DNA of 64,000 nt from Eledone cirrhosa (Eukaryota), in NCBI GenBank assembly GCA_964016885.1, contig OZ024746.1, forward strand, positions 5,580,001 through 5,644,000. Direction: 5' to 3'. Below are positions 1 through 64,000 of this stretch, in pieces. The notes beneath the pieces are model-generated. The model did no database searches. It saw nothing but the letters and a program-made list of their open reading frames with translations, and was not told the origin of the DNA. Numbering within the stretch: position 1 is the stretch's first letter; each line of letters opens with the position of its first letter. The translations under genes were made by a program, and so were the position numbers.

Positions 1-1674
1 GTAGGGTTAATGTAATTGGTATTGAAATCTTGTTTCATATAAAACTCCCCCAATCAGGGCCTTTATGCGACTGGTGTGAAATAACGAACAATAGATGTTT
101 AGATAAATATTTTCCTAATATTTGTAAGTGCTCAAATCATTCAGGTATTGCATTTGAATAAAATCTTCTTGATTTATAGATGTTCTAAATTTTGAGACGT
201 GATCTGGAGTAGAATAGCATTTGATAAGGAAAGATGGAGCCATTTGTCTGATGAATAGAACTGTTGAAAATGAATTCAGACTGGAATGTGTGATCAACAA
301 AGTTTTGTGTGATCAATAACGTTTTACGTATCATTAAACTATCTGCCTAAAAATATGTTACAAGTAAACGACAAAACAAACTAATGTATAAGCTTGGCGC
401 TGTTCGACATCAGCAAGATATTAGTACAAATTTATTTTGCTTTCAAATATTGTCCGTGAAGTTTGATTCGACTGTTCGATATTTTAGCTCATTTTCTCAA
501 GCAAACGGGAATGCCTCACTTAGTTCTTTTCTGATAAAAGTTTCTATTACGTGTTTTCCAATTCTTATGTCAATGAGACAAACAGCGTCTTTAATATGTT
601 AGAAATGGTTCACCTGTTACAAATATTGGGTCTATTGGTACTAAGTTCCGCGAGAATGTTCCATTTAATAATTATTTTATTAAGCACAAAATTCATCCCT
701 ACAACCTTATGAAATGAAGCTGGAAAAAGTAACACATCTATATAACGAATGTACGTATAATTTATATGAAGCTGCGAATTACTGCAAATAAAAGTAAGTT
801 GAAATGGCAGTAGTCAGAATCTCGTAAAATAACAGAATCAACATGCTAAATATTTTTGCACTGAGTTAAAATATTGTAGCTAAATGATGTTTCAAAAGAT
901 TATTCAAAAAGTAAAATGTCCTGCAATATAAACTAAGTTTCTAATAAGATAATGTAAAAATGCTTGTTCTGATTCTTCAAATGGAATCCTAGCTTGTAAA
1001 GTATCGATTTTACTGCTCTATTCTAGAAATATCGTTTAGAATCTTTATAAATAGATGCGAATTAATTTCTTATTTCTTTTTCCCTTTCACGTGTTTATCT
1101 GAATGTTTTATCTTCGACAGAAAACACTTTTAAATACAAATATGTGGAGAAGAAAAACTCCGCCAAAAACAGAAGCAGGCTAACAAACAAATAGAGGCTT
1201 CTGAGGAAGTTGATTATTAGAACGTTTTCAAATGTCAAGTTATTAAAGAATGAGATTTAATAAAAGAACTTTATTCCTTTTCTCAATCAATTCAAGCATG
1301 ATTGTTGATGTAATTCTGAATATGTATTTTCACCAGAGAAACATCGCACCATCTAATCCTAACGTATACAAGTTAATAACATTGAATGAAAGCGTTGAGA
1401 GATAAAATAAAGATGAGGCGATGGGATAGATGGAGCAGACATAGAGACAAGCAAACAATGTGAGAAAGAGAAGAGAAGTTAAATATATCACTCACTCTAT
1501 TGGGACTTTCTATTTCTTTAACAGCGAGACTGATTGGGGAGAAAACAGAACGAGTGTAAGTGTCCTTTTAAAGTCCCTTATAGTCTTACTCTCTCTATTC
1601 TAAAAATTGAGAACAAGAGAGAACGAATAGAGCAAGATAAGATGAGGGAAGAGAGAATTAAGACTAAAATCTTT

Positions 1675-1900
<226 letters not shown>

Positions 1901-2361
1901 CTCAGTTATACCCTCTCTATCTCATTCCCCCTCACGCACACATATACACACACTCAAATTTATTTCAGTTTTCCAATGGTATTTTGATTGTATTTTTCTA
2001 AAGATATTTTTAGAAAATTCCAGAATAATAAAAGTATTCAATGTTTTGGAAATTATTTCCAAAAGTATTCTTTATATATAAGAGATTTGTAACTTGAAAC
2101 ACTCCTGGTTTATTACATGTAGTGGTTTTGTATCACTGATAAATATCATTTATTGTTTTCTATAGCTATATCGACTTTCCTTTATAATGATGAACTGCAA
2201 ATATATATATGTATTACAGATGTATAATATTCCTTAGAGATTATATAATTCTCCAAAAAGGCTGACTGAATAAGGCCGTGTCCTCCTAGTATTTTTTTCA
2301 TTTTCTCCCGTCCCTTCCTCTTCTCATTCTCTATCTTTCTATTTTATCTTTGTTTTCTAAA

Positions 2362-2490
2362 TCTATCTTATGATGGTGGACTAGTGTCCGAAACGTTAAG
2401 ACTCTTATCATGTTATTTCAAGCGTTAAACTAATATATTTCTACAATGTACTGTGTCGGTTGCTTTGTTGTTTCTGTTTACCTTTTATAC
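2362..2490 (+). mobile_element. Degenerate Penelope-like terminal repeat fragment (family D-like) with decayed hammerhead
   Basis: TCTT-ATGATGG-T-GGAC tagt GTCC-GAAACGT-T-AAGA, followed by GCGTTAAACTAATA, a motif shared with the 2.8 kb and 40.6 kb copies. Confidence 0.45.
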
Positions 2491-2531
2491 ACACACGCAC
2501 ACATACACACATAACCCCCAACTCTCACATT

Positions 2532-2562
<31 letters not shown>

Positions 2563-2579
2563 GTACACCTACACACATA

Positions 2580-2905
2580 CACAAACACCACCATCAGCCC
2601 TCCCCGCTCGGACACCCCGCCTCCCTCTCCCACTCCACCCGCCACCACCCCTACACGCCCCACACCCTTCCACCACTTGTTTATCTTCATGTTTATTTTT
2701 ATTTTTATTTGTACCCCTTCCACCCCCCTTTTTTCTAAATCTCTCTCCCCCACACACCCTCGGAACTCTCTTCCCACCCACCTTTCGCCTGAAGAAGGGC
2801 TTATGCCCAACGTCGTTACCCACCCCCCACTATCAAGAGCGTAAAACTAATAAACCTTTGTTTGTACTGCCTCTCTGTTTTGTTCCCGTTCAATTTTTCA
2901 CTATA
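2580..2905 (+). mobile_element. Penelope-like 3' terminal fragment (family D) with decayed minimal hammerhead
   Basis: CTGAAGA-A-GGGC ttat GCCC-AACGTCG at 2789-2815 (GA of GAAAC lost), then AATAAA, ending in (TA)n. A homologous copy lies inverted at about 40596-40830. Confidence 0.6.
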
Positions 2906-3089
2906 TATATATATATATACATACATATATATATATATTGTTTATTCTCTGTAATGTAGGTTTATTGCCAGTTGCAGATGTGTTTATATTATAATGCTAA
3001 ATAGTTAATCAGTTGGTTAGGTTTGTACGTAACAGGTACAGGAAGGACAATGAGTAAACAGACGATACAGAGAAGGAATGAAAGAAAGA

Positions 3090-3185
3090 AACGAGAGAGA
3101 GAAAGAGTGAGAAGGTCACGGAGAGAAAGAGTGAGAAAGACATAGAGAGAAAGAGTGAGAAAGACACAGAGAGAAAGAGAGCATA
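3090..3185. repeat. GA-rich ~24-bp tandem repeat
   Basis: GAGAGAAAGAGTGAGAAAGACAYA-like unit repeated about 4 times. Confidence 0.8.
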
Positions 3186-4319
3186 AAGAGGAGAAACATA
3201 TATGTGGTACGCAGTTGACTTGTTTACGTAATTACTTCAAATCATTAAAGTTATATTCTAATTGTTATAGCTATTAATTAGTAGCAGAATTTGCTGTTTA
3301 ATATTTTATTTCGCTGTAGCAAAATACGTTAAATATGTATAGCTCTCAGTAATTTTAACATCAAATTACGTAATTAAAGCAAGCTACTTTCGAGATCTAA
3401 CGAAAATGATATATAATTAATTTTAATCAATTTTTATTTTATTTTCAACCTTTTACTTCTGAAATAATAGCTGGAAGAAGTTCCTAAACTTACCTTTACA
3501 AGAGATAAATTCAGGTCACAAATACATTTCTCTAACAAATGTTCTGTGCTTAGTAATTAAGATCAGAGATAATCGAATGCATGATTGCTAGTATATACTT
3601 TCTATGTAATTACGTATCATAGTGCAATAATTATAGTTGTTATCATATTTTTTTTTACTTGTAACCTATAGAATCGTAATCTTGCAATCCAATTCTGATT
3701 ACAGTGTGATAGAAGGTATTCTTTCCTTATCAAACAAAATATAATCAACGTCAACGAAATATTTTCAATATTCTTGTCTTTTGCACAATTTGTCCATGTG
3801 TTTAATTATTCCTGTAGCCTCTCTATTATATATCAACCAGACTGACGATCATGATTCCTGCATTTCTTACTACTTTTATTGACTTAAATTATTACTAATA
3901 GTTGATATTTAGTGGGTATATTGCAAAAGAGGGAAATATGATGTGAATTTCAAATTCTAATTCTGTAGAATATCTCCTGCATTAATTTAATAAATATTTG
4001 TATTTAGTTGAAACTAAATCCTAAATAAATGTACAGAACACTAATAAAATTAGCAATATGCCGATCTTATAAAACAAACTAGTCACAAGCAGTCCGTCAT
4101 TGACGTATCAGATGTGAATCAAACGACTTCACTGGTCTCTATCAACTGATGTGATACATATTTATACTTGTTTTCCAGAATTATGTATCCTTCATCAGTG
4201 CCGGCCACACTCGCTACCGAGAGTAGAATAAACTATAACTTATATACAATGTGTGTATAAAACATATGCTGTAGATATTCATTTGTATATAATTCATGTT
4301 TATATAAACATTCAGTTGA

Positions 4320-4470
4320 GTTGCATTGATGTCAAATAAATTGAGAATAATATTGGAGCTACTCTGCAGCCCTGCTTCACCTCTATTGTAATATGAAACT
4401 GTGGACTCCCGACGATCATTTGGGAGACATGAGCCTTTATTGAACATATTAAACGGAGTAATCAGATGTC
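4320..4470 (-). mobile_element. Decayed RTE-clade LINE reverse transcriptase fragment
   Basis: One minus frame reads QFHITIEVKQGCRVAPILFSIYLTSM, matching the non-LTR RT motif GVKQGCxxxPxLF. Confidence 0.7.
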
Positions 4471-7364
4471 TGTAGTACAATAAAGTCCTACTCATTTTGT
4501 TTTTACTAAAATACCGAAACAAATAACAGGATGATATTGGACCTGGTTTATTTATCAGTGAGCAAAATACGAAAAGTGTTGTAGACATTTAGAAACTGTA
4601 TATTGTGATAAATTGATTATTCATATATGCCGTGAATGATATTCTATATGAAATATCGAACAGGACATTTATCTTTATAAATAGAATCAGCTGTGTATTG
4701 TGTTTAGTAGTCAATTTGTTGTAAGATTGGGCCACATTCATCATATGTCTGTTCGATATGACTGTCCTGGGATTAAACAATAACGCTGTCTTGGATTATT
4801 TTGCATTAAAAACAAATAAATATTCCCCATAAAAAGATAGTGTATATATATGTATATGAGCGTGTATTTGAGTATGTAAGTCAGTATGTGTTTGAAAGTG
4901 CGTGTGTGTTTGCGTGTAGTGTTTTGCTAAAAACAAAGATCCTAAATTCCCTCTGCTATTTGTAACAGCGACTGGAATATGAAACCCACACCATTAAGAG
5001 CTGATAGGAATCTTTCATCCGGTGACATTCGAAATTATTGGAGGTGATGGACCAATACCAAATAAGATTTCATATTTGGCAACTGGTCTTACTAAAGTAT
5101 CAGGTGATTTACATGTGCACTTGGCTGTTCCAGTGCCTCAACCCTGCTATCACTCCCGATATATTGCCCTGGGTCCTTTGAACTGCCTCAGAATTTTGTG
5201 AGCGGAACAACAGCTCTCTCCGTTGTTGGGGTTGAGTAAAATGAAACTGAGTGGAAGTTCATCAAATTGATAGTACTTGTAATTCAAAGGAGTCGCTTTG
5301 TCACATACTCTGTCCGGCTGAATGTACCTAAGAAGTACGTATGTAAAATGCTCAGCCACTTTACATAAATGTGATGATCAGGCTATTACGTTAATCGAAA
5401 AACTTTTACATTCCTCGTCGAAACCCATCTAGGTCTATTCTATTCCAGATTGTATAATTACTTATGATGTTAAAATATATTTAATTCTTTTCAAAATAAA
5501 TATGATTCAGGAAATAAATAAATCAATGAACATGAATCTGAAAAAAACGAGAATTAAACTATACAAGAGCGGGTTACTGTCCTCTTATGTGGATTAGATT
5601 TTAGTGTCGCAATTCAATAGTAGTTTGACGGCAACCGTCTATTGCCGTCTTATGTTTTATGCCATATTTTGGTACTTAGCTATGGTTAAGTGGAAGCCGA
5701 GTGATTGCATATTAAATGCCTTAAAGACACCCAGGTTGTAGCGGAGGTGACAGAAGAAGAGTGAAATCTACCACATTGATCGGTGCTGTTTTCCTCTAAA
5801 ACATTTTGAGGCAGCATTTTGTTCTTCACTCTAAATCCTTACCTGTATAAGGAGTTGACGCTATCGCTTTCATAAAACACTTATATATTATGTCAGAGGG
5901 ATCGAGGACCCATATCATTTCACCCCTCCAGATAAATAGGCATTATGCAGAAAAAATGAAATTCATACCCACAAAAATTCTTGGATAACCTGACATTCAA
6001 TTCAAGGGACGCTGTACCTTGTCAGAAGATACTTATGTATACATTCTACATGACATAGTGGACTTGTGTATTAGAGAAGCAATTCTCATTAACTCTCAAG
6101 TGACAGTTCAACGAACTGAAAACGTACTGTAAAGTGATAACACGATGATCAAACTATGGAACGTGAGGTGAAATCAACAACGTCAATTCTGGTTCAAGAG
6201 ACGTCAGTCCTGTACAATCTCAAACAATAAACCACGAATTCTTCCAGTCCCCACTTCGAGACGGAAGCTCATTCATATTTGCTAGAAACCAAAGGTAAAC
6301 AATGATTCTAAAGACATTTACTTTGTTATTGATTCCGTAACCATAGGAACGTTTGACTGTAAAATATCAATATAGAGGGTTAAATACTGAACAAGAAGTT
6401 TACTACGTATGTATGTTACTAATTGATGTGTTGTTTACCGATAGAATACTGATATATTCCAATAATTGTTTCTACTTTTGGCACAAGGCCAGCAATTACC
6501 CAGTACATTACTTCCAATAATAAAGTCTTCCATGTAATGAAGTCAACTTGAAGGAAAACCATTCAACCACCAAGAGCTAATTCTCATTCTCACGCAACAT
6601 ATCACACCTTTGATCATATAAGTCCACAATACGGACCTCATGGGTCTAAGCAAAACCACTACAACAATACTACCCAATGAAAATTAAAATGATTAATATA
6701 CTCCTATTTAGTATACGCTCACTTAAGGTAAATTTATTTAACTTTGAGTTATAAGGAGATTATTCTAACTAGAGTAGTGCCCGTTTAACTTATTTTGAAT
6801 CTATTCTAAAATCTGTTTATACCTCGATTATGTTTATTATATTCGTTACCAGCATCAAGCAATATCCAGCCGATTGCTTCTTAATATCATTTCAAAATAT
6901 TGAAGAAAATTTACTAATTGTAAAATCCCATTTACCTATGTACATCTAATAACATCATATATACTCTGCGAGTGTATGTTTTCCTTTTAATCACTTACAG
7001 GGACATACATGTTTATTACAATACATCAAAATAAAACAACATAACTGCAAGCTATGCAACAGAAAGCCACATATTACATTTGTTTTCTTCTTATTTCTAC
7101 TAGAGTTAATGTTCAGAGCTAATAAATGAAAAATCTATTGATTTTTCTTCCTGTCGACCAGCAACATTTTTCGTTCCACACTAAAAAAGGAAAAAAGGAA
7201 AAAAAGTCAAAATTAAAAATAAAGTAAATACAATTCCTATATGTACAACAATATAATTTGTTAATCTTAGGAAATTTTGATATTTGAAGCAAAGAAAAAA
7301 GATGCATAATGAAATTCTGGGTTGTGTCCCAGTTTCATAGATGATATATATATATGTGTGTGTA

Positions 7365-7395
<31 letters not shown>

Positions 7396-9482
7396 GTATG
7401 TATATATATACATATATAACAATTTCTAACTTATAAGAAGTACAAAGTATACAATATTTGTGAACTTTTAAAGCTGATATGGCTGTAATTTGAGAGGAAT
7501 TTGGCTTCTGTTTATAAAAGGTCGAGCAATCACATACATCACTTTTCATCTGTGAGCTATTTATTTGTTAATAATTTGACATCTGCACGACAGTTGATTG
7601 ATATTACCATTGTCCTATGTGATGATTAACGAATTATGACTGAGGAGTTGATACTCTAAGTAACGAAACTATAACTATATACATGCGTTGCTATTCGAAT
7701 ATCTTGCAAATATCAATATTATAATTAAAAAGAATTTATTCTAATACTGTTGTTCATGTTCTGTATATTGACGAGGAATGAAATGAGATTGTAACTGAAT
7801 ATTGAAGCCTAATCCTTCGTTCGGTTCACTGAATGTCTATTCCTCTAATAAAACTTAGATCCACTTTCCAATCCCAATAGTACGTCAGTCCTATACATAT
7901 ATAATAGTATACATGAATTATGAGAATTTCCTTACTTTAACTCACCCCAAGTCATCATCCACGACACAGTCTTCTAACTAAAAAGAGAAGAAGGAAACTG
8001 CTAGGACTAACGGGGTTCTATCTCATGTATCCCCAAACACTTGGAATATTCATTAAAAGAAAACTTAACCTATTTGATGTGACGTAGGATTGATCTGACG
8101 TAGGATTGTAGAGATTTTTATTTCGTAGTTTGGTTCTTGTGGGGAAGAATTATTACAAACAAGATATAATTTTCATTATTCGTGAGGCAGGCCTTTATTT
8201 GAATTAAATATTAGATTTAAAAACAGGTTTATACTATGTATATCTTTGTAAATTAATGTATATTTTTTCTGTTAACAATGAGAAACTGAAGCAATCTCCG
8301 TTTCGTTACAATTCCCAGTGAACACATGCCAGTACATTGAAAACAGTTGATAGGAGTTCTATTATCGAAATGTTTTAGAAGGGGAAATATCAACATGAAC
8401 TAAATTTGCAGATATAGATTATTTGTAGAATGGATTGTTTGGTGAGAGAATCTACATCTTTAAAACTTGTTAGATATATTGTCCTAGTAAAATAGATGAA
8501 GTCTTACAGTCACTTGACCTATGCTCAACATCATAACTAATCACGTGCTCACTTCTCAAAAAAATCGATACTTCCTAGCTACCTTGTGTGATTTTCGTGG
8601 AATGAAATAAGCTTAGACAGGAAATTCTACTTCTTGAAAAACAGAATAAAAATTGTCTGCTTCGAATAAGAATCCCAGGTGTGCGACTTTATATAAACCA
8701 TTCTTTCTACGTCATAGTGTATACCTACTTATTTTCATGTACATATATACGTGGTATTTCTTAAATTATATATGCAACCTTTGCTTTTGCGATGGTTCCT
8801 GGTGATAGGATTAGTAGTGTAATGGAAATTTCGCTATGTTTTCATGTTTCTGGAAAACAGAAGTTAAGACAGTAAAGCAGTGATTTAGCAGTCTCTGTGT
8901 CTACTTAACAGATGTTGGAGAGTATTTTTTATTTTTATTTTTTATTTTTCTATTTTGGTAAGATACAGTAAATATTCAGAAGAAACATATATCTCTACAT
9001 ATAAAGAAACAGTTGGAGAAAACAAAACAGAACATCTGTAGCCGTGTATATTCTCCTTTTCTCATGATTATATTAACTAATGTAGAGGTGGTTCCAAGTA
9101 ATAATATGTTGAAGATGTTTTTATGTTTTTATGTTTTTATGTTTTTATGAAGCTGGAAATGACATGGACAATTACAGTTTTAGTGATTTGAGAGCAGTTA
9201 GAGCTACATAATACACGATAATAAATGAGGGCGTAAAACATATGAGGAGGTATTGCACTATGTAAAGTTTTGTTCTGTACTTTGTATACTAATCTATTAA
9301 AAGGTTAGATTCACGGTAAGAAGATAAAGAATATATCACATTCCATTATGGTTGATACGAATAATAAAATAAATCCCTAGAATGTTCTTTATGCAGTCTA
9401 ACGAAAACATTTAAAGAAAGAAATATTTATCTTCTTTCTCACTGACTTTCTTTCACACTGTCTCTTCTCCATTCTTTTTTTC

Positions 9483-10282
9483 ACATACACACACGCCTAT
9501 ACACACACGCCTATACACACACGCCTATACACACACGCCTATATATACACATCTATATATACACGTCTATACATACATGTCCATATACACACGCCTATAC
9601 ACACACGCCTATACACACACGTCTATACATACATGTCTATATACACACGCCTATACACACACGCCTATACACACACGTCTATATATACACACGTCTATAT
9701 ATACACATTTATATACACACGTCTATACATACATGTCTATATACACACGCCTATACACACACGTCCATATATACACATCTATATATATACACGTCTGTAC
9801 ATACATGTTTATATATACACGCCTATACACACACGCCTATACACACACGTCTATATATACACGTTTATATACACACGTATATACATACATGTCTATATAC
9901 ACACGCCTATACAGACATCCCTATACACACACGTCTATATATACACGTCTATACACACACGTCTATACATACATGTCTATATACACACGTCTATACATGC
10001 ACGTCTATATACACACGTCTATATAAACACGTCTATATATACACGTCTATACATGCACGTCTATATACACACGTCTATATAAACACGTCTATATACACAC
10101 GTCTATATACACACGTCTATATACACATGTCTATATACACACGTCTATACATACATGTCTATATACACACGTCTATACATGCACGTCTATATACACACGT
10201 CTATATAAACACGTCTATATACACACGTCTATATACACACGTCTATATACACACGTCTATATACACACGTCTATATACACAT
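9483..10282. repeat. Minisatellite, ~14-16 bp unit (ACACACGYCTATAY)
   Basis: About 800 bp of tandem variants of ATACACACGTCTAT / ACACACGCCTATAC. Confidence 0.95.
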
Positions 10283-10321
10283 ATATCTGCTACTCAACTT
10301 CATCTCTTTGGATTATTTTCC

Positions 10322-10961
<640 letters not shown>

Positions 10962-10967
<6 letters not shown>

Positions 10968-11258
10968 AAAATACGTTAACAATACAATTTGAGTCCTTAA
11001 GATGTTTTATTAATAACAACCTTAACGGTTTCATGTTTGAATAATTTTCAAAAGTTAAGTGAGATGGAGAGATATGTGGCTATGTGTCTTGTAGAACCAT
11101 ACATATCTCCATCTCACTTAACTTTTGAAAATCATTCAGACGTAAAACTGGTAAAGTTATTATTAATACATCTTCAAAGATTTTATTTGCATTTTCAAAT
11201 TCTTTCTTTTCCCTATATTTGTACCTGTCTGAGATACAAAAAAAAATTCCTTCCTTTA
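10962..11258 (+). mobile_element. Family C element in fold-back configuration
   Basis: Arms TATAGGGAAAA...TTTTCCCTATA (about 10962-11217), near-perfect in the inner part (TTTTCAAAAGTTAAGTGAGATGGAGA). The right arm aligns with the 32.0 and 34.9 kb copies (CTCCATCTCA..ACTTTTGAAAA..AAAC(C/T)GGTAAAG). Confidence 0.65.
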
Positions 11259-11338
11259 TATATATATATATATATCTTATTCGACAGCTTAATTTCATTA
11301 TGTATGGATGTATGTATATACATATATACATATATATA

Positions 11339-11391
<53 letters not shown>

Positions 11392-11525
11392 GTTGTGTTT
11401 GAACCAGAGTTTTCAAGTCGCTGGCTGGACTAAAACGACAGACTCGTTCAGCGCATCTGTAGGGGTTCTCCTCCATGGATATAAAGTAGTGGCCGTACTC
11501 GAAAACGAGTTGGCAGCCACCATGT

Positions 11526-12404
<879 letters not shown>

Positions 12405-12990
12405 ATGGTGGCTGCCAACTCGTTTTCGAGTACGGCCACTACTTTATATCCATGTAGAAGAACCCCTACAGATGCGCTGAACGAGTCTGTCGTTTTAGTC
12501 CAGCTAGCGACTTGAAAACTCTGGTTCAAACACAACACTTGTGACAATTATTGACACATAGTGCTGGGCCCATGGTACCATGTGACGACAAGTGCAGAGA
12601 GATCTCCAGATATAAAGCAATGCCTGTGCCGTGAAGCTTTTATAGTGAGCAAAGGCACTGCACAAAGCCAGTCCCACTCTCTTAACCAAGATATTTACCA
12701 AAAAGAAGAACAAGTCAACATCATTGGTAACCACCAGGGTTGTAGGTGTTATATCAGAGTTTTCCTTCTCCTAGAATTCTGCCTTGACAAAGGCTAAGGG
12801 GTCATCTCTCCCGGTGATTTTGGATGGCCATTGACTCTTAAGAGCTCCTTTGCCCTTTGACAGGTTTTGTTTTTAGTCCTGCGGGATGTCCAAAGTCACC
12901 CTCCTCACCAAGAAACCTTGGTGGGGTTGCCAGCTTAGTCGCCAACGACCCGACCATGAGACAGGTTGTACTGGAAGACATGTTACCTAT
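12405..12990 (-). mobile_element. Retroelement fragment resembling an RTE-type 5' UTR; its last ~140 bp is duplicated in inverted orientation at 11388-11525
   Basis: Minus strand contains GGCGACTAAGCTGGCAACCCC and CTAGGAGAAGGAAAACTCTGAT, motifs I recognise from RTE leaders. The inverted copy is seen directly. Confidence 0.5.
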
Positions 12991-12992
12991 AC

Positions 12993-13110
<118 letters not shown>

Positions 13111-14132
13111 ATACATAATGAAATGAAGCTGTCGAATAAGATATATATATATATATATATATATAAGTTTGGAACTTACATGTCTGAGTGGGCGTATGTG
13201 TAATTGTGTGTGTATGGGGGGGGGGTATGTGTGATTGGGTCTGTGAGCGTGTGTTTGTGTATGTCTACAGAACATAAGAGGGAAAGACTGTGATGTCTTA
13301 TCATTCAATTGTTTTCTTTCTCTTCATTCATTGACCAATTCTTCTCCTAACAAAGTTGTTTTCGCCTTTCACTTATTAACTCTGATTGTAATTCTGTAGT
13401 ATATATCTTTTGTAATTTAAATAATGACTTCGTTAAAGATTCTGAATTTATTGTAAAACAACCTCCTTACCATTTTCATTGAGGTTAATTGACGTAATTA
13501 TTAAAGTAATTATCAAAGTTTAGCTTTACTGAACAACTTCGATATTTCTAAATTTTTGATAGTATACTCTCGCGATCACATAGTGTCACCACGCGATGTT
13601 TCAGTCTTAAAATATCTGCTTTTTCAAATTGCATTACAATATACTTTGTCTATCACCCCCGAAGTAGTGGTTCAAAGACGGTTTAGTGTTTAGTAGCATA
13701 AAGATAAGATATGTGAAATTGTAATTTTCTTAAATATTTTGATTTTACCTCGCAAGTATTGTGTGAGTTTCTCATATAGTTTACTTTAGAAAAACAAATA
13801 TTGTCACATGAAATATACTCAATAGCTACAGAGACCGAGACCAGTGAACCAGACCAAGGCGTCTTTTGTAGTATTATGGAGGGGGAAATCCTGAATAACA
13901 TGCAGTACTCTCTGGTCAGGGTCACCACAGTCACATGTTGGGCTGTCTTCATTTTCTATCGATTTCTATGATGGGCTGCTCTGGCATGTGTTGTGAGGAT
14001 ACAATTAAGGGACATCCATTATTTCCTGGAGAAAAGCTAAATATTTCATGTCTTAGCTAGAATAGAGATCAGGTCGAAGAATTCGCTTACTGAGGTATGC
14101 TATAGCGATTGTAATCTACATGCTCCATAGAT

Positions 14133-14164
<32 letters not shown>

Positions 14165-15769
14165 CGTGCGTGCGTGCGTGTGTGGGTATGTGTGTGTGTT
14201 TTATATTTGAAACCTCTCAGAAAATCAAGAACAACCCCATGACCCAGGCTTCATGGATGTGAAAGAAATCATTTCTACTATTTTTATTTATGTATTTAAT
14301 TGGTTTATCCATCTACTAAGTTTATTTAGCCTGAATGCTGAAAATAATGATTTTTCTGAAGAAATTTTACAAATATACAAGTACATATTTTGAAGGAGGG
14401 AAACATTTGTTTTCTTTATTTTTTTAAATTCCATTTTATTATCTTTCTCGCTCGATAAAATAATTTCAAATTTATTTTCACTGAATATTATTTTCGCATT
14501 TGATTTTTATTGTTTTGGCTGTATTAACCTTTGTAATTAAGGGATGTTTGGGGAGAGGGGAGCTATGTTTGTTTCTTTAATTCCTTTGTAAATATTATAA
14601 AATTAAAACTGATATAGTGTCGCTGTTATCAAAAAAGGGGACAGAGTCCTCAAACACTCCTTCCAGTGGGTCCTGTCGGGAGCAATCGTCTCCAGCTGAT
14701 CTGGTTGGGTCCTCAAGTGACATCATACCTTTATTTATTTGGGGACTAATTATTCTTTACGGGGAAAGACATGCATCACCTAAACCAGAGATAATTAAAT
14801 GCAAAAAGGTTTAATTTCTATATAATGACTGATATATGCATATCTCCGCCCCACAAAATTTCTAATGCTTTGCTCTAATGCTTGCGTAGCGATGAACAAA
14901 ATAAGGATATTAAACTGGAAAGCAAACATCAGTATTACACCACGATCTATCATAGAAGGTAAACCGGTTCGTTATAAATTTAACAGCACCTTACTTAATT
15001 CAGATAAATATGTTATTAAGTCCGTCCGTATGTAATATTTAGTGCACGAAAATCATTTATTTTACTGCTGATATCTTTAAAAGGGTATCCTAATGTCATA
15101 CTGTTAATAGCCGTAGGCAAGTCATAAACTACATATCTTATTTGCCAAATCATCTACACTTAGTACATAATATATATAATAATTCTTACTATTAATATCA
15201 TCATTATCTCTTACTTTCCGACTTTCTGCAAAATAGAAAGTAAATTGTTTAAGTTTCCAGCTTTAAACTTCACAGGAAAATGGAACAACTTTCAATCTTT
15301 TCACCTACATTTTGTTTCCAGCTGTTTCTTCTCTGATTTGTCAGATACTTAATGAATAAGGAAATAATTTCCCTTCCCATAGTTTAGAAATAAATGTACC
15401 CACTTTAGGGCGACATGTAAACCCACAAAAAAATAATGTGCGATCCATTATCGTATTTCAAATCGATTAAAACACAGATCAGTTGTCAATGTCGATATAT
15501 TCTTCCCCTCGATGATAATATTTCGTAACTTATAATCTTAATATCAAATGAATGCATTGAGTCACCATTTGATTTACTTATACCAGAATATCAAAAGAAT
15601 ATAGGGACATAAGGAGGAACTTCATCTCTGTCAATGCAAACCATTCCAACCCATGATTAACCAGCTGTCACTTATTGTTGTGAGATATGACAAACTAATG
15701 GATATGATACAAATAATAGCAATATTTTGTAATAAATGTAAGGAGATTACAAAGACGAAATATTAGTGG

Positions 15770-16375
15770 TTTATAATTTAGGCACAAGTCAGACAATTGA
15801 GGATTGATAGGGAAGTCAATTACATCGATCCAAGTACTTAACTAATAGTTTATGTTATCGACCCAGGACGGATGAAAGGCAAAGTTAACCACGGCGGAAT
15901 TTGAACCCAAACATAAAGAGTAACAACCGTTTCTCTGACAACGACTCTGACAATTCACCGTACTGGCATGAAATAATGATTTCTACTATAGACACAGAGC
16001 CAGCAATTTTGGGGGAAGGGAAATCGATTAAAATCGACCCCAGTTCGTGACTGGTACTTTATTTTATCGACCCCGTAAGGATGAAAGGCAAAGTTAACCT
16101 CGGCAGGATTTGAACTCGGAATGTAAAGGGCCAGAACAAGTAACAACCGTTTCGCTGACAACGATTCTGACAATTCACCGCACTGGCATGAAATAATTGT
16201 TTCTACGTTAGGCACAAGGCCAGCAATTACCCAGTGCATTACTGGTACTTTTATTTTATCGACCCCGTAAGGATGAAAGGCAAAGTTAACCTTGGCGGGA
16301 TTTGAACTCAGAATGACAAGGGCCGTAACTCTATACGTCAAAGCATGGCGTCCGACCCTCTACCAATACTGCCAA
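15770..16375 (-). mobile_element. Three tandem tRNA-derived Meta-domain SINE copies
   Basis: Three units carry the reverse complement of the B box GRGTTCAAATYC and of GCCTTTCATCC..GGGTCGATAA. Confidence 0.9.
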
Positions 16376-17177
16376 ATAATACGAAGAAAAACTCATCTCA
16401 ACCAGTTAGGTGTTTGGAAGTAGATTGAATGAGAGGTAAGGTGAAAGGTGTATTGTGTTTATTTATTTATGTACTATTCTGTGTCACAAAGAATGTTTAG
16501 ACTGAAACATTTTCTGTAGCAATCACCAAACATTACTGTAGCTCATAATATTTCCACAAACAAGTTTCACCAGTCTCTTGGTGCACTGGGGAGAGACACG
16601 GTATTTCAATACTTTCATTGAAAATGATTTTGCTCAGCAACTACAACTAAATTGATTGGAAATCCCTATGAATTGTTATAACTCTTAATTGTATCTTTGA
16701 TTTATTTTCCTATCAGAAAATCCTGAAATACATCACGAAAATATTTAATCAGAAACACGCTAGGTATTAATTTCCATGGCCTTCTATCATCTGCACAGGG
16801 TGGTATGAATTAATTTATTTTTGAAAATATTGCCAGGAGAGGTCTTGGGTCTCGAGCTAACATTCCTAATACACTCCTTCATTTCGTTTCTTTTATTTTC
16901 CAGATTTGTATTTTTAAAAAATTATTCCAGACCAATAATTAAATAAAGAAATATCAGAAATAATAATTAATGAACTGAAATTTTGTAGAACGTTAAAACA
17001 GTATATTCTGCGTTTGAAAAATTCTTCATTTTTGTGTGCGTTGTTTCTATTTATAAAATGTGTTAAACAGTAAACCACAAACTTTTCTACAGACTTTTAG
17101 ATATATAAAGAAGACATTTAATGACCAGATAAAGGCACATGATGTTTTGTGCCGCCCCTATTCCACATTTAAAGCCA

Positions 17178-17352
17178 TATCGGTAGAGGGTCGGACGCCA
17201 TGCTTTGACGCATAGAGTTACGGCTCTTGCCATTCTGAGTTCAAATCCCGCCGAGGTAAACTTTGCCTTTCATGCTTACGGGGTCGATAAAATAAAGTAC
17301 CAGTAATACACTGGGTATTTGCTGGCCTTGTGCCTAAAGTAGAAACAATTAT
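17178..17352 (+). mobile_element. tRNA-derived Meta-domain SINE
   Basis: GAGTTCAAATCCCGCCGAGG...GGGGTCGATAAAATAAAGTACCAG...GTAGAAACAATT, nearly identical to other copies in the window. Confidence 0.92.
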
Positions 17353-18056
17353 TATAATTTGTTATTTTGACGAGGAATATAAAGATCTGAATTGCTAAGG
17401 TTTCTCATTCTTGTTTTCTTGTTTCCAATCTTCTCACACCCCTACTTCATCTAATTAGTCCTGTTTTTATTTATTTCCAACGCACTCAGTTTCTGTATTT
17501 TCTCTTTTACCGTAGCTATTCCTCTTTGAATACATTTTCTATAACACGCGTTGACCGTCAATGCATCAGAATGGTCATCTAAGTTCGTGTATATGACCCT
17601 CTGGCCACATTATTTCACAACGTTCACAATCTGACAGTACTCACGCTCTAACACGCTATCTAAGTTTCTTTCTCAAATATCCACAATTCAGGTTTGTAAG
17701 TCATTATAGAATTATATTTCTACACGTTTCTCATATGTTGCCTCCATAATGTTTTCCCTTGACACTTTCTATTTCTCTTTCTACAATAACCCGTAAAAAC
17801 TTATAGTTATGATGTCCTTGCTATTAAATACATGCCTCTCATTCTCTCATTCTCTCTACCACTTTCTATGAAGTTCTCACTCTATATATTTACATGTACC
17901 CCCCCTCTCACATACACATAAGTATATATATATATGTATATATATATATGTGTGTATATATGTGAAGTAATTCCGTCGAAAAGGTCCAGGAAAAAAGAGT
18001 GCTCAATGTAGGTTACAGAGCTTATTAGTTATGTAATAAACAACATAAGATAATTA

Positions 18057-18117
18057 TTTCATTTACCAGTGGTTTCTTGAAAGCAAACAAAATTTGCTTT
18101 CAGTCATCAGAATGAAA
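18057..18117 (-). ncRNA. Type I hammerhead ribozyme (mirror copy)
   Basis: Exact reverse complement of 18183-18243. Confidence 0.8.
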
Positions 18118-18182
18118 AAATCCTGGTGTATTTATTGACAGTGGATTTTAAAAATCCAGTGTCAATAAATACACCAGGATTT

Positions 18183-18243
18183 TTTCATTCTGATGACTGA
18201 AAGCAAATTTTGTTTGCTTTCAAGAAACCACTGGTAAATGAAA
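18183..18243 (+). ncRNA. Type I hammerhead ribozyme
   Basis: TTTCATT-CTGATGA-C-TGAAAGCAAA ttttg TTTGCTTTCA-A-GAAACC act GGTA^AATGAAA: 7-bp stem I, 10-bp stem II, short stem III, GUA cleavage triplet. Confidence 0.8.
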
Positions 18244-18438
18244 TAATTATTTTATGTTGTTTATTACATAACTATATATATATATGAGACGAATCGGTTA
18301 ACTAGTTAGAATCTCGGATACTCTGTTTTACTTTATTTGTTCTCGTCTGCTGTGCCAGGCTTTAAATCCTGTCGAAATCATCTTTGTCTGTTGTCTCCTC
18401 TTTTGTAGTCCGTGATTAAAACACTACGTAGGTACTGA

Positions 18439-18476
<38 letters not shown>

Positions 18477-18673
18477 AATGAAAGTTTAGTAAAATCAAAG
18501 TTTTGGCTGTGGTCAAGCTAACGATATACAATTAGGAATGTGCAGAAAAGCACTCGATAAGGTTGTGTCACCTTAGAGTAATAACATACGTTAGATAGCT
18601 TGACAAATTGAAAACTGCGGCAGGCAAGCCTAGCCACATAATACCAAAGCAACGAAAGAACCAATAAGGTTAG

Positions 18674-18730
<57 letters not shown>

Positions 18731-18732
<2 letters not shown>

Positions 18733-18797
18733 TGGTTACACACCAGTTAGTTCACCATAAAGAGAACAATTGTTTCACCTTAGCGGATCCTCACGAA
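18731..18797 (-). mobile_element. Family E terminal repeat with hammerhead remnant, fused to a Penelope RT fragment
   Basis: Minus strand GTGAGGA-TCCGCTAAGGT-GAAACAATTGTT-CTC...GGTGAACTAACTGGTGTGTAACCACTT, homologous to 51829-51900. Confidence 0.7.
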
Positions 18798-19100
18798 CGC
18801 GCATGTCTAAAATAAATAGTCCAACCAAGTAGCATACGTCAGCACTGTCAAACGATCCCATGGAGACGTCGAATAGGTCTGAAGTTGTTGACTTCTTTGC
18901 ACAGGCTACTCCGTTGTTGAAGAGGAGGGTTTTCCAGCAGTGAGCGATGATTTCCCTGTCTAAACTATGGACGGTAGTGTAAGTGGTAGCAAAGTCCAAC
19001 GCTTTGTTTAACAGGGTCTCTGAGATCGACGGGTAAAAATCAACAATGTCAAACTGTGTGAACTTCGCTTTTTTGGATTTGAAGGAGTTAAACCACTTAT
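18798..19100 (-). pseudogene. Penelope-like (Naiad-type) reverse transcriptase fragment
   Basis: WFN...FTQFDIVDFYPSISETLLNKALDFA...FDVSMGSFDSADVCYLVGLFIL matches the PLE RT motifs FDIxxFYPSI and MGSxDGAExCELVGL. Confidence 0.85.
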
Positions 19101-19111
19101 ATATATATATC

Positions 19112-19746
19112 ATTTTTATTTTTCATTATACTTACCTGCAACCACACAGCTCCCCATTTTATTCATATAAGTTTCCTTCTCCGCTGTGGCCCGTCTCTTT
19201 TCTCTCCCCTTGTTGCTATCCTCTCTCTCCCCCTTCTCTCTCCTTTTCGCTCTTACTTTCGCTCACCTCCTCTGCTAGTCACCTTCTCTCGGCTAGCCTA
19301 CCAGTATAACCATCTCTTTCTCGCTTCCTCTTACTTTCACTCACTCCCTCTCTGCTAGTCACCCTCTCTCCGCTAGCTCACTTCCTCCCTCGTCCGCCAC
19401 TGTAAGCAGTCTCTTCTCTCACTCACACGGCTACAGTGAAGACGTCTCTTTTCTCTCTCATCAAATTCGACAGTTCTTACTTTCGAAATGAGTTGTTGAC
19501 TTGATATTTTTCCTAATGTTCCTCTCTTTACGTTGCTTCACCCTTCGTGTCTGTTTACATGCTCCCCCCCCCCTTTTTATCCCAATAACTTATTTTAGTT
19601 ATTGTTGGCCCTAGGTTGATGTATCGCGTCTCTAACGCGAAGAAATACCTATGATTCCTAACAGACAACTGACGGTGGATACTCCCCACTTTCGCCCGTA
19701 ACTTATTTTTATTTTTCATTATACTTAATGCAACCACACAGCTCAC

Positions 19747-19752
<6 letters not shown>
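19112..19752 (+). mobile_element. Non-coding element bounded by ~50-bp direct repeats within (TA)n (possible partial-tandem PLE terminus)
   Basis: TTTTTATTTTTCATTATACTTA..TGCAACCACACAGCTC.CCATTTT occurs at about 19112-19161 and 19705-19752. Confidence 0.5.
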
Positions 19753-19784
<32 letters not shown>

Positions 19785-20759
19785 GTGTGTGTATGTGTGT
19801 GTATGTGTGTGTGTGTGTAGCAATATTCATAGGTGTGAAAAGGAAACTGTGCTCAGTCGGGAAAAGAGCAGAAAAAACTCGTATAAGCACCTGGAGAAAG
19901 GTCACTAATTTGATGACTCTTGTATTCTGGATCTATGGTCACATTTGGGCCTTGAAACCTTGGGTAGTAACTTTGTTCCTTGTATGAACATAGATAAAGA
20001 ACATAATATTATGTATATGTACATAGACACATACCCCCCCCTATATATATATATATATATATAATGTAGGTGTGCGTGGTTGCATGTATGTATAAAAGCC
20101 AATCAATGAAAAGAGCTATATTTTGCTATATAAACATATTTTTTGTCACTATTGTACTTAATGTTTCTATTTAACTTGTTGCATATATTTTCCCTAGAAC
20201 CTCCTTACTTCACAATACCATCTGTCAGAGAAATACATTTACATATAATAGAATGTGTATCTACAACTTCCATGCATATAATTATTTTCTTATTAGTCTC
20301 TGAAAAAATAAATATTAAAAAAAAACCCAGATTGTAGAGAAAATAAATGAATATAAGTCATAAAATAACAGTTCGGTAGAATAGAGAAGCCATTGATTTG
20401 GATCGATAACAATTTAGGATACATGTAGTGGTCCATTACTGAAACTGTGAAAGCGGGGGAGACGAGGATGGAGTAGCTTGAAAAATAGAGGACAATGACA
20501 GATAAAATGAAACAATGATTACGGACAAAAAAAAAAATTCATGTAGAGAGGCAGTAATCCCATATATTTCCCAATGAGACTGAAATATATAACAAACTGA
20601 CAGTTGAATGGTTGTGAGAAGGGAACATGGATGGAAGAAGATTAATAGATGTGTGGAGCTTATCTTGTCTATTTAACACTGTACATCGATCGCTGTTTCC
20701 ACCGACTGTCTAACTTAAGATACAATATGTTTACAACATAGTGACCGCTCTCATATGTT

Positions 20760-21670
20760 GTTGTGAAAGAATAATAACTCACCTGATATATCACGTTTAT
20801 CTTGAATCCCAGTGTGGCTTCAGGGCTGGAAGAGGAACCATAGACATGATATATTTATTGCGGCAGGTTGCATAGTAAGTACAGGAGAAGAACAGTGGGC
20901 TATTTATAATCATTGTTGACTTAGCGAAGGTTTTTGATTCAAAGTCAGTCGTGATGCTTCGTGGTCCGTGCTAAAGACGAACAGTAATCTTAATACTATG
21001 CCCAATGTCATATTATCCTTCCCTGAAAGCATCCAATTTCTGTTGAGTCAGATGGCAATTAATCAGATACGTAAAAGAATCGGACAATGCTGGGATACAT
21101 AAAAGACCCATATTTTGTTTGCTTTTTACCTTTCTCTGATAGATTAGGCATTCGAAGATTATTACAATAGTGTTTGAATCAAATTCGCTCTTTAATCCCC
21201 ACAGATTAAGGAATCGACCCCCCCCCCCCCCAGGGTGGAAATGCTTTGAGATTGCAGATGATGCAGCGATATAGTTACTAGGTCCTTCCAGAAAACACAA
21301 GAAGTCGTAAGCCAGTTTTTCTACACGTACAAAGGGTTTGGCCTCATAATAAGTGTAATAAACGCACCTATTCAAAGAAGAGGCATTAACACTACATTTA
21401 AATTATGTGAAGATCTTCCCATACGTAAGACGTAAAATCAAATTTAGCGACTTTTTAGACTACAAAATAGTATTGCCAAGGCTAGTGGTGACTTTAGAAA
21501 ACTGTGAACAAGGGTATGGAAGGAGAGAGGATTGAGATTGAGAACCAAACTTTCAGTTTACAGTACTGTTGTCCTCTTAATATTGCTGCATGGGTCTGAA
21601 TCGTGTACAACACAAGGGAAACATATCACACTGCTAGATATTTTCCACAAGAGATGTCCTGCTATATATC
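20760..21670 (+). mobile_element. Decayed RTE-clade LINE ORF2 (RT) remnant
   Basis: Frameshifted pieces ESQCGFRAGRGTIDMIYLLRQ, VDLAKVFDS and LLHGSESCTTQGKHITLLDIFHKRC. Confidence 0.85.
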
Positions 21671-21747
21671 TGTTTTGATTCCGTGTCAAAGTCCAGTCTA
21701 GGGTTTTGTGACCTCAGAGGAATTGCGTCTATAAGATATATATATAT

Positions 21748-21803
<56 letters not shown>

Positions 21804-21806
<3 letters not shown>

Positions 21807-21906
21807 CGAAGGAAATGTGGTAAGGAACCAGGTGGACCATAACGCACCAAAGTACTCAATACTTAGGGTAGTAGAGTGGGTAATAGGAACCAGTAAGTTA
21901 CTGGTT

Positions 21907-21910
<4 letters not shown>
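21804..21910 (-). mobile_element. Family A element with 13-bp inverted arm
   Basis: Homologous to the 22.3, 37.2, 46.4 and 62.4 kb copies. Hairpin TAGGAACCAGTAA-g-TTACTGGTTCCTA; flanked by (TA)n. Confidence 0.8.
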
Positions 21911-21988
<78 letters not shown>

Positions 21989-22215
21989 GTAAGGGTGAAA
22001 GCAGCGATTCTTTGCTTAAACTTTAATCTGCTATTTTAATAAATATATATATATATATACATATATACATATATCAAAATAACAGATTAAAGTTTAAGCA
22101 AAGAATCGCTGCTTTCACCCTTAACAGGATCTTCTGAAATATTTGCTCTACGGTTTTTATATATTTAATATATATTTATCCTTATGGAGCCCTCTTTGGA
22201 TTTTAGCCTTCACAT

Positions 22216-22240
<25 letters not shown>
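21989..22240. mobile_element. Family B fragments in opposite orientations around (TA)n
   Basis: AAGGGTGAAAGCAGCGATTCTTTGCTTAAAC and its reverse complement, plus a tail matching 61045-61130. Confidence 0.8.
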
Positions 22241-22288
<48 letters not shown>

Positions 22289-22293
<5 letters not shown>

Positions 22294-22485
22294 AACGAGT
22301 AGGACCCCGACGGCTGAGCTCAAGCCGTTTCGACGGCTAATTCTGTCCAGAATTAGCCGTCGAAACGGCTTGAGCTCAGCCGTCGGGGTCCTACTCGTTC
22401 CTATTACCCACTCTAGTACCCTAAGTATTGAGTACTTTGGTGCGTTATGGTCCACCTGGTTCCTTACCACATTTCCTTCATTATA
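22289..22485 (+). mobile_element. Family A element: 57-bp-arm palindrome containing the hammerhead 3' half, plus tail
   Basis: Palindrome 22289-22404 (2-nt loop). GAAAC-GGCT tgagctc AGCC-GTC-GGGG forms an HHR stem III and GUC site. Confidence 0.8.
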
Positions 22486-22496
22486 TATATATATAG

Positions 22497-23062
22497 TCAG
22501 GAAAGCACAAAATTGCTTATTGTAATCCAGTTCGTGGTTAAGATAGCCAGTTTGACAATAACGTTGTATATTGTTAGACTAAGTGTGTCTAGGTATGTAT
22601 CTCCCCATTGTATTTGACACCACCAACACATCCACCACAGCACCATAAACACCATTACTATAAACAACAACACCACACCTACACCACACACAATAATCAG
22701 CCACAAAAACACGCCAATCTGTCTACCGACAATCCACCACCCCACATCACAGCCCATCCCAGCCTCCGACCGTCACCACCATCTTATCATCACATCCACC
22801 CGTACATACACTACAGGCGAAAACATCCCCATGATCTATTCCACCAATCAAAACAAGCCTTATTGACCAACATATGAACCTGTGACTTTATCACATAGCA
22901 TGTATTCATTTTCTACTAGCATTTTAAAGGGTCCGCCGAGCTCCGGATTATAGAGTCGGGTAAGATCGATACAGATCGAACCTTGAGCTGATCAGTGGCG
23001 AAACGCGCGTCACCTACCAATAAATGTAATGAAGAAGTAACCAATCGTCCTTGTTATCTTTT

Positions 23063-23065
<3 letters not shown>
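22497..23065 (+). mobile_element. Probable Penelope-like 3' end with hammerhead remnant
   Basis: GGCGAAACGCGCGTC-ACCT followed by AATAAA and ending in (TA)n. Confidence 0.45.
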
Positions 23066-23105
<40 letters not shown>

Positions 23106-23909
23106 GTATATATATATATATATATTTAGTATATATATATATATATATTTAGTATATATATATATATATATTTAGTATATATATATATATATATGACTCC
23201 TGATTCTCCCATTGTAAGTTTTATAATAACCTCAACCAACACTCCCTTCATTTTATTTTATATCTGTCGGTTTGCAATCTATTTCTCCTCATACAATATT
23301 CTAGCTTTTTCTTATTCATAGCACATAGCTACTAAAAAATCTATATTTCCAAATCCAAGTCACATATGCAAATTGAAAGAATAAAAGGTATATCGAAAGA
23401 ATTGAAGTAATATGTTTATTCTAGTATTGTATTTTCCCGAGGGTGTTTTATATTTACTTTAGCATCTGATACATTGGAAATGAAATGTTGTTTTAGCGGC
23501 GACTAACATTTGTTTCTGGCACTGTCTGGGTCATTTCCAGTAGAAATTCTCTAAATACTATTGGCCCCAATTTATTGAACGTTTCTACTTTTTCCCAGTC
23601 TACTCTAAAACAGAAAATTGAATTTCATCAATTCTTTAATGTGTAGCAATATTTTTGTTTAGTAAGAAACTCTATCGATTACTTATGCTGAAGATATCAG
23701 TGTGCATCGCATTTCTAACGTTGCACATTTAATGGAACTTTCTAAGATTCTACATTGCAACAATACTAAATGTAATTTGAAATGTATGCATCCCAAGGCT
23801 CTCTGATGTAGTGTTTACACTAAATATAAAGGAATACTGTTATTATATTAACCAGTGTCCAGTACACCACTATATCTCTCAATGTATTATACTAATAACA
23901 TGACTTGTA

Positions 23910-24090
23910 TTGGCAGTATCGATAGAGAGTCGGACGCCATGCTTTGAAGCTAGAGTTACGTCCCTTTATGATCTGAGTTCAAATCCCGCCGAGGTTAACT
24001 TTGCCTTTCATTCTTATGGGGTCGATAAAATAAAGTACCAGTAATGTACTGGTTAATGCTGGCCTTGTGCCAAAAGTAGAAACAATTATT
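23910..24090 (+). mobile_element. tRNA-derived Meta-domain SINE
   Basis: Close match to the consensus seen elsewhere in the window. Confidence 0.92.
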
Positions 24091-24129
24091 TATATATACA
24101 TTTGTCACGATGATGATTCAGTCAACAGA

Positions 24130-24290
24130 AACTTCTTCTTCTTCTTCTACTACTACTACTACTACCTGGGAAGGTTGTGGGTACACAGTACTTAAATACG
24201 CCTGCCAGCGCGTTTTGTCACAAGAAACAGTTTCCAATTGAACCGGCTGGTTCTCCAAGCTATGGATGTTATGATCCAAGCGAGGATACA
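24130..24290 (-). mobile_element. Possible RTE 3' end remnant
   Basis: HNIHSLENQPVQLETVSCDKTRWQA resembles an RTE C-terminus and is followed by a (GTA)n(GAA)n tail. Confidence 0.35.
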
Positions 24291-26399
24291 TCTCGTTGAA
24301 GAGATACGTTCCTGATTTTGGCTCAAGCATTTGTTAGTTGCAACAGAAACTGTCGAAACAAACAGTCCTACTCTGTCTCAACCTTCTCGGTTTCCTCAGA
24401 GAGTTCTCTGAATTTGGCTACAATAGTATTCGTACACTTGATTCTGACTTCCTTAACCCCCAACGATTCCTACGTTCTCCTTTAGGATGAATAAGCAGAG
24501 CCGGACAAACAACAGTAAACAACAAGTGGAGTTGGTGAGTAAAAGCTGCCTATAAAAAAGATTAGCCCTCGCGGGTTTATGAATAGTACCAAATTAGTGA
24601 CTGACGCGAGTATTACCACCAAACACTGCGGTGTTACCAAGAAATAAAGCCTTTCACGCCGCATCCTCCTTCGTGAGGGATAACAAGTGACGAGTTCAGA
24701 CCTTAGGTAATCGGGACTGTTCGAAAAATGTGTTGCAGTCTCCATCCAACACTCCAAGAACTGGTGAGGGTTCTGCAACCTGTTGTGGGATAGACGCACA
24801 AATGTTGCATATCCCGAAACTCCAAAGAGGGCCTAGAAGAGAGCATACATCAACAATATCTAAACAGAAACTACTGATGAGATTTAATGGTACTTCTTAA
24901 ATAAAAGGAAAATGACGAAAACAGTTGGCGTTAAACATGGTGACCCAAAATGGAAATTATTGTTCTCCTAAATTATATCCGGTTTCCAGAGTTCTGTTCA
25001 GTTTATTACAAATAAGTAATATTAATATATTCCAACACAATTACAGTTGTCCAATAATAGATTCGGCCACAACTTATTATCGGCATTTGCTAATGAAAGT
25101 GAAAGCATTGCTTTGTTTCCTTACTATGGAATATTATTTAACTAAATCTACCAATATTTTCCGCCATATTCTACAAATATATTTTATTTATAGGGTTAAC
25201 TAGATTATATGTATTAGCAATAACATATGTACGTGCCTGCTTACCTCTATACAATACAATGTTACCATATCAGACCCGCTGTCATCTATAAATGTTATTC
25301 TGGAATGTCTATTGAAAGAAATCTTTCAAGGAGAACAGAATAAAGAATTTTATTATATTAATAATCAACAGAATTCTATGGTTTGCCTCCCATAAAGTGC
25401 CTCTTTAATTTTGTATATATAGAATTCTTTAATTTGTTCTTTAAATAAACAGAGTTAATCGTGTGTTTCATAAGATTAAAATTTGAAAATTATTGACAGC
25501 TCCATGGACTTTCCCATAAAAGAATAAGTGATTTATTTACTGCTGCCTCATAATTTTAAACACCTATAATTTCTAAATATCTTTTGAAATTTATTGTTTA
25601 ACTGTATATTTACTTTCAAAATTTTAAGCATATAATACACACACATATATATACACACAGGCACACACCAATAACCCCATATACATGCCCGCAAGTTTGC
25701 ATAATTATATTTCAAGATAATGCTTAAAACTGCTGGTAAATTTACCAGGAATAAACAACCTTTTTGCGGTTAGTTATATGGACGAAAAATCCCTTTCATG
25801 TAACAAGAAACTTATCTTCAGAATAAATAGGAAATGTCAATAATGGGAATTTATATCTCGTTTCAGTTTTAATAGCCAGTTTATCACATGGCATTAAAGA
25901 ATGTTTTATCTATATTTTAATATTGGGACGGTGGAATCTGTAGTATATTGGGTTGCTATTTTCAGGTTATTAATTCCTTTTCTATGTTTTAATTTAAAAT
26001 CTCGCCGAAGACAACTTAAACTTTCATCTTTCCATGCTTGATTAAATACGGTTTGTCGTGTATTCTGGTTGGTTAACTGAACTACAACTTCCCCTCATAT
26101 TTACACAACTCTAACTAACGTAGTTATAAACTAGTCATTTACACTGTACTAAAATAGAAACATGTGGGTAGAATGAAAATGTCTTCTATTCAATTACTGC
26201 AGTTTTGCAGTAATAACACCATCAAATATATAATGTTTCATTCTAGAGTTCTCTGCGGGGAAATATATTAGAAAGCTTAAAAAATTCAGCTGCTATTTTT
26301 AGACGGAAAATATACACACGTACATCATACACAGTACATTTTAATATCTCAGTTGAGAGTTTTCAATGATTAATTAAATTTGTCAGGTTTTGACCATTT

Positions 26400-26660
26400 T
26401 CCTCTTCTCTCTCTCTCACACGTCTCTCTCTCTCTCTTTCACACACATCTCTCTCTCTCACACATCTATCTCGCTCTCTCACACAGCTTTCTCTATCACA
26501 CACGTCTATCTCTCTCTCTTTCACACACATCTCTCTCTCTCTCACACGTCTCTCTCTCTCTCTCTTTCACACACATCTCTCTCTCTCTCTCACACACATC
26601 TCCCTCTCTTTCACACACATCTCTCTCTCTCATACACACGTCTCTCTCTCGCTCTCCCCC
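26400..26660. repeat. Compound (CT)n/(CA)n repeat
   Basis: Direct inspection. Confidence 0.9.
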
Positions 26661-27702
26661 TCTTTCATTTCTAGGTATTTAGAACAGCAGATGGGACATA
26701 GAAGCTAGTGTAGGACTCCGGATATATCAGATGTCTGCTGTCCCATCCATATCTACAATTTCATGTTTCTCATCGTTAATTGCAATAACTAGCAAATCCC
26801 AAATATATATGATTGACTACATAAAGGTGATGTTACAGTATGGCCACAGTCTAATGACTGGAAAACAGTATACATACACACACACACGCACACCCACACA
26901 CACATACACAGACACACAGACACACACACGCACATACGCCCCCACACACACATACACTTTAGCGAATTAATATTAATAACATCTCAATGTAAGTTTTGTT
27001 TAGCTAAGTTTTAGAAAATATGTTTCGGTGTATTTATGTCCAATTTGCTGCTAATACATAATCGGTTTAGTTCCACTTAAATAATGAAGACATATTTTAA
27101 TTCATTCATTTAATTTATTTATTTCATGATATAAATATATATGTTGAAATCTAATAGAATGCTTTAGAATCTTCTCTTGAGTAGCAACCATGTCATAAAG
27201 TCTTCATGATTATTCCTCATTTTAACAGTGAATTTGAACTAATTAGTTGAGTTGAAATAATCTTGAAAATATTCAAAGTTTCATTAATTCTTATTAGAAC
27301 ATCTCATCCAAGTTGATTTATATGGCGGAGAGTATTCAACTTTCCATGCGATCAATATGGCAGCCTGGAAATGGCTGTTGGATGAATTATAATTAATTAC
27401 ATTAGTAATAATGGTTGCATTAAGAGCGGAAACCTCCCAGCTAACTTTCCACGGCTGATTCTGTCGTTTGACGTCTAAATTAGTTGAAGTTTGATACAGA
27501 TAATTCAGAAAAGGCAGAATAATTCTAGTATTAAGAATATATTTGTTCACAATTAGTATATTAATTAATTTTGTTGCAATTAAGTGTTATATTTTTAATC
27601 AAGCGACTTCTGTTTTATACAATGTAGTAAATCAGGTGTTATTGAACAGAAATTAATAAACATTTACTTCAAGTGCCGTCGTTTACCTGCATTTTATGTT
27701 TT

Positions 27703-28081
27703 AATCTCAGGTCTCAAATAATCACCCCTACCCGCTTATTAATTTTTCCGACTTATCTCCCCCCCCCCCCTTATTTAATTTTGCTAATCTTTCTCCACCG
27801 AAATGTTATTTTAAGTGGTAACATTCCTGCACCAATTAATTTTCTTCATACATTAAAAGACATTATACATGACAAAAAAAGAACATTACTATAAATCCCT
27901 TACGTTACAAATGAAATAGGACGGGTTGGGGTCTAAATATGTAAACTAAATGACTAATTCTGTTGTTTTGTTTTAATTCAACGGAGACAACCTAGAAAAA
28001 TTACTGATTTTCCAACATCCCCGTTTATTCCAAACACCCCGCTTATTCCACCCGCCCCCTTTTATTTGGGACCCGAGAGTA
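27703..28081 (+). mobile_element. Non-autonomous DNA transposon (MITE)
   Basis: Imperfect TIRs TAATCTCAGGTCTCAAATAA / TTATTTGGGACCCGAGAGTA and subterminal CCCGCTTATT motifs. Relatives at 58.6 and 61.3 kb. Confidence 0.65.
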
Positions 28082-28924
28082 TCTTATGAAAAAGTCAAAT
28101 TATTACTAGATTATTGCTAAGTATAATAAACATTTAAAAGTTATTTTACTTTCTAGTATGCTAATAGCGTCTATTTGTATTTTCGTGAGAAATGATTAAA
28201 TCTGATACTATATAACATGTTCAATAATCTCCTGAATTTTCTGGTGACAATTATCTCTCTGTAATGTCAAAAAACACTCGAACCTATTACACGGTGTCTT
28301 TATCTAAAATATTGATCTTTACTGTGTTAAGTATGATGGAACAACATTGTAGGACAAATGATATAGACTACTATATAATTTCTGAATCATCTAATATATG
28401 CATGCATATAAAATGGCTAGAAATCTTATTAAGTATTTACATATACGATATTTAGTTCCATTAACAGAATATAAAGAATTTACCTGAACAATAATGTTTA
28501 AATATGAATTATTTTGATTCCTGATGAGAACAGTCCTGACTCAACAGGGAAGCAAATTGAAACACAACAAACAATTAGATGGATATAAATTATTTCTCGT
28601 AAATTTATAATGTGAAATCAATGGTTTTTAGGAAACGATGCAAAACTTGTGCGATTTCTCAGTAATAAAATACATTAAAATATATTTCTGAAGAGATAAA
28701 ATCATTTTTAAAATTGACTATAACATTGAATTAGTTTATATAACATATTCATTTCTTTTTATTTATAAATATTTGCCGATAGACATGGTAAATCTAATAC
28801 GTAAGAATAAAAAAGAGTATTATGTAAGTGAAGTTACAATTACACAAAATATCAGATAAAATCACAAAAAATGCGTTTAATTTCAGATAAGATTCTTCTC
28901 TAAAAGTTTACTTCAAAATAAGAG

Positions 28925-29300
28925 ACTAGTCGTCGAGACCTCAGGCGTCATCACATCCCCATACAGCCGAGATTTTCTGGAAAAATCAGAATGTCAGCTG
29001 CCCATCTGATGAAGGAGCTCCGCGAGGTGGGGTGGCTGTTGCAACGGGTATCGCTGGCCATGGTCCGCGGGAATGCAGCCGAAACACCACCCCGTCCTAG
29101 GCGTAGAGCACTTTCACCCTCTCTCCTTCCCCTCTTTCTTCCGTTACCTAATAGCCCTTGCCGTTTCCCTCCTTTACGTTTCATGTTTTGTATTTCTAGT
29201 CCTTTCTTTTACTTTCCTATACAGGTAAACATGCCCTTCTGTACCCCTTCCTCTTTTTTCATTATTGATATAATTAATCAGGAAAACTTAATAAATAATT
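28925..29300 (+). mobile_element. CRE-clade non-LTR retrotransposon 3' remnant
   Basis: VVETSGV ... ELREVGWLLQRVSLAMVRGNAA fits the CRE endonuclease C-terminal motif (ETxG...QRxSxAxxRGNA). Confidence 0.7.
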
Positions 29301-29941
29301 TAAATTTAAAAAATTCATAAATTAAAAAACAAGACCTCAAATGTATTTCTCACTTGGAAAACAAAGTGGGTATAACGTTCACTTCGTCAACATGGCGTTC
29401 CTCAGATACACAGACATGAAACAAAATGTCTCGCTAAGAATCCAATAGAAATATAATGTAACACAACAGCTGGTAAATAATTAGAGAAATATAAATTCCA
29501 ATTTATCAACATTAAAATAAATAAAACTAAATTAATGTTTTACAATTACATGATTACACAATTGAATTATATTTGTAGAAATTGCTTATAATACAAATTC
29601 AGAACAAACAGTGAATTATTACAGATGTGACATCATATTGTACACTAAATATAGAGACTATATCGAACGATATATGTCGACTTCGCACGTGATGAGAAAT
29701 TTCAGTACATCTTTTATATGGAAGAAATATTCTAAGTCTTCGGTAATTATCTCGAAAATGATGAATGGTATCATTTCCTTCAACTACATTTCAACTTGTC
29801 CGTGTTTCTTAGCGTACAATGTCGTCTTTCCCAGAATAGATATATAATTGTCTTATGTTTTGGACACTAGCCATTGTTGCTTTTTCCTTCTCCAATATAG
29901 CTTAGCTGATACTGGTTTACTCTAAGCTCGCCAGCACTTTC

Positions 29942-29994
<53 letters not shown>

Positions 29995-31259
29995 GTGTGA
30001 GTCTGTGTCTGTGTGTAAGTATATCTAGTCATCAACTTGATCAAAACCTAACTAGTTGTGTGTTCTTTATGTATAATATGACTTATTTAGTTTCTTTTTA
30101 CAAAATATCAATGTGATTGTATATATTTCTTTGATAATAGGCTATCAGTGACTCTTCTCTGATAATATTCTGATTCTATTATACAATTGGCTGCTTGACA
30201 GTATGGCTGAGGAAATCTTTGAACCAATCGATTCTTCATATATATTTTCTCCATGATTGTTGAACGCTTTCTTATTCCTCCATTAATAGTGAAAGTAAAT
30301 AATTTACTTCAATTACATGGGAACACATTTATTTGGTTTAGATGGTAACAGTTATCTAACACATACGACCAGACAGGCTATATATGAGGTATTATAGATA
30401 TTGTTCGATGTTAGGCAATGTGTTCCCGAAAAACGAATATCTTAGTTTCAATTATCAATTGCCACCGCATCAATTATATAGAAAATATAGAGGAAAAAAA
30501 TAAAACATGTAAGAGTTGGAGATCGCCGCGTGTTTTGTCTTTCTGGGCTGTGGTTAAGGACCTCTCACACTTTTTGTTGTGTCACGGTGACATGGGGTCG
30601 GATTTCAACTCAGAACATCTGACACTCTTGCATACTGTTAAGGGAATGATTATATTGTTATGGAAGTGGGGGGCATGTTTTCCTAATATTGCCAGAGAAA
30701 TATAGTAAAACACTGTTTGGTTTGGTTTTCGTGTCAGTATATCTTTATATTTCTATTAAAAATTTAACTGGTAATCAGTGTTTATCATTGATTGACTAAC
30801 AATTAAAAATATAAATACAAATATAGTTTCTCAAAGTTCATTCGTCACACATATCTGTGACATCCTCAGTGATTATCATGTTTCCATGTTTCCTCCCGTT
30901 GTGTTCCTATAATGTTTATTGAATAAGAGCAACAATGCGTCAGCGGACGGAAATGGTGTTTTATTTGTGTTATATATTTGTTTGTATAATTTTCATCCAT
31001 CTTTGCGATTGACGTAATTCTGCTATAAGAATCATCGTCCCCATTATCTTTGAAAGAATGAGAGTGATTTTCAATCTATTGTTTTAAATATGATCCAACC
31101 CCCTTTTCATGACGACGATAGGAAACAATGCAAAGCTTATACTTTGATACCCATCTGCAAATGTACATGAGATTTTATTCGAATAAAAGGTTCACTTTCC
31201 GATAACAAGTCCTCACTTCTAACCCTATAGTTGTTCCTGTAAGTGGTTATTTCTCAAAC

Positions 31260-31705
31260 ATTCAGACTCAGACTCAGAAGCTCCCGCGTCTTGCGACGCA
31301 TGAGGCAATCATAGTGTTCCATCGCGTTCGGTCAGCAGCCAGTTGCACAGCGTACCGCCATTGTCTGTTTGTCGCTCGCAGGTCCCTCTCAACTGTCTGG
31401 CGCCAGTTCATTTTGGGTTGACCTCTCCGTCTGCTTCCCTGCGGGCTCCATTTAAGTACTTGGTTCGCCAGTCTCTCCGGGGGAAGTCTCAAAGCGTGTC
31501 CAAACCAGCCCAGGCGTCGCTTGCAGATGGCAGAAGAGACTAGCTGCTGGTTGGTGCGGTTCCTGACTTCCTGGTTTGTTACATGGTCACTCCATTTAAC
31601 CCGCACGATCTTTCGCAGACATCTGGAATCGAATGTGTCCAACTTCTTCTCGTGGCTGGTCTTAAGGTGCCATGTTTCACTTCCGTACAAGAGTGTGAAC
31701 AGCAC
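31260..31705 (-). mobile_element. RTE-clade LINE 3' end (ORF2 C-terminus)
   Basis: LLYGSETW...FDSRCLRKI...W.DHVTNQEV...RRLGWFGHALR...GSRRRGQPKMNW...DRTRW, stop codon, then a short TGAGTC repeat tail. Confidence 0.92.
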
Positions 31706-32024
31706 TCAAACGTTACTTACACATTTAATAGTGCAGGTCATTTACACTAATATGCTGCGTATTTGTGTAAATTGTATCCTAAATATATATTATTAAAATA
31801 ATCATAAATTATAGGCTTCCTCCTATGCACAAATTACCTATTTTGTACGATTGTTAATATATCCTTGTACATATGGCATACACATTTTATATAGTATAAA
31901 CATCCTATACGGTATAAACATCCTATATGGCATACACATTCTATACGGTATTGTATATATTTATTCGCAGCAAGCTGCTCGTATATATGTAAGTGAATTT
32001 GTGTGTGTGTGTAGAATATATATA

Positions 32025-32230
32025 TGAGAAAAACCACAGACCCTCCATCTCAACTCTACTTGTGAAAAGCAGAAGAACTGCGAAACCGGTAAAGGAACCA
32101 AATAAATATATATATTTTTTATATATAAGACTCCAGTTGCATTTTCGATTTCATCTTTTTTCCTTATATTTTCACTCGTGTAGGACACCTCCGTTATTTT
32201 TCATTTTGTAAAAAAACCTCACTTTCTAAT
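32025..32230 (+). mobile_element. Family C element with hammerhead-like fold
   Basis: CTT-GTGAAAA-GCAG aagaa CTGC-GAAAC cg GTA-AAG (32059-32094), then AATAAA. TA-flanked; second copy at 34.9 kb. Confidence 0.65.
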
Positions 32231-32265
32231 ATATATATATTAATATATATATATATATATATATA

Positions 32266-32335
<70 letters not shown>

Positions 32336-32674
32336 CATAACTGAATGGAATATTAAAAGCACACGAATAGCGTGTATATTTTTATGTGTATGCGTAAGTG
32401 TATATAATTTTAATACTATATATACTTACATTAATTTTTTTATTCTTCCTTATTGTATTCTACACATAAATATATACACAAAATGTATACTCGTAGATTG
32501 TAATGTGTATATATACACACACACACAGCATTATGTCAGTTTTATGAAATCGTATTTGTGGTGTGGACTAATAAAATATGATTCATGCATTTTATGAAAT
32601 CTAGGTTCACATGTTACTTTACAAAAATTTCTATCGCAAGATAGACATACAAGACACTCCCCTCCCCCACACAC

Positions 32675-32739
<65 letters not shown>

Positions 32740-33276
32740 TGTGTATATAAATTTACACTGCGCAATTGAGTATTGTGTTTATCGCATGTTGTACAACTGT
32801 ATTATACCATGGATTCAATGATTTATTTCGATACCCATATATATATATATATATATGGGTATATACATATATATATATATATATATAGGCAAAGTACAAA
32901 ACAAAAACAATAACAAGTAGTGCAGTATATGGAACAAAATACTCAATTGTACAATGTATATTTATACGTTTACACATAAGTTTATACATACATGCAAAAG
33001 CAAACACACATACACACACACATGCATATACACTCACTCACGTGCATACACTTATATATTTTACTGTTAGATAAACCTATGCAATAAAAAAACGTGTAAG
33101 AATTGTATATGACTAGAAAAGAGATATTTGTTTGAAATGGATTTATTTATATAGATTCTAGGCTAATATAATGTAAAACAAGTGGCATTTCACACAATTC
33201 CAACATGCTGTAAACTGCCTCTATAAAAATAACGCAGGGAAGATTCCGGATATATTTATTAAATAGTGTAACTGGG

Positions 33277-34787
<1,511 letters not shown>

Positions 34788-34899
34788 TCTACCTGGATTT
34801 GCGACCGATAGATATTATTAGCAATTGGAAAGACCAACGGAAACATTGTTCCCTCGGTCCGATTTGACGAAAGTCGATCGTCTTTTCTATATATATATA

Positions 34900-35102
34900 T
34901 ATGATGCGAGAAAAACCATAAACCCTCCATCTCAATTCTACTTTTGAAAAGCATAAGAACTGTGAAACCGGTAAAGGAAACAAATAAATATTCTTAAAAA
35001 GACTCCAGTTGTATTTTCGATTTCATCTTTTTTCCTTATACTTTCACTCGTGTAGGACATCTCGTTTTTATTCATTTTGAAAAAAAAACTCATTTTCTTA
35101 TA
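34900..35102 (+). mobile_element. Family C element (second copy)
   Basis: Collinear with 32025-32230; TTGAAAA-GCAT aagaa CTGT-GAAACCGGTA-AAG. Confidence 0.7.
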
Positions 35103-35137
35103 TATATATACGCTCAACAAACGTAATATTACACAAA

Positions 35138-35293
35138 CATGCTTTGACGTATAGAGTTACGGCCCTTGCTATTCTGAGTTCAAATCCCGCCGAGGTTAAC
35201 TTTGCCTTTCATCCTTACGGGGTCGATAAAATAAAGTACCAGTAATGTACTGGTTAATTGCTGGCCTTCTGCCATAAGTAGAAATAATTATTA
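35138..35293 (+). mobile_element. 5'-truncated Meta-domain SINE
   Basis: Matches the window consensus. Confidence 0.9.
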
Positions 35294-36039
35294 TAACTAC
35301 TATATATGTGAGAGTGTTTGTGTGCATGTATATTTGTAGGTATGTCAGCAAAAGGCTCCAAAACATTGCGTCCTAGAGGAAAAAACAGAATTTATTTTGG
35401 AAATCTACGTCCCAAGAAGATTTGTATCCACATCGTGTTTCTTTATTCCTAAAAAATAAAATAGAAAATAGTAATACTATCAATCACTGTTGCTGTGACA
35501 ATTGAAGTAGTCCGACTTTTATTGATCGTCTCCTGTATTCCTTCAACATAACCTTATTATACCGTCATCCATGTCATCAGCATGGAGCACTGTTTGTGCT
35601 ATGAGACTGAGAGTTATCCTCACAGAGGTCATCCAATATTTACATGGAGATGCTCAGGTTAAAGTAAATAACACTGACACCACTTCAACATACACCTCTC
35701 TGGATAAATATCCATAGAAACTACCTTAGGGATGACTGAATATTCACTGGGAAGGGCTACGAGGAAGGGCCACGGGGAATATGTAACAGGAGATAGACTG
35801 ACATGGAATTAAAAAAATGAAAGAAAAAGCATTCTATGGTGTAAATTACGTAGTCCTAAGTTTCAACGCCATGTAAATTTGCGTGTGCCTCATATATTGA
35901 TAAGAATTGCCTCTTTGATTCTTAAATGTCCTATGCTTCTGTGGTTTCCATTGTCACGTTGATATTTTGCACGTGGTATATCTGTGTTGCTTTTTTTGTT
36001 TTAACACAAGAAGCATTTTTTATTACAATATGATAGTTT

Positions 36040-36330
36040 TAGGTACCGGTTGCTTTCCGACAGGTTCGCGGTCGTGCCCTTGGCTGTGGAGACTTCTGGT
36101 GTCCTTGGCCCTAGGGCTACCTCCCTATTCACCACCATAGGCGCTGAGCTGGCCAGACGCAGGTGTGAGCCTCGCAAGTTGGAATGGCTATTTCAGCGGA
36201 TCACCCTTACCATCCTCCAGGGATACGCCTTCTCCATCCTGTCCGCTGGGGCAGTGTGTGTGTGAGTGTGGGCAGCACGCGGGACCCCATTTGTTTACCA
36301 TAAGGATTAATAGGCAAACTTATAAACTAC
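36040..36330 (+). mobile_element. CRE-clade non-LTR retrotransposon 3' remnant
   Basis: FAVVPLAVETSGVLGP...WLFQRITLTILQGYAFSIL. Confidence 0.75.
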
Positions 36331-37168
36331 TGTTTATTATTTGAACATATTATTGTCCTTATAGAAGTTTTAGGGAGCTCTCTTATTGCAGTGAGATAGG
36401 TTTAGGTAGCACATGCTATTCCTGGATTTGTGAGCATTCCTTGGTGTTGTATTGACATCGCAGTATTTGGTGAAAGATGCTGTGTAGCCGTTATCTCATC
36501 TGAACCTTTGAAACTGTTCAGTATTGGGGCTTATATCCGTGAGCTTACTCAGGAAAACGACATTTATTTGCATCTTATACGAGGACTAAGACTAAATACA
36601 TAAAACTAATAGTCAGTTCATATCTGAAGTGGAGATACGAAAGAACATTGTTTATTATTGTGCACAATTCTGCGTAGATAAAAGAACTTATCTGATACAC
36701 AGATGAATGGAATGTAGGAAAATATGTACTACTAGATAATTTCACATGTTCACGATATAAAGATACGCTTATTATTCTTCTGCCTAGATTTCATTCTTCG
36801 TAACCTGTCTATGTTTGCATGAAGTAAAAACCCACATTGTTGAATGTGAGATCAATATAGGTATAAAGCTATGCAGTAGAATATGCTCTATTCTGCGTTC
36901 CAACAGCACTGATGCATATTGGCAGCTGTCATCGTTTACATTGATTAAAGAGACATGGACCAATTCTTAGCGTCAGTAAGAGATTTGCGTTCCAATCAGT
37001 TTAGATTAAATAAAAGGAATAAACAGTAGGAAATGGAATGCAGTGCAAAGTGATGCAAAGTAAAAATAAATCTGCGATGTAATTGGCCGTTACAAATATC
37101 TGTAGATATCTAGCAATACGATTTACATTGTAATTCTCCATTTATACATTTATATCTAAACTACCTAT

Positions 37169-37205
<37 letters not shown>

Positions 37206-37207
<2 letters not shown>

Positions 37208-37412
37208 ACAAAGGAATTGTGGTAAGGAACCAGGTGGACCATAACGCACCAGAGTAATCAATACTTAGGGTAGTAGAGTGGGAAATAGGAAAAGGTATGA
37301 CCCCGACGGCAGAGCTCAGGCCGTTTCGATGGCTATTTCTGGACAAAATAGCAGTACAGAAATAGCCGTCGAAATGGCTTGAGCTCTGCCGTCGGGGTCA
37401 TACCTTTTCCTA
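37206..37412 (-). mobile_element. Family A element with ~55-bp inverted arms
   Basis: Homologous to 22289-22485; both arms share copy-specific substitutions. Confidence 0.8.
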
Positions 37413-37434
37413 CACACACATATATATATATATA

Positions 37435-37712
37435 TAGTAATAATAATAAATTTGAAGACTAAAATCCAAAGAGGGCTCGATAAGGATAAATATATATCAA
37501 ATATATAAGAACCATAGAGCAAATATTTATTAAAATAACAGATTAAAGTTTAAGCAAAGAATCGCTGCTTTCACCGTTAACGGGATCTTCTGAAACTAAC
37601 AAAGTCAATCTGTAAACGCAGAAGTGGATATTTCAAAAAACGTTGCAACCGGAGGAAGACAGGAAGACGATACTTTGGTTCGTGGAAAAGTTCCCTGGCA
37701 AAGAACGGGAAT
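37435..37712 (-). mobile_element. Family B element
   Basis: Reverse complement of 60855-61135. Confidence 0.8.
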
Positions 37713-38241
37713 GTATATATAAATGGAAAAAAGGAAATTTCATTTCTCACTCTTAGTACGGCTGCTACTTAAATATAAGTATGTACACGTACATAAATAT
37801 ATGTATACAGACGTACAGTAGTATGTATATACATACATACATGCACACATATGTACGTATGGGTTTACCGAACATTTATTATAATGCCCGGTTTGTTTGT
37901 AAACAAACAGCCCGAATTATTAGCCGTACAGTGTTCGGAAACCATCGTTGTCATTTTGTTTAACACTGACAAAGGAACGATGAACTAGTTTCTAGCTTAT
38001 TAGCTATCATCAGCACCGTATACCTTCCTGTCAGTTGATTGAACGTTTGAAAGTATATACTTTCCTTATGCATATTAATGGCTGAACTATCAGGCTAAAA
38101 TTTCTTTAGTAAAAAAATACGGTGAAAGTTTCTATTTTCTAATTTCAAACTTGCTCGCTGTTTCAAAACATACTTACCTGATAAAATAAAGTACCAGTAA
38201 TGTACTGGGTATTTGATGGCGTTGTGCCAAATGTAGAAACA

Positions 38242-38321
<80 letters not shown>

Positions 38322-38468
38322 GTAAAAATACTGGAGCGTGTTGGAGTTAAACACCCTCTTCGTATTATAGAAATGACAGTAAAAAGTATAGCTCAATGTA
38401 GTTAAACAGAGCCGAAAAATTAAGAGAGTAAAACAAAGAAGCCTTCAATACATCAAAAGTCTTTATTA

Positions 38469-38506
38469 GCCGACAATGTTTCGTCCTATTAAGGACTCAT
38501 CAGGGC
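38469..38506 (-). ncRNA. Minimal type I hammerhead ribozyme
   Basis: GCC-CTGATGA-GTCCT taat AGGAC-GAAAC att GTC^GGC followed by TAATAAA; fully canonical core. Confidence 0.85.
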
Positions 38507-40351
38507 AATTAAAACAACAAGAAGTAATATCGGCAGATACAAGCCGGAAGCTCCGAAGAATATGGAGTGTACATACACTAAAGTATTGCAAAAATATATA
38601 ATAAAAATAATAAAAATATATAATAAAAATTACTAAGGATGTATATAACATTAAGAACCATATTACAAATATAGTCCAAAGCAAAAAAACCTAGAGCTAA
38701 ACAAAGGTGGTTATATAGAGCAGGAATTATATATAATACAATGTAATATAATATAATATAATATAATATACCTTTACCAACATTAAAATTACAATAAAAA
38801 TCAAAAGGTACAATATGCATATGTATATATGTGCGCACACGTACACACACATACACATACAACAATACACACATCCATCTTCAACTGCACAAATTAAACC
38901 TTATTAAGAGTTTGAATATAAAAATAAGCATGATAGGAATGAAAATAATAATAATAATAATACCAATACATCTACCCAATATACATGAGGTAATAATATG
39001 ATATAATTATAAGTAGCACATATAATAAATAATAAATAATACAATTATATACTATATAATACAATATAATAGAATAGATAATCTCCGGTTAATTTACACA
39101 AACAATATAGATGTCACAATAATAATATAATAATAATATATTCATATATTAACATTTACAATATACAATATACTAACATTTATAATAAACAATATACAGG
39201 TGCTCAAGTTAACAAATCAATTCATACTGGGTTACAGAGTAGGTGAGGAAAAATAGATTGTACAATACCCCCAAAAAATGTTGATGGTACAAGAGTACAA
39301 ACATCTTACATGATATATAAAGTTTAACATATCATAATGTTACATATAGTTAACGGTAAGTAATAAGGATCAATATTACAATAAAAAATACAATATAATA
39401 TAATATATTATATAAAATAAATTAACACAATATAATATATAATTACTTATAATTACAAGGTTGGTAGACAGACATGTATATGGATGAGTGAGTAAGTGCC
39501 AGACAGTAAATATAATGCACAGTAGTATTACAAATAAAATATAAAATATAAAATATAGAATAAAATAAATAAATAGAATCAACCGGAAATTAAAAAACAA
39601 AAACAAACGTATACATTTAGGTCTCACATGCAGTTAAGTAGTTAAGCAAAAACTAAGGAAACAACCCCTGTAAATGACTCGAAAACCCTATTTGATAAAT
39701 TAATATAAAAAATATTTAAACTATCCAATAAGGCAGTATAATATAAGCTATAGTTTAAGTCATTAAAGTTTATAAACGTTAATATTTCGTTACAAATGTT
39801 TACAAAAAGGAATGAAATTTGTTTACTATCATATACATAATGATATCTAAAAAACTGACTTAAGCAGAATTAAGGTAGGCTAATAGGGACAGAAATGAAG
39901 AAATGTATGGAGGATGCAAAGAGGCATAAAATATAGTCGATATACTATATTACATAATAGAAAGGAGCATAGTCAATTTGGAGGGGTTGACAATAAGTTT
40001 ATGTGCGCATGGGGGGGGGGGGTTCAAAAGAAGAATCCGAATAAAAATAAAAATAAAAATAAGAATAAAATAAAATAAATAGCGTAAAATATATAATCTT
40101 ATATACATTCATAAGGTGTAATAGTGAAAATTTAATGCGTAAGAAGATAGATATGGTACAGTAGCCAAAAGATTATGAGAGCTAGAATAAAGAGTCATCA
40201 AAAACCAATGATAATAATGATGATAATAATAATGTTGGCAAACAAAAGAACCTAAACTAAAAAATAAATAATGGAATATATCAGCTAATGGGTACAATTT
40301 GTACTACTAGAACGTTTAGGTTTATAATAAAAGTATGAATTAGAAATAGCG

Positions 40352-40474
40352 TGGGGGGCAAGAAGAGAATATTTCAGACTTTCTATTAAGTAAAGATGCG
40401 CTAGAGAAGATTATAGAGTGTGTCTCGAGGATACAGAGATTACAAAACTTAGTATGTGTAGAAAGGTGGTTAGA
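40352..40474 (-). pseudogene. Penelope/Naiad-like endonuclease C-terminal remnant
   Basis: SNHLSTHTKFCNLCILETHSIIFSSASLLNRKSEIFSSCP resembles the CxLCxxEKxxI...LLNxRxE...CxH motif. Confidence 0.7.
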
Positions 40475-40524
40475 GCGGCTAATAAAGACTTTTGATGTAT
40501 TGAAGGCTTCTTTGTTTTACTCTC

Positions 40525-40595
<71 letters not shown>

Positions 40596-40597
<2 letters not shown>

Positions 40598-40830
40598 AGT
40601 TGAATAAATGAACAGAGAACAAAAAACAGAGAGGCAGTACAAATGATATGGTTTTTAGTTTCACGCTTGAGAGTGGGGGGTGGGGGATGACGTTTTGGGC
40701 ATAAGCCCTTCACCAGGAGAACAGTGGGAGGGTGTGTGGGGGAGTGGTGGAAAGACATTTAAAAAAGAGGGGGGAATACAATTTTTAAAGAGTAAAGGGA
40801 ATTTTTTAAAAGTACAAATAAAAATTAAAA
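40596..40830 (-). mobile_element. Family D element with decayed hammerhead
   Basis: Minus strand CTGGTGA-A-GGGC ttat GCCC-AAAACGTC (40688-40716), homologous to 2700-2905. Confidence 0.65.
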
Positions 40831-41738
40831 AATATATATATATCTTTAACTGTATTTCCTACTTATATAAGATTTGATCTGCGTCGAAAGAATTCTATAA
40901 ATATAAAATATCTTTCCATACACGCTCTCAACATATATATTCAGTGATGAATAGATTCCATCAAGATTCACAACGCTTTATGGATATAAGTGCTTTTACA
41001 ATTCATACAATATTATATATAACATAGAATATATAATTATAATTGCGTAAAATAACTGATAGATATTTTATTTTGAAAATAAGTACAATTTGTTTAAAAA
41101 AATATAGCAATGAAAAAATAAATCATATCATTTCAGATGATATTTTCTAGTTCAGCATGTTATTATTATTTCTTAAAGTAATGTGTAAGACTGCCAAGAA
41201 ACACATACCTGGTGGTAGGAGTGGCACGGAAAGTGTTTTCAATTCGAAAGAAGTGCAGTTGGTAAAGAAGCACATTGTTGGCAACATGTCCATCAAGGCC
41301 GATTCTATTATCACTTAACTCAGCGATAATAAGAAAACAGGCTGTTGCGACATCTATTTGGTTGTTGTAAGTAGTTATTCAAGGGAATATTGCCAGCCAT
41401 GGTCCAAAGCTCAATCAATTTCAACTTACTGAAAAGAAATATAGAAATACTGACTTTGCATTCGACACTACTTTTGTAGATTGAGATATTTAACAAGTAT
41501 GTAAACATTAAATAAAATCCAATTATATAGATATGTCATTATCAGAGGTTCTGGGGTGTAGAGAAATTTAAATACTTCTTCAGCTATAATTTGGCAAATA
41601 TAGATAACGAAAGAACACAGGTTCTCAATCAGAGATTTTAAAATATATTTTCTATCAGTCGCTTAATCAAAATACGTAAAAGTTTTACTAAATTCTATGC
41701 TGTTTGATTGTATGAAATAACAAGTCATTATATTGAGG

Positions 41739-41985
41739 ATCCTTACGGTGTCGATAAAATAAAGTACGAGTAATACACTGGGTATTTGCTGGCCTTGTGC
41801 CAAAAATAGAAACAATTATGTAGAGGATCGGACGCCATGCTTTTCAGCACAGTTACGTCCCTTTACGGTCTGAGTTCAAATCCCGCCGAGGTTAACTTTG
41901 CCTTTTATCCTTACGGGGTCGATAAAATAAAGTACCAGTAATGTACTGGGTAATTGCTGGCCTTGTGCCAAAAGTAGAATCAATG
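41739..41985 (+). mobile_element. Meta-domain SINE 3' fragment plus tandem near-full copy
   Basis: Two consecutive matches to the consensus. Confidence 0.9.
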
Positions 41986-43014
41986 ATATTTCCCTTTGTT
42001 TCTCACTATTGTGATTACATTTCCATTACCCAGCCACAAGTATGTCATAAGATTAGAAGTAATACAATGAATATGATCCACTATATTCATACACAGCCAC
42101 ACACTCACACATAGACACAAACAAAAGCACGCAAGTGCACACACACACACATACACACACGCACATATATATAAATATGTGTGTGTATGTGTGTGTTTAT
42201 CTGTATGTGTTTGTATGTGTGTATGAATAACCCCACAAGATGATTTATCCCTTCCGAGTTCACCACTTAATCCCTCCAGTTTTATCGCACTTCATTTAAT
42301 CCATTCAAGTCCGTCTTTCACCTTTGTACTGGCACAATTGGTTTATTTTGGATTGAAAATATATTTCTCATCAATAAAACTTGCTGGTAAACATCACTAT
42401 AGATTCGTCACAACAGAATAACCTCAACCTCTTCCCCTTCTCTTCCCCATTCCCCCTGATACATTATCGGACCCCGTCAACTATGCAGTATTTGAAAAAA
42501 AGAGAGAAAAATTGTTTGCAATGTAAAGATATATTAAAGAATAATGAGTTAATGGAATGGCTAAGAAATGTAAATAATGTCCAGTCTCTATAAATAAACA
42601 ACCTGTCAACTATGGAATTTATTTCATTCCACTGGTCTGGAATAACGAATTGAGATCAATGTAACAATTGTCAGCACTCTAACGTGTCCCAATAGCTGCT
42701 GGCAAGTGCCAATGGGCCATTTCCTGTTACATCAATTTTCAATTTAATGCATATTACACTTGTCGTTAGATTTCTTATTTCGATACTCCTGGCTCAAATA
42801 AATACAGCCTTCGATAACAGAACAAACAATGGATGCATTCAGTCTATATTTACTGGATGGCGAGGAAGAAAAGAAGAAAAAACATACGCCCTCAATGTTG
42901 CTTCCCGTTTCTTGTCGATTTTTACTAAATTTCACTGTATTTATTCCTCCTCATATATTTTATTGCAACAAAGAGTTCGCAGTTTTTTAGTAATTATCTA
43001 GCGCTCTCATATGT

Positions 43015-43205
<191 letters not shown>

Positions 43206-43677
43206 ATAAATATAAATTCAGCGAGAATCGCATTTCGGCGGGTAGAAAAAGCGAAACGAAACGCAAAATCAGAGTTATGCTGGCAAGCGCTCCATAGTTA
43301 AACATCCAGAGCTAAACAATATGTTAGAACGCCATACAAACTGAAAAAGTGGTCAAGAAGGCATTAACCACTTAAGCCAAAGAAGAAATCAAGCTAAACA
43401 GGTCAAACAAAATAAATGATAAAAACAGACCTGGATCCATTGGAAATGATGGTATAATCCAAATGCAGGGTTTCTATGACACCTAAATCAATAATACTGT
43501 CTGCTTAAAACTATAAGCTTTTGTTATAATGATCGAACAAAGAATGTTACGTTATCAACCGGTATTTTGCTCTGCACCAACTTTGTGAATGACGTAGAGC
43601 TTTGTAAAAGCACATGTGTAATTCACAAGGGGAAAACCCCAGATTTTGGCAAATGAATTCAGTATCTGTATATCATG

Positions 43678-43737
<60 letters not shown>

Positions 43738-43899
43738 TTGAAATTGCAAAACGTACTCAATACATAAATACGTTATTACCGAAATATATGTGGGTTATAT
43801 CAGACCTTAATTACAGTGAAGTTTCACATTAAGGTCTTTATTGATGATGTACAGTTATATATATACATACATATATACATTATTAGTATATATACATAT

Positions 43900-43979
<80 letters not shown>

Positions 43980-44934
43980 GTATATACATACATATATATA
44001 TATATGCCTCTCTGTCTGAACTGTTCCTTTATACTCTGACCAAGTCTCTGTGCGCGAGTGTATCTAATGTCTATATTTATGTTTGTACAATGTTCTTTAT
44101 TGCTTTAATATAACATTTTACCAAAGAAACCTAAGCTGCTCTATCTTTATGTTGAAGTCATCCATTGTAGAGTTCGCCCTTTAACAGACCAAATATCAAT
44201 AAGAAATGTTCATTTAGTATTGTTTTGATTAATGTTGCTTATTTGTTTACTTATTTCGTTTCAATCATTAGAAAACATTAATCGATATTAAATGTGGGTT
44301 AAACTTTCAGACCATCGGTTGCCAGTTCGGCCATTTAATTGATCGTTTAGGGGGAAAAAGACGGTTTTATTCAGTTTAGCTATTAGTATATGCTACATTA
44401 CGCTTAGTTGTATTTACGTTACTGGTGAATATAATAGTTAAATGGGTGATTATCCCACACAGAATATATATTTCCTAAATGGGCAAGTTAATCTGCATTT
44501 ATTACATATATATATCTTTAGAGGCTACAAAAGATATGCTAAGAAAATATTGCTGACAAAGCTATAAATAAACGAATGTTTTGAATGACTTTTAAAGGAA
44601 TAAAAGACAAATAAATAACAAGGATATGAATGAAATGAAAATAGAACAAACTATAACAAATCGAAACTCTATATATTGATCGGAAATTGGTGGTAGATTT
44701 TTAGTTATTTAGGGTTTAGTAGGAAAAGAAGTAGCCATAGATAAATATACTCAATGTACTGTGTGTCAGCCTTAAAACTTATGATGTGTATAACTATGTT
44801 TTGTTTAAACATTTTAACGATGTAAAAGTTGTTTTGATGTCAAAGGCTGAAGACTTTGAAAAATCAATGGTATTATAGTGTACTTGTATACTTGATATGA
44901 AATTACTTATATATAACATATATTCGGGGGGGGG

Positions 44935-45142
44935 GGGCGGGTACCAGAATCGTTAGTGCACCGGATGAAATACCTTGCGCAATTTCGCTAGGGCTGTTTA
45001 TGTTTTGAGTTCACATCCAGCCAAGGTCACATTTCACATTCATTTTTCCGAGGTAGATGAAATAAAACCACCCTGTTAAGCACTGGGCTTGATATAATCA
45101 ACTCTCCACAAATTTGCTGGCCACGTGCCTAAATTTGAAATT
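44935..45142 (+). mobile_element. Diverged Meta-domain SINE
   Basis: AGAATCGTTAG...GAGTTCACATCCAGCCAAGGTC...AATTTGCTGGCCACGTGCCTAAATTTGAAA. Confidence 0.7.
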
Positions 45143-45164
45143 GTATATATATATATGTATATAT

Positions 45165-45315
45165 ATATAGAGAGAGAGAGCTGTAAAATCCCAACCGCGG
45201 CGCCAAGCGATCGGGATTTTACATATCTCTATACCCACTCTACACCTCCCCATGTATCGAGTGCTTTCATGATTAGTGGTCTCTTTGGTCTCTGCTCCAC
45301 AGACTCTCTCTCTCT
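45165..45315 (+). mobile_element. Short fold-back element with RCTC...ATCGAGT tail (family G)
   Basis: Arms TGTAAAATCCC / GGGATTTTACA; tail ACTC (45237-45240) ... GAGT (45259-45262); TA-flanked. Confidence 0.55.
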
Positions 45316-45366
45316 GTATATATATATATATATGGCTGTGCTCCAGCATCGTCCCTGTCTGATCAG

Positions 45367-45437
<71 letters not shown>

Positions 45438-45996
45438 GTTTGCATATACTGTGCATATGATATATATAAATATGTGTATTATGTGTGCATTCTGATGCGT
45501 GGGAAGCTATCTGCAAAGCATGTTTAGCGTTTGAGAGATTGCTATCGATATATTTTCCTTTAGTTTATTCATGCAAATAAACATTTACACAGCTAAAAAG
45601 CAAATACAATAGAGGAAACATAGAAGGAAAGAAGAATAACTAAAAGTAAAATATAAGACAAGTTTCATATATTATTTCTTGATTTAATTCATGTAGACTA
45701 TTGTATAATGTTATAGATATTCAATGATTGTACGGTGAACAATTACAATATAGAATAAAATTCAGGATTCTTAATAGTTGTGTTTATTAAATTTTATCGT
45801 CGCCATTCAATATCTGACCTCCAGTATTATATAGTCAACTATAAAGGTTTGCAATCTATATCATCTGTTGATAACACAACGAGCCGTTGTTGCTAACATA
45901 TCATTGAAGATATGTACTTACACAGAGGCTAACACACGGAAAATCTCTTCCCTCTACATGAACTCGTGTACACATACGCATTTGTCTGTAGCTATG

Positions 45997-46032
<36 letters not shown>

Positions 46033-46079
46033 CATAGATACACACACACATACACATATATGTATATACATCAACATCA

Positions 46080-46385
46080 TCATCATTAGACGTCCGCTTT
46101 TCCCTGATTGCAAGGGTGGGATGGGAACTCATTATGGCTTGATTTCTACAGCTGGATGCCCTTCCTAATACCAACCTCATTTATAATGATTGCTGGGTGC
46201 TTTTTTCCGTGGCGCCTACACGTTCACTTTACAGTGGAATGATAGGGACCCCAGTCCCTATCATCTCATTTCTACAGCTGAGTAAACTGGAGCAATGTGA
46301 AATAAAGTGTCTTGCTCAAGGAAACAACACACCACGCGGTCTGAGAATTGAACTCACACCTTTCGATTGCAAGGCCAATGCCTCC
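46080..46385 (-). mobile_element. tRNA-derived CORE-like SINE with LINE-derived 3' tail
   Basis: Plus strand shows GTGAAATAAAGTGTCTTGCTCAAGG and ATTGAACTC (reverse complements of the domain and B box), and GCTGGATGCCCTTCCTAA in the tail. Confidence 0.7.
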
Positions 46386-46397
46386 ATACATATATAT

Positions 46398-46485
46398 ATA
46401 ACGAAGGAAATGTGGTAAGGAACCAGATGGACCATAACGTACCAAAGTACTAAATTCTTAGGGTAGTAGAGTGGGTAATAGGAAA
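46398..46485 (-). mobile_element. Family A tail-only fragment
   Basis: Matches the tail of 21804-21890; no inverted arm. Confidence 0.75.
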
Positions 46486-46558
46486 ATATATATAAATATA
46501 TATATATATACTATATATATATATATATGTACTATATATATATGTACTATATATATAT

Positions 46559-46643
<85 letters not shown>

Positions 46644-46644
46644 A

Positions 46645-46792
46645 GGGCGGGTAAAATTCCCGAGATCCATGGACGAGTTCTCTCCAGCGGTCTCTGTCCC
46701 TCATTATCGCTGCCATGTCCTGCGTCTCCAACAGACCAGTGTCTGTCCTTAGGACATCAACATACGTTAACCTTCGTCTTCCTCTTCCAGTG
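46645..46792 (-). mobile_element. RTE-clade LINE extreme 3' fragment
   Basis: Minus frame [39 protein letters not shown]. Confidence 0.75.
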
Positions 46793-46828
46793 TGTGTCCA
46801 TGTACATATATGTGTGTGTGTGTATCTA

Positions 46829-46911
<83 letters not shown>

Positions 46912-46957
46912 TCCAATGCAAAATCAACTACGAGACGTATTCATTCTGATAATTCGT

Positions 46958-47138
46958 TTGGCAGTATCGGTAGAGGGGTGGACGCCATGCGTTCTAGCAT
47001 AGTTACGTCCCTTTACAGTCTGAGTTCAAATCCCGCCGAGGTTAACTTTGCCTTTCATCCTTACGGGGTCGATAAAATAAAGTACCAGTAATGTACTGGG
47101 TAATTACTGGCCTTGGGCCTAAAGTAGAAACAATTATT
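46958..47138 (+). mobile_element. tRNA-derived Meta-domain SINE
   Basis: Close consensus match. Confidence 0.92.
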
Positions 47139-47207
47139 AATTGCATGTTTGTATATCATAAACAACAAAAATAACTCGAATACTGCCTCCAACTCTACGA
47201 CGACGGC

Positions 47208-47520
47208 CGCCATCACCAGCACCACCTCCACCATCTCACCCCCATCACCAATACCACCACCAACACCACCACCACCATGTCACCCCCATCACCAATACCA
47301 ACACCACCACCACCACCATCTCACCCCCATCACCAATACCACCGCCACCACCACCATCTCACCCCCTCACCACCACCACCACCACCACCACCACCACCTC
47401 ACCCCCATCACCACCACCACCACCACCACCACCACCTCACCCCCATCACCACCACCACCACCACCACCTCACCCCCATCACCACCACCACCACCACCACC
47501 ACCACTACCACCACCACCAT
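47208..47520. repeat. (CAC)n-based compound repeat with CTCACCCCCATCACCA units
   Basis: Direct inspection. Confidence 0.9.
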
Positions 47521-47579
47521 ACACAGATAAAAAAATATATTCACACACATTTCTGTCCCTCTCTCTCTATCTTACACTG

Positions 47580-48162
<583 letters not shown>

Positions 48163-48163
<1 letters not shown>

Positions 48164-48390
48164 GCTGTTATCGTTTCAACTGTTAGTTCAGTCTGGAACA
48201 ATCTGTTTAAGTGGCAAGAGTTCAGCCGTCGGGCCCCGACTGTTTCTAATATAGTCATATTGTACTATCCTAAGTATTGAGTACTCTGTTGAGTAATGGT
48301 CTTACTAGTCTAAAACTCGTTCTATCCTGATATATATAATAAAAGTTGAAGGGCAATAACTCAGCCGTCGGCCCCTGAATTGTTATAATA
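48163..48390 (+). mobile_element. Diverged family A relative, partial tandem
   Basis: TCAGCCGTCGG occurs twice, with CCTAAGTATTGAGTACT. Confidence 0.5.
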
Positions 48391-48412
48391 TATATGTATA
48401 TATGTATATATG

Positions 48413-48443
<31 letters not shown>

Positions 48444-48503
48444 TTGTGTGCGTGTGTATGTGTGTGTGTGTGTGTGCGTGTGTGTGTGTGTATGTGTGTG
48501 TAT

Positions 48504-48534
<31 letters not shown>

Positions 48535-48834
48535 CGCGCGTGTGTGTATGTGTGTGTATATACATTATGTATGGAGGTAGATCGTTTTTCATAGTGTGTA
48601 TATTTTGACAGCTGATCCTGTTCTCAGTTTTACAGCACAGCTATCTAACTGGCCAAGTTGGAATACATTAATGGTCCTAAGGTTTCACTGAAGCTCTCCT
48701 CTGTGATATCTTGAGAAAACTGACTGATTTCTATGTAAATAACATTTCGTCTTATACACGTAGTCAATTTACACATAGTATGAAATTATCTTGTAAGAAT
48801 TTCATTTATTCAGAACAGAGCAGAGGATGACAGG

Positions 48835-49045
48835 CGAGTATTAAACCATCTAGTATAGTTCCCTGCTGTCTGAGTTCCAATCCCGACGAGGTCGCCCTTC
48901 ATCCATTCAAGGTCGATAAAAAAGTACCAGTCAAGTACTGTGGTCGATTCTACCTCTTTATCTCTTCTTTACCTATTTTCTCTCATTCTCTCTATCTCGC
49001 CCGGGAAGAAATCTGCTGTATTCAGACATGGAGAGTATTGGCCTG
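48835..49045 (+). mobile_element. Diverged Meta-domain SINE with extended 3' tail
   Basis: GAGTTCCAATCCCGACGAGGTC...GGTCGATAAAAAAGTACCAG, then GGAAGAAATCTGCTGTATTCAGAC, which is shared with the 55.6 kb copy. Confidence 0.65.
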
Positions 49046-50397
49046 CCCTAGGAACGCCGTATGAAGTAGTTCCGGTACAGCCGTATGTCAATACAGCACA
49101 CCTATCACGTCTTCAGTGCACACATATGATGTCGTCAGGTGTTACATGTCCATACATGCTGAAATAATAAATATAAGAATATGACGCAGCAGGCGTTTTG
49201 TAAAGTAACTGATTAGCAAGAAATATGTGTCGTGTTACTCATTCCAGTTCCAACAAATACAGTATACTAGATTCCTAATACTAATAGTACGTGTTTATAT
49301 ATACACTTAATAATCTTTAATCCCACAGCGTAACATTTTGTGAAAGTGTTTTCCTCTATAAACTCATGCAGACATGTCTTGTTTATTGGAATATTTGAGT
49401 ATTGAGTAGAGTCGGGAAATGTTTATTTCTCTAATGATTTACGAAAAGATCATTTATGTTTCGCTAAACTATTGCTTGAGAGAGACATTCACAGAGAAGG
49501 ACATATGTTGCAGCTGTAACAACTACACCGAAGAGTGTGTTTTCACGTGCTCTAAAACATTTGATTCAACTATAGTTCATCGCATTTTTCTAATGATTGC
49601 ATCATACAAATTTTATTCAAGATCTTATGATATCTATAGACAATTGGAAAATACTTATTTATAAAGATTAGGAAAATACTGGTAATATGGTTGCGATATT
49701 TAAATATTTTCTATTTATTCATTTGTGATATTTGTATATTTATACAACCGAAACCACTACCTTGGTCAAGCTTGTAACAGTGGGTAGTACGGTTGAAAAG
49801 CGACCTTCCAAACACAGTTTCGTATAACACTCATTCACTTCGCTTGAATCAAACCAAAAGTTTGATTCAAGTTCCAGAAGTTTTTTGCTAGAGAAACCAC
49901 GCTACGTGACGATATTGGTAACATCAATGAATTTATAGCAAACTTCTTAATCGTTTGGACATCTTGAGTCCATAAAATTTTAATAAAAATAAAATAACAT
50001 TCAAGCATCATTTATTCAAAGGATTTGATTTAGTAGAGTTTCGATCAGTATTTACTGTCGATGTGTCAGTTTAAGGGAAACAGAGCGTACTTTTATGTTG
50101 ATGTATAATGGTTTATTTTTTAATTATCTTACACCTGCGACAATCTATTTGTTAAGTACATTAAATAAGTTTACGAAATCCAATCTTTAATTCAATGTAG
50201 GTTTGACAAACTGGTACAGAGGGTTTGTCAGAAGCTCTGCCACATATCTTTGAGTCTCGACTATAAAAAAAAACCCTCTATCCCTTTTAACCCTGTCTTT
50301 ATCCACACACGCATACATACATATATAGTTTGACCATGTGTGTGTCTGCATACCTATATATAAACCAGTACACACTTAACACTATATATACTATGTA

Positions 50398-50448
<51 letters not shown>

Positions 50449-50550
50449 ATGTGTGTGTAGAATATATTATACAAAATCACCTGCAGATTACCTGTACAGC
50501 GAGTTAGAACAAGAACACATCACAATCATCTTACCCTAGGGATCTGTATG

Positions 50551-51263
50551 CAGTGGCAGACTGGGTCTAAAAATATTGGTTGCCAGGAAACGAAGGGGGC
50601 CCACCTATATATAGAATGCTATCATTTAATTTTTATAATGAATAAATAACATTTTCGAAAAATACATAAGTGGAAACAAAACGGTGCAATCAAATGTTTG
50701 CGGAAACATATCTTACCTTCTCCAATAAAAAAATATTATGTATTTTGCGAAATCCAGAGACTTTCAATAATGACCAGAAGTCGACCCTAAATATTACTAA
50801 TAGCTCTAGGAAGGCCATGAACGACACCACATTTTTTAATTGATTTTGAAAGTAGGTTTATAATTATCAATTTTCATTATAATTTCGTAGCTGTATCGGC
50901 AGCCTAGTTGGAGGAATCGTAGACGGTGGTGATACTGTCTGAAGTTCGATCCTGGTCGGGAGTAGGGTTCCCAGTAAGCCTTTTCTTTTTTTTTCTATGG
51001 GTTGTAAAATAAAAACTGAAAAAGGTCATATGAACTCCTTGACTAGGATTGAACCCAAGTCAAGTATCCTCACCGTCTCTAGTACCTACCGCTAGGCCAG
51101 ATACAGCTACCAAAATCTTATGAAAATTCTAGGTGGACAGGTCAATGTAATGCTACTAAAAATAGCAGATATATATACCACCTTCACTAATTGATTTGAC
51201 AGATGTCTTTAACCCATTGATACCAAATATTATTTGGTCAGTAGTTCGTGTGTATGTATATAA

Positions 51264-51296
<33 letters not shown>

Positions 51297-51632
51297 CTTG
51301 TGTGTCTGTGTCTATATATGTATATTTGCATGCATGAATGAATACATCAAGCTTTAGATATAGTAGAATGTACAACAACTGATTCCATCTACTTGCACTA
51401 TCGTACATGTTGGTTTCTAGTAATTCCCTGGGGAACTGGTTGACCAATTGCTTTGCTTAATTGTTTTATTTATTTAATTTTTTAATTTTATTCTTTCTCT
51501 CAGACTGTAGATATATTTTGAAAGCAAAGCATTGGACCCTAAAATACTACAGTAGGCCCTACAATGCTACCGTGGGCCCCATGTCGCCCACTTGCCATTG
51601 GGTAACCGGGCAACCTGGCCACTCCACCACTG
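50551..51632. mobile_element. hAT-like non-autonomous DNA transposon
   Basis: TIRs CAGTGGCAGACTGG / CCACTCCACCACTG with subterminal GGGCCC motifs; the target-site duplication is only partly recognisable. Confidence 0.55.
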
Positions 51633-51744
51633 GTGATATGTATATGTTTCCATGAATTAAATATATTTTAGTGATCTTTTCATTAAGAAGTTATAATTAT
51701 TGGTGACAAATTACCTTATGTATGATATATATAAATATATATAT

Positions 51745-51777
<33 letters not shown>

Positions 51778-51828
51778 GTGGTGGAACACTGGAAGGTAAT
51801 ATGGTAGAGCATTCAGTCCAAGGGATGA

Positions 51829-51866
51829 CGAGCTGAAGATCTGCGAAGGTGAAACAATTGTTCTCG
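51829..51866 (+). ncRNA. Minimal type I hammerhead ribozyme (family E)
   Basis: CGAG-CTGAAGA-TCT gcga AGG-T-GAAAC aatt GTT^CTCG, with palindromic stem III ACAATTGT, inside a ~125-bp island (51777-51900) flanked by TA. Confidence 0.7.
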
Positions 51867-51918
51867 GTATGGTGAACTAACTGTTGTGTAACCACTTCTA
51901 TATATATACCTATACACA

Positions 51919-51952
<34 letters not shown>

Positions 51953-52259
51953 GATACCTCTACACATGTGTGTGAAATGGTTGGCCTTGAGAATTATTGA
52001 TAAAACCCTTCCGGTGGGCTTTTATCGATTTCCATCTACCTATTTCTCTGACAATGCTTTGGTCGACCTCCGCCTCTCGTACAAAAACTATGTCAGCCAG
52101 TGTGAGAGATTTTGATGCGCACATTACATAAAAGATGTTATATTATAGTACTACTCATAAAAATAATGGTACTTAAGCCCCAACTCTGTTCAAGTAGAAA
52201 CTCTGCTTGAGTACACGTTACTTCCATCCCTGAAGATATTCGTGGACTATTTAAATATG

Positions 52260-52304
<45 letters not shown>

Positions 52305-52904
52305 CACACACATATATATATATATATATTCCAATACGAAATCAATTACTAGACGTACTATATATATATATATATATGTATGTATACATATATATGATGG
52401 AATTATGTTTTTCATTTAACGCTTATCATATTTGCTGTCCCAATACACTTTTTTTACGTTTCCTCTATATTGTTTGTATTTTTTATTACGTGGTATTTCA
52501 CGAAGTTATATTATTTTGCCTCTAGAGATTTTGAATGCGTTGATACATGCTGATTAACTTCAGAATTGTGTAAACAGAATAGACCTATATCTATCATCTT
52601 GCTCGCCATTATTAATTCCTATGCTTCTTTCTTTCCAAGCATCTTAACAATAAAATATAGAGCGAAGCATATCGCAGAATTCCGTTTTCCTTTCACATAA
52701 CTAATAGATCTTGTCCCTATGTGAATTGATGATCTTCAATCCACCCACATCTCCTCACCCTCTCCTCAATACTACACTACACATAGACGTCACAAGTTGG
52801 ATGATAATACATATCAGGTTTATTTTTACCAACATCACTTCAGCATGTCGAGATGGTATTTACATTTCTTGTTTGTTGGATATAAATCCTCATAATCTAA
52901 TTAC

Positions 52905-53065
52905 ATATGTACTGAGAGGATAGACGTAAATATTATATATTCCTCTGTACTGTACTGAGGGGACAGTTATACAGTTATACAGACAAATATTATATATTCC
53001 TATGTATTGTACTGAGAGGATACAACACAGTTATACAAGCACATATTATATATTCCTCTGTTACT
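52905..53065. repeat. Degenerate ~57-bp tandem repeat
   Basis: ATATTATATATTCCT and GTACTGAGRGGA each recur about 3 times. Confidence 0.7.
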
Positions 53066-54169
53066 AAATTGTACAACGATGTCGAATGCCACAAACAATA
53101 AACAAATGCCAATGTGACGCGGAACCAAGTATTTCTTAGTAATCTATATTGTAAACCATAGAATGGGATTTTATTTATATTCATTTAAACGTAATTCAAA
53201 TAAAACAGTACTAAAGAGTACAATATTTCCCCGCTTTCTTAAACAGTAAAAATTGTATATCTTCTCCGCGCTCTCTTAACAGTACTAAGATATACAATAT
53301 CTTCCTACCCTCTCAATACTCGGTTCAATAGTTTGACCAGGTCGTTGTTGTTTTCTGTTTATTGAAGACGATAAATTAGTACAGTGTCTTATTTATTTAT
53401 CTTATTCAATATTATCTCATAAAATCCACTCATGATTAATAAACTTCTTGAGCTTCATTAGTGTTAATATGTTCAACAATTAGTTAATACAACGTAATTG
53501 GGGCAGAGGGTTTTATTTCTAGTAACTTTTCAAAGGAAACGAAAATATTAATAACCGTCATTTCTATAAGCCAAGTAATGGTAAAGAAGAAGACTCATTA
53601 AACTTTACTACTCCGTCTATGATATTTTAATTAAAATTGTTGTAGCAATATATATCGGCCATTGTTGGAATGTAGTTTAATGGTATGTGGTATGTTTTGC
53701 CATTCATGCCTTTTCCAAAAGAATTGAATTAGCTGCAACCAGTAAAGAATAAACTCACTGCAGTTATCACTTGTTGAATTAACAATAGTTACAAGAGAAA
53801 CTACAATTATTGATGTCTGGTATTGGCACATAGCCGCAAATATGTGGAGAGAGGCCTCGAGATTTAATTAATTTCGGTACATGTATATACATGTTCTTTT
53901 CATCAAACCTATCCCGATGGATAATTTGAAATTCAAAATTCAGAAGTGTTAAAGTAAATATAAAAAGGCATGAAGTCTTACAACTTCTTCTTCCTACAAC
54001 TTCATTAGCTTAGAACCTACAATAGTATTAACAAAAGTATGCTTTGCAGTGCGTGCAAATATTCTTGAAATAAATGAAATTACTTCTCACAGATAAATGT
54101 TCATCCTATATACTTGTGGTTAGGATTGAGTAAATAGGAAGCTGTAATATGAACATTAATGAGAGTAGA

Positions 54170-54352
54170 GTGAATTGGCAGTATCGGTAGAGGGTCGGAC
54201 GCCATGCTTTCCAGCGTAGTTACGTCCCTTTACGATCTGAGTTCAAATCCCGCCGAGGTTAACTTTGCCTTTCATCCTTACAGGGTCGATAAAATAAAGT
54301 ACCAGTAATACACTGGGTATTTGCTGGCCTTGTGCCAAAAGTAGAAACAATT
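54170..54352 (+). mobile_element. tRNA-derived Meta-domain SINE
   Basis: Close consensus match. Confidence 0.92.
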
Positions 54353-55014
54353 AATGAGAAACAATTAATGATTCCTCGTTACAATTATGTTAGAGGGGAA
54401 TATAGTACATACGTCCTCAAGACATGGAAAGGACAGCAAGCATAATTCATAATTATTTTCGACTCCCAAACAAATCTGAAGACATGTTTCTGTGTACAGA
54501 ATTATTATGTGCTTTCAACACATAATAAAATCTTGCTGTAGACCCATAAATTATCTAAATGGATGTGATAAAAGAGAAGCGCTATAAAGATATTAAAAGT
54601 GTTTAAAACGGTAGTCGTATTGACAGCCGTCTGTGTGTGTGTGTATCTATTTATATTTCAATGTATATATGTATGTATATTGGGAGATATTATTGTTTGT
54701 GAATGTGATGTAAAAGGAAAGAGAGACGCTAGAAAAGATGAAAAAGTTTAGAGTGACATCAGTGAAAGGAGTAAGAGTATAGCTTTTTAATTTATATAAG
54801 CTGTAAATCTACCATCGATTGTCGCTGACTAATCGTTTCATATGACATTACATATAGTGAAAGAATCCTTTCTAGAAATAAATAGAATTGCAGCTAGTTA
54901 TATTATAGTAAACATGGGAGATTTATCTCATTTCAAATGGGATAAGTTAGACATTATAAACAATAATTTGAACATATATTCGAATGTCATTTGTACATGT
55001 TTCAAGATATAATA

Positions 55015-55200
55015 ATGGTTACTACTTTTGGCACAAGGCCAGCAATTACCCAGTGCATTACTGGTACTTTATTTTATCGACCCCGTAAGGATGAAAGGCA
55101 AAGTTAACATCGCGGGATTTGAACTCAGAATGGCAAGGTCCGTAACTATATGCGTCAAAGCATGGCGTCCGACCCTCTACCGATACTGCCAATCCACCGC
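55015..55200 (-). mobile_element. tRNA-derived Meta-domain SINE
   Basis: Reverse complement of the consensus. Confidence 0.92.
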
Positions 55201-55639
55201 CCGTTTCAAGATATAATAATATGTTTAAGTAAGTATTACTCCTTGGGGCCCTGAGTAGCAGATTATTTCTATAAATAAATTGCAGTAGAAAATTTCTATA
55301 TCAGATTGTAGTTAAAATTTCTATATCAGATTACTCTCTGTCGTCATAATGTCTCTAACGTTCTATAGTCTTCAACCAGAATACACATGTATTGAAAATA
55401 TCATCTATACTTTATTTGGCTTTAAAAACTGGAGATTGCTGAATTAAATGCATGTTTGTATTTAGTTATATTCCACTAGGTTCTCAATGCAATTCTTACG
55501 TGAGTCTACGTTTTCCCGAGCGGTACTTGATAAAATAAGTATCAGCCATATGAATGGTCCCGTAACACCTAAGGGAGTCGCAGGGGCGCCGTATTGACAC
55601 AGAACGTGTCTAGGGCATTTTAAAACTTGGTGGAACCCA

Positions 55640-55878
55640 TCTCCTCTCCAGGTCTGAATATAGCAGATTTCTTCCAGAGAAGGATAGAGAGTACGGGAAT
55701 GGAAGTGAGGACGAGAGACAAAATAAGAATCGGCCCCAGTAGTAGACTGGTACGTTTTTTATCGATCTGGAATGGATGAGGGCAAAGTTGAAATTTGGTT
55801 TCAGAAAGCAGAGAGAAGGAACGAATACCGCAAAACATTCTATCCGACGTTCTAACGAGTCTGCCAATTCGCCTCCTT
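55640..55878 (-). mobile_element. Diverged Meta-domain SINE with extended 3' tail
   Basis: Minus strand GGCGAATTGGCAGACTCGTTAGAACGTCGG head; tail shared with the 48.9 kb copy. Confidence 0.7.
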
Positions 55879-57699
55879 AGCCATATACAAAAGCCGGTTA
55901 AGTCTTAGATTCCTGTCTATGATAGACCTAAGATTTTCAACATTTACATTTGACTTGAAATTATCACGATTATATGAATTGTCAGCCATATTTAAATTTG
56001 AGTGAAAACTTATACGCGAACGGACCATTAAAAATATTCCTGCAATAAATTATTATATCTCACTTACGAAATTAGACAGAGCAAGCGATGCTGTTGCTTG
56101 TAACTAACGTATCATTCAAGCTACAGAAGTTTACGTGTTTCAACAAGTATCTTTAATTTTGTGCAAAAATCAATATTCCAATTACACTATTTATGCTAAC
56201 GTTTATTCAATGAAAAAATTAAAACTATGATAGCAAAAAAAAAAAAAAAATGATTAAATAATAATACATTTTGGGTAACAGTTTCACTCACAAAAGGAAT
56301 TAACTTTTTCATGCTCGACGTTTTAATGATGGATATTTTTTTAACTGCTTTTCTATTAATTAACAAAACAATTTGTTGAAATAATTTAAAATATTTTCCC
56401 ACACAATTTTCTTTGAGTTTCTTTTTTATTTAGCTCAATGTTTTAATTTTTATATATAGTGCCTGTCATTCATCTGACACTACCAGTGTTGTATTCATCA
56501 GATACCATATCAATATTTCGTGACAACTCGTTGCTTTGAAATTGAGTCATTATAAAATAGAATATAACTATAAATAAAGAAATCTTGTAATAAAAATCAA
56601 TCTTCTTTCATTTCAAACGCATGTTCATTTATTAAAAACATATTTCCGTTTAAATTGGTATGAGCGTGAATTAACAATTTACAAAATATGTTTAAATTTC
56701 CCAGTTATACATGCTGACAATATAAATATATCGAAGATTTCTGAGTTTATAAAACGTCAAAGGAATGAATTATTTATTTTAGTAGCACATTTAAAATATT
56801 TCTCTTTATAAAAGAGGCTACAAATATAAATTCTATAAATTGCTCAGCTAGGGGAAAAACTGACTAAATCCTGAGAAATCCGAGCTAAAACGGAAATGAG
56901 TGTTATAATATCTGACGTTATATTCATAAATATAATGTCAGTAATTAGACATTTTAATATAGAGTTATACGTCGACATACACCGATTTCCTTTTGAAATT
57001 GGATTAGAAACTGCTCGGAAGAGTATAAGTACTGTGTATATAATCTCAAGGGGAAATAACTTAATGACTATATCCATGTGGTGTTCTTTGGATAAAAGAA
57101 ATGTAAGATGAAAAAGTATGCAGTCCATAAAAATTCTATATAACTACAATATATCGCTAGTTTATGATAATGATTCTATTTCGTACGTCAATAGCAAACT
57201 TAGTGAAGCATAATATAAACCTATATTTAAAAAGAAACGAAAGACTTAATGAGATTTTAGAGTTTGATAATAAGAAATGTTTATTATTAAAAATAAACAG
57301 GATGCCGTAAGATGTAAACACCTTCCAATTCAAATGAAACTTTTGAAATCCACATGACTTGACCACTAACTATGTTCTTTCTCTTATTCGCTTGCAATCG
57401 TGAAAAAAAGAAACAAACCACCGAAAACCAAATGTCCTTTATATATTAATTATATTTAGCCACATTTCAGTATTAGCAGTCTATTTATCAGGAAGCAATG
57501 CTCGAACACTCGACAACAACACGCAGGACGGTTTAGTCGCCCTGTGCGCATCTTCAACAGGCTCGGCTGACAGTTCTTCCATATCTGTAGACTTTATATC
57601 TCTGTTAGCACTGCCATACGGGGATTTCTGGAAATTATCCATGGGCCCTGGACCGAAATACCTCCGCAAAAGAGTTGCTAGTTGATTTTCGTCAACACC

Positions 57700-57920
57700 C
57701 AAATTCTCCCCAAGAATTTTACCAGTATCCCATGCCAGTTTTTATCCGTTTGGAAGGTTGGGACAAAACAGACTCCAAGAAACTTAACTGGTCCGTCTGC
57801 CCAGCGTCCGGCAACGATATAGTACGACATGTACCTGCCTCACCAGGTGTCGAACTGCAGGCTTACCAACACTTCCTCAGTAATTGTAGTTTCTGTTCCC
57901 GCGTCCTACTCTTGGATGAA
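57700..57920 (-). mobile_element. Decayed L1/Tx1-clade LINE RT fragment
   Basis: Minus frame VSLQFDTW*GRYMSYYIVAGRWADGPVKFLGVCFVPTFQTDKNW matches the Tx1-type KxLGVxF...KNW motif. Confidence 0.7.

Positions 57921-64000: not shown

Follow-up and report, generated by a model that had tools for sequence, protein, structure and literature searches.

Within the window analysed (the whole stretch of 64,000 nucleotides from Eledone cirrhosa), the element at 38319-40529 is, as judged from its sequence, a 5'-truncated Penelope-like retrotransposon of a young family that bears Hydra-clade motifs. This copy is best explained, with a probability of about 0.82, as a head-to-head, 5'-truncated insertion in which two target-primed cDNAs were made on uncut RNA and joined through homology, the start of the inverted arm at a predicted hammerhead cut site being coincidental. 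The identity of the element, its (TA)n target, its fixed ends at +153 and +53 (positions counted from the predicted cut, with +1 at 38471), the strict pairing of these ends, the scatter of breakpoints and an excess of microhomology are directly established.

Structure of the insertion

The insertion and its flanks comprise the following features.

38242-38318, no strand: left (TA)n flank, the target (period 2, 38.5 copies)
38319-38418, minus strand: 100-nt 'tail', +54 to +153 from the predicted cut, missing from the inverted arm
38419-38471, minus strand: pLTR segment +1 to +53, repeated in the arm; in 245 of 463 subfamily ends it is followed by a non-T base and not by the tail
38465-38509, minus strand: type I hammerhead motif (RF00163 match), cut predicted between 38472 and 38471
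38510-40284, minus strand: long AT-rich 3' untranslated region without a long ORF, collinear with the full-length copy L094
40285-40476, minus strand: 3' end of the RT-endonuclease ORF, ~60 codons that cover the final part of the GIY-YIG domain with CxxC and CxH
40476-40486: head-to-head junction, with 2 nt of exact microhomology (40476-40477) inside a 10-of-12 imperfect match between the arm and the sequence with which the body would have continued
40476-40529, plus strand: tail-less inverted arm of 53-54 nt, a perfect copy of -1/+1 to +53
40528-40598, no strand: right (AT)n flank (repeat scan)

The locus therefore reads as ~60 codons, a ~1.8 kb 3' UTR, the hammerhead, 53 nt and the 100-nt tail. 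An inverted-repeat search paired 38419-38472 with 40476-40529 as arms of 54 nt that are 100% complementary and 2,003 nt apart, which is far above chance, and a repeat scan placed (TA)n against both outer ends of the 38319-40529 element. The original prediction, that 40477-40529 is an inverted copy of 38419-38471 reaching (TA)n, is confirmed by the perfect 54-nt match and by the (AT)n at 40528-40598. The arm does begin at the predicted hammerhead cut, as had been claimed, though its first base may be -1, +1 or +2 because of the 2-nt microhomology and the 10-of-12 match. The single nucleotide of junction microhomology first reported was an undercount of the 2 nt present at 40476-40477, with 20 of 22 intact copies continuing the body with these same two bases and with body and arm agreeing in 10 of 12 columns over the junction. 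The body itself is 5'-truncated inside the endonuclease domain, in the 40285-40476 segment, where the reading frame is broken within a G/C run near 40353-40358.

The outer end of the tail is the distal fixed end of the family and a first putative RT start site; the same outer base, or one within 3 nt of it, ends the 40 best copies, which were those scored. In tandem copies the tail reads on into the ORF leader. Position 38419 is the proximal fixed end and a second putative RT start site.

Two other repeats lie in the vicinity. Inverted arms of 59 nt, 93% complementary and 9 nt apart, are found at 37286-37412, 900 nt to the left of the insertion, and form a long, GC-richer hairpin or MITE-like element. 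A dispersed repeat of ~80 nt is present in three copies (38166-38246, 41739-41819 and 41907-41987) that are 77-90% alike, and the element was inserted in the (TA)n following the first of these.

Identity of the element and its family

A search of the genome with the 302 nt of the left end returned 2,911 first-look candidates, and the best 40 of the 2,911, which were scored, are 98-100% identical. The window body is collinear with L094 and 94.5% identical over 2,209 columns. Full copies carry a single ORF of ~890 aa (the stop-to-stop frame measures 913 aa in L102 and 963 aa in L094), in which D..YRDD motifs, presumably of RT type, are accompanied by DKT (ADKTKN), a CxCX5C linker (CNCRVSANC) and, near the end, CxxC (CNLC) and CxH (CPH). 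The GIY-YIG endonuclease is C-terminal (VY..YIG core); CCHH is absent and there is no cysteine pair between the VY..YIG halves. In the three ORFs searched against Pfam, one gave a sub-threshold GIY-YIG match (E 0.0027) and none gave an RT domain match. By its motifs, this combination of RT and C-terminal GIY-YIG in one ORF is that of EN+ Penelope-like elements (PLEs), as is the presence of pLTRs that are partly tandem and inverted with one end tailed. Asn/Ser/Pro-rich low-complexity stretches also lie between the RT and the linker zinc finger (residues ~555-700 and ~765-810 of L094 P0001), recalling the N-rich inserts described for rotifer PLEs in the accessible text of PMC3846280.

Hydra-clade C-terminal EN+ PLEs, as presented in the accessible text of PMC8557442, share with this family the single RT-GIY-YIG ORF, DKT, CxCX5C, the lack of CCHH, CxxC/CxH near the end, a canonical hammerhead and (TA)n targets, and TA repeats adjoin 295 of 317 family ends here. 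In contrast to the RWK of that clade, RWR occupies the expected N-terminal place in the ORF, and placement in the clade is by motifs only. The unit is also larger, at 4.6-4.7 kb (4,592-4,743 nt cut to cut in all three tandem copies measured), owing to the ~1.8-kb 3' UTR; the <3 kb of the Hydra clade is a tendency and not a strict definition. The family has thousands of genomic ends: an exact 25-nt anchor identified 463 in the window's subfamily, and a shared 20-nt anchor 3,356 in the whole family, including a larger GUU and a smaller GUA subfamily.

The hammerhead motif

On the minus strand, 38465-38509 gives a whole-model match to Rfam Hammerhead_1 (RF00163) with 31.7 bits and an E-value of 3.8e-6. 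The gathering score is 34, and at that threshold Rfam has no match anywhere in the 64-kb window, so that the hammerhead emerges by E-value only. CUGAUGA, stem II, GAAA and GUC can be read directly, in agreement with the definition of a type I hammerhead (CUGANGA, GAAA, an NUH triplet and stems I-III). With the RF00163 match and a canonical cut after GUC, the minus-strand hammerhead originally proposed, cutting at 38472/38471, stands as a prediction. Its core is kept in 13 aligned copies. The cleavage triplets of 160 copies read included GUC (106), GUU (42) and GUA (5), with no GUG, and all three obey the NUH rule. A junction pattern aimed at +1 had 1,916 matches, mostly in GUU/GUA sister subfamilies, and among 100 of the 1,916 matches listed the third base of the triplet was T in 94, A in 6 and G in none. 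The hammerhead core is retained in such sister subfamilies with GUU or GUA triplets (L201-L230).

Stem III has just 2 bp, with a 3-nt near-palindromic loop, and is unformed in the monomer MFE structure. Folding of the monomer did not yield the ribozyme fold and gave weak z-scores (-1.3 to -2.1). A hairpin at +5 to +41 was considered as a start-site signal and rejected, being no more stable than shuffled sequences (z -0.5 to -1.0). Short stem III is typical of dimer-type hammerhead motifs, and pLTR hammerheads are reported to have low activity and probably to function as dimers, with RNA processing or circularisation proposed as roles (accessible text of PMC4209133). The role of the hammerhead in PLEs is described as unclear in the available text of PMC8557442.

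Junction positions relative to the predicted cut

The original prediction regarded the arm as a run-off cDNA on cleaved RNA, and so as a genomic fossil of self-cleavage in vivo, and called for a spike of inverted-arm breakpoints at the GTC^ position. The breakpoint map gave no such spike, with 6 cut-compatible junctions against a mean of 8.4 at neighbouring positions, and the run-off origin has not been borne out. The sample from the window's subfamily comprised 94 rows differing at -62, drawn from the 463 ends. Once intact and internally deleted copies are removed, the junctions are scattered over -62 to +27 at ~1 per nt, with a leftmost match at -1 or +1 in no copy other than that of the window. 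Peaks seemed to be present at -4 and -8 in this small sample, but did not stand out in the larger one and were dropped.

In the family as a whole, a pattern for junctions at -13 or later had 228 matches among the 3,356 ends, of which 100 (contigs C1 to early C8; 99 unique) were examined. Manual curation removed 16 rows (internal deletions, duplications and diverged intact copies) and corrected 7, leaving 83 junctions within -13 to +11. The 6 of these 83 that are cut-compatible, with microhomology allowed, are to be compared with the mean of 8.4 for the 19 neighbouring positions; the cut ranks 14th of 20 positions (Poisson probability of at least 6, 0.84) and carries a fractional weight of 1.9, as against 3.6 for its neighbours. 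Junctions lie wholly upstream of the cut in 37 of the 83 and wholly downstream in 34. Scaled by 228/100 with an assumed capture of 0.72, the cut-compatible share is at most ~1.2% of ends. From the neighbour mean, by rough scaling, ~27 cut-compatible junctions would be expected by chance genome-wide. A genome-wide pattern for junctions at -2 to +1 returned 22 rows, which on manual reading comprise ~7 cut-compatible terminal junctions (the window included), 9 that are incompatible or ambiguous because of filler bases, 5 internal deletions and 1 diverged intact copy.

Upstream pLTRs that read into the ORF are the place where a signature like that of R2 is most expected, and 0 of 14 start at +1; all reach from 13 to ~1,500 nt further upstream. 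Similarly, none of the first 30 of 245 tail-less arms (in genome order, of any length) starts at the cut. The starts of these 30 range from about +25 to beyond -1,500, some being approximate owing to BLAST overshoot, and repeated values of -946 are probably chain breaks. A true fixed end looks different, 245 of 463 ends leaving the element at +53. Most arms hold sequence upstream of the cut and were therefore copied from uncut (or re-ligated) RNA. In R2 elements with an HDV-like ribozyme, the cut defines the 5' junction of inserted copies (accessible text of PMC3774820), whereas the 5' junctions here are not concentrated at the cut among the 83 junctions, the 14 upstream pLTRs and the 30 tail-less ends.

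Two near-intact copies (L345 and L347, near 1500) have deletions of 6 nt and 4 nt that end at, or one base before, the predicted cut. Both are non-slippage deletions on manual reading and could represent RT jumps over nicked RNA, but they are just two cases and similar internal deletions occur elsewhere.

Homology at the junction

Microhomology of at least 2 nt was present at 32 of 55 inverted junction ends, against ~23% expected. Of the 4,673 sites in the unit, the one at which the body was joined in the window copy scores highest for an arm that ends at -1 and falls in the top 2 for an arm that ends at +1. The junction also ties for the top homology score among the 44 junction ends compared, and p is below 0.01 for 7 of these 44. 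We infer that the window join was guided by homology, and the body breakpoint would then be fixed once the arm end was given, or both would be if both cDNAs had been trimmed. Homology explains the point at which the body was joined and not why the arm ended where it did, and an end at +1 pairs too.

The chief alternative, which we consider unlikely, is that the arm is a rare fossil of cleavage, the second RT having run off a hammerhead-cleaved RNA at its 5'-OH end (+1) and the resulting cDNA end having then annealed to its best match in the other cDNA. The +1 position does fall within the 3-position ambiguity, its end still pairs over 9 bp at one of the two best body sites, and the triplets of the family (GUC, GUU and GUA) are those that the NUH rule allows. 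R2 provides a precedent for a ribozyme cut that can set a genomic 5' junction (PMC3774820, accessible text). The ~7 cut-compatible rows among 22 and the two small deletions at or beside the cut could likewise be accommodated, but they are set against ~27 junctions expected from background, the absence of an excess at the cut, the failure of any of the 14 upstream pLTRs to start at +1 and the upper bound of ~1.2% of ends. It is similarly doubtful that the hammerhead cuts RNA in the germ line and is restrained while integration takes place, which would make at most about 1% of cDNAs run-offs, the window arm among them. That such an arm was captured by 9-bp annealing inside an obligately asymmetric two-start (tailed plus tail-less) integration complex also seems improbable. 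If true, the window arm would offer a first trace, in a genome, of in vivo cleavage by a PLE hammerhead.

Pairing of tailed and tail-less ends

Head-to-head pairs numbered 89 among loci L001-L351 and the window, and in 80 both outer ends lie in (TA)n. All 80 combine one tailed end (+153) with one tail-less end (+53), a pairing expected in 49% of cases from the end frequencies (P 2e-25). The loci came from several searches, two of which selected one end type and left that of the partner free. The other nine pairs comprise five with an arm on an upstream pLTR (far end unscored), two at locus edges and two that pair like with like, in each of which one end is outside (TA)n. Some ends have additional features. 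At L095:118-513, a fragment of tail lies ~290 nt past a tail-less-looking end, as if an expansion or insertion of (TA)n at +53 had split a tailed end. Tandem reiterations of a ~10-nt word precede (TA)n at the tail-less ends of L214 (1459-1500 region) and L218, which suggests that initiation at the putative proximal start site was repeated.

In 28 of the 80 pairs the tailed arm exceeds the tail-less one by more than 50 nt, in 25 the reverse holds, and in 27 the two are within 50 nt of each other, in a sample biased toward short arms. Tail-less arms reach ~4 kb and include the ORF. Two RNA-templated syntheses would be required, because fold-back of a short tailed cDNA gives no 4-kb tail-less arm and that of a tail-less cDNA gives no tail. 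The second target-primed RT event of the original prediction is therefore supported by inference from the 80 pairs as regards the two syntheses, but not as regards a cleaved RNA template, for which a spike is lacking. Near-symmetric inverted events are nevertheless in excess (15 of 46, against ~17% expected; P 0.007), so that arm lengths are incompletely independent, and coupling of the two syntheses, or fold-back in some events, may be involved. Near-perfect fold-back junctions were seen at L178, L273, L276, L286, L314, L148, L271, L312, L317 and L326, centred on short self-complementary words in or just after the hammerhead.

It is rather improbable that the window structure arose from one cDNA by fold-back, self-priming or template switching, or by later microhomology-mediated loss of the middle of a longer inverted copy. 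Self-priming has been proposed from palindromic junctions in rotifer PLEs (PMC3846280, accessible text), and the enrichment of near-symmetric junctions on short self-complementary words would agree with it; the window copy, however, is highly asymmetric (54 nt against 2,158 nt), and the longer tail-less arms in 25 of the 80 pairs, together with a tail that could not be copied from a tail-less strand, argue further against it. A later deletion would suit the strong homology at the window junction, but is compatible with two primings and would equally cut the link to cleavage. An assembly artefact from a chimeric inverted read is highly improbable: inverted repeats beside long (TA)n are hard to assemble, but a chimeric read should give a symmetric fold, whereas the arm ends at the fixed +53, is tail-less like its counterpart in all 80 pairs and is joined at a 10-of-12 homology.

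A model of integration

Two target-primed cDNAs on uncut RNA, the preferred reading, could arise as follows. The GIY-YIG endonuclease would nick both strands of (TA)n, with one 3'-OH priming at +153 and its partner at +53. Each would use a separate copy of the pLTR, located either on different RNAs or on the same tandem RNA, and both primings would perhaps occur inside one protein dimer. The cDNAs would stop, or be trimmed, at variable points, and their 3' ends would anneal via microhomology before fill-in. In the window copy, one cDNA would have been extended by ~2.15 kb, as far as the endonuclease coding sequence, and ~54 nt of its partner would be left after joining.

Twin priming in L1 likewise starts from two nicks in the target, and the cDNAs primed there are linked through microhomology to give an inversion, as is proposed here. 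The pieces of L1 are adjacent parts of one template, whereas the arms here overlap and both start in the pLTR, which calls for two pLTR templates. The literature search found no PLE paper in which the term twin priming is used.

Comparison with other Penelope-like elements

Known features of PLE insertions are pLTRs, a 5'-truncated copy in inverted orientation and a tail that is confined to one end (accessible texts of PMC8557442 and PMC3846280). The head-to-head 5' inverted copy, partial tandems, one-end tail and microhomology or palindromes at junctions that characterise the canonical architecture (PMC3846280, in part) are all shared by this family. The tail here is 100 nt, as against a known 30-40 nt in the source text available, and the pairing is strict (80/80), whereas the two papers, in their accessible parts, state that it occurs 'often' or 'optionally' (PMC8557442, PMC3846280).

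The closest experimental data are for the anole Poseidon element PAc, as given in the accessible text of PMC11167929. In PAc, the tail is bounded by two internal RT start sites, each of the target strands is cleaved and extended, and a dimer is predicted for the protein. Hammerhead (HHR) mutants insert normally, no RNA-seq reads start or end at the cut, and unprocessed RNA is the main substrate in vitro (PMC11167929). Common to PAc and the present family are two start sites bounding the tail, AT-rich targets and a pLTR hammerhead without a trace at insertion ends. They differ in that the present family belongs to another clade and is known from sequence, its putative start sites are 100 nt apart, and its ORF starts ~230 nt downstream of the cut, outside the ribozyme (compared with the same part of PMC11167929).

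Significance

A pile-up of junctions at the cut would have provided direct evidence from the genome that cleavage occurs in vivo. The start of the window arm at the cut is instead likely to reflect chance in a join guided by homology, and not cutting by the ribozyme in cells. The missing spike does not show that the ribozyme is inactive, its catalysis, predicted from sequence, being a separate question, and a circular-template model likewise predicts no spike; circles that are cut and re-ligated would leave no such mark. A literature search, made mostly without subscription papers or supplements, returned none mapping PLE 5' junctions against the hammerhead cut and none counting PLE tail pairing. 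The one-end tail is already known qualitatively, while the strict pairing in 80 of 80 was not found in the literature covered.

The reading of the arm as a relic of cleavage is not supported, and the value that remains lies in the negative result and in the strict end pairing. That a family of ~3,400 ends shows no spike is a useful negative, which carries the in vitro finding on the anole element over to a second clade. The pairing of one tailed with one tail-less end in all 80 insertions sharply limits, in a way that can be tested, the possible uses of the two RT start sites.
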